Shown here one piece after another: positions 1 to 64,000 of a DNA stretch of 64,000 nt (its first letter is position 1; the number at the start of each line of letters is the position of its first letter). The position numbers were made by a program, and so were the translations under genes. The notes below the pieces were generated by a model. The model did no database searches. It saw only the letters and a program-made list of their open reading frames with translations, and was not told where the DNA came from. The DNA is from Rhizodiscina lignyota (taxonomy: Eukaryota): NCBI GenBank assembly GCA_010015805.1, contig ML978124.1, positions 682,001 through 746,000 of the forward strand. The letters run 5' to 3'.

Positions 1-1185
1 ACGAATCCAACGAAAGAGATTCTCGATAATGAGCTGAAAATCATCGCCGAGAGGGAAGGGATCACGAGCGTCAAGCTTTACATGACGTACGAACGAATGC
101 AGCTTACTGACCGAGAACTTCTGGATATCATGATGACTACACGAAGCCTCGGGATGACAACTATGGTACATTGCGAAAACAGTGGTCAGTGAATTTCCAA
201 GCTCATGCTGGGGCTATCATGGCTGGCATAATTGATCATTATACTCACGTGGCATTCAGATATGATTGCTCTCATCACTGAACGCCTTGAGGCGCGTGGG
301 CTGACAGATCCGTATTATCACGCTATTTCCCGTCCAATGATTGCAGAGAACGAGGCATCGTACCGTGCGATTGCTCTCGCAGAATTGGTCGATACTCCGA
401 TCCTTATCGTACACATGTCGTCCGAAGTCGCGTTAGCGACTGTCCGAGAAGCGCAGACACGAATGCTCCCCATCCATGCTGAGACATGTCCGCAATATCT
501 CTACCTCCTGAGTGAACGACTGAAAGGCGACAACTTTGAGGGCGCAAAGTGCGTCTGTTCTCCTCCGCTACGACACGAAAAGGCAGACCTCGACGCTCTA
601 TGGCAGAGCGTCGCCAATGGAACAATAACAACCTTCTCATCTGATCACGCACCAAGTAAATTTTACGTAGAAGGCGGCAAGCGCCTCGGTCTGATCGACG
701 GTATTCCTCGCTTCCGGGAAATCCCCAATGGCCTTCCGGGTGTTGAAACGCGTGTTCCTCTGCTATTTAGTTCGGCATATGGGCCAGATGCTCGTATCAG
801 TCTCCCACGATTCGTCCAGATTACTGCTACGAACCCGGCGAAACTATATGGCCTTGGAGCGCTGAAAGGCTCTATCGCTCCTGGATTCGATGCGGATCTT
901 GTCATTTGGTATCCTGATGATTACTTCATGGACGGCTTGGAAGTCAAACAGGACATGCTTCATCACAGTATAGACTACACCCCATATGAAGGGATGAAGC
1001 TCAAGAACTGGCCCCGGTACTCGCTTTTACGAGGTGAAGTAGTTTGGGACAGAGACAATGGCGGTGTAGTAGGCAAGATGGGGCAGGGAAACTTTGTCAA
1101 GAGAGCGAAAGGGGAGCTCGTTATGGGCAAGATGGGAAATCATGTTAAGGGCATGCTGTCGGAAGAACGACAGATGTGGGCATAG
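1..1185 (+). CDS. Dihydropyrimidinase / D-hydantoinase (amidohydrolase family), 5'-truncated by window edge; intron about 185-259
   Basis: Motifs KLYMTY, VHCEN, IVHMSS, HAETCPQY, CSPPLR, SSDHAP, PNGLPGVETR, TATNPAKLYG, DADLVIW, DYTPYEG. A GTCAGT...TTCAG intron joins the frames. Confidence 0.9.
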
Positions 1186-1239
1186 TTGGAAGTGTAATAA
1201 GTAGTGCCTCAAACGTGGATATTCCGATATATACAGCTT

Positions 1240-1480
1240 TAAGTTTGTTCGCACTGCTCCTCCGCCAGCAAGTCGAGCAGGATTGAACTGAAACGCCGCT
1301 CATCACCTTCAATCTGCGTAAAGGCCAGGTAGTAACGAAATAGCTGCGCCCGGTTAACTGAACGGCTGCAGCAAGAACAAGTTTTGTTCTTTAGTATGAG
1401 CGAGAGCTTCCTTAAAAGCTCCACTAGTATCGACCATATACACGGAAGCTGCTTGTCTTCCATAAAATGCGCTCCGGTGT
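1240..1480 (-). pseudogene. Possible decayed copy of the orphan family seen at 5.8, 31.3 and 57.4 kb
   Basis: Frameshifted fragments VYMVDTSGAFKEALAHTKEQNLFLLQ and RAQLFRYY resemble VYMDYDRFMNFNSWYAETRIKEFYIR and RPNSGLLRYF. The similarity is weak and judged by eye. Confidence 0.3.
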
Positions 1481-2049
1481 ATACTTAATCATCGACGATT
1501 ATTGATTGCTCATGTAAAGCGTGTATGTGATACCTTATAATAGCTACTGCTCGTCAAAGAGCCCCATCCTCATCGCCATTCACATCGGGTCCGACTCATC
1601 ATCCTTTTCCGCTTCGATGGCCGTCAGCTAGTGCTAGCAAATACCTCTGATATAAAGGGGGTTTGTCACTTAAGATACCTCATCGGGTAATGTGCATGTT
1701 GATGGAGAGGTGTTTAACATGCGGGAATATAGCGCCTCGTAGAGCCGACGCTGAAAGCTTGGGGGAGGAGAAAATACATACATAATGTGAAGTTAAAGAT
1801 GAGAAACAATTAAAGCTAGAAACCGAATTGAAAGAAAAAAGAGCCCTTAGATCAGAGCGTATAATGCACTTCATTCAGCGCTTGCTTGCACTAGCTAGTG
1901 GGCTGGGCGGACTTGTTTAGATAAATGGGATCTACCATTTCGACAACATGCAATTACAACTTCTCAGTAATTCTTCCCCTAAAAAAAATCATCTATGGTG
2001 CTTATAATATGTCTAGGAAATAGAGGAGTAATAGAAAAAAAATTTATAA

Positions 2050-2200
2050 AATAAAAAAACAAAAGAATAGATCCGATCCCCGCGGGGGTCGATCCTATTC
2101 CCCAGACCTGACAGCTCTGGCCGGTTGGCCACGGGAGGTGTGCAGGAGGAGCAAGTACAGCTCAGTTGAAGTCGAGGCTAACCCCTTGAGCCATACTGCC
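2050..2200 (-). ncRNA. tRNA-like / Pol III-type element 1
   Basis: On the minus strand: TATA-like element at about 2230, A-box TGGCTCAAGGGG (2193-2182) with D-arm-like GGCT/AGCC stem, B-box-like GGATCGACCCC (2095-2085) within a near-palindrome (2065-2100), then oligo-T. No canonical acceptor stem. Confidence 0.5.
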
Positions 2201-4930
2201 TTTTCGATAGGTAGTTAAAATTTGAATTTTGTATATATCTGTACCTACAATTTGCACACAACTTGAATTGCACTACACATTCAGCCCCCAAAATGGACGG
2301 CTAAAATAAATCCGAAATTAATTAATTCGAAATTAAACATATACCGAAGAAAACGCTCAAAACGCTTGAGGGTGCAGAACACGCAGAGACCAGCCCTCAG
2401 TCCTCTTTCACTCTTCTCAACAGAGCAAACAGCTGAACAGTTTCTCGATCGCAAGCGGCAAAATAATTATGTAGACGAAACACAAGGGGCCTTCAGTAGA
2501 TGATAGGCAACATCGATTCCATAGCATATTGTGAGAACCCCACAAAACATCAGCTGCATACTGATTCATCCCATGCCGTTTCTAGGCAATGTTTGTGGAA
2601 GGGCTTTTTATATTCTTTGGGAAATATAGTGTTATTAGCAGATGAATCTTACGATCGAGAGCGGTGAGGAGATATCTCCATCTAATTTCATCTGGCTCTT
2701 CCTTTATCTCAGCACTGGAAGAAAGGACTTTCCCGACTATACTTATCTCTGTTCTCATCTACCATCATCTTCAGCTCCTCTCTTCACGCCGGACTGAGTT
2801 CAATCGGTTACGTGCTCTACCTCACGATGGGCGCTCTTTCTGGCCCTCGAAGTGCTTTTCATAGTAAACAGATTTCTGCTACGACATCTACGACGATATA
2901 GGCATCTAGAAAAAGGTACATTGGCTTCATAAAAGCCGTCATCTATCTATGTCCTACTAATTGGGGTTGGGACGAAGTCGAGATCGGATGAAAGAACATC
3001 CGAGGATACGAATCGCCCGACCAGACTCCATCCATCATCATATCCTCTACCTATTCTAGTAAATTGTACAAGCTTCCAATAAGATGCTATTAATATCCAT
3101 TCTAAGGAGAGTTGAACTACTCTGCCCTTTCGCTTACACACTGCCCTCAAGCAGCCCAACTGCGTAAGAGACTCGAATTGCTCGCGAACCCAAAGATTCT
3201 TCATGAAGATTGCATCGAACGACGGTCGCTACGCATCCTTGATCCCTTAGCTTGTCAATCATTTGTCATGCTTCTGTACCGGCTGATTCCCATACCAAGC
3301 TCTCTCTAGATTCCTATCTATCGCTGAACATAAAGTCTTTCAACAGTCAATCTCCCTTGGACACTAAAATGACTGCGGTGACGTGATTCCCTACAAATTT
3401 ACCGTTGGCGCTTCTTTCACAGCTGCCTCTTTGTCCTAATGAGTCCTCTGCGACTGCCCTCATTGAACGCCAACTATTATTCGTTCAGGAAAGTTTATCT
3501 CAATCTCTCACTCTCAAAGCTCAGTTGACTTAACCATCCTCCTGCAGCTTCTCCGTGTCATGCTGGACTGTCTCCCCATCGGCAACGCCCTCCCTCTGTA
3601 CTTTCCTTGCGCTTTCCGCTGGTGCCTTCGTCAGCAATATGTTGCTTGCCAGCGGTCTCGCCTCTATCTGGTCTCTCAATATCAGCATATCCCGGAACGA
3701 GCTCTGCCTTTACTCCGCAGTCATTTGAACCATTCACTCGTCGTAGATCCGGGCGAGCGCATCTCATCTACCGACGATACAATAGCAGCCTTACATGGCG
3801 TCAGCGCGGATTATATTCTGACTGACCGCATCTCGCATGGCAACCACACGGCGAGGAAGACAGCTTAGCATCAGATACCAGCATCGCAGATCACGGTCTA
3901 GCTGATCGCACCTCACATACCAATCACATAGCGCAAGACCTTCCAGCGTCACTCACTGTCAATGCTGACTTGCCTCCGCTGGATCTATATCGCATGACAA
4001 CAATGCAGAGGAGGGGAATTATTATGAGTCTGTGGCAGCAGCCGCCTGAGGTCCATCAGAGACTTGAGAGTGGAAGTCCAATCAGCGGAATCGGCCGATT
4101 AGTGCCGATTGCAATTGTAAGGTATTCGTTAATCAATCAGACTAATTGAGCTGATTGATTATATGAGTATCTATGCAATCGGTCGAATTGTCAACTTTCG
4201 ATCAGTAGAGCGACTGGTGGCTGATCAATTAATTGGATTTCTAGAAACTCTGCGCTCTGGTTGATCGGGGTAGAGTGTTAGACTAGAATTTCTTAGGTTC
4301 TAACAAACCGGCTTTCACATGTAACGTACGTACGGCTAAACTTTTGTATAGGCCAGCTTGCTAAGCCGATTACAGTTGACGATTGGTGACTGATTATATT
4401 TTCCATTCAACTCAGTCCCGTCGATTGATTATCCAGCCACGGGCGAGTACGCATCCTCCTCCTTTCGGGAAAACAAGGTTTAGAGCTTTACTTTTAAAGC
4501 TTCTGCCCCCAATCAGATCCTGTCGATCAAACAAAGAATGGCCTGTGCAAAAAGACTCCAATCAGATCAGACCCGCTCACATATGATTGTTTATTACTGA
4601 TTTGTGCTGCAAGTTACGGTTGGCCAGATTCTGGGTTCGCATTTGCCTTCAACATGCTAATTCATGCCGCAACAGATTTTCCCAAGTCCGTACACACGGT
4701 ACGAACGGACTTTGATCACTCTTCCACATCCCCTCCATGCATGCGCGCAGTCTGCTTTTCGACTTGGGCATTCTAGCTCTATCGTACCTTCGTGCTACAC
4801 ATGCTCTGCAGTAAGTACGATGTTTACGGTAATGTATAAAATCTTCACAAGTATGCGGAAGGGCGAAGAGCGGCCTCCGCGTATGATTGAATGGAACCTC
4901 TGGGAGCGGTTGGGTGAGGCCAAACCATTC

Positions 4931-5060
4931 GACTCAGAAATTTGAACAGCAAGTGTTAAGGGCAAATGGATCATTCACAGAACTACGGACTTCTCCGGCC
5001 GACTCAGAAATTTCAACAGCAAGTGTTAAGGGCAAATGGATCATTCACAGAACTACGGAT
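4931..5060 (+). repeat. Tandem duplication, 70-bp period, upstream of the zinc-knuckle gene
   Basis: GACTCAGAAATTT(G/C)AACAGCAAGTGTTAAGGGCAAATGGATCATTCACAGAACTACGGA at 4931 and 5001. Confidence 0.95.
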
Positions 5061-5154
5061 TTCTCCGCCTTCCGCTAAGGCTGCCGTGGCTATAAAACAT
5101 CAGCTCCACAGCTCCATCCTTCTTCTTCTTTCCTCACCCAGAACACCAGCCGCC

Positions 5155-6518
5155 ATGGCGTCCACCAATACTCAGTGTTGGGATTGCCACGGGCTAGGAC
5201 ATAACAAGAGAAGATGCCCCTTAAAGGTCCTCAGGATCGTCAATCGGAGCCATAACATTGTCGTCCATGGAACCATTTTCCGGTGTCACCTTTGCGGCAC
5301 ACCAGGACACTTCAAAGACGACTGCAGACACCTGGTCAGGCCGCTGCTGCCTCCACCTCCTCCTCCCAACCGTCAGTGCCGGCTTTGCGGCCAGCAAGGA
5401 CATCCAAAATGGGCCTGCCCACAAAGATGGTCTTGGCCTAAATTCAACACTGCAATGAGAGACGCTTCGTACTTGCTGAAAGAGAACACGGACGCGCGCA
5501 CCCCTTACGTCCCCTTGGTCGAGAAGCAGCGGGCTCTCTTGGTACAACAGACCTACAGAGTCCTGAATCGTCTTAACAACTCCCCGCCGACAGCGCAAGA
5601 TATCGCCCAGGTGATGCAGAACTCGACAGACCCTGAGTACGAAGTGCTCAGGATGATGGATGCGGCAATACATAGCCAGAGCCTGCAGGAGCGGCAACTG
5701 ATAGCAGCCGCAATCTTCTACAGCAATGTGACACTCCACAGGAGCTTCATAGAGTCACTCCACGGCCGGTAAGTCATATCCTTTCTAGATCCCATATAAG
5801 TCCTGCGCGATCTATAACAACTAGCTCCCAGACCTATATTGACCCCAACTTGGCCGATGACAACTTGCGGGAAGCCCTCAAGGAGTACAGCTCTATCGGC
5901 GCCGCCAGGCAAGACTGGCAACTGCCACATCCACAGCCACTCTGGATCACCCGTGTCATCGTCTTCCACGGCTGGGACGAAGCATTCAACTTCTCCGCGG
6001 ACCACGTCATCTCGAGGTACCGATACTTTCTCTGCTCCGCCATCCAGGCAGTCGGCCGGCCAGAATGGAAGCTCGAGATACAGACAGCCTACATCGAGGG
6101 GTGCCGTGTCACCGTCGACGGCAATGACAGTAAGCCTACGAGGCTCTCCCGGGAGAAGTGTGTCTCGCTGTGGTGGCGCCGCCGCAGCGGCAACCCTGCG
6201 GACCTCCTGTTCTTCCCGCCCATGCTTGCCGCCGCGCAAGCAGACGCGTACCTGAAGGCGGAGGCCGCAGCGATGCAGCTGCAGCGCGTGCTGCCACGCG
6301 TGCTGGAGGGGGAGAAGTGGGGTCAGGTGGTGCTGGAGGGGGAGGACAACTTCCGGGAGATCTTTGAGTATGAGGAAATACTCAACAGGCGAATCCAGGA
6401 GATGGAGGTGTCGGCGGTGGGTGAGCCGGGGGTGCAGCTTTGCGCTGCCTTTGCGGAGCTTAAGGCGAGAATTCGGTGCCAGCCGATGGACCAGATGACG
6501 AAGCTTTTCTGGATTTGA
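5155..6518 (+). CDS. Orphan-family member A: three CCHC zinc knuckles fused to an uncharacterised domain; exons 5155-5768 and 5825-6518
   Basis: CWDCHGLGHNKRRC, CHLCGTPGHFKDDC, CRLCGQQGHPKWAC. A GTAAGT...CTAG phase-2 intron joins ORF 4966-5772 in frame to ORF 5850-6518. Confidence 0.75.
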
Positions 6519-6619
6519 ATGAGGAGTTGAGGGAACCGGCGGTGCACACTTGCACAGAGATATCTGGGTTTGAATGAGGAGTTGCAGGGACCAGCGGTGC
6601 ACACTTGCACAGGTATATC
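6508..6619 (+). repeat. Tandem duplication, 55-bp period, spanning the stop codon and 3' end of the zinc-knuckle gene
   Basis: TCTGG.TTTGAATGAGGAGTTG...GCGGTGCACACTTGCACAG..ATATCT occurs twice (6508, 6563). Confidence 0.9.
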
Positions 6620-6811
6620 TTAACGTCAAAACATTGTTTACCATCTCGTCCAATTGTGCTTTGAGCTTCTGCGTTGCCCCAGTGACATAGGACTTGCCTC
6701 AATATCACCACTCTTGTGCTCGATTTGGTCACTCTTACAAGGTAGGATCGGCCTATTCTCTAACTTATTGCATTGTTTGGCTGGTATTCACTATCCCATC
6801 CACCTCAAATC

Positions 6812-9436
6812 CTACATCACACCCTCCTGGAATCGCTCCACGCCCTTCTTAATCTCCCTTATAATCTCATTCGCCTCCGGCTGGCTCCTCGCCTCAAAGT
6901 CATACCGCTTCGTCTCCTTCTCCTTATATACATGCACCGAGAGCATGCGCGGGTGCCTCCGCGACACCTTGCAACCCACCACGCTACTGTAGTGCACCGT
7001 CGTCGTCTTACCAGGCGCCTCCAACAATCCCTTTCCGCCGGCACCATGGCCCTCCTGCGAGGGCATGATGTGAAGATACTCGCCGTCGAGAGCGAGCACG
7101 CGCGACGACGAAGATGAGAAGGACATCGGCTGCTTGCGAATGACGTTGAAGCGCTTGTAATTGTTGGCGGTAAGGAATGCATCGTTCCGCGCTGCGAGAG
7201 GATGCAGCGGTGTTGGGCCGACAATGACCTGCTTTCCACTTTTGGTCTTCTTCGTCGTCGTGCCACCGGGGGTGATGAGTAGTGGCGCATTGGGGCTGCC
7301 ACTTGCGGGACTGCCGGCCAACCCGATGCCCGCGACGCCATCTGCACCCATGAAACGCCGGCGCACGAGGTCGAGCTCGGAGCGGTCGCCGAGAGCTTCG
7401 ATGGTGCGGTCCGTTGGTGCGACGGTGGAGGAGCCGTGGACCTTGAGGACATAGATGGCTTTGTCTACGTTCAGCTTCTTACACACTTGGTCGAAGACTT
7501 CGGCAATATAGGTATCGGTGGTGACTTCAATTGCCGTAGTGCGTGTGAGGAAGTTGTCGTCAGTGAAGTGGATGGTTATGGTCTTTGGTGGACCGGTACG
7601 TGGGACTGCATGAGAGACTGGGCCGGCTGGAGCATCGAGAAGGTTGCTGCTGTCTTTGCGAGTAGTTGCAGTGAATATTGGACCCATGATGGGATTGCGA
7701 GGCGCAGGCGTTGGAATAGGTGATGGATGCTCTGATTTGATCTGTATATTGGGAGCAGCAGCAGCAACTTCTGAGGCTTCTTGTGCAGCTTTAGCTTCTT
7801 GGCTGTATTTCGGCGTTTGCCTTTCATTGTCTTGGAATTCTCGTTCCGATGCTTCGACAAGTGCAAACTCATCCCACGGCTTGTCGCGAGCGCGACCTCT
7901 CTGTGGCCGGTTGTTGTTCGATGTGAAGTCTGTCATTGGCTTTGTACGCGTGATTGCCGAGAAATCGTATTCGACTTCTTCATCCTCGACCATGCGGAAA
8001 TTCCAGCAGTTGATATTCATTTTTGATCCCTCGATGGGAGGCTCGAGGTTTTCTTCACCATAGCGATAGAGCGCCAATCCGATAGCCTCGGCCACGGTGA
8101 CAGGATTGCCACTATCCGTGGTCCTACGGATTAGGAGTTCAGAGACCTTGATGCTCTTGCAGTGCGGCAAATAGAGCTTGATGTAAAGCGGATTTGGATC
8201 GCCCTTGCCTGACAAAGTCGCAAATTGCTCAAATGGGCTCTCTGGTTTCTTGTTTTTAACCTTGAGAGCCATTGATAGGAGACTTGAAGGTTGAATGATG
8301 CTGATGGGCCTTGGCGGTGGCAAGGCTTGAAGGACAGGAGGTGGTTGCTTCGATTTCCGCGGTGAGTTGTCACGCGGCGTGCCGCCTGGTAATGGTGGTA
8401 ATTGTGGTAACCTAGTTTCTAATGGTGAAGTAAGATCATCGCCAACTTCTCCAAGGATTGATGTCGAATCTGCGGTACCGCTGAACTCGGACGTAATACT
8501 GCTATCATCAGAGTCTACCCCAGCATCCTCTCCATCTTCGTGGCCAGGCTCATCATCCTCGCGCTCGGCTTCTTGTATACGCAATGTCAGCATCTTGCTT
8601 GCGTTCGCAGCACGCTGTCCATTGATCGTACGCTTCCGGAACAATGACTGTTCGATTTCATTTTCTGAAGAGAGTTCGCTACTGGTTGTTGTGTCTCGCC
8701 TGGGTCGTCCCTTGATCGTCTCAACCGTAGATATGGAGTCTCCTCTCTTCAAGTGATCGTTATCCGGGGGTTTCGAAGGCGAGGTGACCATCACAGATGG
8801 TCCATTTTTCTTCACATTTGACTCCTGAAGCGGTGAGGAGCCTGCTCTACTCCGCAGCGGCATCTTCGTGAACTTGAGCTGCTGCACCGCACTGTTCTTG
8901 GTTAGTATCTTCTAGACTTGTCCGTAGGACTGTCCAACTCACGTTGGCTCATCCGCCTCATCACTCTCATCACTCAGATCGCTGCTATCTTCATCCTCCA
9001 TCTCTCTCTCCCTTCTTCGTCGCCTCCTGACATCTCTTGTTGGCCCTACGGTGTCATTGCTTCCTCCGCCTCCCGTTACCATGCCACCTTCCTCTTCATC
9101 ATCCCCAAATCCAGATGGAGCGTCTAACTCAGCGGGGGCCGGTGCACGGAAGTACTCTGAAGTGACTACCGTCGGTATTGGTGGACTATACGTGCGCTTG
9201 ATCTCTGAAGCGTTCGGAGCCCAGCCAGCGGCACGGAATGCAGGGTCATTGAGGACAGAGGTATTGACGGTAATGAGGCGTTCGGGGTAGGCATCGCGGT
9301 TATGAGTGAGGAAAGCAGTTCGAAGTTGATAGATCACGAATCTAGCATATGTCAGTATACAAGACGATTGCTTGGATCCATAAATGAAGCAATGAGCTCA
9401 GGAGGGAACGCACTCGTCATTTTGCAGGAGTGACAT
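6812..9436 (-). CDS. sin1: TORC2 subunit Sin1/Avo1 (SAPK-interacting protein 1), multi-exon
   Basis: N-terminal MSLLQNDE / IYQLRTAFL / AAGW..IKRTYSPPIPT; CRIM-like TVAEAIGLALYRY..WNFRMVEDEEVEYDF; C-terminal PH-like RKQPMSF..LALDGEYLHIMP..KETKRYDFEA. Confidence 0.9.
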
Positions 9437-9712
9437 CTTCAGTTCTGAAGGAGAATCGGTGTCTGCGTTGAATTCATGATATTGCAGTAGATATGGAGGG
9501 GGATTGCATGGGTTCCACGAGGTCGTAGCGTGGGGTGGACTGTTGGTCTGACGTTGCGCGTGCAAGCTCCGGGGTTGGGGTTCAGCCCTACCGACGCCAC
9601 GACTAACGCGGAATATTTCCAGAAGCTTGTCGATTTCAGCACCATTGACCTTTAACTCACACCTTCGATTCAGCTTCCGACTCACTTTCAATTCGAATCA
9701 CAAATCGCAACC

Positions 9713-10873
9713 ATGAATCTAGTAGCCTATTCCGACAGCGAAGATTCTGACGCCGAACCCTCGAAGCCTACTCCTGCACCCGCTCCAGCTGCCAAACCCG
9801 CGCCGAAAGCTTCAGCACAGAAGATTGTCGACCGCGCCAATCCGGGTAAGATTCGCGTCAACCTACCTACCGCGACCGCGTCCGAAGATAGCAAGGACAA
9901 TGTCAGCGGCGATGCGCCACCCGCAAAGCGCGCCAGGACTGGTGGCGCGTTCGGGGGATTCAACGCGATGCTGCCCGCACCCAAAAAGACAGCAGAGTCT
10001 GCAAAAGGATCCGGTGGAGGTGTGAACAGAGGCTTAGGAAGGGGTGTCCATTTCAAAACTTCTGCACAAGCAGCTTTCAGCCGCGAGCCTGTTGAATTCA
10101 CACCAGTCGACAGGTCGGAGCCCGAGGGTGGGATGGGCAATGGAGATGGAGTCAAGGGGTTCCCACAAGAGAAGAAGGAAGAGGAGGTGAAACTCATTGG
10201 CAAGCCGACGGTGTTCAAGCCACTATCGGTGGTGAACAAGCAGAAGAAAAAGAAGAGGACTGCTGCGGAGGTGGCTGCGGACACTACAAATTCCATGAAG
10301 CCTTCGTCTACTACCGCAGACAAAAAGTCGTCGACTACTGCACAACCGCCTGCTCCAGCTCCCAAGCCGAAAGTATCGCTGTTTTCTCTTCAGCAAGATG
10401 ATGGCCCAATTGTATTGCCACCTGAGCCACAAGAGGCAGACGCCGTCGACGAGGCAGCTGATGATCCATCTCCAGACGATGGCACAACCACTCAGTCACT
10501 CCAATATCCGGTTAGCGCCGATACTAATGCGCCGAGCAACTCACTGAATGTCATCGCCGCCGATATGAAACTAACTGCAGCCGAACGCCGACAACTATTC
10601 GGCCGCAATGCATCGAAAAATGCGCCCGAGGCTGTCAACGTGGTCAACTTCAACACCGACGCGGAGTATGCCGCGAATGAAGCAGCACGTGCATCTGGTG
10701 AACTGGCGGCACAAGCGCAGCAGAACATGGGAGTTAGGGCAATTGCGCCAGGCAAGCACAGCTTGAAGCAGCTGATGAATGCGGCGACGAGCCAGAAGGA
10801 TGTGCTAGAAGATAGCTTCGCACAAGGGAAGAGGAACAAGAAGGAGGCAGGGAATAAGTATGGATGGTCTTGA
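9713..10873 (+). CDS. PRCC-like protein (mitotic checkpoint regulator, MAD2B-interacting family)
   Basis: MNLVAYSDSEDSD start; MLPAPK; C-terminal GKHSLKQL...LEDSFAQGKRNKKEAGNKYGW typical of the PRCC C-terminus. Confidence 0.8.
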   Translation: MNLVAYSDSEDSDAEPSKPTPAPAPAAKPAPKASAQKIVDRANPGKIRVNLPTATASEDSKDNVSGDAPPAKRARTGGAFGGFNAMLPAPKKTAESAKGSGGGVNRGLGRGVHFKTSAQAAFSREPVEFTPVDRSEPEGGMGNGDGVKGFPQEKKEEEVKLIGKPTVFKPLSVVNKQKKKKRTAAEVAADTTNSMKPSSTTADKKSSTTAQPPAPAPKPKVSLFSLQQDDGPIVLPPEPQEADAVDEAADDPSPDDGTTTQSLQYPVSADTNAPSNSLNVIAADMKLTAAERRQLFGRNASKNAPEAVNVVNFNTDAEYAANEAARASGELAAQAQQNMGVRAIAPGKHSLKQLMNAATSQKDVLEDSFAQGKRNKKEAGNKYGWS

Positions 10874-11721
10874 TTCTGGTTCGGTTATGAGCTACAGGTG
10901 TTTATCCATAAACACACTTTCCACCATCTGCTACCAAGGAGCTGGCCGCAGGCCATCAAGCAGTACATGCACTTTCATCGACAGTTGAGAATGGGACAGG
11001 CCCCCACAATGATAGCAACTGAAGGATTTGGAACAAGTCTGCCCATGTATTGAGGAGGAAATGGCGATGTTGTCAGATTAGATCAAGTAATTTGCCCAGC
11101 ATCAGCTCCGTAGGCACCGAAGGATACCAAATTCATAACGCACAGATGCAGAGCAGAGGGTTTCGAGCTTCAGTGTCCTCCGGTAGTTCTGCCAAATGGA
11201 GCTTATGGCGTTGTCCATCATCATCCAACATGCTAGTGGGAGAAGAGGACGTGAGCCGGGACGTCGAAATAAGGCCTTCAGCGCTAGCGCGTGCGCGATG
11301 GCGGCTGCGCTTAGGGTAGCGGCGATCGGGCTTGGGCCCCTGGGCCGTTGGGTGACGCGAGCATTTAAAGTGTCCACATTTCGCCTCCAGACCACCACGC
11401 GCGCACGCCAAGCCCTCATGCAATTTCCGCCACTGCTTCGCCATCTCAGCGCCGCACGTGACGACATCGCCGCCCAATACGGACAAAGACTGGACACGCA
11501 CACGGCAGCTGGATAAATATTGTCGGAATTATTTGTCTGCCCCTCTGACATCCACGCTCCTGTCTTTGTGCGCCAATCAGACACTGCGCACTGTGCACGC
11601 GCAGCGAGCGTCGTCACCGGCATTCCCACGTTGCAAGCTTACCGCGGTCGAAAAGCAAACACCGCAGTTTTCCCGATCATACCGCGGACGGACGTTAATT
11701 TCCAAATCCATCGCCGCGCAT

Positions 11722-12584
11722 ATGGACGACGCATCCTACGCGCCCCAGTCGCCCGACCTCACCTCCTACTACGCCGACGAGCCAGAGCCCATCCACCCTC
11801 AGCATCAGCAATATCGCGGGTCCATCTCCATCACAACTCCCTTCACCCCCACCGACGCCACCAGCCCTTTCTCGCAGCCAAAATTCGGCCAGGGCTATTT
11901 TTCTCAGCCACTTCCACAGCAGCGGCAACCTCAAACACCGTTTGGGGCAGCAGCGACCGGCGCGCCAATTTTCAAGCAGAACATCTTTCCCAAGAGGGAG
12001 AGCAACGGGGCAGGTGAGGAGGAGTGGGATCCAATGGCACCCTCGACGCGAAGAAAAATCAAGGGCGAAGTGAAGGATGAGGGAGATCTCACTGAAGGAG
12101 TAGGCAATGGACACGCACCCATCGATGTGAAGACAAAATTCCCCGTCGCTAGAATAAAGAGGATAATGCAGAGCGACGAGGATGTGGGAAAGGTCGCGCA
12201 AGTTACACCTGTTGTTGTCTGTAAGTCTTGGGCTTTCTTTTCTGCACCGTTCACTTTTAAAAAAAGTGTTTCACGACAATGCTAATCTCACGTATAGCAA
12301 AAGCACTGGAGCTCTTCATGATCGACCTCGTCACGTCCGCCGCCACAGAGGCAAAGGGTCGAGGCTCAAAACGCGTCACTGCCGCGCATCTCAAGCAGGT
12401 AGTTATGACGAATGAGAAGTACAGAGACTGGCTCGGCGACACGGTTAGCAAAGTTCCAGATGCACCAACTACAAGCGGAGGAGGCAAGGCGGCGAAGGAT
12501 GAGGATAGTGACGAGTGGGGAGACGGCGCTACTGCAAAGAAGAAGCGCGGTGGAGGCAGGCGGAAAAAGAGAGAAGACTCGTAG
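11722..12584 (+). CDS. bur6: Negative cofactor 2 alpha subunit (Bur6/DRAP1 histone fold); intron about 12221-12297
   Basis: [42 protein letters not shown]...[10 protein letters not shown]. Confidence 0.88.
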
Positions 12585-13208
12585 GGTTGATGACTTTCTC
12601 ATTTTGCTGGGCGCTATGGAGTTCTGAGGTCTACCTATGATGAAGGATCATGTGATGCATTGGCGGTCCGCTCTAGGTTTCTTTTAAGCTGCTTATGCTA
12701 TTTGCAGCTTCTGGAGCCTGTTGTATGATAGCTGTGGGCATTTTTACGACTAAAGCATACGACGGCGCAATACCATTTCACACAACTCATCTTCAGCAGA
12801 ACGTTGCACGTGAGGCCGTAATTCAAAATTCCCAACAATAGACTTGTAAGCCATGTTTGAATTCGTGCAGCGCCGGTCAGCAGTTGTTCACATGCTGTCC
12901 TCACATGGCCCAGACCCTGGCGCCTGAGGTTCATCGGCCAGCTCCGCATGTCGGGAACTTGATTGGCTGGCAGCACTTTTCCAAGCTCACCACCACGTCG
13001 CGTCGACAGGCAGAGCGCGTACAGCCACGTCCAACTGATCAGATTTCGTGGTGGTGTGGGAGCAGCGTTCTCATCTGGTCTTTCATTCTTCTTTCTTCGC
13101 GTCTCTCCTTTCCATTCCTTTTCATTGTCCATATCAAGTGAAGTGTACATTTTTGCAGCGCAGAATCTCAGCGTCCTTCACGTTGTCTGACTTCAAACCA
13201 CTCTCGCG

Positions 13209-14195
13209 ATGTCGAAAATCACAGTCGCAGTCGTCGCGGGCGCTGCAGCCGGCGCCGCTGCAACAGCAGCATACTTCTCCTCTCGCCGAACTGAAGTCGC
13301 TTCTCCTACTCCTACTTCGACGACCGTAACATCCACCACCACCGGCGCATCCCCACCAGTCCCCGCGATCCCTCCCAAACCACTCACCCAGCCTCCAGTT
13401 GACCCCTCCGGTCTCTTCCAATACGGCTTCCCCGGCCCCGTCGCCGACCTACGCCCCGCGGCCTCCCTCACATCCTCCTTCGACCGGCGCACGCGCAACC
13501 CGACCTGGGTGGCCGAGCACATCACACCGCAGTCGCTCGCCGCGAAGAACGGCGACCGCAAGCACAGCATCTTCAGCGAGGACGGCAGCATCCCGGCCAA
13601 GTTCCGGGCGAAGCTGAGCGACTACCACCGCAGCGGATACGACCGCGGGCACCAGGTGCCCGCCGCCGACGCAAAATGGAGCCAGGAGGCCATGGACGCG
13701 ACGTTCGCGCTGAGCAACATGTGTCCGCAGGTCGGCGATGGGTTTAACCGCGACTATTGGGCACACTTTGAGGACTTTTGTCGCAGGTTGACGGTGCATT
13801 ATCCGAGCGTGAGGATTGTGACGGGGCCGCTGTATCTGCCGAAGAGGGATCCGGTCGACGGGAAGTGGCGCGTCAATTACGAGGTCATCGGCAGCCCGCC
13901 GAATGTTGCGGTGCCGACGCACTTTTACAAGGTCATCTTTGCGGAGGATGGGAAGGTCGGTGGGAATGTGGCTCTGGGAGCGTTCGTGCTCCCGAACGCG
14001 GTCATCCCGAATGAGAAGCCGCTGAGTGATTTTGAAGTGCCGCTCGAGGCGATCGAGAGGGCGAGCGGGCTGGAGTTTGCGGGGCGGTTGCCGGATGGGA
14101 GGAAGAAGAGCTTGTGTAGGGAGGTGAGCTGTAGTCTCCTTGTGAGAAAGTATGAGGAAAGGCAGAAGGCGTTTGGGAGGGAAGAGAGGAAGTAA
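13209..14195 (+). CDS. NUC1: Mitochondrial endonuclease G / Nuc1
   Basis: FDRRTRNPTWVAEH, SGYDRGHQVPAAD active site, NMCPQVG.GFNRDYWAHFE, VAVPTHFYKV. Confidence 0.95.
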   Translation: MSKITVAVVAGAAAGAAATAAYFSSRRTEVASPTPTSTTVTSTTTGASPPVPAIPPKPLTQPPVDPSGLFQYGFPGPVADLRPAASLTSSFDRRTRNPTWVAEHITPQSLAAKNGDRKHSIFSEDGSIPAKFRAKLSDYHRSGYDRGHQVPAADAKWSQEAMDATFALSNMCPQVGDGFNRDYWAHFEDFCRRLTVHYPSVRIVTGPLYLPKRDPVDGKWRVNYEVIGSPPNVAVPTHFYKVIFAEDGKVGGNVALGAFVLPNAVIPNEKPLSDFEVPLEAIERASGLEFAGRLPDGRKKSLCREVSCSLLVRKYEERQKAFGREERK

Positions 14196-16261
14196 AGGGC
14201 GAACTGGGAGGAGTCTTGGTTGTTAGCGTAGCATGGCCGGCGAGCATGGAGTTTGATATCAAAAGACGGCTATTCTGGGAATTTGACATGGGCTTAATCT
14301 CCTGATATAAATCGTCAAATCCATTTCACCAATCAACTCTAGCCCAATAGCACCTCCGTTTTCCACGACTTGATATCACCGAGAATAGTAGGAAACTCTT
14401 CATCATTATCCTATGCCTGCTCCTGAATTTCCTTACGCACTTCTTGAAGGATCCCTCCCATCACATTGTGACCTAAGAAGGTCTAGCGATTGATGCCCTA
14501 GTAGAGGCAATCTTCCTTGAATATACTATCTTCCACAGCAAGCCGGGAATGTCCTGTGCCAATCAAGAGTTCTTTGGCTGTCCGTGCCGCCTCGCTGGGA
14601 TGCGTAAGCTTCGCAACTATAGCAGCCTTCATAACTGCCCGCCTCTGCTCTCCCCATTTAGCCATTTCCTCTCAGAGCTCCGGTTGTCCGAAGCCGATTT
14701 GCTCTGCCTGTCGAACAATCTGTGGAAATGATTCTTCTGACGTTGTGGCCTTGACAGTTGAGCACGAGTGCGATATCTCAAGCTGCCTTTCCGACTTTTT
14801 GGCCTTGGTAGCCGAGCATGACTCTGACCTTAAGAGAGCCTTCTTCCATTGCTGTGTGCTTGGTTTTTCAGCACAACCCCAACTTCAAGGAGTGGTTCTT
14901 GCACCGTGGTATCCTCGATTGCTGAGAACAATTCCAACCCTGGGAAATACTTCTTCCACCGCGGCGTCTTTGATTACTGAGCACAAACTGCTGTATCTGG
15001 AGGCTCTCCTTCTGACGCCGCCCCTTGCTCGTTGATCATGACTTCAATACCAAAAAAGATTCGCTCCCCCATTGCACCCTAAGCATTGAGCATTGCTATA
15101 TTATATAAGGACCACTCTTCTATCTTTGCAATCTTGAGTGTTGAGCAAGGGCTGCAACACTACAAAGGGCTAAAGGCGGCTGACAGGAGACTCGAACTCG
15201 GATCTGCGGCGAATTCTCTGTCTGGTCGTCTGCGCATGAGGTACAAGGTACGAGAAGGTAAGGCGTTGTGTTGACCAACCGCCGCGCTTGATCATAAGCG
15301 CGATATATCGTGTATCACGCTCTAAAAGCTTTCTTGATGCCGTACTCCTCAAATAGTCGCTTTTTGATATCCTTTTATAAGAGACCTTGATTATCCAGAA
15401 GGCGCACACGAGTTCTTATAGGAGTTTTGAACCACCTATTATCGCCAGCACGAGGAGGAGAGCTCATATTGTTGTAGACCTTAGGATCTATCTCTTGACT
15501 TCTTTAATTGAACTGTTCATTTGTTGTCACTTCAACATAGTTTTGCTCGATTTATGTAATTCTAGAGGAAGGCGCTTTAAAACTCGATTGATTGACATCT
15601 CGTGCTGAACTGTAATGCAATATTCACTTGTATGTTCATACATGCAGGCCCGGTCTAGACTTTACCTAGTTTCCGTACTCTGTATACATGACATCACTAG
15701 CCCCATTTGCCCCCATTTGACATTTGCAGGGTTTCTCCACCATTGACCCCTATTTCAGCCCTACAAAGCCTTATCAAAGGTAAGATCTCCACCCTAGCCA
15801 AGCACATAGATAACGAACTGCAATGTGAGGGGCAGCTATTTTCGCGGCTAACGTCATGGTGAAACCGAGCTTTGAGTCCCTTTCAGTGATCGCGAAATGA
15901 AAATTGCCATGTTTGGTTTCCCATATTCACTCAACAGGCAGATAGAGAAAGGAAGGAAGTGTCTAATTCAAAAGCAGAGACAGTGGCAGAATAACACAAG
16001 AGAAGAAGATAATTTTAAGCAGTATGTTCGATCCATGAAGATTGAGTTAGTGGGCGAGGTCGTGATGTGATAAGCATCACAGTTTCCATCTGTGTCCGTT
16101 GCCAATGCTGTGATACTCTAAGGGCCCCTAATTGGGCAGTATGCTTTAGGGTCCTCACTTGGCGAAGTGACGTCGTAGGTCTGCCAGCCAATATAATTAT
16201 ACTGACTCGTTTCATGTTTAGTTCTATACAATTTTCAGTATAATTCTGCATCCCAATCACC

Positions 16262-16832
16262 ATGTCCAGCGTACGTCTTCTCTCTGATGACATCTTCGAT
16301 CCAGCTTGCTGACCGCTCGGGCAGGACTACGGCTCAGGCACAACAGGAGGTGTGGGTTTCGGCAACAAGACCTCTGCCGACCCAGAGAATACTGGCCACG
16401 AAGAGACTCGCTTTGGCACCCATACCAACACAGACAGCTACTCCAGCCCAACTGAATACGGCTCTGGAACAACAAGCGGTGCGGGATTCGGCAACAAGAC
16501 TGGTGATGATGGATCGGGAGAGTACGACAACTCTGATACGAGATTCGGGAGCCATCAAAACACCGCGCCGTACAGTGGGCACAGAGAGCATGGGAGTGGC
16601 ACAACCGGCGGTGCCGGATTTGGTAATAAAACGGGCAGCTTTAGTCAAGGTCCGTCGAACAATTGACAGGTATACGGATGGAGTTGTCAGAGGGATGCTG
16701 ATGCGTACAATAGACTCCACGATCGGAAAGATGATGGAGAAGGCTGGCAGTATTATGAATAATGAGAAGATGGTGGAGAAGGGACATGCTAAACGCGAAG
16801 CTGCAGGTTTTGGACAGGAGGATACCTCGTAA
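16262..16832 (+). CDS. Small Gly-rich hydrophilin/dehydrin-like repeat protein, two introns
   Basis: Three (Y/H)GSGTT.G.GFGNKT repeats and C-terminal DSTIGKMMEKAG...EKGHAKRE. GT-AG introns near 16270-16324 and 16650-16713. Confidence 0.65.
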
Positions 16833-17120
16833 TCGAGAAAGCAGTATGGAAGAAATTGTATGATTAGTTTGTATCTTACGAGTATGACGGCTGATACCCG
16901 ATGATCTGGTTCGTTCTGGAAATGTACGCTTGAATACACCTAACTGGTATCGGATATTGAGCCAACTGGCGCTGCGTGTCCGCTGAACGTGATCATGGAG
17001 ATATGATAGCTGCGAACCATCCTTTCATGTACTGTTTCCCGACAATCCATGCCATGTCTCCGTAAACGCTCTCGTGAGAACTGGGGCCTTCGACATACCA
17101 AGTCGTCACGCTTGTGTCCC

Positions 17121-17987
17121 TCATCGCACGTATCTGCTCTGTAGAATTGTCAGTACACTGAAAGTGAGATGGACACTGTAATGTGCTCACCATAAATCGT
17201 TTGTGGAAATCAGATCGTAAGAGGTCATTTACGAACTCCTTCGACTTCTTGTCCGCGGTTCCGCGAGCTTGATTCTTGAAGACAACATCCTCGTCCCATC
17301 GTCGTTTAACATTGAAGTCTTGAGCATTGAGTAGTGGATTGCCGCGCGCGATGTTGTACTCTCGTTCCTCTGCTTCCTTCGCGGCTTTCTGTGCCTCCTC
17401 TTTCTCTTTTTGGTCTGCCCTCTCTTTCTTTATGTTGCCGATCTCTCGCATAAGCTGGGCGGTCTCGTCTTCGCCCTCATCCTCATCTTCATCGCTGCTG
17501 TCATCACTGTCGCTTCCATCAGAGTCAGCATCCAATTCCTGTGCCTCCTCTAGTATTATCCGTCTTCGCTTCGCCTCTGGATCTTCCTCTTCATCAGCAT
17601 CATCATCCGCCATTGCCTCGATCTGTCGTTTTGTTCCTGATGGAGCATGTTGGGGTTCTTCCTCCTCAGGTTCGGACGCGCGCTTCTTCTTCTCAAGGGC
17701 CGCCGCTTCGGCTGCTAAGAGTTCGGCACGGAGGTCGCGTGGTGCTGCATCTGCGTCGCCACCTTGTCCAGGTTGTCTAATGTGATGTCAGATGCCATAG
17801 CAGCAGATAGGTATGGGAAGTCTCTAACCTAAGCTTCAAGGTCGTGTAGGCGGGTGCGAGGCGCTGATGGTATGCTGGGCCTCTCAGGGCGTCTTTGCCG
17901 CGAGCCTGAAAAGGACATTAGACAAAGCTATTCCGAAGAATTCAATTCACTAACCGGATCGAACGTAGGCCTATGCGCTGTGGTCAT
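17121..17987 (-). CDS. cwc15: Pre-mRNA splicing factor Cwc15/Cwf15, multi-exon
   Basis: [27 protein letters not shown]-terminal [17 protein letters not shown]...[20 protein letters not shown]. Confidence 0.95.
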
Positions 17988-18193
17988 GGCGGATAGAGAA
18001 TCTTGGGGGTAGCGGTGTAAACCAAGTAGATCTTGTGAGTTGGAAGTTGTGCCACAACATGGAAGCGCAAGCGTTATGAAAGTCTATAATTGATTCTCCG
18101 AAGAATAGCCGACGACACGCGAAATTTCATGCGCGACGCGACTTGCATCTGGCTTGACTTATTTGAGCTTAACCATTTCAGATGTGAGGTAAA

Positions 18194-19192
18194 ATGCCTC
18201 GAGAAGCTGAGCTGTCGCTCAATGAGCGAGAATTCCTTCTCCAAGCTCTACGCGAAAATGTTCGCCTCGACGGACGCCCTTTCGACACGTTCCGCAATGT
18301 AGAGCTCAAGTTTGGAGAGGAATATGGTGTTGCTGACGTTCAATTGGGCAAAACGAGGTAATTTGCGTTCGAAAATTGCCTAGCTAATGTTCTAATATCG
18401 TTACAGAATCGTCGTGCGAGTTTCTTGCGATGTGACTGCTCCATATCCAGACCGCAAATTCGATGGCATCTTCAATATCACCACCGAGTTCTCACCTATG
18501 GCCTCTCCTGCATTTGAAGTGGGCAGGTAAGCTTCAAAGCTCCTTCTGCTCTCGCATTACGTTCTTGAGCTGTTTGGTAGGCTAACTGTAAGTCTAGACC
18601 AAACGAATCTGAAGTCATTCTATCTCGCATCTTAGAAAAGGCTATTCGCAGAAGCTCTGCTCTTGACACGGAGTCTCTCTGCATCATCGCTGGACAGAAA
18701 TGCTTTGCCGTACGTGCGGATATTCACGTGCTTGATCACGATGGCGGTCTTGTCGATGCGGCTTGTATTGCCCTTATAGCCGCGCTTCAGCACTTTCGAC
18801 GACCAGACGTTACCGTGGAAGGTGAGAATGTGACTGTTTACAGTCTGCGCGAAAGGGAGCCGGTGCCGTTGGCGATGCTCCATCACCCGCTCTGCGTCAC
18901 ATTCTCATACTTTCACAGTGGCGAGGTCGTCTTGGTCGATGCCACGTTAGCTGAAGAGCAAGTGCGCGAGAGTGAAGTCATTGTCACAATGAACAGGCAC
19001 GGCGAGATCTGTCAAATTGCAAAGTATGGCGGCTCGCCGATTGACGCAGTGTCACTTCTTACCTGCACTAGCAGTGCGTTGGGGAAAGTCCAGGCACTGT
19101 GGAAATATATCCAAGAAAAGCTGGATGAAGATGCGAAGAAGAGAGACGCCGGCGGTCTGATGGCTGAACTCAGCGCGGAGAATGCGCGTTGA
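18194..19192 (+). CDS. RRP45: Exosome core component Rrp45, two introns
   Basis: MPREAELSLNEREFLLQALRENVRLDGR; PYPDRKFDG; LDTESLCIIAGQKC; DHDGGLVDAACIA..HFRRPD; ELSAENAR. Confidence 0.95.
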
Positions 19193-19565
19193 AGTCTTTG
19201 GATTGATAATTGGCCGTCACGAACTCATTCATACTCTGGCACAGCGAGATGTGCCAAATCGGAAGCTGGAACACTCTGGACGCATCACCGTGTTGGAAAT
19301 TCATGATTATCGACAAGTCTGCATGACGGGTGGATTGGTGATTGAATGTGGCTACAGTTCTGTCTATGTGGGGCGGTATGCTCTGAAACATAGAATCGAC
19401 AACAGCTCCAGGGCACCACAGTGCAGGAAATCGAAGTGTCGCGTGGATACGAAAGTATATTTGCGATACACAAACGAAGACTTGATGAGCCTGGGGCATC
19501 TATATAGGCGAGTCTCCAAAAACAAGACACTACTTGGGTCTAAACCCTCCCCATCACGTCTCGAC

Positions 19566-20464
19566 TTAAAGATTCTTGTTGAAGAAAGCAGCAGTTTGGT
19601 TCCATCTAGCAAAGTTTGTGTCAGTCAAGTGGCCTCGCGATATCATACGTGATGACGCACCCTTTTTCAAATTGCTTCACATTCTCAGGATCCTTCAGGT
19701 TGGCTCGCGCAGCCATCCATCCATGATGCATGTCTGTATAATGTTCAACTTCACAGCCCTCCTTCGCCTTCAGAATTTCGCTGCATTCTTTGACGACTGC
19801 AGGGTCCCCGTCCCCTTTCGAGAACAGGGAGAGATATGGAATTATAATTCCCTTGGCGTCCGCGGCATCAGGTCGTCTATCCGGAGCGTCAGCAATGTAT
19901 GATCATCGGTCTTTGCGTTGATGCCACCTTACCCCGGATGCGCAGTACCCGACGCCTTGAACTTCGTTCCCTTTGCGCTCGCCAATGCAGTGATCTTCCC
20001 TCCCCAGCAAAGGCCGAAGCTCCCCCAAGCCGTGATGCCCTTCTTTTCCGTCAACTCATCCACGAAGTTCCACAAATTCGGAATGTGCTGTGGCGGAAGC
20101 GCAATCTTCATCACCGCATCGATAAGCTGCTTTTTCTCGGCTGTATCCGGTGGGAACCCGCTCAATGGCAATGCCTTGCCCTTGAAGAAGTCGGGAACAA
20201 AGACGAGAGCATTGGTTGATGCGGCAAGACGGTCGGCGCCTTGGAACGTGGATGGGTGGAAGCCGAAAATATCATATACGATGATAATGGCTTTCTTTGC
20301 GTCTGATGGGCCGATTACATCTATGACAGAGTCAGTCATATACACACCTGAACAATTGATCTTCTAGATCACATACATGTGTTCAGGTCCGCATAGGTTG
20401 CGTAGTCGCCTTTGGGGGAATAGTCCGAAGAGACTGCGGGGAGCTCGCTTGGGCAGCACGCCAT
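19566..20464 (-). CDS. Dienelactone hydrolase family protein, multi-exon
   Basis: YDIFGF, VPDFF, nucleophile elbow GLCWGGK, AHP, HHGWMAARANL. Confidence 0.88.
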
Positions 20465-20719
20465 TGTCGTTGTTCGTGAAGCTGTGGAAGGTTTCAATTG
20501 AACAATTGGGCGTTACTCTTCTCTCGAAAATCACATGAATGCATGCAACAGCGACTTTTGCGACGAATTTATCGTGGGTTGCTGTTTCACGACCGGCCCG
20601 GCGTGCCCGGTAACGGCTGCAGTATCTGCCCCGATGCTGCAGAACTTTCATGCGATATGGCAACAACCACTGGACGCCGTCGAATTCGGACGAGTCAAGA
20701 CGACAACCAGGCATGGAGT

Positions 20720-21046
20720 TTACGGCTTTTCAGTTAAATTTTGTCCGTCTGCGGGTAAGGGCCGCCTTCCAGGTTCCTGCGTCTCCTCCAACGCTTTGCG
20801 TGCCGACTCGAAGCTCCCGAGATCCGTGATGTGCTTGTAGCCAGCAGCTTCAAGAGCGGACTTTGCGATGCCTGAACGACGACCGGAGCGGCAATAGAGG
20901 ACTATTTCCGAGTCCTTCGATACATTTCCGACGTTTGTGATTTGAGAAGTGACGCCCTCATGAGGAATATTAACGGCATCGAGGAGACGACCCGAGCTGT
21001 ACTCCTCAGCAGTGCGAACATCGATCAAGATTCGAGTCCCGGCCAT
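20720..21046 (-). CDS. Single-domain rhodanese (PspE-like sulfurtransferase)
   Basis: LIDVRTAEEYSSG..AVNIP and active-site LYCRSGRRS; intronless. Confidence 0.85.
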   Translation of the reverse strand: MAGTRILIDVRTAEEYSSGRLLDAVNIPHEGVTSQITNVGNVSKDSEIVLYCRSGRRSGIAKSALEAAGYKHITDLGSFESARKALEETQEPGRRPLPADGQNLTEKP

Positions 21047-24000
21047 TCTGATATATATCTCAGATCAATACGATGGCTTTCACAGTTTCCGAGTGAATGT
21101 CTTCTCTCAAGATACACGAATAGAGGTACACAGAAGATTCACAAAGGTCGTCTGTGCTGCCAAGTCAAATGGAAGCTGATCTATCCGCAATGCCCGATCG
21201 GCAACCATCCGAATGCGGTACCGAACTTGCCGGACCTCGTCTCGCTGGTTTGCATTGCCCTTCGCATATATATGAAATATTGGTGAGTCTCTGAAGATGA
21301 AACAAGCTATTCACTTTCTTTCGATCACTCCACAGAAGGAATATTTGATTCTATCTAGCGATTGGCATACACCCAAAGCGAGTTTCAAGCAGCGCTGTTC
21401 GGCTACGTCTTGAGTGCTACATTTGCCTTATTGGATTCAGAACATGAGCGCTTGCAAAGCCTGCGACTGGAGTTGAGTGACTACTCAGCTGCCTAGCATG
21501 ATCCAAAAAATGATCATTAAATCTGCAGATGCGAACGAAAACCGCATTGGCGACTTCTGCGGAGTAGAACGTCCATTCTTTTTCTGCTGGGTTTACGGTA
21601 GAATTGCGTGAGCTAAAAATATGCAAAATAATCAAAGCCTCCAAGCCAGCGAAGAAACCGCGCTTGAGACAAGGCTGGAAAGAAAAAAGATTACTCGTCA
21701 CTGATGTGTATTCGCAGGCCGTTGGAAAGTCAGCAACGTGCAGTGCAGAGCCACCAATGCACAGCGTCACGATCTCGTGTCCGAGCAGAAGGCAAGTGGA
21801 GTCGTCTGGCACCTGGGCCGCGGAAAAATTGTACTATTGGCCTTCGGCTGTTAATATGTGCTATCTGATTTCAGACCGTATGCGGAATGGCGATTGTTTC
21901 AAACATTGCATCGCGTCAGGCTGCTCCCGAGAACGTGGAGGAAAGGCTCGTCACACAGCCCAACGCTTCGTTACCGGTGACCCGTTTAGGCCCTCCACAC
22001 AACTTGGAAGCGCGGAACAAATTCTGAGCGTTCCCAGCCAATATACTTTTCTAGAGCCTTGCCAAGTTGGGGCGATTGCAGCGGATTGCGTAGCGGAATC
22101 CACGCCGGTCCAAGGTTTGGAAACTGACGCTTGAGCAACCCAAGCGAGCCAGGGACTCGAGGTCCCATCCGTCCATCGTCCATCGTCCATCGTCCATCTA
22201 TATCCATCTATATCCATCCATCGTCTCAAGCGCCACGAGACACCTCCCCCACGTCGAGCCGTCTTCTCATCATCAACGGCGGCCAGTACGATCGCCACCG
22301 CTTAGACGCCGGCATAATCATTCCGGCTGAGATCCCGAAATTGCATCCCATCATTCTCTTTTCACATTCAACTCTAGCGCAGGCAACCGGGAAAGCGCGC
22401 GAGATGCACTGCATGCGTCGCGTCAAGACATTGCCTTCTACGCTCTGAGCCGTCGCAACGACTGCCACTGAGGCGCCCTGAAGTAGATCTGATAAGGTAT
22501 ATAGGAACCCGATAGCTTGGAACCCCGCGGTAGCACACGACTTTGCAGAACGACGTTCAATGGTGCCAAGCTGTTTTCATGCGGTGACCACTGTCGTGAT
22601 CGCGATCGAACGATGCCAGCGATACGACTGGATAGCGCATGACTGGGGGCGTCCAAATAATCGAACGACCGTTTGCGCCAACCGCACCCCAGCGTGCAGG
22701 TATTTGAGAGTAACTCTCTAAGGCGCTCGCTGCCGGACACGACAGCAGCAAACACCCGCCTGATCAAGGAATTTAGATCGCGGACGAGATGCAGCATCAA
22801 GGCGCCCTACGTAAAGCCACTTACTACTCCGGTGGCTCTAACTATTCTGCACGAGTGATGCAAGTGAAGGATGAACCAGAAATGCTCCCAGTGCTTTCTT
22901 TAACAGAGGTTCAAGAGCGAACATGAGCTCGATAGAGCAAGCAGATGATGTTTCCAGAAACCCTGATGAGAGCTATCGTCTCTACCTGTGCTAGTTCTAA
23001 AATTTCACTACACAAGGCATGTAGCGTAGCTAAGATGCTCACATTAGCATGCTTCATACCAAATCGACGCCACTACGAATAATACACATAACAATAATTT
23101 TGAGTCTATTTAGTAATGGGACGATAGCACCAAGAAGCTAGTAGCGGGTCGGACCATTATCTCATAGGCATGAAACGTAGCCCAATGGGCTTCCGGAACT
23201 GTACGCACTGCTCACGGTAACATCACTCTCTTAGGCAAGAATGGTCAGATTCCATTAGATCGTCATTAGAGGTATAATCGAGGAGGTCGCTTTTGCGTCA
23301 TGCAACAGTACCCACAGAGAGGGCTTCGCATGAAAATCTGCCAGGCTTCATGGCGTGGTATGAGCTCGGTGCTTACTAAATGGTGTCGCCCATTACCTCC
23401 TCCAGCTGAATCATGTTAGCAGCCGTTAGAGGCGGCTTTACATCATCCATAGTCCGTCAGCGCCTCCCCTACGTGATCAGGAATACCAGGCTAGAGTATC
23501 TTAGTAGTTTGAGATACCCGTGCCATAAGCATCATGTTAGGCAACGAGTGCCAGCACTCTAGAGAGTGCTTCAGTGCTTCCAGATACGGCAGGGTCCTGC
23601 AAGACGAAATTAGAGTTCAGCAAGGTGGGGATGCGCGGCTGATATTGCAGCGCTGACTGGAGGAGAGCTCCCTGCGGTCCAGGCTCCGCATCATCGTCCG
23701 CGCCTCACAGACTGAACGCTTGCCGGTCGCGTTGCAAAATCTGCGAGATGGGAAGCCAGGCCATTAGGGCTGGTTGACATGGGGGAAGATTTACGAGACG
23801 GACTTCTAGTGGCCTGACAGCAGTAACGCACGAGCATCGCATGCCCGGAACGCGGAAACCGTTGCACAGATGGGGATCCTTGACCGTTGCATACGATTGC
23901 AGAGGGCTGATTTGCTCCACGGATTGCTCAGTTGGCGGGAGGGTGGGCGGCCTGTGAGCCAGGCAAACGGCAAGTGGGCAATCCCGCCCCTTGCCGAACG

Positions 24001-24878
24001 CCGTCAAGCTGGAATTCTGTATGGCTGCCACGCACGTACGCGCTATGTACATAAGCCCACACCGGCTTGGCCGCAGGAGGCATGTCCTGTTTTGCCGCTT
24101 TGCGTCACGTTGCGGTGCTCGGACGTGTCGGGAAGTCTTTCTTTTGACGTTCTCTGAAAATTCGCTGCTCAACGCCGAGCGCGCGACGTCCGCCACGTCC
24201 TGCCTACCCACCCCCTAGATCTCACCGACTACGCAGGGGCCGCACGGTCATCCTACCCTATCCAGTATCCTCTTGCGCCCTTATCCCGGCCCTGGATGGA
24301 AGGGGTGCAAAGGGCACAACTCCAAATGTCGAACCTCCACGTACCGCCCTGGAGATTGATCAACTTGAGAGCGTGCACCCCGCAGTCGAATCCACTACAC
24401 ACAAACATTCTCGTTCGCCCTTCTCGGGACGGATGCACACCTTGCCGCAATGCTTAGTCGGAACGGAAGTTTCGACTCGCTGTCCCTCACAAGAGATCTG
24501 GCTGTTCATCGACGTCCGTATTGCCACAAGCAGGGACGACCATCATCAGGCAGTGAGAATTCAACTTCTTGGTTCATCACCTCATGGCCGGCGAAAGGAA
24601 CATATATTCTATATTGTCATTTTCCAGGCTACGATATTTGTTCACCAGCCTGGCCACTCTTCGCGGAAACTGAATGCGACGCAGATATTTTGACATCTGA
24701 ACTCGATGCTCGGATTTATGCCAGTCCCTTGTTTCTCTTTGCAAGCTCTGTGGCATAGCCACTTTCAAACATTTGACCATCTACAACTTGTTGTGCCTGT
24801 TAAGTCTCAGCGCTATTTGCGCGCCTGGGCTCCGGGATCGTCGATCCTGCCGCGAATGTTTGCAGATTTATGGCTGTT

Positions 24879-25322
24879 TTACATCAGCTCTGGCTTATTA
24901 CACGCCCCACTGATTAACCTACCAACTCCCTGGTGTGGATCGTGTAGTGCGCCATTAACAGATTTTCTTGTCCGAGTACGATCAAGCACCAGACCCTCGT
25001 TGGCCGGATCTGAGAGCCAAGCCTGTAGCGGAGTCTTTCCACGGGCCATTTCTGCGTGAAACTCCCAACCGTTAGGCAGTTCGAAACCAAGGTCCTTAGC
25101 AGCTAATTGAACTCGCTGCTTTCCTTCTTCTACGGCTTCTGGATCGGCGAGATACTCCTCAAGGAGGACTTGGTTCAGGGCAAGGACTGCCGAAGTTAAT
25201 GGCGGGCCTTGTGGGAGACGAGGAACCGTTTCTTTCGCATGAAGGCAGTCGTCATAAGAATCATGAGCTTCCGGGCGGTGATGGGGTCTCTCAGTAGCCA
25301 AGGAGCTGGGGCAATGAGCCAT
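24879..25322 (-). CDS. Hypothetical protein, paralogous to the pseudogene at about 29.8-30.2 kb
   Basis: 147-aa ATG ORF with TATA-like repeat upstream. LGFELPNGWEFHAEMARGKTPLQAWLSDPA matches the second copy. Confidence 0.55.
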   Translation of the reverse strand: MAHCPSSLATERPHHRPEAHDSYDDCLHAKETVPRLPQGPPLTSAVLALNQVLLEEYLADPEAVEEGKQRVQLAAKDLGFELPNGWEFHAEMARGKTPLQAWLSDPANEGLVLDRTRTRKSVNGALHDPHQGVGRLISGACNKPELM

Positions 25323-26799
25323 ATTACTTTCACTCCAATTAGCGCTCTGTATATATATATTGGGGGTAAATATTAGTAAAAAGTATTTATCTTACGAAAT
25401 ACTGCGAGTGTCCGAGTGCTTCGTCACTTCATCATTTTGAGCATGACAGGAAGGCCTTATTTCTTCACCTGCCATTGCCGTGAGCTTGGTTATATTCCGT
25501 GTATAAACTAAGCTATACTGGATAGAGACGACTTGGAGAGCGAAAGATACCACAAATTTGGTGGGAGAGATCTGGAATGGGTGTTTTCTGAAGCTGACAC
25601 TCGCCCGGGTTTTTCAGCCCATTTATACAGGTACACCAGCATGAGAAAGGCAGCGCTACTTTCTCAGGTATTCCGACTACTGGCAAGTCCTCAGTATCAC
25701 CACGATTTCCCCCAGGTCTTTTCAAACATCGTAAACCCCTGTCCTCGCAGTGCAAGCAAGTCGACCGATTCGAGGATTCGACCAGGATATCCTTGATAAG
25801 TCTGACTCCGGCCTTCGGATCGGCAAGAGACACATGGAACAGGGCTTATGCGTCGCGTCCCACATCATATGATGCGCCAAAGGTCCGTGCGGGGACTGTG
25901 AGGCTCTGAGGCTCTGAAGCTCTGTCGGTTGCCTGTCGGTTGCCTGTCGCCAGGCAAACGGTTCGCAAAGTCGCGGTGGTGGTCCGCGGACCGCGTAGGC
26001 GACATGCTGCAATAAAACCCATCTCTTGCCGCCAAATTCCCGGAGCCTCATACACGCCAAATCACCCTCGCTTTTAGTGACTGCTCCCCCCGATAAATGG
26101 TACAGTAATGGATCTCTTTCCTCAGCGGTGTCCTCGTTGATTGTGAAAGAATTTCGTTAATTTCTTACATACCATAATTCTCTAATTGCATTTCTCTTGC
26201 TTCAGTCATCATTGGCCACGGTAGATAGAACAATGGAGGCTGCAGCGTTCGCTTCGATCATTGCACTTTTCATTTTCATCGCGGTTCTGATACTGCAACG
26301 TATGCTGGCGCACATCCCAAACAGCAGGCCTAGCTCGGGCATACAGCCTGAGGACGTGGACCTGGACTTTAGGAGATCTCCGGACTTTTGGAGAACTGGC
26401 CCGCCAGATGATTATCCAAGCCCCTCGGTGCCTTCAAAAAGACCTCGATCGAAATTCTCCCAAACCTACCTGGTGGATAGCACTTCGGCCAATAAGGCAA
26501 CAAGCAAATTCCACGAGAACCGTTCACAAGGCTGAGAGATCTCTCGAGAATACTCCATGGCCGGATTCCAGAGCGACCACATTCCATTGGCCAAGCCCGC
26601 GGAGTGGTCTGTCCTCTTGACGCTGGTGCAGAAAATCTAGTTTCTACAGTCCAGCGTGAAGGCGGAACCAGGATCTCGTACACCATCTTGTCAACCTGCC
26701 GTCCGAACCCGGCAAGCGGACAATTATTTGAGCCGCTCAGCCATGGAAACCTGATCTCATGCCTCCATCGCAAACACTGCGACAGGTTGAGGTTAGGAT

Positions 26800-29170
26800 A
26801 CAAGCCACTATGGCCGACATCAGTGCTTCAACCTGGAAGTCGAGACATTTCGCAAGAAAAGTTTGCTGCTGAATTCAAGACTATTTACGCTGGATTAACA
26901 ATGGCCGAGACAAAATGCATCCATATTGACAAAGCTCAACAACTCCTTCAAGCGAATTTAAAGTCACTGACGAGAAACCTGAAGCTGTGGTCTATGTCGT
27001 GAACGTTGCTCTACGAGCATCATGACTTCTTCTCAGCGAGTCAGCACCGCCCGGCGTACCGGAGGACCGGACACTCGTTACGAACCGACAAAAGTATTCA
27101 ATGCCCGCTCGAATGTGGAAACATGGAATCTCCAAGACTGCCTCGCATCCATCCAAAAGTCATCTTCAAGGAGCTTTGCATTCGAGGACTCAATGCTGGC
27201 TCTCAGCAAGCTATTCCGGGAAGCCCGATGAGCACTGGCAAGCTATGATTGCCCTTCACAGGACTTTACTTCATGAGCACCATGACTTCTTTCTAGCAAG
27301 CTAGGACTCTGTGGCCTTTTAGGAGCAGTTAGCAGCTGAAGTGAAGTCTATCTACACTAGACTAACAACAGTTGAAGCGAAGTGTATCCATATTGACAAC
27401 GTCCAACAAGCAACCTCACGGAGCGAGTCCAGAATCAGCGATGAGCACCACGGCTTCTTCCTGGCAAGCCAGCACCCCGTAGCCTCACCTGCACTGCAAA
27501 GGCTCGCCTGGAAGTACTCTATGCCGGCCCGAATGTGGAAACACGGAATTCATTCATTTCTCGAATTACTTAGCCACTGTCTGCCAGAGTTTATCGAATA
27601 TATGCTTGCCTTTATCTACCTTGCCTACCAGATGATGGCGCTTTTATACGAAACCGTGGGCACATTTCGAGACACCTGGATCGAATGCTTAGGAGATCTC
27701 GGTCGATATCGAATGGCCGTCTAGGATGAAGACGCGTGTCATCGTGAAATCTGGGCTCGTGTTGCTATATGCTGGTACAAAAAGGCGGCAGACGACAATC
27801 CGATTATCGGCCGCCTCTACCACCACCTTGCGATACTTGCTTGTCCACTACTTACCATTCTCATATGCCCCTCCCAGAGGGCTGGATCTTCCTGAGGACT
27901 GGATGTTGCGAGGCCTTCCCTGGAGCTTTGAGTATTGCCGCCATCGAAGAAGAGGAGTGATACATGGAACGGACGTCCACAATGAAGACCGGTTGATCGA
28001 GCATTGGGCTGGACCGTGCACAGTCACTTGTCAAGACGAAGTGCATCCACATTGACAAAGCTCAACAACTCCTCGAAGCGAATTCAACATCGTTGGCTGA
28101 AAACCTGAAGCCGTGGTCCAATGAATAAACATGCGGGCACAGCAAACTGCCGCTGTGACGTTCTCCAGCAGTTGTAATATTATTTTCCCCCCCTCGCAGA
28201 AAAACACTTGGATAGAATGCCTCGGAGACCTAGGCTAGTATCGAATGGCTATCAAGAACGTGCAACACTGAATAATCTGCGCGGGCGTGGCCAGAGTCTG
28301 GTACAACAAGGCAGTAGACCCAAATCCTGCAACTGGTCGACTTTTCCACCACCTCGCGATTCTCACGCGTCCAAATAAAATCGAGCTGCTAGATCCCAAG
28401 TCCTTCACCATGCTCTCACGAGCGTTCATGAACGGAATGATACTAGAGAGTGAGCGGCTGTACTCCGTAAAGATGCACGCGTTACTCTTCAAGAAGAAAA
28501 ACATGGATGCGGTCGTCCCACATGGGAGTATCGAGACTGTTTTCGACCCCATTCTCTCGCCTCAACAACCGCTTCCTTGCAAGCATCGTAGCCCATCGCG
28601 AATGGAAGAAGAATTTACCGGGACCGATCTTGTCGCAGTGTTGCCACCCACTTCGCTGCCTTTCACCATATCACCATCTTGCCATTTGTTCATGTCACCA
28701 TCGCCTTCTTGTAACGAGTTATTCTCCGCTTTTGTGGTTCTGAATAGAGTCGCGACTGTTTTCACGCATGGAGTGCGGAACGATTTGCATCGGCCATATT
28801 TGGCAGCGCTGGCCTCGATGAAAGACTCCGTGCACTTCACGCCTAATCACACGGGTCCTGCAACATCGTCATCGCCAATTCGATCGCCGAGTGTAACACG
28901 GTTCGTCACATTGTCGGAAATGGGGGTTTTACCCTCTCCGATGCATAACATTCGAAAACCCCTCAAGGTCTGAGACTTGGTTCTTGCGGGCGCATCGCTT
29001 CATCTTCCTGCATTCTGAACAGAATACTTGTTCGGCTGTGGACTATGAACAAGTAGCGTACTCGATTCATCTCATGAAACTCGCAGGCCGGCCTCTGCCC
29101 GAAGACTGGATGATGCGGGGTTTGCTCTGGATACTCGAGTACATTAGAAGACAATTACTGGCTAACTAAT
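26800..29170 (+). pseudogene. Fragmented, internally duplicated Est1/SMG6-like (TPR/14-3-3-like) gene remnants
   Basis: Repeated fragments EVKSIY..LTxxEAKCIHID, LLHEHHDFFLASQH, YSMPARMWKHGIHSFLELL, WIECLGDLGRYRMA, GRLYHHLAIL, LPEDWM.RGL, with in-frame stops and frameshifts. Confidence 0.75.
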
Positions 29171-29829
29171 CTGGAGTGTGAGAGGATCTCAGTTGCGAGA
29201 CAGCCGTTCTTGCTTGTGATCGCCGTGCTGGTTCTTCCATTATGGCTGCGCAACATTTTCGGCTTCAATTGGAGGTCGCCGATTGTTCTACTTCAACTGG
29301 ATGGTATCGCAGCAATTGCAGGATGGGTAGTAAAGAAGTGGCTGATGCAAGGCAAAGGTGTGAGAGCGGTCATGTCATGTTCCGCCGAAATCCAATTCAC
29401 TGTGGTCTGTCTTTGCTGCTGACGGAGTGCGGCCGTTCAAGCATTGCACGGCTTGTATGGCTAGTTCTTCTCTCATTTCTTTCAAGACTTCATCCCGATC
29501 GTTCTTACGTTGCTTACGCATAGTTGCCGGAGCATCGCACAACTGACAGATGAATGGAGCGCCTCTTTCACGATTTGCCCCTACTTTTTCCAAACAACTT
29601 TTGCATTCTCAATCGTCTACCTTTCATCGCCGTACACAGTGTCTCGTCCGTCGCTTCCGTGCTCATGGAAGCAGGCAAGGAACTAATCATGTAAAACAGC
29701 AATCTTTTGTTTCTAGTAGCCTGTCATTGCAAGTCTATTTCATTGACTCAGTCATTATTTAATGGAATGAAGATACGTCTCGCTATCATAACACACTATC
29801 GAGGCTCAAACGCTATCAGAATTCGATCA

Positions 29830-30160
29830 TCTTTGTGCACGTCTCGGAAAGATGGCGCGAATGTGAAGCCTTTCATCGCAAGTGCCGGATCGGCCAGCCA
29901 GGCTTGCAAAGGTGTCTTGCCTTCAGCTAGCTCCGTGTGCAGCTTCCAATCCTTTGGTAATTGGAAACCAAGCTCTCAGGCTGCTTTCTCGATACGTGCC
30001 CTTGCCATCTCTTGGACAGTCGGGTCGGTGAGATCTGGCATCTTGAGGACATCTTCGTTCAGAGCGAGTGTTTCCTCGCTCAAAGCAACGACGTCAGACG
30101 GACCTTTGATGCTTTGTTGGGCTTGTAGGCCATCATCATATGACTCATGTACTCCAGGTC
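29830..30160 (-). pseudogene. Stop-interrupted paralog of ORF 24879-25322
   Basis: HESYDDGLQA...LALNEDVL...ARIEKAA*ELGFQLPKDWKLHTELAEGKTPLQAWLADPA, with an in-frame TGA at about 29976. Confidence 0.65.
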
Positions 30161-31273
30161 GATGATGGTGATGTTCAGTATGGAGGGAGCTGGGGCACAG
30201 AGCGGCGGTGCTGCAAAGGCACAGTAAGTACCACAGTCGGGCTGTACATAACTAGAGACATGATCTTACGAGTCATCGCAACTCTGTGGTGTTCCTCCGC
30301 CATTGGCGGGAAAGACATATTCATGCGAAGAAGTATCCATCTCTTCTTGAATAAATATGATGAACAGTGAAAAAGGTTGATGGTTATATAAGCAACCTTT
30401 AGGAAATGCTAAGCACGTGAAGAGAAATAATTGTATGAATTTCTGATTCTGAAATTACGTTGGAGGACTTCCGACATTCTTATAGCAAAACTGGGCCGGC
30501 CGGCACAGTGATTTATACCTTTGTATTCCTCATGTCTTACTATGGGAATAGGGTCAGTGTCATTGCCGTGACCCTGGCAGTCAATCTGCACGCGGGCGTG
30601 GTGGCCGTCCCTAGGTCGGTTTGCAGGTGTGCATATGGAGCGTAATCGGTGATCAGGGACGTAGCCTCGTAGCTGATACGCTACTCGCCAGGTAGAGAGT
30701 CGCAACATGCGAATATTAGCTTTTGCCTTACGGTTCGCGCACCATTCGACGTGTGCATATGGACGAATTCTGTACCCGAATATCGTCACGCACGTGACCT
30801 ACGTTTCTGTTAACTCTTAGGAAGTAGGTAGGTTGTCAATTAACGTCCCAGGTGATCTCCAGATTTGGTACGTCTTGTGTGTACGTAATTCCTAATATGT
30901 TCACTTCATCCAAATGCAATCTTACAATACACCAGCGCTAAACCCCTCGTATCTCTAATTGGCTACCATAAAAAGACTGTGGCGACTGAACAAGTTGAAC
31001 CTGGGGGGCCATCTTGCGCCCGAGGAAACCAATTCTTTCTTCCACAGATATTGTCTTATCATGGAAGTAACCATATATATAAATTAGCGCAAAGCTCTTC
31101 TACTCTCTATACGACTTAAATCCTCATGATATTCAAATGGTTCTGCATTTGTTTGATAGTGGAATCAGCAATAGGCGGATTCCAAAGTTGACTGCACTCG
31201 GATCAAGTCAACCTGTACACTTCAATACATAAAGTTCTACTTAAATTCCACCGGAACCCTGGGCAGTGATGTA

Positions 31274-32277
31274 TCAATATGTGCCCAAGGCCCGCTCCAA
31301 CCGTACATCTGGCAGGCTCTCTCGCGACTCGATAAGCCTTTGAACAAACTCTTCATCCAAAGCCACCTTGTCCTTCTCCTCGAGGCAGTCCACCATATCA
31401 TCAATGCTGTAGACTGCAGAAGCAGGGGCTCTGAAGCTCATGCCGATTTCCTCATCAATTCGACTCCCGAGTCCATCTTTCGCAGCCTCGATGACATCGA
31501 ATCGGTCCTCCTCGTTGTTGAACTGTGGCGGTGCGCCATCATCGGTCTGGCGGCTCCACTTTCGAAGGTAGGTGCGGTCGTAGAGGATATTCATGAGCCT
31601 TTTCTCGGCTTGATTCTTTCTGGCCTCTTGCTCTTCGGGCAGCATGACACTGTTCGAGTGACAGTCTAGCTCCAGAGCTCGCAGCTCCAATGCATCCCTA
31701 ACGATCAACGTGAAGTACTGATGTGTTTCGGCATCTGGACGCCACTTCCAGAGCCAGTCACACGCCTCATGTATGTCGTCGTCATCGTGCCACTCCTCAA
31801 TGAACTCGTTGCGTTTATCGAACGTCGCAGTGTCGTCTTCGACATTGTCAAGGTACTCCGCGCATGCCTGCTCGTACAGATCCTCAACGACCGTGATTGT
31901 TTTGTCACCAGCTGCTCGCATGGCTCGGATGAGGAACAGTTTGAAGCGGGTCTGGACGAATGTGTCGGCGAAGGAGACGTCGCTATCAAGGTTGCCGTAT
32001 ATAATGACCTTGGTGATCATCAAGTCTTGTCCATGGCATCTCTTTAAAGCCGGGACGCTCTGCGCTATTAATGCTTCAATGAGAGCATTATGATCTTGTA
32101 TGAACTTGACGACTTCTGGAGGAAACCTGCAATCACCTCAGCATTTGATCATGCCCACAGAGGGGGGAATACATACTTGGAAGGCCGATTCACCCCTTCA
32201 TCCTCCTGACGTTGTAACTCTCTCTGCAATTTCTCCACCTGTCGGGCCTTCGGCATTGCGGAATTCATTGTGAACAT
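31274..32277 (-). CDS. Orphan-family member B; exons about 32277-32177 and 32127-31274
   Basis: GTATGT...GCTGAG...TGCAG phase-2 intron. Long acidic ORF with QDLMITKVIIYGNLDSDVSFADTFVQTRFKLFLIRA matching members A and C. Confidence 0.75.
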
Positions 32278-32704
32278 TGGGAATGATTGAACGGAGGGGC
32301 CGTTGGTGGTGTTTTTTAAAGACGTGAGAAGGAGGCTGTCATTCAGCGTGCTGCGGCTAGGAGCCTTGGCTGCCTGCTACGGAGGTGACAAGCCTTAGTC
32401 GCGAAAGGGGATGGATAGCTGCTGCGATGCGGAATGCCTATTTCACTGTAATCAACGGCTGTTTCATGTTCATTAGATACTTTCGGTTGACAAACACGTC
32501 TTTAATTTCACGCTCCGACGCTATGGAGTTGTGTTACTGTGTGGTTGTGGGAGCGTAGCCAAAACTGTCGCGATATGGAGAATGGCAAGACAGTGTGCAA
32601 AAATAATAAGAGCGATCAAGTCAACCACAAATCTTGCAGATGTTAGTTAGTAGTGCCGTACGAGGAGCATAGAAGTATTTATATCAAGATTAAGTTTTTT
32701 AACC

Positions 32705-32833
32705 AAAAAAAAAAGAGAAATGATGTCTGCCAGAATCGAACTCTTCGCAGTAAAGAGCAAAAAATCTACACCACCTTCCACTCCCAATCTTTCAGATTAG
32801 GAGGGAGGAAGGTGCAGTTGAACCAGCATCACC
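32705..32833 (-). ncRNA. tRNA-like / Pol III-type element 2 with long GAAA-capped hairpin
   Basis: On the minus strand: A-box-like TGGTTCAACTGC (32825-32814), hairpin CACCTTCC..CTCCTAATCT-GAA-AGATTGGGAG.GGAAGGTG, T6, B-box GAGTTCGATTC (32743-32733), T10 run. Confidence 0.5.
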
Positions 32834-34417
32834 TGGTTTTTTTGGTATTTAGTATTTTCTTTTGGCCGATCTAGATCAAGTGTTAGTACTGTATAAAAGG
32901 GGCTATAGGCGCACCTTTCGTAAATAAGCTCAGTCTCGCTGCCGCTATGCCACAGCGGCAGGTCATCGACGACTGTGGATATTTAAAAATTGAATATATA
33001 GTTAAGAACATAACACCCACATGCCGGGGCTATATCCCTGCACTGCAGAGCCACTGCTACGAGTTGCTCCTACTCGTGAAGTGATTTAACCCTTTTGAAA
33101 TATCAGTTAAGTAGTGTCTCTGAAAATTAATAAGTGCTTATGGAATAAAAAGCCATTAAGGGAGTTTAAAAGGTAGTAATGTCGAAGAAGTGGCATCAGG
33201 TAGGGTCCGATCTGGCAGCCCTTGGACAAAACAACGAACTCCACACCAAAAAGCGAAGTAAGGACGCTCAAAGACGAAGACCCAGCATAGCACTTTCATC
33301 AATACTTCAAAATGATTGAAAAGTGATGGCAAAAGCAAAGGGGGCAAGGAAATGATTGTACATCGGTTGTACTTGGCGGACACTTGACTTCGCGGCAGAT
33401 ATGCACGTATGGGTTGCGACAGAGGTTTAATAATGAGACAATAAGACAATGATCAATTATCTAGCTACAGATACGATGGTATTAGACATTGAATGGGAAG
33501 ATTCAAGCCTTGCAAGTGGCTCATTATGATCTTTCTGTCTTCGCAGACGTCGGGAGAAGCGTGGGAACTTCCGTCCCATCTCCGGAAGACTGCAGCCGTT
33601 GTCCCCACTCCATCCCTCCAGTTTCCTCATCCCAAAGCGCATAAGGAAACGCTTGAAGTCAATATTGTTGGTTGACCTTTTCCGAACCACTGTAACCTTT
33701 CCATAGTGTCCGGTCACTTCCTAGAGCCAGAATGCCCGAGTTGTCCTCAAACGAAGCAATACCGACATGATTGCAACCCAAAAGTGACGAGAAAGTAGAA
33801 TGAGTTGACAGTACACGAAATTTTCTTTCTTATCGTCCCATATATGTATTAAGTTCTAGTTGATGTTTTCAATGCTTTCTCCTTGTCCTTCAAAATTGGC
33901 CTATCATGCCGTTCATGCTTACCAAGAAGTCCGCTTCGACAGCCTGAAACCTCGTCTGCACCCTAGCAAAATGAAACTCATCTGTCTCCCTCTCGTTACA
34001 TAAGGAAGCTCAAAGGCAATAGAGAATATGGCACTAAGAAAAAAGAGTTGATCATAACGGAGACATTGGGGACACTATTTGGGCATGTCAACAGTGCTGC
34101 GACATTGAACGCCAGTAGCCGACGAGCTCAGTATATGGCCACAGCACTCTCGCCGGCAGTGAGCAACTGGAAGTTGAGAACTTATAATATTATTCCAATT
34201 CCCTCTATAGCGATCCCAGAGCCAATCAACATGCTACTCAATCAATAGCCGAGACACCTGGAAGGACGGCTAACGCTAACGACAGTTTCGATGTGAAGTA
34301 GTAAGGCGTAAAAGAGGGCTCTTGAAAGCTTGAATTGACTCCAATGAGTGCTCTTGAATGTAGCTAGATCATCATCGTTGCGGATCTTCCAATACTGTTG
34401 ACAAAGCCGGCCCATGA

Positions 34418-36469
34418 TCATCGGGCGTCTACAACTCCCCTTTCAAGGTGCTTCACTGCATCTCTCACCTTGGGGCAGAAGTGCATCTTCAAGATCTCCC
34501 CCTCCCACACCGTTGCAGCAAAAGGGTTACTCCCTTCCCCCCCGCCCTCTCCTCTCAGTGCATCGAATGCGCCATCCCCTTTGCGCTCTTCGGTGTGCCA
34601 CAGAGCTGTTATCTTCCGCCCATGCACCTTGACGACCTTTTGCATAAGCCCAAGCATTGCGAGGGATGATTTTTCTGGCAGCTGAAGAGACGCTGTCATT
34701 AGATTCTTCGCAAAGGCGGCAATGCGCGTGGGTGGGACAGCTCGAACGTTGCTTGCAGGGAGCAGGGCGGACGAGAGTGAACGAATCAATAGGACTGTTG
34801 TTGTCTGAACGTTGACTTTATTTGACGATGGCCGCTGTGTCTCAGGGTCTGATGCGGTAGGATCGGGAAGACGATGTGACTTTGCGCTGAGCTCGATGTC
34901 TGGATTCAGAGATGCGGGAAAAAGTGTCCGATAAAGATGGGTAATGAAGAAATTCAGGTCGAGGTTGAGAGATGTGGATGCAGCGCTAGCATCTTGGCCC
35001 TCGAGAAGTGCAAATGCAGTGATAACACAAAGCAACGACTCGCGGCTGACGTTGCTTGCCGTGTCCTCGTTTTGGTCGTCTATAGATTCATCGATCTCCT
35101 CGTCGTCATCATTTTGGTTATCCGCTCGGGATATGATGTCTCTCAGCGCCTCGAGAATGTCACCAAAGAAGTCTTGGTTAATAAGATGCGCATAACGCGC
35201 CAGTCCTTCCAAAACAGCGCCCGTTAAGCTTGGTGTCCGTGCCTTGAGAACCCGGAAGTACGTCACGAAGACAAGTTTGAGCGTTTCGGCTTGCATGCGG
35301 TCGCGCTCTTCATGGCTGACTGTTGCGTCGGCCTCTTTCATTTCCTTCTCCACAACTTTCTGCTCTCGAAGTATCTTTCGTTGCTTCTTCGTGCGGAATT
35401 CGCGTTTCTCTTTCTGCTTCTTGTCTTTTCCTTGTGTAGACTCGGTGTCTTTGTCGACTCCGGCATGCGATCCTTTGTGTGAGAATTCAGACAGGAGGCG
35501 CAGATGAAGGAAAGTATTTAGGACTGCTTCATCCACGAGGTAATGCTTCGCTTTGGTCATCTTGGTCAGAGTAGTCACGGCATCAAGCGATGCGGTGCCG
35601 TCTTCGTCGGTCGCGAACATGGTCTCAAGAGTTTCTACACACTTGTAAAAGTCTGCATCCTTGCTTCGACTGCTCAACTTTGAGACGAGTATTTTCAGCA
35701 ACTCGCCACGGAAGTTGAAATGGGGCACGGCCAGAAGAAGATTGCATGCACACGATATTGCAACGCTTGCCAGACTGTTTTGTTCTTCAGCTGCCTCAGC
35801 TCCCCTGCGTGTTGCGTATTCCGAAAGAACCTGCAAGTATTGCTGATAACCACCAACAAGGGATTGTTCGAAATTGCGCAGCCGTCGCACCTCTTTCGAC
35901 AGTTTGGCCTTTGCATCCTCTTCAGTGTGTGGCCGTATCCGGTAGCCCGGTATAATGTCTTTGTATACAGCTAGCTGCGTTGCCAGCGCCAACTTCTTTA
36001 CTGTAACATTCGCCGACTCGCCGATGTTCGCTATCGTCCGAAGAGAACCGACGTGCTCCTCCGGGTCCTCATTTACAAGGGTCGCTAGTCGTGCTAGTTC
36101 CTCCTTCGCCTTGAATACCTGCTGCTTTGGGGTGATTGACGGCACAGCCTGTTGTACCTCCTCTTCCTCCGTGCTTGCTTGCTCAATTCCGCGGTCGGAA
36201 GTAAGAAAGCTGTCTACCTCTTCATTGTCCGAAGCCTGTGACACCTCTTGTTCCACCCATCCTTCATCCGTCCGAATCGGCAATTTGGTGACTTCCTTGC
36301 TCTTCTTGAGCTTCCGTGGTCGCTGCTCATATGCTTGCTCGAGATCCCATTTTTCTGCGCTTCGGGCAAATGCGCTGTCTGCAGGTGCAAGAATGGAAGA
36401 GGGCGGGGCTTTCTGGCTCGGATCGAGCGCAGGCGGAGATAGTCGCCTCCTTTTCGCTGGTCGCGACAT
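34418..36469 (-). CDS. NOC3: Nucleolar complex protein Noc3
   Basis: LAVYKDIIPGYRIRP, VPHFNFR, ETLKLVFVTYFRVLK, VLEGLARYAHLINQDFFGD, ATVWE...HFCPKV. Start taken at MSRPAKRRR. Confidence 0.95.
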   Translation of the reverse strand: MSRPAKRRRLSPPALDPSQKAPPSSILAPADSAFARSAEKWDLEQAYEQRPRKLKKSKEVTKLPIRTDEGWVEQEVSQASDNEEVDSFLTSDRGIEQASTEEEEVQQAVPSITPKQQVFKAKEELARLATLVNEDPEEHVGSLRTIANIGESANVTVKKLALATQLAVYKDIIPGYRIRPHTEEDAKAKLSKEVRRLRNFEQSLVGGYQQYLQVLSEYATRRGAEAAEEQNSLASVAISCACNLLLAVPHFNFRGELLKILVSKLSSRSKDADFYKCVETLETMFATDEDGTASLDAVTTLTKMTKAKHYLVDEAVLNTFLHLRLLSEFSHKGSHAGVDKDTESTQGKDKKQKEKREFRTKKQRKILREQKVVEKEMKEADATVSHEERDRMQAETLKLVFVTYFRVLKARTPSLTGAVLEGLARYAHLINQDFFGDILEALRDIISRADNQNDDDEEIDESIDDQNEDTASNVSRESLLCVITAFALLEGQDASAASTSLNLDLNFFITHLYRTLFPASLNPDIELSAKSHRLPDPTASDPETQRPSSNKVNVQTTTVLLIRSLSSALLPASNVRAVPPTRIAAFAKNLMTASLQLPEKSSLAMLGLMQKVVKVHGRKITALWHTEERKGDGAFDALRGEGGGEGSNPFAATVWEGEILKMHFCPKVRDAVKHLERGVVDAR

Positions 36470-36682
36470 GATTCTCTCTGGATTTTTGAATTTGCGGTTG
36501 TGATGCCCGCTTGCAAAAAAATTATGGGCGATTCGGCTCATCTTCGGGTCGCATAAAGCTCCCCTCCGCAATATATCGCCAATTTTTTTTCTGATGCACC
36601 ATCCTCCAACTTCCATCATCCTTCGCCTCCTCCAATTCTACAAAGTATATCAGCAGAAATCTGGTGCTAAAAAAAATCCGTC

Positions 36683-37318
36683 ATGCGCCAGTTAACAGAA
36701 AAAGAAACCGAGACGCTCTTCTCCAAACTTGCCAACTACACCGGTCGTTCCCTCACGCACCTCATCCAACCTCCGTCGTCTGAATCCTCAGACCCAAAGA
36801 ACCCTTCATCAGAACGGCATGTTTTCCGCATACAAAATAACCGTGTCTACTACGTCCGCGAATCCATTGCCAATCTCGCGACCTCCGTTGCAAGAGCGAA
36901 TCTTCTTTCCCTTGGAACGTGCCTCGGAAAGTTCACAAAAACGGGGAAATTCAGACTGCACATCACAGCCTTGGATGTGATTGCTCCACATGCGAGATAC
37001 AAGATGTGGATCAAGCCGAACGGAGAGATGCCCTTTCTGTATGGCGGTAACATTGTGAAGGCACATGTGGGGAGGTGGAGCGAGGATTGTCCCGAGCATC
37101 AAGGAGTCGTGGTATTCTCTATGTCGGATACGCCATTGGTATGCAGCCGAATGATGTTCGGAAAATGCGATTCCCTTACTAATATGTTACAGGGCTTTGG
37201 GATTTCCGCAAGATCCACCGCCGAAGCTCGACGATTGGAACCTACAGGCATCACGACGTTCAGACAGGCAGACGTGGGAGAATATCTGCGGGAAGAGGAT
37301 ACATTGTTTGCTACATGA
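36683..37318 (+). CDS. NIP7: 60S ribosome biogenesis factor Nip7; intron about 37139-37192
   Basis: MRQLTEKETETLFSKLANYTG; SLGTCLGKFTKTGKFRLHITALD; FRQADVGEYLREEDTLF. Confidence 0.96.
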   Translation: MRQLTEKETETLFSKLANYTGRSLTHLIQPPSSESSDPKNPSSERHVFRIQNNRVYYVRESIANLATSVARANLLSLGTCLGKFTKTGKFRLHITALDVIAPHARYKMWIKPNGEMPFLYGGNIVKAHVGRWSEDCPEHQGVVVFSMSDTPLVCSRMMFGKCDSLTNMLQGFGISARSTAEARRLEPTGITTFRQADVGEYLREEDTLFAT

Positions 37319-37877
37319 TGCAACTTGGCTACGGACAAAGCTTTCGTATCCAACAGCCACTGATCTAGAAGCCGACGGCAAGGTCCAGTCATTACTGTCA
37401 CCGCCTGGAAAGAGAAAGGGAACGCACAGCAATGCCTGCTTCATGGTCTGCACCATGTTAAAGAATGGACAGCAGTAGATGAGAAAGACACTCTACCTGC
37501 TGCAGACTACTTGAGCAGAAGGATTGGTCAATAATTCGACCATCGACGGACGATACAGCCACGAGCATCAGCTCTTCCGAGCCATATTTTCCCTCTTCAG
37601 CAGTTCAAGAGCATGGCTCGAACAATGTATTATCATCACAACGAACTCAAGACATGATTCTGCTTCCGTCTCAACTCGCTGTATCCAATTATAGCTTCAT
37701 GGAGACTCCACGTGCCCCGCGCTAATCTCGCGATCAGACCCACTTTCGAACGCCACAACCGAAGCCACATATGCACCCCTGAGCTTGAATTTTAAAAAAT
37801 CCAATAAGATAAGCTGTCGCCCGCCATGAAGTTCATTTCTCTTCCTCACCTCTCATATCTTCCCCTCTATCGGAGCG

Positions 37878-39548
37878 ATGGCCCAAAATACCGCGACAAA
37901 CGTGATCACATACGTCGGCGTTCCCCTCGCCGTCCTCGGCGTCCTACCTACACTCAGCACAACGATCAAGTCCATCATCACCGCTCGCGCGATCCAGCAC
38001 TCCCTCTTCGCTAATGGCGTCCACGATGCTCTGACACGCTCCTCCCTTCTAAGCGGAATCATCGAAATCGAAGTACCGAGAAAATCCATAACGCCGCTGG
38101 AAAGGAATGAAAAGGGATATTGGGATATGAATGAGCACAGAAGCAGTCTGAGAGGTGGAAGCTGGACGACTTTCTACTGGAAGGAGATGGTTATTGGCGT
38201 GAAGAGCTATCGCGTTCAATATCATGACGAACTGGTGCAGCCGCAAGCCGAGATTGGGTTCGAGGCGCTCATCGCATTTCTGCTTGATAGAGGGGCGGTG
38301 CCCAATGTGTCAGGGTTTGCAGATTTAAGAAGCAGTGGCTTGTGGACGCCGGCAGGGACGAAGCTGTTACTGAGTCCGTGTACGAGCGATGCTGTGCTGA
38401 TGGTTGCGCGGAGCGATGATAGCGATGGAATATTGAGTCTGAGCCTGGCATGGGAGGAAAGCTGGGACAAGAGATGGGATGAGAGACTACCACCATACTG
38501 GGTCAGAGTCAGACCATCCAGGAGCAGGAAGCGAAAGCGAACTTCCGGTGCGCAGGATGGCAAGAGCAGTGGAGATGTGGCCGGCAAAGTCAAAGAAATA
38601 AAGGACAAAGAGGAGAACGAAGCATCCGAGTCTACCAGCGTTGTGAGCGAGCCATGTCCCTCTCCGGTACGACTGCGTATAGTCGCCACAGGAGTTGACC
38701 AGGCTTATCACGAAGACTTCCAAAAATCCCCTGTACATCTCCATCATTTTCGACATCCAACCTCTGATCACGCCTCCATGTCCCCTACCTGTCTCTGGTT
38801 CAATGCTGCCATAACCGCATTGGGTGCACCGCTTGGCGGTCTTTGGTCCTTCATCATTCCCAACCACATCAGCACCTTCTCCCACCGCGAATCGATTCCA
38901 TGTGGCGTACTCGTGCTGCTTGGGCTGCTCTCCGATGCCGAAGCCCCAAGCTGGCGCAGTCCAACGGATGAGAACGAGGAGGAAGAGTTGTTCGACAAAC
39001 ACCAGCGCTTCGTGAAGAGCGCGCGAGAGATGACGAAAGAGCTGAGGATGCCACCCGAACAAGCGCGGGAAGCGAGAATGGCGAGAATGCAAGAAGAGGC
39101 AGAACGGATGCAGAGGGATAGGCTGAAAGCGCAGTTGAAACAGGAGAGAAGGGCGGAGAATGAGATGAGAGATGCACTAGCAAGTCCAAGAATTGGTGTG
39201 CAGATAGTGGGCGAGGCGGCGAGGAAATGGTTGATCAAGAGTGAGGAGATGGATGAAGAGTATGGCGCTACATTCAGGGACGTTGTAGAGGCGACGTTGT
39301 ACGATATGGTCAAGGAGCAAGAGCTGGCACATACGGTGGCTGAGATGCTGGAGCGGTGGAGGAACTGGACTGAGAACGGAGGGATGACCAAGTCAAATTT
39401 TGAAGACGTGAAGAAAGAGCTAAAGATATTTTGCTTGGCGGCGTGCATGCTTGCACTCATCAGAGAGACAAATACGCATCCCGCTGGAAGCGTTGTAAGT
39501 GATCTACAAGAATGTCTGCGGATGTGGAGAAAGGTTAGACTGGGCTAA
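37878..39548 (+). CDS. Fungal hypothetical protein with N-terminal hydrophobic segment
   Basis: 556-aa intact ORF; NVITYVGVPLAVLGVLP N-terminus and DLQECLRMWRKVRLG C-terminus; coding-like composition. Confidence 0.8.
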   Translation: MAQNTATNVITYVGVPLAVLGVLPTLSTTIKSIITARAIQHSLFANGVHDALTRSSLLSGIIEIEVPRKSITPLERNEKGYWDMNEHRSSLRGGSWTTFYWKEMVIGVKSYRVQYHDELVQPQAEIGFEALIAFLLDRGAVPNVSGFADLRSSGLWTPAGTKLLLSPCTSDAVLMVARSDDSDGILSLSLAWEESWDKRWDERLPPYWVRVRPSRSRKRKRTSGAQDGKSSGDVAGKVKEIKDKEENEASESTSVVSEPCPSPVRLRIVATGVDQAYHEDFQKSPVHLHHFRHPTSDHASMSPTCLWFNAAITALGAPLGGLWSFIIPNHISTFSHRESIPCGVLVLLGLLSDAEAPSWRSPTDENEEEELFDKHQRFVKSAREMTKELRMPPEQAREARMARMQEEAERMQRDRLKAQLKQERRAENEMRDALASPRIGVQIVGEAARKWLIKSEEMDEEYGATFRDVVEATLYDMVKEQELAHTVAEMLERWRNWTENGGMTKSNFEDVKKELKIFCLAACMLALIRETNTHPAGSVVSDLQECLRMWRKVRLG

Positions 39549-39691
39549 AGAGCTTTGTTAAATGTTCACCTCAGCTCTAACACAAGCTTCCAAAGCGCTA
39601 TTGCTGCGTACGATGCAACTGTTCTCATCCTCCACGACCTTATTTACAGTTTTGAAATACGCCGTCTCCGGTTCACCCCGCACGACTAAAA

Positions 39692-40675
39692 TCAATTTTG
39701 GACATTGGTTATCAAGTCGTCATTGGTCGCCACCTGCCAGACAGCATCGACCAGTCCTTCATCATTATGTCGCATCCATCTCATGCCTCTTGTCCTGTAT
39801 GACTTCCCATCCGGCTGAACAGTGGAACCGTTACTCGCTTTGAATGGACTAGAAAATGTGCCTAGCCAGATGAATTCGATGGCCGTGAGGTGGCCTTCGG
39901 CAAGGATGTATTCATCATGCGCGAGCAAATCCGGGAACGATGTCTCGTATCTATCGAACAAAGCAAGCAACGCATCTCGGCCGTGCTTGGTGCCTTGATC
40001 TGTAAGCACTTGAACATCAGTGGTAGTGAGGGCGGCGTTCGACTTTGTCTTGCGAAGGTTGAAGTTCTTGTTGAACTGCGACGCTACGTTCTTGATCTTC
40101 TCTTGATATTCCTTCTCCGTTGGGGGAGTGCTGATGAGTTTGATATCCTGAAACTTGCCAACCTTCTGTTTCCCGGTTACCTGCAGCTGGAGAATGTCGT
40201 TCTCATTGACCGTGATCAGGCGATTGAGCAGGACATCCTCGTCAAAGAGCATAAACTCGCCGTTGAGTATCTCAATGGCGTTTCCTGATGGCGGTACACC
40301 ATTAAACTCGCCCGTCTGATGTCCCTGGAAGTAGTACAGTATCGCGGCTTTGTTCCCGTCGTTCACGTGGATATGATCGCTGATTTTGATGTCGGGAGCC
40401 CAAGAGTCAAAGCTATCCAATCCCTCTACAAAGGGTTTTCGACCAAGGCTGTCCACGTCATTCGCTGTCCAATCTATGGACACCGACGCCAGGGCACCAT
40501 TTGCCTTCCTACCTGTGTCTCTCTTGTTGAAGTTCATGTGGAAGGTGGCAGAGTTCTTGGCCAGCTGTTTCTCGTATGATGGCGAGAAAGGCGCGGTGCA
40601 AAGGAGAGGGGTTGAGGAGCATGATGCGGCAACGGCCGGTGAAACAAGGACGTTCAAGAGCGATTGTGGACGCAT
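39692..40675 (-). CDS. Putatively secreted tandem SnoaL/NTF2-like (ester cyclase-like) protein
   Basis: Signal-like N-terminus; two units with F/APD(I/L)...GH.TG.FNGVPPSG and SFPDL...GTFSSPF...PDGKSY. Confidence 0.7.
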   Translation of the reverse strand: MRPQSLLNVLVSPAVAASCSSTPLLCTAPFSPSYEKQLAKNSATFHMNFNKRDTGRKANGALASVSIDWTANDVDSLGRKPFVEGLDSFDSWAPDIKISDHIHVNDGNKAAILYYFQGHQTGEFNGVPPSGNAIEILNGEFMLFDEDVLLNRLITVNENDILQLQVTGKQKVGKFQDIKLISTPPTEKEYQEKIKNVASQFNKNFNLRKTKSNAALTTTDVQVLTDQGTKHGRDALLALFDRYETSFPDLLAHDEYILAEGHLTAIEFIWLGTFSSPFKASNGSTVQPDGKSYRTRGMRWMRHNDEGLVDAVWQVATNDDLITNVQN

Positions 40676-42961
40676 TGTCGATAAAAAAAAAATGGATATC
40701 AGAATGACTGGATTGGGTGACTGTCGTGCCGCGAACGCTCAAGAATGGATGAACGACAGTGAAGTCACTTTCGGCGCGCTCTGCTTCGTGAAACGATTAT
40801 TGGGTTGCCCTCCAATTTATATTGAAGTCCATCTTTGTCGAGACGCTCTTCCCATTGCTTTCATCGCGTATTCGCTGAACCGGGTGAAAGACTATTATCA
40901 TTTTATTGCTGTATGTCGATTCCTAAGCGTGCTCGTCGACTCCGGTGAAGCTTCCCTCCCGTTCATCGGCAGCATCGTATCGTCTAGCAAAGAAAGAATG
41001 ACGCTAAACACGAACTGGTGGAGCGGTTGAAGAAGGGTGAAAGGAATGCTGCCGTCAAAGGGTAGGAGGCTTAGTCACCGCCAACTGGCGCTTTAAAATG
41101 AAATGATTCCTAATTGTTGGGCCCCCTTCGAGATGCAAATCGAGATGGTGATCAACGAAAACAGATACTAGCAAGGAGTGGAATTGATGAATGGAAAGAC
41201 TAATATCAAATGATAAAAGAGACGATAGGAGGATGGAAAATTGGCATGATCATCTGTGACTAAGCTCACCGACTCCCGCCAATTTTGCTCCTGTTCACGA
41301 CCTGTAGAGCGCCACAAAGCCACCAGGTAATTATACTGAGATTTCTTCGCGTATCTAAGCTCATAGATAGTGAATCAATGTGCATCTTTCAAGGAGACTG
41401 GTCGCGAACTGTGCACAGCTGAGGCTGAGAACTTTGCAAAGGTGAACGCGATCTGATGAGAGTGGGTATTCAACACAGAAAAGCGGAAATCCTAACCACA
41501 GTGAGGGCATATCGGATATCCATCGGGCAGTGGCTTGAAGCAGCTCGCCTTGATGAGAGACGCTCAGGCCGTACATAGTCAGTAGTACCTTGGGCACACG
41601 ACATGATGACATACCCTGCGAGTTCGGATGACAAGACCGTACAACCTTGGAATTCATTTACAGAGACCTCGAAGAAATGCTCAATCATCATGCTGTGTTC
41701 ATTCAGACTTGCGAGCATTATACAAACGAGGGAAGGAGACGTTGCGAAGGAGGGTGGTGCGGAAGGCTGTGTGATCTCGCTGCAAGTTAATGGGCACATG
41801 ATCAGTGGCCAAAGAATGCGGAGAAGTGCTTGAAAAGGGAATCGCTCAAATGTACTCCGTAGTTGAGCACATTGTGAAGGGTGAAGAGTACTTTCAGCCG
41901 CATGCTTTGCTTGGTTCACCGTTCAATGGTCTTCGTCGTGGGCGCTGTGGCGCATGGCATATTCCAAAAGGAGCTTGAGCAGTTTACGATTATTTATGTG
42001 CTTTGGATGTTGGGTATCGCCTGGCCAATGCCGTTGCGTTACAGACGGCATTTTATCCATGCCCTGCGTCGATCTGGCGGGTTATGGGGGCCAGGGGAAG
42101 GCTTAGCAACTTAAATCTAGGTACCCCGGACCCGTCATTGGGTGCCGATCACCCCCTATCCGTATACTTTCCTCAAGACAGCTCCCTAGTGCTCAATGCC
42201 ATTCGCACCTACAACCTTGACTTGCCAAGTAAGTACCTGAACCTCACAATACTGCTTGGTTGATTTTTACGATGATGACCGCTAGGCATTCTCCAGTTAC
42301 GGAGGGTGTGGCCGTACTCGCAAAGGGATGGATGGCTGCACTCGAAGGCTACCTACAGAGTGCCGAATCAGATCCACCTTCCATTGCACGGAACTCTGGC
42401 TCCAGAATTCTATCTTTGTACTTTTCTGATGATCTCACTGTTTCTCCTCGTATCCCGTGTCACTTTGTAAAGAGTAAAAGGTTCAATCCTATGGGACGCA
42501 AACTAGGAATCTATGGCGCTGGAATGTCCTGTTGGGCCATTTCCGCTCACCTCGCCGAGACTTCTCACCACTTCTCGTATTTGGTATCACATTAACCAAC
42601 TCAACAACTGGATGCCCCAAAGACATGCAAATTGGATGAGTAAGATTCAGCTGCAGGTACCCGACCCAGAGCGAGCTGAGAAGTAAAGATCAATGCTTGA
42701 GGTGGAGTAGCGAGCTGCTATTGGACTTGCCTACCATCCAAGCTTGCTATCTGGCTTCGTACGAGTAACTTCGCCTTCAGTATGCGAGGCCGAAAGGGCT
42801 CTAGAGTTATGCTACCTCGAGTATATAAAGTGGTCAAGATTCGTACTTTCTGCTCGACATCAGCGACAACAGCGACAACAGCAGTCTGACAATTCATCAT
42901 CTCACGGAGCAACAAGTCCATTCTTTTATTCAAGTTCACTTCTTCAAGTTCTCCAGCAGCA

Positions 42962-43487
42962 ATGGCCAAGTACGCTTTCACCGCTCTCTTCACTCTCTTC
43001 GCCGCTCAGGCTCTCGCCGCCCCGTCGGCCAACCCAATTGAAAAGCGCACCCCCGGCGGTGTAAGTCTCAAACAGATGCTTCATCTTTTCTTGCCATATT
43101 AAACGTACTTTCCAGATCTATATCTGCACGGATATCAACTGGTCTGGCGAGTGCGGCTACAAAGTCCAGCCTCTCAACACTTGCATTCACCTCGATGACC
43201 CCTGGTACCACACCATCTCATCCTTTGGCCCTGACCAGGGTACTTCTTGCCAGATGTACAGGTACGTAGACGCAACCATGAACCACAATACGCATCATGG
43301 CTGACACAGCTGTTAGTGACAAGAATTGCAACTTCCCCATTGGCTCCGGCATTGGCTATCCGGGAGTGGCCGATATGGTAAGTCAAAATCGCCACACCAC
43401 CAAAAGTTTCTAGGATATTTTACTAACAGATTCCAGACCAAGGACGGATTGAACGACCAAGTCGGTGCCTTCAAGTGCCATACTTAA
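42962..43487 (+). CDS. Small secreted Cys-containing protein, beta/gamma-crystallin-like, with Kex2 propeptide; three introns
   Basis: MAKYAFTALFTLFAAQALAAPSANPIEKR-TPGG|IYICTDINWSGECG..NTCIHLDDPWYHTISSFGPDQGTSCQMY|SDKNC..YPGVADM|TKDGLNDQVGAFKCHT. Not captured by the ORF track. Confidence 0.8.
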
Positions 43488-43655
43488 GGCAATAGACTTC
43501 CGAGTATGCTCGGATAGTTTACTGGGGCGTCTGAGAGAGATTTCCCTGGGGTTTCTCACAAACTTTGGCATTTTGCCAACTTCTGTTGCTCCTATTATTA
43601 GATAGTGTTTACATTGAATACCATGTCACTCGTTCAATCATACAACGAATCCACA

Positions 43656-44200
43656 TTATATAATTTTAAGATTCGTCGGGTCGTTGCCTGCTAGTAAAAG
43701 GGATCTGCGGTCCCATTGTAACGGTTCGCCTGAGTTGAAGGTATCAGTCCGACCGTCTGTCTCCACATGATTCGACATGTAATCTGCTCCAATAAAAGCG
43801 TTGGGCTTATTCCGACCACGGCAGTTCAGGGAAAGGAAAAGGTATCGACAAATGAGTAGATCTTCCAACTTGATCATTGGCCATATGTACGATTCGCGAT
43901 CTCGTCCCAGACATCTCTCACATATAGCTTTCGTAGCGATTCTTTTGTCCTGTATGCTAAAATGTCCGGGTGATGTGACACGGACGTTGACGGCCATGCA
44001 GTGAGCAGCATTTCTGCGCTGGCCTTTTGTTTTCTCCGACCATCGCTTCCGTATGACGCTTTCGTGTCTTTCCATGATACTGTTCAGTAAAGTCTAATCG
44101 TTGATGATATTCGTCTACCTGGAGCGCGCTTCTGAACGAATTTTCTCAGGTGGAACACGCGGTTGAACGCGTTCTTCGTGGCAACACATTTTGATTCGTT
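43656..44200 (-). pseudogene. Remnant of a fungal hypothetical-protein family
   Basis: MERHESVIRKRWSEKTKGQRR...RESYIWPMIKLEDL...LNCRGRNKPNAF, with frameshifts and early termination. Confidence 0.5.
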
Positions 44201-45293
44201 TGTGCAATTCAATCGAATGTTTGGAAAAAAAATACTCGGAGCGCTGCTCATATCAGGTGTACAACTTCATCAACTCGTTAACCACATCTTGACTCTCGTC
44301 TATGTCTACCGATTGTCTGCTGACGAACGACAAATGCATACACCAATCAGATATCTAGACAAAGACGAAACGAGGTGAAGATGAGAGAATGTGAGGAAGC
44401 ACCAAGCTTCGATTAATGTATTCAAACCACCGGCCAGCCCCTGAGAACACACCGCCAAATATAATGCCTTGGAATCAAATACCTGCTTCCGCAATCTCTT
44501 ACAACCGCAACAGCGTAAAATTAACCATGACAGAACCCCTCATGTCAAATGATGCTAAGTTCTAAGGCTGGACAACTCGTCTGGTTGTCGAACAATGACG
44601 AAAACGGAGGTTTCTCGAGTTTCGAATGGCGATCTCGAACAGGTCGTGAACGCGTACCTCAAGGATCGGCCCGATCCTCTCACCAAGCACCCAGCTTCTT
44701 AATCTTAAGTCGGCCCGAAAACGCGTCGTCTTTTGAACTCAAATACTACCTACCTCTTCCTACGGTATTGCCACAATCAATCGTAATGCGACATGAGCAA
44801 CTTCGTATCTATTCGACATCGACGTAGCCTTGAATCTTCAGCACTAAAATCCACTCTAATGCGGATTGGTCTTTTGAACCTGGTCCCCACGCCCTCAACA
44901 TGCGGGCTTTAATTCCGGGTTTCAGAGCAAAAGATGGTCATCTCATGCTTCCATCTGGAATGAGCCTTCTGATCTGCTATGTATTCCTACATGTCATTCG
45001 GAATACGGCAACTCACATCAATCGTGTAGACGAGCGCTATTCTCGTCTCCTCAGATATTTAGAAATGAAAAACTTGAGAGCGGTTCTATTTCGTTCTGTT
45101 GCGCGTGTATCTCAATCGATCATCAATCCTTTCATTTGTCCAATGCTAACTTCCGAACTAGCTAACTCTGAATCTCTTTGATTGACACACAGGCTATCCA
45201 AATCCAATTCGGCCGTGTCGACTTGTGTTGAACAATTCAACATTTGACGGACATCTCGCAATCAATCAAGACTATTTAACAGAAGCGCTTACT

Positions 45294-45731
45294 TCACATC
45301 TCTTTTCTCTGAGGGATGCTGATAAGCTCAGCTGGCTGTCTCTTCTCGGAAGGGTTTTGGTAGAGCTCTCGCGGGTCCCTCTTCTCTGATGGGTTTTGGT
45401 AGAGCTCCCCCGGGTCTCTCTTCTCGGAAGGGTTCTGGTAGAGCTCTCCCGCATCTCTCTTCTCAGAAGGGTTTTGGTAGAGCTCTCCCGGGTCTCGCTT
45501 CTCAGAGGGATTTTGGTAGAGCTCTCCTGCGTTCCTCTTTTCAGAGGGGTTTTGGTAGAGTTCTGCTGGCATAGCATCAGGAACCCGAACAGCCAAACCT
45601 ATATGCTAATTAGTGGTAGGAAACAAGCGGTGGACGAAATATATCTTACCTGGACTTGCTGGAAGAGCAGCTGCCATTGCGACCGCGAGAAAGGCGCTTC
45701 CGGCCAAGATTTCAAGAAGAGGAAGCTGCAT
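45294..45731 (-). CDS. Kex2-processed repeat peptide precursor (dikaritin-type RiPP precursor candidate); intron 45599-45649
   Basis: Signal peptide MQLPLLEILAGSAFLAVAMAAALP followed by six 13-aa units [N/D][A/P][G/R]ELYQNPSE-KR (39-bp DNA repeat). Confidence 0.88.
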
Positions 45732-46532
45732 TTTGGCTTGTCTTGCGAATTAGAGAAGACAATGTTTCTTTGGCGATGTTTCTTGGTATTCCTCCCCGTC
45801 GCTTTGCGCATTTGTTCCTTTATATACATCCATTCATACAGTTTCGCGCGAGTCTGAGCCGGAGTCACTGCAATTTGCAATAGCAATGCCGGTGCATGTC
45901 ACCAAATTCACCCGTCCTTATCAGTCTTACGTCCGGTACAGTCTTTGCATATTCAACATCACCTTCCGGTTCTTTCGAATAATTTGCCCATCCTCAACCA
46001 ACATGAGGCAACTGCTATGTAGAATGGGGCGGCCCGTGCCGAGCAGTATGTACCTTGTCACCTTACTAATACTAGCGCCTTCTTAAATCTGTCGTACTGT
46101 CGTATCCTCGCATCGTGGAATTATACTGGAATCTCCTCTTTAACAGGACAAGGCGCGATAAAAGTGGTCCATTGTGCTCGTCGCGGAAGGCGCAAGCCTC
46201 GTGTCATTGCGTCAATGCTACGATTGCAACCCTCACCATCTCCGTTTGAACTCTGTGAATTTTATCTACCTCCCAATTTCGGAATTAATGCGCTGCGTTA
46301 CCAACCACTGCAAGATAAGGGAAGGAAACGAAACCGCAATAATTCCCACAAATGATCGACGGTTAGATGCGGTATTATGCAGTGTTTGCCCGCTTCCTTC
46401 TACCGCTTCGGGGAGAGAATAAATGCATTTCTTGTCCATACGGTCCATCATCGATTGCCGAAAGCTGTCTCATCATTTCTTCCTCCAGCGCTGTTCCGTT
46501 GTCTTTCTCATGATTTCGTCTGTCAGTCCAAG

Positions 46533-47494
46533 ATGATTTCGTTCTCTAAACTTCAGGAAAGGCTGCGTCCAAGCAGTCAGTATCTGCGAATTGAAGAAGG
46601 AGACAATGAGGAGCTGAAGATTCAGACCTCTCCTGAGCCTTCTCAAACCCGCACAACCTGTTACCGACGTAGCTTTCTCCTGTCAGGCCTTCTCAATGTC
46701 ATACTCGCTGGGGCTTGTCTCTCTCTGAGCCTTCGAAGCTGGAGCTGGCACGACAACGGAGTAACAGAGCCCAAGGATACTTCCTTTGCTTCCTCGGGAT
46801 TTTACTGTAAGTGGGATGCGCTGATAACGTTGCGAGTAAGTAACAGTTCATAGCTCCATTGACCGACAGAGTCGATCTCACGCCCAGGTTAACCACTCTT
46901 AACGGCACGTTTCTTGACGAACATGATCCAGAAAATCCTCTTCGCCTGCTTCCCGGCGAGAAGGCAGACAGCGCATGGAAGGCTGTATCAGAAATCCAGT
47001 ATATCACTGTCTCGCATTCCGAAGTCATCAAGCTCGGCAGAGACCCCGCTGCACTGGTCCGCGCTCCAGAAGAATGGGGATTCGGCTCTGACAGATACAT
47101 CGCCATGATGGATCTCACGCATCAGCTGCACTGTATCAACTACCTCCGGAGGGCCGCATTTCCGGACTACTACAAGCGAGACATGTACAGGAAGCCCGAA
47201 TTCTATGAGCAGCATACCATGCATTGCGTGTACATGCTGTACCAGAATGCGATGTGTGCAGCGGGAACTGAGGTGATCACGTATAATTGGCTTGAAGGAC
47301 AACAGTTCCCCGTTCCGGACTTTTCGATTAACAAGATGTGCAGGAGTGGTGATGCATTGCTGGAGTATGAGAGGGAGAACATGGTAGAGGACTTGATCGA
47401 GCGAAGGAGCAAGATGACGAGACCGGAAGACGCGGTTGTCTTGCCTGTACCAAAGAAGTTGAAGGCGTGGCTGGAATGGCTCGAAACAGCTTGA
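46533..47494 (+). CDS. UstYa-like / DUF3328 oxidase; intron 46807-46853
   Basis: N-terminal transmembrane segment, YSP motif, two HxxHC motifs (HQLHCINYLRR; HTMHCVYMLYQNAMC), W...PDFS...CR tail. Confidence 0.93.
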
Positions 47495-47804
47495 GAGTTA
47501 TGTGAAAATATATGTAGAATGTGACATAGAAGCATTTTGTCGTAAACATACCTCTAGACAGTCATATATGTGTTCCTCTATTTCAATACAAAGTCATACC
47601 CCATTTTTACAGCACGCACGCGACCTGATTGTATTTGCTGAACGTCCAAATTTGCGTTCGGCACCCTTTGCCCCGAACCACGAGCCGCATACTTGCTACC
47701 AGAGCGATATGATTTATGGCTTCCGTACAATTGTGTAGCTTGTATAAAAGCTACTACTTTTCTATTTTCTCAAGCTACAAGTTGAACATTATATCGTCTA
47801 ACCA

Positions 47805-48292
47805 ATGGCATCAAAAGAACCACCCCGCAGAACCGCACAATTCATCTATTTAAAGCCAGAGCACCTCGACGAATACAAAGAAATCCACGAAAAAGTATGG
47901 TCCGAGGTCCTCCAAGCAATAAAAGAATCGAACATTGCAGACTGTACGTCAGGACAACTAGGACACTCATAGATTTCCTCATTCGATTACCCACATGAGG
48001 CTTTGCTTCTACTTTCCTAATTCGCCGAGTCCCGCATTATCACGAGAAATGAACTAATCATCCAATAGACTCCATCTTCCTCTCGCTCACTCCGCGTCCG
48101 ACGCTATTTGCTAGTTTCAAGTATGTCGGAAACGACTACGACTCCGATATGTTGAGGATGGCTTCACACCCCAAGGTCCAAGAGTGGTGGCGTCTCACAG
48201 ATGGCATGCAAGAGAGTCCCATTCCAGGTGCGAAAGGAAGCGCGGAGGGGCCTTGGTGGGGGCAGATGGACGAAGTATTCAGACTGGAGTGA
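47805..48292 (+). CDS. L-rhamnose mutarotase-like (DUF718) protein; one intron about 47944-48068
   Basis: LKPEHLDEYKEIHEKVWSEVLQAIKESNIADY|SIF...FKYVGNDYDSDM.RM...KVQEWW..TDGMQES...WW..MDEVF. Confidence 0.85.
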
Positions 48293-48510
48293 AAATTTGA
48301 TTTCTCGTGGGGTCGGTTGGGTGGTTTTCAAGTTCTGAGATTGTAGTATCTACAAGAGAGAAAGAGCCGTAAATCAGCAACGCAGAGTCATTTGCCACGC
48401 TGTTTGATCGTATTGAAACGAGCGCATCTGCAAAAAGTCATTCATTATTCAGGTATCGTCACGCCAACGCCAAACCCAAGTCGTCAATTCAAGCCTGTTA
48501 CGCAGTCTCA

Positions 48511-49845
48511 TCAATGGGCCTGTTTCGATATGAAGTCTTTCAAGAACTTTGTGCCTTCCTTCTTGATCATCGGCATAGCGTAGGTAGCGAATGCAGTAGC
48601 CGCCGTAGCCTGCCAATCTGGGCCGCCCCTCTTCCTGTGTCTATCCCCCCTATCCCTGTCGTCATAGTCATCCCTATACCTGTCTCTCCTGTCTCTGCTT
48701 CCCCTTCGGCCGCCGTATGCTCCTCCGCCATATGAATCGCGTCGTGGATCTCGCTCGTCCGGATAGAAGGGAGGCGGCCGATTGTATCCCCGCGAGTGCC
48801 CACCATCAGAGTAGTAATCATCGTATCGCGGGGCAGGCCGTCGTCGGCCATCGCGATCTGAGCGGTACCCTCTGTCTCGGGGATCGTAGCCATCAGGTTC
48901 TTCGTATCTTGGGCGACGTCTGGGGTCTCGAGGGTCGCCACGGTCACGATCGCCATCACGATCACGACGTGGGTCACGGTGAGAAACATTCCGCCGAGGG
49001 GGTTGTCTGTAGTCATCGTCGTCGTCGTCTTCATAGTTGTACGGTGGGGCAGGCGCTCGTGCCCGAGGCTCCCGATTGGATGCACTGCGGCGTAAGCGCG
49101 GATCTGGTCCCGGAGCAAGATAATCTTCTCCTCCACGGCGGCGAGGATCCACAGGTTCGTTGCCGTATTGCACGGGCGGTGCTCGCGTGCGAATAGGCAT
49201 TTGGCGGGGCTCGACATCCCGGGGGTCACCATCACGTTCGCGCGCTCTGGGCTCAACATCTCGGGGGTCACCACCACGGTCCCGTGGTCTGCGCTCGACA
49301 TCTCGGGGATCACCATCACGGTCCCGCGGTCTGCGCCGCGGTTCTTCGTCAGGACCGGGACCAGGGCCAGGAGGAGGAGGACCTTCTCCGCCCCTCCGTC
49401 GGGGACGTGGTTCATCAGGAGGGCCAGTGCGCTTCAGTGTCTCTCCTTCGTCGCTCTCGTAGCCATCCCGCTTCTCTCTGAAGCTTCGGTGGGCTTGGGT
49501 GTTCTTGCGTTCCAGATCGTGTCTGCTGGCCATGTCTCGATCTATTCTGCTAGCCTCAGAGCCTATCGGCGGGCGTCGGATAGGTATGTATCCGCCGTTC
49601 TCGTCGTCAGAGGAGCGCAGGCGGACCTGAGAGTCACGACGGTCTGCTCGTGGGCGCTGAGCGCGTTCGCTCGGGTCTACGAGTATGGACTTCCGGCGCG
49701 GGCGATCGCCTCGTTGAGGTGGCGCTGTATAATAGTCGTCAGAGCGGTCCCGAGGATCAACAGCGCGAGGGCGCTCACGGAATTCCCGAGAGGACACGTC
49801 GTCGTAAAGCCTAGGATCGTTTTCGTGGTCGCTGGAGTAGTCCAT
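48511..49845 (-). CDS. Arg/Asp/Pro-rich low-complexity hypothetical protein
   Basis: Long open frame with RD/PR repeats (3x GDPRDVE) and a more ordered C-terminus (YAMPMIKKEGTKFL). Confidence 0.7.
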   Translation of the reverse strand: MDYSSDHENDPRLYDDVSSREFRERPRAVDPRDRSDDYYTAPPQRGDRPRRKSILVDPSERAQRPRADRRDSQVRLRSSDDENGGYIPIRRPPIGSEASRIDRDMASRHDLERKNTQAHRSFREKRDGYESDEGETLKRTGPPDEPRPRRRGGEGPPPPGPGPGPDEEPRRRPRDRDGDPRDVERRPRDRGGDPRDVEPRARERDGDPRDVEPRQMPIRTRAPPVQYGNEPVDPRRRGGEDYLAPGPDPRLRRSASNREPRARAPAPPYNYEDDDDDDYRQPPRRNVSHRDPRRDRDGDRDRGDPRDPRRRPRYEEPDGYDPRDRGYRSDRDGRRRPAPRYDDYYSDGGHSRGYNRPPPFYPDERDPRRDSYGGGAYGGRRGSRDRRDRYRDDYDDRDRGDRHRKRGGPDWQATAATAFATYAMPMIKKEGTKFLKDFISKQAH

Positions 49846-50623
49846 TGTCAGTAGGCTGAAGTGAAGGTTTGTCGGGGCACATGCGACGTTGACGTGGTGT
49901 GGGGGCAAGCGGCATGCGGGTGGTGTGACAGAAGTGTGGGGGGACGAACCGACGCCATTGATCGATGCTTCCACGGTCAGACATGACTCGGAGGGATAGA
50001 AGTAGGAGGTAATAGTAAGAGAAGCGCAAGGAGAGAGGGCAGTAGAGGGATATAAGAGGAGAGGAGTGGGCGCCCTCCCCGAGCTGAGCGGCCGCCGGTG
50101 AGCAGGCCTTGCCGTGGCTGATGTGCTGTCTCGTTACAGCTCTTTTGACGCCTGCACGAGGACGTCAGGTCACAAGGATCCCGGTGAAAAGTTGTACCAC
50201 TCCCTGCTCCATACAACAGAGACAGCACCTCCCAGGTCTCCTCAAGGTCCGTTTCATCACCGTGAAATTCCGTCAAGAATATGCTACGTTACACCCCCGT
50301 TGTCACCAATTCGATCCAGATTTCAAGAAAGATTCAATGTCACTGCGATTCACATGCTTATTTGATCTTGGACAGGCAAGAAATGAGTCGGACTTGAAAG
50401 AGTTGGTTTTTGTAGAGGCCTACGTGGAGGCTAGTCCCACGTTTGATTCCATTTCATTCCGTTTGGACCATCATCCCAGTAGGCTCGCCCAGCCGCCTTG
50501 TAGTTCAGTCAAGCAAATTCAGAGAGAAAGCAAACTCCATGACCCGTCATCATCAGTCGTCAATGTCACCTCCCGGCATCCCATCATGAGAGGTGCCATG
50601 AGTAGAGCAGCTTTCGTTGCTGT

Positions 50624-51076
50624 CTAGTTCTTCTTGCACCAAGGCTCGTCGTCGCCAAAGCCGCACTCGATTTGAGGCTTGGGGGCAGGCTCGCGCTTCT
50701 CCTTGCACCAGGGCTCGTCATCGCCAAAGCCGCATTCGATCTGAGGCTCGGGAACAGGCGCACGCTTCTCCTTGCACCAGGGCTCGTCATCACCAAAGCC
50801 GCACTCAATCTGGGGATTGGGAACAGGCTCGCGCTTCTCCTTGCACCAAGGCTCGTCGTCGCCAAACTGATGATGGAGTCAGCTTTGAAATGTCTTAAAC
50901 TTGGAGTCACTGGTTTCACTTACGCCGCACTCAATCTGAGGCACGGGCTCGCGCTTTTCCTTGCACCAAGGCTCGTCGTCACCAAAACCACACTCGATCT
51001 GAGCCTTAGGGTTCGCAGCTGGGGCAGCGATGGCGATGGCGGCGCCCGCAACCAGCATGATGGCAGTGAACTTCAT
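50624..51076 (-). CDS. Second Kex2/Ste13-processed repeat precursor (alpha-pheromone-like architecture); intron 50867-50923
   Basis: Signal MKFTAIMLVAGAAIAIAAP; five identical QIECGFGDDEPWCK cores separated by KR plus X-P/X-A dipeptide spacers. Confidence 0.88.
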
Positions 51077-52274
51077 GTTGAAGAGGTAAAGGGCTTGATG
51101 ATTGATGTGGTTGATTGCTCTGGTGTGAGAGAGTTGAAGTGAGAGTGAGAGTGGTGAGGTGTTCGAAGTGGAGTATGGGTTGTAAGGAAGAGGAATCACG
51201 AGGGAAGTAGAGTACCTTATATATCTTAAGCTCACCACCTGATATGTGCAAGCGAAGGAGAACGGCTAGTCTCGGCTGCTTTCTACATAGCACGCGATAA
51301 GCTTTCACACACGTGAGTGACCCGCAAACTGCATGTGCAAGCTGAGGTTGAGCAAGTCTCATCGTTCACACGTGGGCTTGGATTCTTCAGCAAGTGGAGT
51401 CAATTTGAGCCGCAATAAGCGTTGTTGTACAGCAATGTGAATTGGGCTACATTTGATTCCAGGCGCTTCTAACACCTGACGCTGAATGGCATGATTCTTT
51501 CCCTGGTGAGTGCTCGAAGAGCGCAGCTCCCATACACAAGCGCCGTGGTCGATTCACGCTGAGCTCTGGCAATGTCTTGCAAATGACCTATGCTTTGGAG
51601 CACGTGTGAATTCTAAAACACGTCGTAGGCGGCACTACAGTGTCTTAATTACCCCATGGGGTCGGATTGAGATCCGGAACGGCAGTCGTGAGAGCGATGG
51701 CCTCACCAAATCGGTTAAAGTTACGTACATGACGTACCGACTACGATTGCTAATGGATCGGGAATGCAATGAGATCGGTATGGAAGAAATGATTCCAGTA
51801 ATTGCAAAGGCGGAGATTCACATTGTGGTTGTGAAGAAAACGGATATTTTTCGATCAAATAGTTGAGCGTCGAGCCCGATCAGCTGAACGGCTGCAAGCT
51901 TTAGTCTTGGTTCAGTTTCAAGAAGACGCCATGCGAGGTTTCGAAGCATATCACACATCATGTGTAGAAGAAACATCGAAGTACTCATTCAAGTATACGC
52001 TACCGAAACAAAGAACAGACCATAGTAGTGTCAATAACTCCATGTCCCACTTGACCCCCTTAATTCATAGCTGGATATCCGTAAATAACATCAAGTGACA
52101 GAACACTCAGTAACATCAGTCATGATAGTCATACAATAATATCAAGAAACATTCAGAACACCAACACCTGCAGCTTTGTAATAGAAAATAGCTCGGCCGT
52201 TGAAATCATTGGAAAGACAAGGCGAAAGAGTGATTCGAGAGCGAGCTAAACAGCTAGGGGAATCGGAGAACATT

Positions 52275-54173
52275 TTATTCATCAAACCAGCTACCAGAAG
52301 GGCCACCGGCCGCATAGAAGTCCGGAAGTTGATCACTGTGATAGTCGTTGGAAGTGTGGAGGAAGGAACTCGGCTGACCTGCTGGGAGATATTCATATCC
52401 CTGAGTGGCCAAGGATACATTTGTCGAGGGTGCAGGTTCCATTGAATGTCCTAGCGAAGGTACCGAAGGGATTACGGGCGGATCAGCTGGAGTTGCTAAA
52501 TTGGTCGTTGACTTCGATCTTCCCCTGAACATGGCTTTCAGTCGATTCGGAGTCTTAGAACGAGACAAGACGCCACCTTCCCCCCCTAAATCGGGCTGAG
52601 CCTCGAATGGAGCTGGTATATCCGTAATACCCATCTGGTACTGCTTTGCAAGAGCATTGGAGCCGTATTCATAGCCGACCGCATTGAAGGCCTGGGGGCC
52701 CATAGGTTCCTTGGGCTCTCCAGTGAGTTGAGCATTGTATTGAGGAATCTGGATCTCCCTGTATGTAGCGCGAGCAGAAGGTGCGTCGAAAGGAGAATTG
52801 CTGAAAGGTAGTTGGCCGTTTTTGGGTGAGCGTCGGAACGAAGGCTGGTCTAGTCTTGAATCTTTTCGAATTGATCTAGGATTACGGCCTGCGGGCTCCA
52901 TTTGCCAACAGATACGACGAGACCCTTCGTCCGAATCATCATCAGTCGTAGGATGTACAGGGCGATGGGTTTGTGTTGACCTTCCAGGTTTTCCTGTCGC
53001 TTCCATGCTTCGAGGGGGAAAAGATGGTACGACATGTTGAAGGTTCGGAACGTAGTGATTCGTCAGGTGACTCGAGTGGTGAACATTAGGTATCGACCCA
53101 CTTTTCATAGCGGATTGGTAGACCGTCTGGAGGAACTGATCAATGTCGTTGAATGTAGAGAGTTCCAGCTGATACTTGATCAAACCACAACTGTCATTGG
53201 CCTGCTGCCATCGAAACATCAGCGACCACGGTATATTGCCATGTAATGAACTGACGAGTTGCTCCCATCGATGAACTATGTTGGGTTGGCGAAGAAGGTT
53301 TCGGATGACTCTGTTGTAGCTCCAGTCCGCTGTAGTCTTGCCGTCAACCATGTGGGCGTGGACGTGCTGGCATCTCTTGTACCAAGGAGAGCCTTTGCCC
53401 TCCGACAGGCCTCCGATGAATACTTCGCTACAACCTCGGAAGCCGCAAGCGTATGCCTTCTTGTGGAGCTGAGTTGTCGTTGAACAAGTATTCCTGCAAC
53501 CTCGGTGTTCACTCGCGTGGTGTCTCTCAAAGACAGTCTTGCGAAGAAATGCTGACCCGCAGTCCGTACAGGTCACAAGTTGACCAGTCTCATGCTTGTG
53601 CTCTTCGTGTCTTTTCCAATCGCAAGTCCTACCGAAACCTCCTGGATGACATTGAGGGTTGAAGGTACACCAGAGGCGGCTTGGTTCAGGGCTAGGGCCA
53701 GTACTGGGTAAAATTTCTTGACACTGAGTGTCCTGAGGTATGATCTGGCGATCGTTGGGTGTCGACCGCGATTGGTTTTCTGCTTGAAGAGGTGCCAGGT
53801 TCTCATCTAAGGACATAGTAGACGAAGCTGAGAATCTTTTGAAGTTTGCCGAGTCTATGCCGTAGCTTGAGGCGCTCGTTGACGTGTTCATCGAGAGAGT
53901 AGAGCTTCGCGTTGTAGAAATGGTTGATGACGAGCTACGGTTGCCTTTTTGGCCCAATTAGCTATATATTACAAAATTTCAAGGCTAGAAGTGGAGATCA
54001 AATGCCATACCATGTCGTCTAGCATCTTGAACTGCGGAAAGCAGTACGTGGTTAGGATACTTCTGTACCAGGTGCATTAAATGGGCCTTGTCGGCTTCGT
54101 CGAAGCCTTCATATGCTGGAGAGAAAGTCAATTGATTTTGCAACCGGCCCCCTTGGTTTGGCTGTGCATCCAT
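52275..54173 (-). CDS. C2H2 zinc-finger protein; one 5' intron
   Basis: WCTFNPQC..FGRTCDWKRHEEHKH, CTDCGSAFLRKTVFERHHASEH, KKAYACGF..C..W..RCQHVHAH, WSYNRVIRNLLRQP. Confidence 0.85.
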
Positions 54174-56591
54174 GATTATGTAAAATGTCTCTCAGCAAAG
54201 GATTAAATGGATATGTGATATGGTAGCGACAAAGGTTAACGAATGTAGTAGAAGTTGAAGTTCTGAAAGGAGTGGACAATGCGTCGATCGCAGTGCTAAT
54301 GCTAAAGGAGTGGAAGTTGCTTTCGAACAATGAGCCACGAGAGCGACAGTCTGGACAATGAAAAGAGTGACTTGACTGCGCTTCGCAAGCTCGAAAGACT
54401 GGCCTGCAGCTGAGCAACACGGATTTATTTTTTGATTTATGTTTTGAGGTTGAACAAAAACAGAGGACGGGTTAACCAGATTCTGAAGCGCAAACTATAT
54501 ACCTACCACATCATCGATCGGCATGAGAAGTGGGCAAGCTTTGGTGGCTGCGGGCGCTGCCTGGCGGTCTGGCGGCGCCCCCGCCAAAGGACGAGCGCAT
54601 ATGCAAGCCAAGAGCCTCTGGGGCGCTTCTCCCCATTATTCGCTGATACATGGCAATCGTTTGCCTTGGAATCGCTAAGCCGTCCCTGATGATGCCTTTC
54701 GGTGAAGGCTATGCCAACATAAAATAAAGTTCTGAATCTCCAAGAAACGAAACAAGCGCTCATACCCGCGTAAGAGTCCAGCGTCGATGGAAATCGGCTG
54801 CCGTATCACTTGGGTGTAGAAGAAATTTCTGTAGCACTCCCAGTGGACGGAACGCCAAATGACATTACCAAGTGCGAGGTCATCATCTCTCAGCTCTAGT
54901 TAGCAAGACAAAAGTCTGCCTTGTCTGAATATAGTCGAGGCCTCGTCATTACTGTCCATGAAAAGTTTGAGGGGAATTGCAAAGTATGCAAATGGCCCCC
55001 GGTCACCGGTTCTGTGCTGGGAATCGCGGCCAGCGCCCTCAGCAGTTTCGGTAAGAGCGCGCATGCACCCCTACGGTTTCAGGAGGAGAGATGTCGAGGT
55101 CCTAGCAATGCCGGTCAGCAACGTTTGAAACGGGCAAATAGAGTCTTCGAAACAAGCGCCGGGGCGCTCTACCAACAGATCAATAGTATCAGATGACAGC
55201 CTTGCTCCAGCCCGCTCGAAGTATCCGACAGGAAGCAGCAGCCTTGCCAGTCGGACTTCTCAGCCTACCTTCTTCTCGCTTCTGGAAAACAAAAAGGGCG
55301 TGCCCTATAAAGAGCGATCGAACCTCCGTTGCGATGCTGGCTTTCGCCAAATACGCTGCGAAACCTGCGAAGGCGACATGGAGTGGCCATCTGAAGCGTG
55401 CGGAGTCATTGCCTGACCAGCGTAGATGATTCTTACAGAAGGGGGTGATTATCTGAGAAAACAACGAATACGAGACATGTATGAATGCGATGCATGCATG
55501 CATGGAAATGGAGAGTTGGAGAGCGGGCGCTGCAGTCGGGCGCAGTGAGGGGTTTTCGAGAAGCTGCCACCGCCTTTGGACGAGCCCCTGAGCACAAATG
55601 CAATCCGGTTCGGGGGCTCCCAAAAGGGCCATGCCCCAAATACGTCTTTTGCACTGCAGACCGGTAGAACTCCATGAGAAATTTATCGATATATGCCGAC
55701 GGCGGTTTCCCGCTGGTCCTTGATCAAATCGGCATTGGCTGGAACCCACCACCGCCTATCGCCGCGAAAGGACTGACTACCGAGGTCGCTTCGTCCATTG
55801 ATGCTAGGTATACGCGCGTCTGATGAGAGAGGTTCGGGTTAAAACAACTGAGTGGCATCTGCTTGGAGTATGTAGTCTTCTAATAAATGTGATTGGGGGT
55901 CGGCGTTAGGGCAAGCTGAGACCGTTCGGACGACGAATATTCCGTCCGATCTCTCCATACCAACGTCGACAGTTGGCTCTGATCAGCCTTGAATTCAAAG
56001 TTGCAGACGGCAGAGACAAACGATCCATTAGACGTGCCATTCATAGCATCTATTTATCTTTTGACGCTAGGACCAACACTAATCGCTATTTAGCCGGTTG
56101 CCTTCTCCGTTTACGATATCGAGTGCAATCTCCAGTCAGCCCCATAACCATTCCCAAAAACCAGAACGAGCAATGTAGGCTGTATTTTATCTATCGTGCT
56201 CTTGAAATTCACACTTTATTCATCTTTCTTTGACTGCCCGTACTCGTTCATTTCGTGATGGCATGGCCGGAGGACTTCCAGGGAATCGGCTGGGGATATC
56301 TCTTTCCTGGTAAGTAGACTCAAGAATCAGAATTGAGCAATCAACTTCCAAAAGATGAGATCTCATTAAGTATGCTTTCTATTATAATATGGAAGAGATA
56401 TTGCACACCTTACGTGTGCCCTACCTGAGTGTGGATATCAATTTCGTTTTGTGTTTTGAAGAAAGTAAATTGAAAACATTTATTCAGGAAGAGTTCATTC
56501 ATTCAAGGCTGTCTTGTTTCTATGATCACATTGCTTTCCCGGGGGGGTTTTAACTATATATATCTCGGGGTGTCTAGGTAGAATAATAATT

Positions 56592-56775
56592 TCAGCGATG
56601 GCGCAGTTGGCAGGCACTCTTGAAGTGAGTTTTATAATTGCAATTTCCTAAACAGGCTAACTTCAACATGTGATGGGCCATGGGCCAATAACAATGTAAA
56701 TTCGCACCTATGCACTTGCATTGTTATTGGTTCATTCAGCTCAGCATTCGAACCATGAAAACTACCTTTTTTTTC
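56592..56775 (+). ncRNA. tRNA-like / Pol III-type element 3 with about 20-bp hairpin
   Basis: TATATATA at about 56555, A-box TGGCGCAGTTGG (56599-56610), inverted repeat 56680-56699 / 56716-56735, B-box-like ATTCGAACC (56746-56754), T8 at 56767-56774. Confidence 0.5.
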
Positions 56776-57203
56776 TTTCTTCTTTTTTCCTCTCTTCTTT
56801 TTTGTCCATTCATTTTTTGCCCATTCATTTTTGTATTTAAGTATTTTGCTCCCTATTTCTATATACTCGGCGCATTGGACTCTTTCCGCATCTCCGATAA
56901 TCGGCTGGTCGGTCTGAGCACAATCTATATAACACAAGCTTTGACCACGCACGTTTGTTCTGTGAAGCACACTTGCATTGCCACGACGAGGCGTAACACG
57001 TGTCATATGATGAACACATGACTCATCAATTGCGCAATTCTCCCACTATTAATACCGCTGCCTTTCGGCTTTCCTTTCTCTTTCTCTAACCAACACTCAA
57101 CATCCAACATCTCAGCTCTCAACCTCTCAGCTCTCAACCTCTCTCCACTCCACTTTCTTCTCTCAAACTTCTGATACCACCCGGCCACAGCCACTATATC
57201 AAA

Positions 57204-58348
57204 ATGGTTCATGGTCTTCCAAGCGTTCGCACGTACAAGGACAAGTCGGGCAGGGAAACCTTCTTCGGCGAAGAGTACTACGCCGAACTGAGCACGAATG
57301 ATACTCTCGTCAGGCACGAAAAACGTGCACGGGACCCCGACTATGGGTAAGAGATCGCAATTTACATCTTTTGGTTGGTGGATAGGTATCCTAACACTGC
57401 AATAGCATGCCAGAAGCCCTCTATCGAGAATATGTCGACAAACACTCCGACATCTTAGAGATCCTGAAGAAAGCTCGCTACCAAGCCGAGAAGAAGGCCA
57501 AGCAGCCGCTCGACTATACCAGAATGGTTGTATACATGGACTATGACAGGTTCATGAACTTCAACTCGTGGTACGCAGAAACCCGCATCAAGGAATTCTA
57601 TATTCGCGGGAAGATGGCGGTCAAAGCCGCAGATCTCAGCGATATGGAGATCCTGTACGTCCAATGCTGCGTCGAAGCACGCGTCACGCCCGCGGAGTAC
57701 AGCATGCGCGAGAAGTTCATTGGCGAGTGGTGGGCGAGCACCAACGACGCCGTCGACCCCTTCCTCCACGCATACCGCCCCAATTCCGGGCTCCTCAGAT
57801 ACTTCAGGAGGGTGACGACCGCAGCCCGCGCGCTGCAGAAGGAGCTGGATGACTGCGGCGCAATTGATGCCACGCCGACGCCGGATATGCTTGCCAAGTA
57901 CGAGGAGCTGGATGAGAAGCTGCGCGGGCTTCTCATCACAAAGACACCTGAAGAGGAGGGCAAGGTGGAGGACCACATCAGCGTCTTCAACCTTGTGAAG
58001 CAATCTGGCGGGCATGACATGGAGGAGAAGGGAGTGATTGAGGAAGAGGAGGGTGAGGCAGCCGCGTCTGCACCGGAGACAGCACCAGCACCAGCATCAA
58101 GCTCCTGGTCGACGGCCGGCACAATGACGCTGACGATCAACACTCGGCCGTTCCCTGACAAGGGACCCGAGTACGACATTGTGCCGAGAGAGCCGCGTAA
58201 GGCGCATGATGCCGTGCACCAGGCAGGCAAAGAGAGGTTCGGAGAATTGGTGCGGGGGGGAGTACAGGCCGTTGTACTGAGCAAGGAGTTGACGATCAGG
58301 GAGAAGGTGAAGACGCTGGCTGGGCAAGACAACAGCACGGTAGAATAG
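57204..58348 (+). CDS. Orphan-family member C; exons about 57204-57346 and 57406-58348
   Basis: GTAAGA...CTAAC...ATAG phase-2 intron. QPLDYTRMVVYMDYDRFMNFNSWYAETRIKEFYIRG matches members A and B. Confidence 0.78.
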
Positions 58349-58828
58349 GCAGGCAAATAGAGGTTCTAAATTCAAAGTGTGCGTTCAAGGCGTTTACGAA
58401 GATCCCAGCTATAATTGATACAACGCTCAATCAACAGTGAAGGCTTATAGCTTTGAGGTATTAGCTAACTCTAACGATATCTCAGATGATAAGCCGCCAC
58501 TCTTGGGGCTGCAATTGCAAATAGTAGCGATGCCGATATTGCGGCCGTACTGGTGGTCATAAACGGACGACACTTGGGATCTGACTTGGGACGAACTACT
58601 TAGCCGCTAGTAACCAATATAGAGGGATATAGGATAAAGGAAGTCTCTAAGGGGCTGAAAGGGCTACGAATTCACAAGTTTCGCTCTTCAAAGCACGTGA
58701 GAACATCAATGAAGGTTCAATATCACATAGCTTAGTCATAGCTTAGTCACTTTGCACAGCTTCGTTCAACTTCGTCCATTTCTTCGCCAGAGGTTGTGTG
58801 GGCGCGGCCACACACTATGTACACACCC

Positions 58829-61385
58829 CTAGCCCCACCGCCAAGGCTGTCCATCCGGCCGCAGCCGGCCACGCTTGGGAGCGTGCTTCCTCAGCACCTC
58901 CTGCCCCTCCTCCGTCTCGCTCCCAAGACGTCCCACCCCCAGTCTCCCCTCCCCGCGCCTCTTCTCCAATTTCTCCTCATCCGGCCAGATGAACCGGTGG
59001 ATCTCCCGATGATCGAGCACCCTCTCCTCCGTATCGTGCTTGGATACCTTGGCCGTCTTCGGCCAAGCGTATCCGTACAGCTTACTGTGACGCTCGCACC
59101 TCGGACAGTTGGCACGTGTGAGGTACGCTTCGTGCTGCACGAAGTTCGCGCAGCACGCCTCGTTCCTACACACGACCCACCGCGAGTACGGCGTCGACAG
59201 CAGGGCAGGCGTGAGGGTGTAGTCGTTTGGCTGACGAGAGTATGCGGTACTCCCGTCACCGGGCTCGATCGTCGGGATTGGCGAGGGTGAGGAACCTAGC
59301 TTGGATTGAGAGCGGGTTCGGGGAACACGCCGACGCTCAATGACAGAGCTAGTCGTGTCATCGAGGTCGAAGCGTGAGTCCAGGTCCGACAGGTCCGAGT
59401 CGGTCTCCCGCAGACGCTCCTCCTTGAGATCCGCCAAGGACTTCCAAGGACGTAGGCCACGCTTGGGAGCGCTTCCAACACCCTTGGAGTCCATCTCAAT
59501 GGAGGTGGCTGCGGTTGACCTCCTCGACCGTAAGACGCTGGCTGAGAGTGGGCCGCCTGGCGTGCTCGAACTCCCTGTGTCCGACACGCTTGTCTTGCTG
59601 CTGAGCAGGCCTCTACGCAAGCTCTTGCGACGCCCCACGCGGGAGGCAACGAAATTGAATGGTATTGCTGGATCAGCCTCGGCGTCGGTGCTCTCGGCAT
59701 ACATGACAGTGCTCAGGTTTGAGGCACTTCGCTCCGTTTTGATCTTAGGGATGCTCGGAGTGCTGGCCGGATCGGGCGTTGTAGACGAGCTGATGCTGTC
59801 AAGCTTGGGGCGCTTGCTGTCAGATACTTCAATGGTATCAGACGCTGGAGTGGTGGGCTCGTCTTCGGCCGGTGCGGAGTTACGCTTTCGCTTCAGATCG
59901 GGAGTGGCAGACGTGCTCGGAGGTGCAGGAGGATCCATGGCGCCAAGCTTGGGAAGCTTGCTATCAGTGAGTTCAATGGACTCCAAGACCGAAGTGCTGC
60001 TGGGTGAGTCGGCCGACTCCGTGTCGTGCTTTTGCTTGCGATTGAGAGTAGGGTCAGGGGTTGCCGACAAGCTCGGAGCTGGAGGAGGGCCCATGCTGCC
60101 AAGCCTCGGGCGCTTGCTGTCAGATTGTTCGATGGACTCTACTACTGAAGCATCCGGGCGTTCAGCCGAGTCGGAGTCGTACTTTTGCTTCAGGAAGAGC
60201 AGGTTGACAGCAGGATCGGTAGTCGCAGACGAGGTCGAAGTGGCAGAAGAACTCGGAGTCTCAGAGGAACTCGTGCTGCCTGTTCTGGGACGCTTGCTGC
60301 CACGTCGTTTGCCGGATGATGACACTGGAGTGTCGAGTAGGTCAGATGACTCTGATGTGTACTTTCGCTTCTTTCGAAAGCCATATGGCGAGTCTGTTTC
60401 GCCCTCAACTGAAGCCGGAGTTGCCTCTCTCGCTGCTACGTTGCTCTTGCCCTTCGATCTCGTCTTGCCCTTAGTCTCTTCATCCTTGTCGCCTTCCTCT
60501 TCGTCTTTCTCCTCATCCTTGACCACAGGACCCCAGCCATTCCTTCGGTACTTCTCACATGTGCGACACAGACACTCGCAGTTGTCGTCGCCAAAGTAGT
60601 CCTCGCCATAAGTGACAGTGATCTCTTCACCAACAGCAATGTCTCTAACGGCAATGACCTTCATGCCGTTTGCACCAGTCGTGGTAAGTTTCGCATTTGC
60701 GTTGCAGTCGTGGTTAGCGAAGCGCGCCGGCCCAAGAAAGAGGCTAGGAGTCTTCTTGCGACTGCTCATGACGATGGAGAAGTCCGTGCGGTTGAGATCT
60801 AAGGTGTCTTCTTCCTCCTTGGTCATGGCAACTTGTATTCCCGTCAGATATTTGATTTCGTGGTTCTTCTTGATCGCTTTCGTTGTTGTCACGCTGGCCT
60901 CTTGCATGCTAATGTCGTAGCGGTTCGTCGTGTTGACTTCGAATGGGCAGTCAGGCATGTAGATGCTGACATACTTGCGCAAGTGTCGCTGAAAGTGCTC
61001 CCTGTCCGCGGGTGTTGCTAATCGGTTGTAGTACTTCTTGATGCCGGGCACTTCCAGAAGGTCCGCAGTAGCGGTGGGAATGTCTTCTGCGAGAACGACT
61101 TTGTCCTGCAGAACCTTTGCGATCGTGTCTTCGTTAAGGCCGCGCGACGATGAGTAACGCGCTCGGTTCTTGCGGATGCGTGCCCAGAAGTAGACCTTCA
61201 TAACACCCAAATGTCAGTGTTTGGAACACGAAGGATAGGCGGTGCTGTCTGCTTGATTTTCCGGTACATACCTGATCGACCAGCGCATCCGTGATCAGGT
61301 CATCATGGCTAGCGAGTTGCGCCAGCGTCAGACCGCCCTTGCTCTTCGCGATCGCATCGCGCTCAGCCGCGATTCTGCCCGCCAT
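58829..61385 (-). CDS. set9: Histone H4K20 methyltransferase Set9; one 5' intron
   Basis: LTLAQLASHDDLITDALVD|VYFWARIRK; SET domain LFLGPARFANHDCNANA, GEEITVTYGEDYFG, CECLCRTCE; C-terminal CPRCERHSKLYGYAWPKT. Confidence 0.95.
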
Positions 61386-62012
61386 TCTCCTTCGCTGCGT
61401 GTGCAGGATGAAGTTTGGAAAGGACAGTCGCGCGGGAGAAAGTTAGGAGGAAGATCGGAGTGGTTGTTTTGGTTTTCGGTGTTCGACACGCGTGGAGAAG
61501 GAAGATGGAGGAAAGGGAGGTAAGAAACGTGACGTATGAGTGCACACGACCGAGGCGCTAGAGCTTATTGAAACTAAGCACTGCAGTGATCTCGCTTCAA
61601 TAGACAAGGCTAAACTGAAGGCGGACAATCAGCGCAGGAAGGGCGAGAAGGCTTAGCGGTCAAAGCTGGGGCTGTTGTTGTCGCGCGTGCAATGCAGAAT
61701 TGGAGGAAAGTGCGCGTCCAATAGCGGTGTTGAAGCTGACAGGGTCAATTGTGTATTTTGGAAATGCGGAAAGGGAACAACAGCTGCAAACCGTTTTTTG
61801 ACAGCGGGTGGCTGGGGGCCCCTGCCCGAGCGCCCGGGACAGCCAGGCACAACAGCCGATCGCTGAGCCCGGAGCTTGCCGCGCGCGCTAGCACCGATGG
61901 GGGCGCGACGTGAAGTTTGATCTCTACCTCGCCGCATCTAGGCGTGCGAGACTGCGCAGAGTACACGGCGAACGAGCGGACTGGCCCTCGCACGAGGGAA
62001 ATCCTCGCAATC

Positions 62013-62616
62013 ATGATTCAGCTAAAGGTGCGTACAGCCGAGGGGCTATCACACTGCGCGGCATGTGCATCCTGACGGCGCGTTCTAGACTATGGTCAAC
62101 TGCATCGACAACTCCGGCGCTGCAATCGTGGAGTGCATCCAAGTCCTTCGCGCGAAGCGACCGGCAAAAATTGGTACGGTCTATTCTTTCTTTTAGCCGG
62201 AGTGTGACAGCTCACATTATCCCATTGCTGTGATGGTAGCTGTCACTCCGCCATCCCCCTCAAGGCAAATCGTTTATCGAAGCCCCCAGCTAATCCTCGT
62301 CACAGGCGACCGCATCGTCGTAGTCGTCCAAAAACAGCGCAACTTCGGCGCTGAAGCCTCTAAGCATGCCGGATCATCAGTCAGCGCCGGTAACAAAGTT
62401 CGTCGCGGTGACATTCGGCACGCAGTAGTCGTCCGGACGGCCAAGGAATACCAGAGACCCGATGGAAGCGTGGTCAAGTTCGATGACAATGCGTGCGTGC
62501 TGGTCAACAAGGCAGGCGAACCGATTGGGACAAGAGTCAGTGGGATAGTGGGAGCAGAACTGCGCAAAAGAGGCATTTGGGGGAAGATTCTGAGTTTAGC
62601 CCCGATGCATATATAA
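62013..62616 (+). CDS. MRPL38: Mitochondrial ribosomal protein uL14m (MrpL38), two introns
   Basis: [22 protein letters not shown]..|[43 protein letters not shown]. Confidence 0.92.
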
Positions 62617-62962
62617 TAGGGCCGTCCTTCACGCAGCGAGTGATATAGGCGCGGAAGGCATTGCATTCTGAGCAGGCATTTCAAGGCGTTTAAAAGATGG
62701 CACTTGGAATCGGATCGCAGTGGTTCGCATTTGACGGTGTTGTTATTGTACAATAAAGAAAAGACATGTGCATTTGCCCGTCCTCCACCTCCATTTTTGT
62801 AAAAGGAAAATCGCACCTTGAAAGCCGTCGACACATAAAGTCATCAAAAGCCAAAGTTCCGCACAGAAAGGAAAGAAAAGAATCTCAGCGCCATTCGCTA
62901 TGCAATCGTGTGATCGAGTCGCCGTCGCGTCGAAATCGTAGCTTCGAAGTGGCAGGTGAAAC

Positions 62963-63996
62963 CTATTGCCACACATGTCCACAAGAAGTGCAGACAAAAT
63001 AGAGTTTCTGACGCAGTGTTACTGTCGCAGATCCCAAAAGTCGTAAAAGTAAGGAAACAAACCATTCCTGTCTCTGCTGTTCGCTGCTGAGACTGGAAAA
63101 AGACGGCATCGTGCTCCTGGCAGGAAGGACATCGAATGTTTTGTCGGGGAAGCTGTGCAAACACGATTAGTCAGCTCTGAGCTTCACAATGAAGGGAAAC
63201 TCAGCGCTGAAAGCGTGGAATTTGAAAGAGCCAAAGCAAGTGTTGTGTTGTCCGTGACTCAAGCCGTAGGCTTGTCGTTGGGCTGATCGGTAGATTCGGC
63301 TTCGACCATCTCCTCTTCCTCGTCACAGTCGTCATAGTTGTCATCTTCACCGTAGTCCAAGTGGGCATCTTCACCGTAGTCCAAGTGGGCATATCCAAGG
63401 GTGCTGGCAACGTAGTCATCCGTCGTCTGCGCCTCGCCCATCTCAATGTCCTCGTCCTCGACTTCCAAGAAGCAGCCATAGTCGGTAGGCGCCTCTCCAC
63501 ACTTCTCGCAGAAGATCAATTCGCCGCACATTGTGCAGACGTCCGGAACACGCGACGGGGGAGAAGGAGAGCGGGCGAGCTCGGAGGAGGTGGCGGCAGA
63601 TTCGGCCATGGGCGACGCGGCAGGGTCCAGAAGCTCAAGCTGGGAAAGATGCGAAGAGGTTTCATGAACGGGTATACCAACCGTTGGGTCTTGTCCAATG
63701 TCCTGAGTGATGCCGGCAGTCGCTCCAACAGCGTTGGACATTTGGTTGCGGTAAACACAAGAGCTAGGAGCCACTTCGTCCCAGCGACAGGTGCGGCATT
63801 CGAATCGAAGCTCGTTGGTGTCACGGTTCTCCTTTGGATAGAGCAAGTTGGAACTGCGAGAGAAGTAACTATCTTTGACACGCGACTGTTTAGTTAGTTA
63901 AGAGTCAAGTGCAACCTACCATTCGCGACAGAAGCGGAACGTGATCTTCTTTGGCTGTTCCACAGCAGCGTCGGAGGGCGCTGGCGACGCAGACAT
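62963..63996 (-). CDS. RPB9: RNA polymerase II subunit Rpb9, multi-exon, with a 529-nt intron 63153-63681
   Basis: FRFCREC|SNLLYPKE..FECRTC..CVYRN..QDPT|LPR..CPSCQEHDAVFFQSQQRTAETGM|KLYFVCTSCGH. Confidence 0.93.
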
Positions 63997-64000
63997 GGTT

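Follow-up and report, generated by a model that had tools for sequence, protein, structure and literature searches.

A candidate two-gene RiPP cassette pairing a Kex2-processed repeat precursor with a single UstYa-family protein in Rhizodiscina lignyota

Background

The wood saprobe Rhizodiscina lignyota carries, side by side, a gene for a repeat-containing precursor with a signal peptide and a gene for an UstYa/DUF3328 protein, and the question raised by this locus is whether these two genes could by themselves make up a pathway for a modified fungal peptide. Kex2-processed repeat proteins (KEPs) have been defined as having at least three tandem repeats of at least 8 amino acids between KR, KK, RK or RR sites, with no repeat longer than 100 amino acids, and loci of the dikaritin type (ust-RiPS) as having the precursor gene within 10 kb of a DUF3328 gene (Umemura 2020). 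In the accessible parts of that survey, 1758 of 7878 KEPs are reported to have a DUF3328 gene close by, the frequency peaking at the directly neighbouring gene, 2560 KEPs are without a homologue, and the asperipin-2a pathway has just one DUF3328 protein. Taken together, these figures make the pairing of a unique core with a single UstYa the usual case, and the rarity that the earlier note on this locus implied was therefore overstated. The locus adds one candidate to the known KEP-plus-UstYa pairs, with a core sequence not found elsewhere in our searches.

An active pair would come close to the minimum conceivable for a fungal RiPP pathway, one precursor and one copper oxidase, and would offer a convenient system in which to study recognition and bond choice by a lone UstYa, a member of a family now known to be copper-dependent. 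We present evidence that the locus is probably (at roughly 60%) a two-gene RiPP cassette of the KEP-plus-UstYa (ust-RiPS or dikaritin-like) kind, of the asperipin-like type with a single oxidase.

Results and discussion

Organization of the locus

The window, that is the whole stretch of 64,000 nucleotides that was analysed (GenBank assembly GCA_010015805.1, contig ML978124.1, positions 682,001 to 746,000 of the forward strand), holds the following features, in positions of the window.

Precursor gene, 45731..45294, minus strand: two exons, 128-aa product
Precursor exon 1, 45650..45731, minus strand: ATG and signal peptide as read from the sequence, ending in phase 1 just past the hydrophobic region
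Precursor intron, 45599..45649, minus strand: predicted splice, 51 nt, GT..AG (GTAAGA...TATAG)
Precursor exon 2, 45294..45598, minus strand: short pro-region, six ELYQNPSE-KR units, degenerate seventh unit and stop codon
Repeat array, 45339..45572, minus strand: six 39-nt (13-codon) units, each a three-residue spacer plus ELYQNPSEKR
Shared intergenic region, 45732..46532, with both genes diverging from it: 801 bp between start codons
UstYa gene, 46533..46806 and 46854..47494, plus strand: spliced product matching P0001 (304 aa) letter for letter
UstYa exon 1, 46533..46806, plus strand: N-terminal region without a Pfam match, then one membrane helix
UstYa membrane helix, 46671..46733 (about residues 47-67), plus strand: Kyte-Doolittle 19-residue maximum of 2.03 at residue 49
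UstYa intron, 46807..46853, plus strand: 47 nt, phase 1, splicing reproduces P0001
UstYa exon 2, 46854..47494, plus strand: PF11807 match and stop codon
First HxxHC motif (HQLHC), 47120..47134, residues 181-185, plus strand: invariant in 9 of 9 aligned relatives
Second HxxHC motif (HTMHC), 47213..47227, residues 212-216, plus strand: H212, M214, H215 and C216 invariant in 9 of 9 relatives

The earlier note had described two divergently transcribed genes about 800 bp apart, which agrees with the 801 bp between the start codons; this region is presumably a bidirectional promoter. The genes are immediate neighbours, well placed for the dikaritin-type distance of 10 kb. Among the sequencing runs searched, one matches the locus, with a contig of 107,238 nt that spans positions 44800-48200, introns included, without differences or joints. 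As it is a single contig that retains the introns, this run is DNA, possibly the source assembly itself, and is silent on expression.

A precursor with a conserved repeat array

The two exons of the precursor gene join in frame across the predicted splice (45649..45599), and the start codon, splice signals and stop codon are all intact. The N-terminus is hydrophobic, with Kyte-Doolittle 11-residue windows above 1.6 at residues 5-26 and a maximum of 2.48 at residues 13-23, and the hydrophobic stretch is followed by a small-residue A-x-A site before a Pro-rich stretch; on hydropathy and inspection, the signal peptide expected of a KEP is therefore assigned. Sequence, splice and hydropathy together bear out the signal-peptide precursor with six ELYQNPSE-KR repeats that had been proposed for this position. 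Tandem Repeats Finder reports the array at 45339..45564, with a period of 39, 5.8 copies, 85% matches and a score of 312. ELYQNPSEKR is identical in all six units, and a degenerate seventh unit, ELISIPQRKEM, closes the protein. The dibasic sites are six KR and one RK. Amino-acid variation among the six units is restricted to the three spacer residues, which read MPA, NAG, DPG, DAG, DPG and DPR. Each core has one Tyr, the third residue of the invariant core and the fourth of the predicted nonapeptide, and it is present in all six copies.

Variation among the copies at the nucleotide level points to constraint on the encoded peptide. Seven of the ten core codon columns are variable across the six copies, with at least 10 synonymous changes and no non-synonymous ones. 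Of the 90 single-base changes possible in the core consensus, just 17 are synonymous, so that a simple model without constraint gives an all-synonymous core a probability of about 6e-8; pN/pS over the whole 13-codon unit is 0.13. Because the core changes are all synonymous, the repeat exceeds chance and the precursor is under selection: purifying selection acts on its reading frame. The six KR sites lie 13 residues apart with 11 residues between them, and these data support counting the precursor as a KEP in the published sense.

Homologues of the precursor proved hard to detect. A word-indexed protein search yielded 1628 candidates, none at E <=0.01, and an Atlas search gave no usable match. 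An exhaustive HMMER scan recovered 41 matches at E <=0.001, the best being P0010, a protein of 5739 aa. The matches ranked second to fourth were rejected as relatives, being unrelated repeat proteins by their Pfam domains (somatomedin/hemopexin, Pcf11 repeat, DUF3300). Among the 13 of the 41 matches that were read, we count as a relative P0023 and possibly P0027, the latter having units with ALYQNP-RK. The window precursor itself is missing from the protein collections searched, though the neighbouring UstYa of the same genome is present; the gene thus appears to be unannotated, an illustration of how KEP surveys built on annotation may overlook genes of this sort. The strings YQNP, LYQN, ELYQ and QNPSE are absent from the text of Umemura 2020, and Rhizodiscina, YQNPSE and LYQNP from three of its supplement files; as the covered passages of these files give no repeat sequences, the latter absence carries no weight for the core. 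A full-text literature search with the core motif strings likewise returned no match. As far as searchable paper texts and protein collections go, the core is as unfamiliar as it had been taken to be.

The neighbouring UstYa/DUF3328 protein

The product of the divergent gene is identical to a Rhizodiscina lignyota protein. An alternative acceptor at 46872, giving a 298 aa product, was rejected since splicing at 46854 yields P0001 exactly and agrees with the relatives. UstYa proteins of the same clade include one from Coleophoma cylindrospora (BP6252_00195). The protein matches Pfam PF11807 (UstYa) with an E-value of 7.6e-38 and 131 bits against a cut-off of 25, over profile positions 66-220 of 220. 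In the Atlas it has a feature score of 0.96 and a TM of 0.70 to UstYa clusters. The motifs are arranged as HxxHC(x)26HxxHC, and the four Cys past the membrane helix (185, 216, 226 and 254) are invariant in the alignment of relatives. With the Pfam score and the motifs HQLHC and HTMHC, the neighbour is the full-length UstYa/DUF3328 protein with both HxxHC motifs that the earlier note had described.

There is a single hydrophobic 19-residue window, with R-R just before it, as befits a protein with one membrane helix. By analogy with CctR, a characterized DUF3328 enzyme, the N-terminal region is presumed to be cytosolic and disordered, and the catalytic domain probably faces the lumen: in the available part of the report on CctR, DUF3328 is described as a lumen-facing, O2-requiring copper oxidase, and CctR itself as a disulfide-linked homodimer with a binuclear copper centre that acts as an O2-dependent hydroxylase (Huang 2025). 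An AF2 model built from a 9-sequence alignment is poor (pLDDT 49.5); in this low-confidence model a helix is predicted at residues 40-74, and both HxxHC motifs fall in predicted helices. A profile search of the PDB found no solved relative, the sole match, at E 0.66, being meaningless. A predicted complex of two UstYa domains (the part past the membrane helix) and three precursor repeats had a score of 0.08 and a mark of 0.34, values that speak neither for nor against binding.

Genomic neighbourhood

Over the whole window, 13 of the 69 open frames of at least 110 aa have Pfam matches, mostly to housekeeping families. Closer to the pair, between 40.5 and 52.4 kb, 50 of the 77 frames of at least 65 aa were scanned, the other 27 overlapping the precursor and UstYa genes or a long frame at 48514-50133, or having been scanned previously; one of the 50 has a Pfam match, to rhaM. 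These scans, window-wide in the 69 frames and to about 5 kb on either side of the pair in the 50, found no tyrosinase, methyltransferase, transporter, peptidase or P450, though as scans by open frame they could let genes of very short exons escape. For the scanned frames, this agrees with the earlier claim that a tyrosinase, methyltransferase or transporter is not adjacent. The ustiloxin/phomopsin subtype is marked by a tyrosinase and usually a methyltransferase, and since neither was found the locus is not filed there.

The pair at other loci

A metagenome scan with the UstYa protein of the locus alone as query found nothing, and one with the UstYa alignment found one relative among 69 pattern-matching stretches. 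This relative, L001, is the metagenomic fungal contig Ga0247778_1000604, whose UstYa is 42% identical over its full length. Divergently upstream of it, 915 bp from start to start, is a signal-peptide repeat gene. Its product has two repeats of AELYGCASNT-KR-DIFGRCPEA, a longer unit with two KR sites and two Cys. Both genes resemble their counterparts in the window in intron placement: the precursor gene is interrupted, at the position seen in the window precursor, by a phase-1 intron 53 nt (or 47 nt) long, and the UstYa intron agrees in position and phase. The two loci thus share the divergent pair, the introns of both genes and a core opening in A-E-L-Y, and differ in the number of repeats, in the core after ELY (GCASNT, with a Cys, versus QNPSE) and in the flanking genes, which in L001 encode a P450, a DUF829 protein, a sulphur-transport protein and an MFS transporter. 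As the cores differ after ELY, with a Cys in L001, the chemistry need not match between the loci. Between the two L001 repeats, compared over 21 codons, there are 11 differences, all of them synonymous.

No similarity between the window and L001 was found outside the UstYa gene, and the two precursors align in BLASTP at E 0.083, which is not significant alone. Intergenic 9- to 12-mers shared by the two loci show no excess over shuffled controls (for k=9, 3 versus a mean of 4.9; for k>=10, 0), and a word-indexed search with the L001 precursor gave 3 candidates and no homologue. That the pair recurs intact in unrelated genomic surroundings supports a two-gene cassette, and with it the suggestion in the earlier note of a two-gene system. 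The pairing is conserved at one other locus, this metagenomic contig.

The closest precursor relative among the HMMER matches read is a hypothetical protein of Agyrium rufum, MMC25_001942 (P0023; BLASTP E 1e-17), with units of the form xP-A-E-M-A-L-Y-P-N-E-K-R. In its C-terminal part it shares with the window precursor a 13-residue period, an early E, the L-Y pair, the E-KR end and a signal-peptide-like stretch; it differs in that the Tyr lies two positions later and that the deposited model carries an N-terminal fusion of about 200 unrelated residues. The L-Y pair is common to all three related precursors.

Comparison with known systems

The core of asperipin-2a from Aspergillus flavus is FYYTGY, and its cluster also includes a reductase and a transporter. 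In having a signal-peptide repeat precursor (AprA) with Kex2 sites and a Tyr-containing core, together with a single UstYa-family protein (AprY), that locus resembles the pair described here; its core, with three Tyr, is unrelated to ELYQNPSE, with one, and neither a reductase nor a transporter was found near our pair. More generally, known dikaritin cores are unlike the acidic, hydrophilic core of the window. Ustiloxin (UstA, UstYa/UstYb) and phomopsin (PhomA, PhomY) likewise have a Kex2-processed multi-core precursor, an oxidase with two HxxHC motifs and a core Tyr, the side chain of which is linked to the residue two positions on. However, the Tyr is N-terminal in their cores and the third residue of the invariant core here, and their clusters contain two and five DUF3328 genes, respectively, plus tyrosinase, methyltransferases and peptidases (Umemura 2020), as against one DUF3328 gene here and no tyrosinase, methyltransferase or peptidase found. 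The epichloecyclin cluster (gigA, gigB, gigC, kexB), as far as the available account goes, is similarly small, built around a repeat precursor and involves a DUF3328 member; unlike the window, where no equivalents were found, it has a Kex2-like protease gene of its own as well as one further gene, and its cores are unrelated.

Proposed biosynthetic route

If the cassette is expressed, as we infer, the 128-aa precursor would enter the ER through its signal peptide and meet UstYa in the secretory pathway, where the latter would act as a type II membrane-anchored oxidase with a lumenal catalytic domain and, by analogy with CctR, as a dimeric, binuclear-copper, O2-dependent enzyme. UstYa would then oxidize each core, the most likely outcome being a cross-link between the conserved Leu-Tyr and a residue some two positions downstream, on the model of the Tyr(i)-Ile(i+2) ether found in ustiloxin and phomopsin. 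In the probable order of processing, Kex2 would subsequently cleave after each KR, a Kex1-type carboxypeptidase would strip the K and R, and a Ste13-type dipeptidyl aminopeptidase would remove the X-Pro or X-Ala part of the spacer (DP, DA, NA). The Ste13 and Kex1 steps are those of yeast alpha-factor maturation. Each precursor would yield as many as six copies of the nonapeptide (G/A/R)ELYQNPSE in modified form. The calculated [M+H]+ of linear GELYQNPSE is 1036.458, as against 1034.443 with a cross-link (-2H) and 1052.453 with a hydroxylation (+O). Hydroxylation is another reaction of DUF3328 enzymes, and the family is implicated in halogenation and isomerization (Huang 2025, in part), so neither the modified residue nor a ring is assured.

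Alternative interpretations

The same cassette could operate without forming a ring, with UstYa hydroxylating or otherwise oxidizing C-H bonds, for example of Leu, Asn or Pro, to give a linear oxidized peptide. The hydroxylase activity of CctR and the wider chemistry implicated for its family speak for such a product, as does the difference in the residue two after Tyr, which is Asn in the window and Cys in L001. However, UstYa-family proteins cyclize in ustiloxin, phomopsin, asperipin and victorin, Tyr is present in 65.6% of the repeated sequences of DUF3328-linked KEPs versus 38.2% in others (Umemura 2020, in part), and the L-Y pair is kept in all three related precursors; a ring-free product is thus unlikely, albeit with a real chance of being correct. 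Less probable still is that the precursor is an ordinary KEP releasing plain unmodified secreted peptides, with the adjoining UstYa acting on something else or on nothing. By the same survey, 78% of KEPs lack a DUF3328 neighbour and many of these are thought to be linear, and no further tailoring, transport or peptidase gene was found in the frames scanned nearby. Against this, the divergent pair persists in L001 amid entirely different flanking genes, and the 9399 DUF3328 genes reported in 1461 strains amount to about 6 per genome, so that, assuming about 10,000 genes, the chance adjacency of a DUF3328 gene to a given gene is very roughly of the order of 0.1%.

Two alternatives remain. Pheromones of filamentous ascomycetes are rich in Trp, Cys or Gly-Gln, and the acidic core of the window is not. 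The layout of signal peptide, KR sites and X-Ala/X-Pro spacers is nonetheless that of the yeast alpha-factor precursor, a likeness noted in the consulted part of a review, and a mating pheromone gene of that kind could look much like this one. Yet a DUF3328 gene is the immediate neighbour here, almost all pheromone KEPs, with three exceptions, are without such a neighbour in the accessible parts of Umemura 2020, and the cores differ widely among the window, L001 and P0023; a pheromone gene is therefore extremely unlikely. We consider it very improbable, too, that the repeat frame is a non-expressed or decaying gene. Its absence from collections that hold the neighbour from the same genome would fit such a gene, but the strictly synonymous variation among the six core copies, the intact start, splice signals and stop, the L001 counterpart, which shares the intron, and the predicted relative in Agyrium rufum all argue against it.

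A possible recognition motif

Within the preferred reading of the locus as a two-gene cassette, a more specific version can be framed, which we offer tentatively and regard as rather doubtful. The window, L001 and the A. rufum KEP might represent a separate dikaritin-like subfamily carried on a portable two-gene cassette, in which the lone UstYa recognizes (A/G)-E-...-L-Y and links the Tyr to the residue two on. The partner of the Tyr would then be Asn in L-Y-Q-N of the window and in L-Y-P-N of A. rufum, and Cys in L-Y-G-C of L001. We know of no Tyr-Asn or Tyr-Cys side-chain bridge described in fungal RiPPs. If this version is true, the product of the Rhizodiscina lignyota pair would be an unusually acidic cyclic nonapeptide.

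A repeat-peptide gene divergent from a UstYa oxidase gene

The repeat-peptide precursor gene of Rhizodiscina lignyota, a Dothideomycete whose genome was reportedly included in the 101-Dothideomycetes paper, and the UstYa/DUF3328 gene diverging from it 801 bp away comprise the following features:

45731..45294, minus strand: precursor gene, two exons (sequence reading)
45731..45650, minus strand: precursor exon 1, with ATG start, encoding a hydrophobic N-terminus
45649..45599, minus strand: precursor intron (predicted splice), 51 nt, phase 1, canonical GTAAGA...TATAG, directly after the signal-peptide region
45598..45294, minus strand: precursor exon 2, in frame with exon 1
45339..45564, minus strand: precursor repeat array (Tandem Repeats Finder: period 39, 5.8 copies, 85% matches)
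46533..46806 and 46854..47494, plus strand: UstYa/DUF3328 gene, two exons, spliced product P0001

Left unspliced, precursor exon 1 meets a stop after 41 codons; only the predicted spliced form links the signal peptide to the repeats. Its product of 128 aa contains six 13-residue units, each a variable three-residue spacer (in order MPA, NAG, DPG, DAG, DPG and DPR) followed by an invariant ELYQNPSEKR, and ends in a degenerate seventh unit. Sequence reading, spliced translation and Tandem Repeats Finder thus all bear out the earlier note, which had claimed a signal-peptide precursor with six ELYQNPSE-KR repeats. The repeat creates several open frames on both strands. Its six copies vary in DNA, with all differences in the ten core codons being synonymous: seven of these ten codon columns vary, through at least 10 changes, with no change of amino acid. 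Of the 90 single-base changes that could be made to the core consensus, only 17 are silent, and by simple chance such a pattern would arise with a probability of ~6e-8; over the whole 13-codon unit pN/pS is 0.13. This exclusively synonymous core variation picks ELYQNPSEKR out from the other open frames of the repeat, and shows that selection acts on the precursor peptide and not on the DNA repeat.

The spliced product of the divergent gene, whose splice acceptor was set by P0001 and its relatives, is identical to P0001, the 304-aa hypothetical protein NA57DRAFT_54530 of R. lignyota. Exon 2 scores 131 bits with the Pfam UstYa family (PF11807; cut-off 25), and the protein displays a single 19-residue stretch of strong hydrophobicity (residues 47-67), preceded by a region without a Pfam match, and the motifs HQLHC (181-185) and HTMHC (212-216). 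The claim of a DUF3328 gene about 800 bp away with both HxxHC motifs was therefore correct. We found nine relatives, the closest being 74% identical and encoded on a 922-nt contig and the next, including Coleophoma cylindrospora BP6252_00195, ~50% identical; the motif residues and four cysteines (185, 216, 226 and 254) are invariant in all nine. In the ESM Atlas the protein groups with UstYa clusters (0.96 by features, TM 0.70 by structure), its AlphaFold2 model is of low confidence (pLDDT 49.5), and the PDB yielded no relative with a solved structure. Huang et al. 2025 (PMC12435403) describe the DUF3328 enzyme CctR as a disulfide-linked dimer whose N-terminus is cytosolic and disordered, followed by a single membrane helix and a helical domain that faces the lumen; its HxxHC(x)nHxxHC motif constitutes a binuclear copper centre, which requires O2 and electrons. 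At the level of sequence, the putative R. lignyota oxidase shows the features of this description.

The gene pair recurs in a different genomic context

The gene context of the pair was compared at one further place, a metagenomic fungal locus (L001, on contig Ga0247778_1000604), which encodes the single relative among 69 pattern matches in a metagenome scan with the UstYa alignment (42% identity over the full length). Here too the UstYa gene diverges from a signal-peptide gene, their start codons lying 915 bp apart; the position and phase of the UstYa intron are equal in both loci, and the precursor has a phase-1 intron placed as in R. lignyota, the exons of both precursors joining at G-L. 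The L001 precursor carries two repeats, AELYGCASNT-KR-DIFGRCPEA, with PV-KR-EPEP between them, which differ at 11 of 21 codons, always synonymously. No other sequence of L001 matches the window, and the genes flanking the pair there are those for a P450, a DUF829 protein, a sulphur-transport protein and an MFS transporter. As the pair is common to both places while the surroundings differ, the UstYa and precursor genes travel together, and this pairing is the strongest indication at hand that the two work together. BLASTP between the two precursors gives an E-value of 0.083, the sequences being too short and diverged for significant similarity; the case for their homology is made by position, orientation, intron and the (A/G)-E-L-Y core start. 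Each repeat unit of the L001 precursor (4781-5079, minus strand) also has two cysteines split by the KR site (AELYGCASNT / DIFGRCPEA), and its halves might be kept disulfide-linked after Kex2 cleavage.

Relatives of the precursor in protein collections

The R. lignyota precursor had no match in a collection of 5.8 billion protein clusters, a scan of 1.84 billion representatives did not recover the precursor itself, and there is no record of its 92-aa unspliced form. It appears to be unannotated, since it is absent from the searched collections while its UstYa neighbour from the same genome is recorded. An exhaustive scan gave 41 matches; the second to fourth of the best four are unrelated repeat proteins by Pfam. 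Among the 13 examined, one was a convincing relative, Agyrium rufum MMC25_001942 (P0023; BLASTP E 1e-17), whose C-terminal part comprises a signal-peptide-like stretch and then 13-residue units of the form xP-A-E-M-A-L-Y-P-N-E-K-R. In the deposited 329-aa model ~200 unrelated N-terminal residues precede this part, which at about residue 198 has a methionine and a signal-peptide-like stretch of its own; the fusion is probably a gene-model error. A further candidate, an unnamed protein (P0027), has repeats of ALYQNP-RK.

Class membership and predicted product

According to Umemura 2020, Kex2-processed repeat proteins (KEPs) have a signal peptide and three or more repeats of 8 to 100 aa bounded by dibasic sites, and a DUF3328 gene within 10 kb of a KEP gene indicates an ust-RiPS. 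The precursor is a KEP by this definition and the pair an ust-RiPS by this measure; this assignment, as claimed earlier, is well supported, and the cassette in L001 adds to its strength. The pair does not fit the ustiloxin/phomopsin subtype, with several DUF3328 genes and a tyrosinase, and resembles asperipin-2a, with a single DUF3328 protein (Umemura 2020). It adds one candidate to a class with many members: in the same study, 1758 of 7878 KEP genes have a DUF3328 gene nearby, most often the next gene, 2560 KEPs lack a homologue, and 65.6% of the sequences repeated in DUF3328-linked KEPs contain tyrosine. The name Rhizodiscina is absent from the available supplement files of that study (a search by organism name), and a full-text literature search with the core strings returned no paper. 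Modest added interest comes from a precursor missing from the searched protein collections and from a pair behaving like a portable two-gene unit.

We propose that the precursor would enter the secretory pathway, where the lumen-facing oxidase would modify each core; Kex2 would cut after KR, a Kex1-type carboxypeptidase would trim K and R, and a Ste13-type dipeptidyl aminopeptidase would take off DP, DA or NA, giving a predicted (G/A/R)ELYQNPSE. Yeast alpha-factor matures by the same Kex2, Kex1-type and Ste13-type processing. A review likewise draws the Kex2 parallel with alpha-factor. In the first unit the core is preceded by R-VP-DA-MP, an arginine and then three X-Pro/X-Ala dipeptides, which would fit Ste13-type trimming.

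Three related precursors have in common a glutamate near the start and an L-Y pair; this shared (A/G)-E...L-Y core start of a small group may mark what this UstYa clade recognises. The residue two after the tyrosine is asparagine in R. lignyota (L-Y-Q-N), A. rufum (L-Y-P-N) and P0027, and cysteine in L001. A link from Tyr(i) to residue (i+2) would be our preferred guess, because the rings of ustiloxin and phomopsin join tyrosine to the residue two positions on; it is only a guess because hydroxylation and halogenation are also among the reactions of DUF3328 enzymes (Huang et al. 2025, PMC12435403).

Genes around the pair

Across the window 13 of 69 frames of at least 110 aa have a Pfam match, mostly to housekeeping families (Sin1, PRCC, an NF-Y-like histone fold, non-specific endonuclease, Cwc15, RNase PH, Noc3/CBF, Nip7, SET and ribosomal L14), with an amidohydrolase match at the left end. 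Within ~5 kb either side of the pair one of 50 further frames has a match, the rhaM-like one just downstream of the UstYa gene. Pfam frame scans, which genes with very short exons could escape, detected neither a tyrosinase nor a methyltransferase, P450, peptidase or transporter, and to that extent the proposed minimal locus holds. The L-rhamnose-mutarotase-like gene (PF05336; 47805-48292, plus strand, two exons) lies 310 bp past the end of the UstYa reading frame. Because the L001 cassette has no adjoining counterpart, this gene probably does not belong to the system.

About 1.8 kb beyond the precursor 3' end lies a small secreted-protein gene (42963-43486, plus strand) with three predicted short introns and no Pfam match in exon 2, encoding ~120 aa with a signal peptide, a KR site after ~29 residues and six cysteines; it is not present in L001, and may specify another Kex2-processed secreted product. 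The ~1.8 kb between it and the precursor (43500-45290) has no frame with a Pfam match, and may be intergenic or carry unrecognised small genes. On the other side, a long open frame (48511-49845, minus strand; 444 aa from the first ATG) without a Pfam match has an extremely high content of Arg, Asp and Pro; the motifs DPRD and RDR recur in it, and its C-terminus is short and hydrophobic. The window's only other frame hinting at secondary metabolism is a 348-aa open frame 4.5 kb from the precursor (39695-40738, minus strand), which matches a SnoaL-like polyketide-cyclase domain in two stretches.
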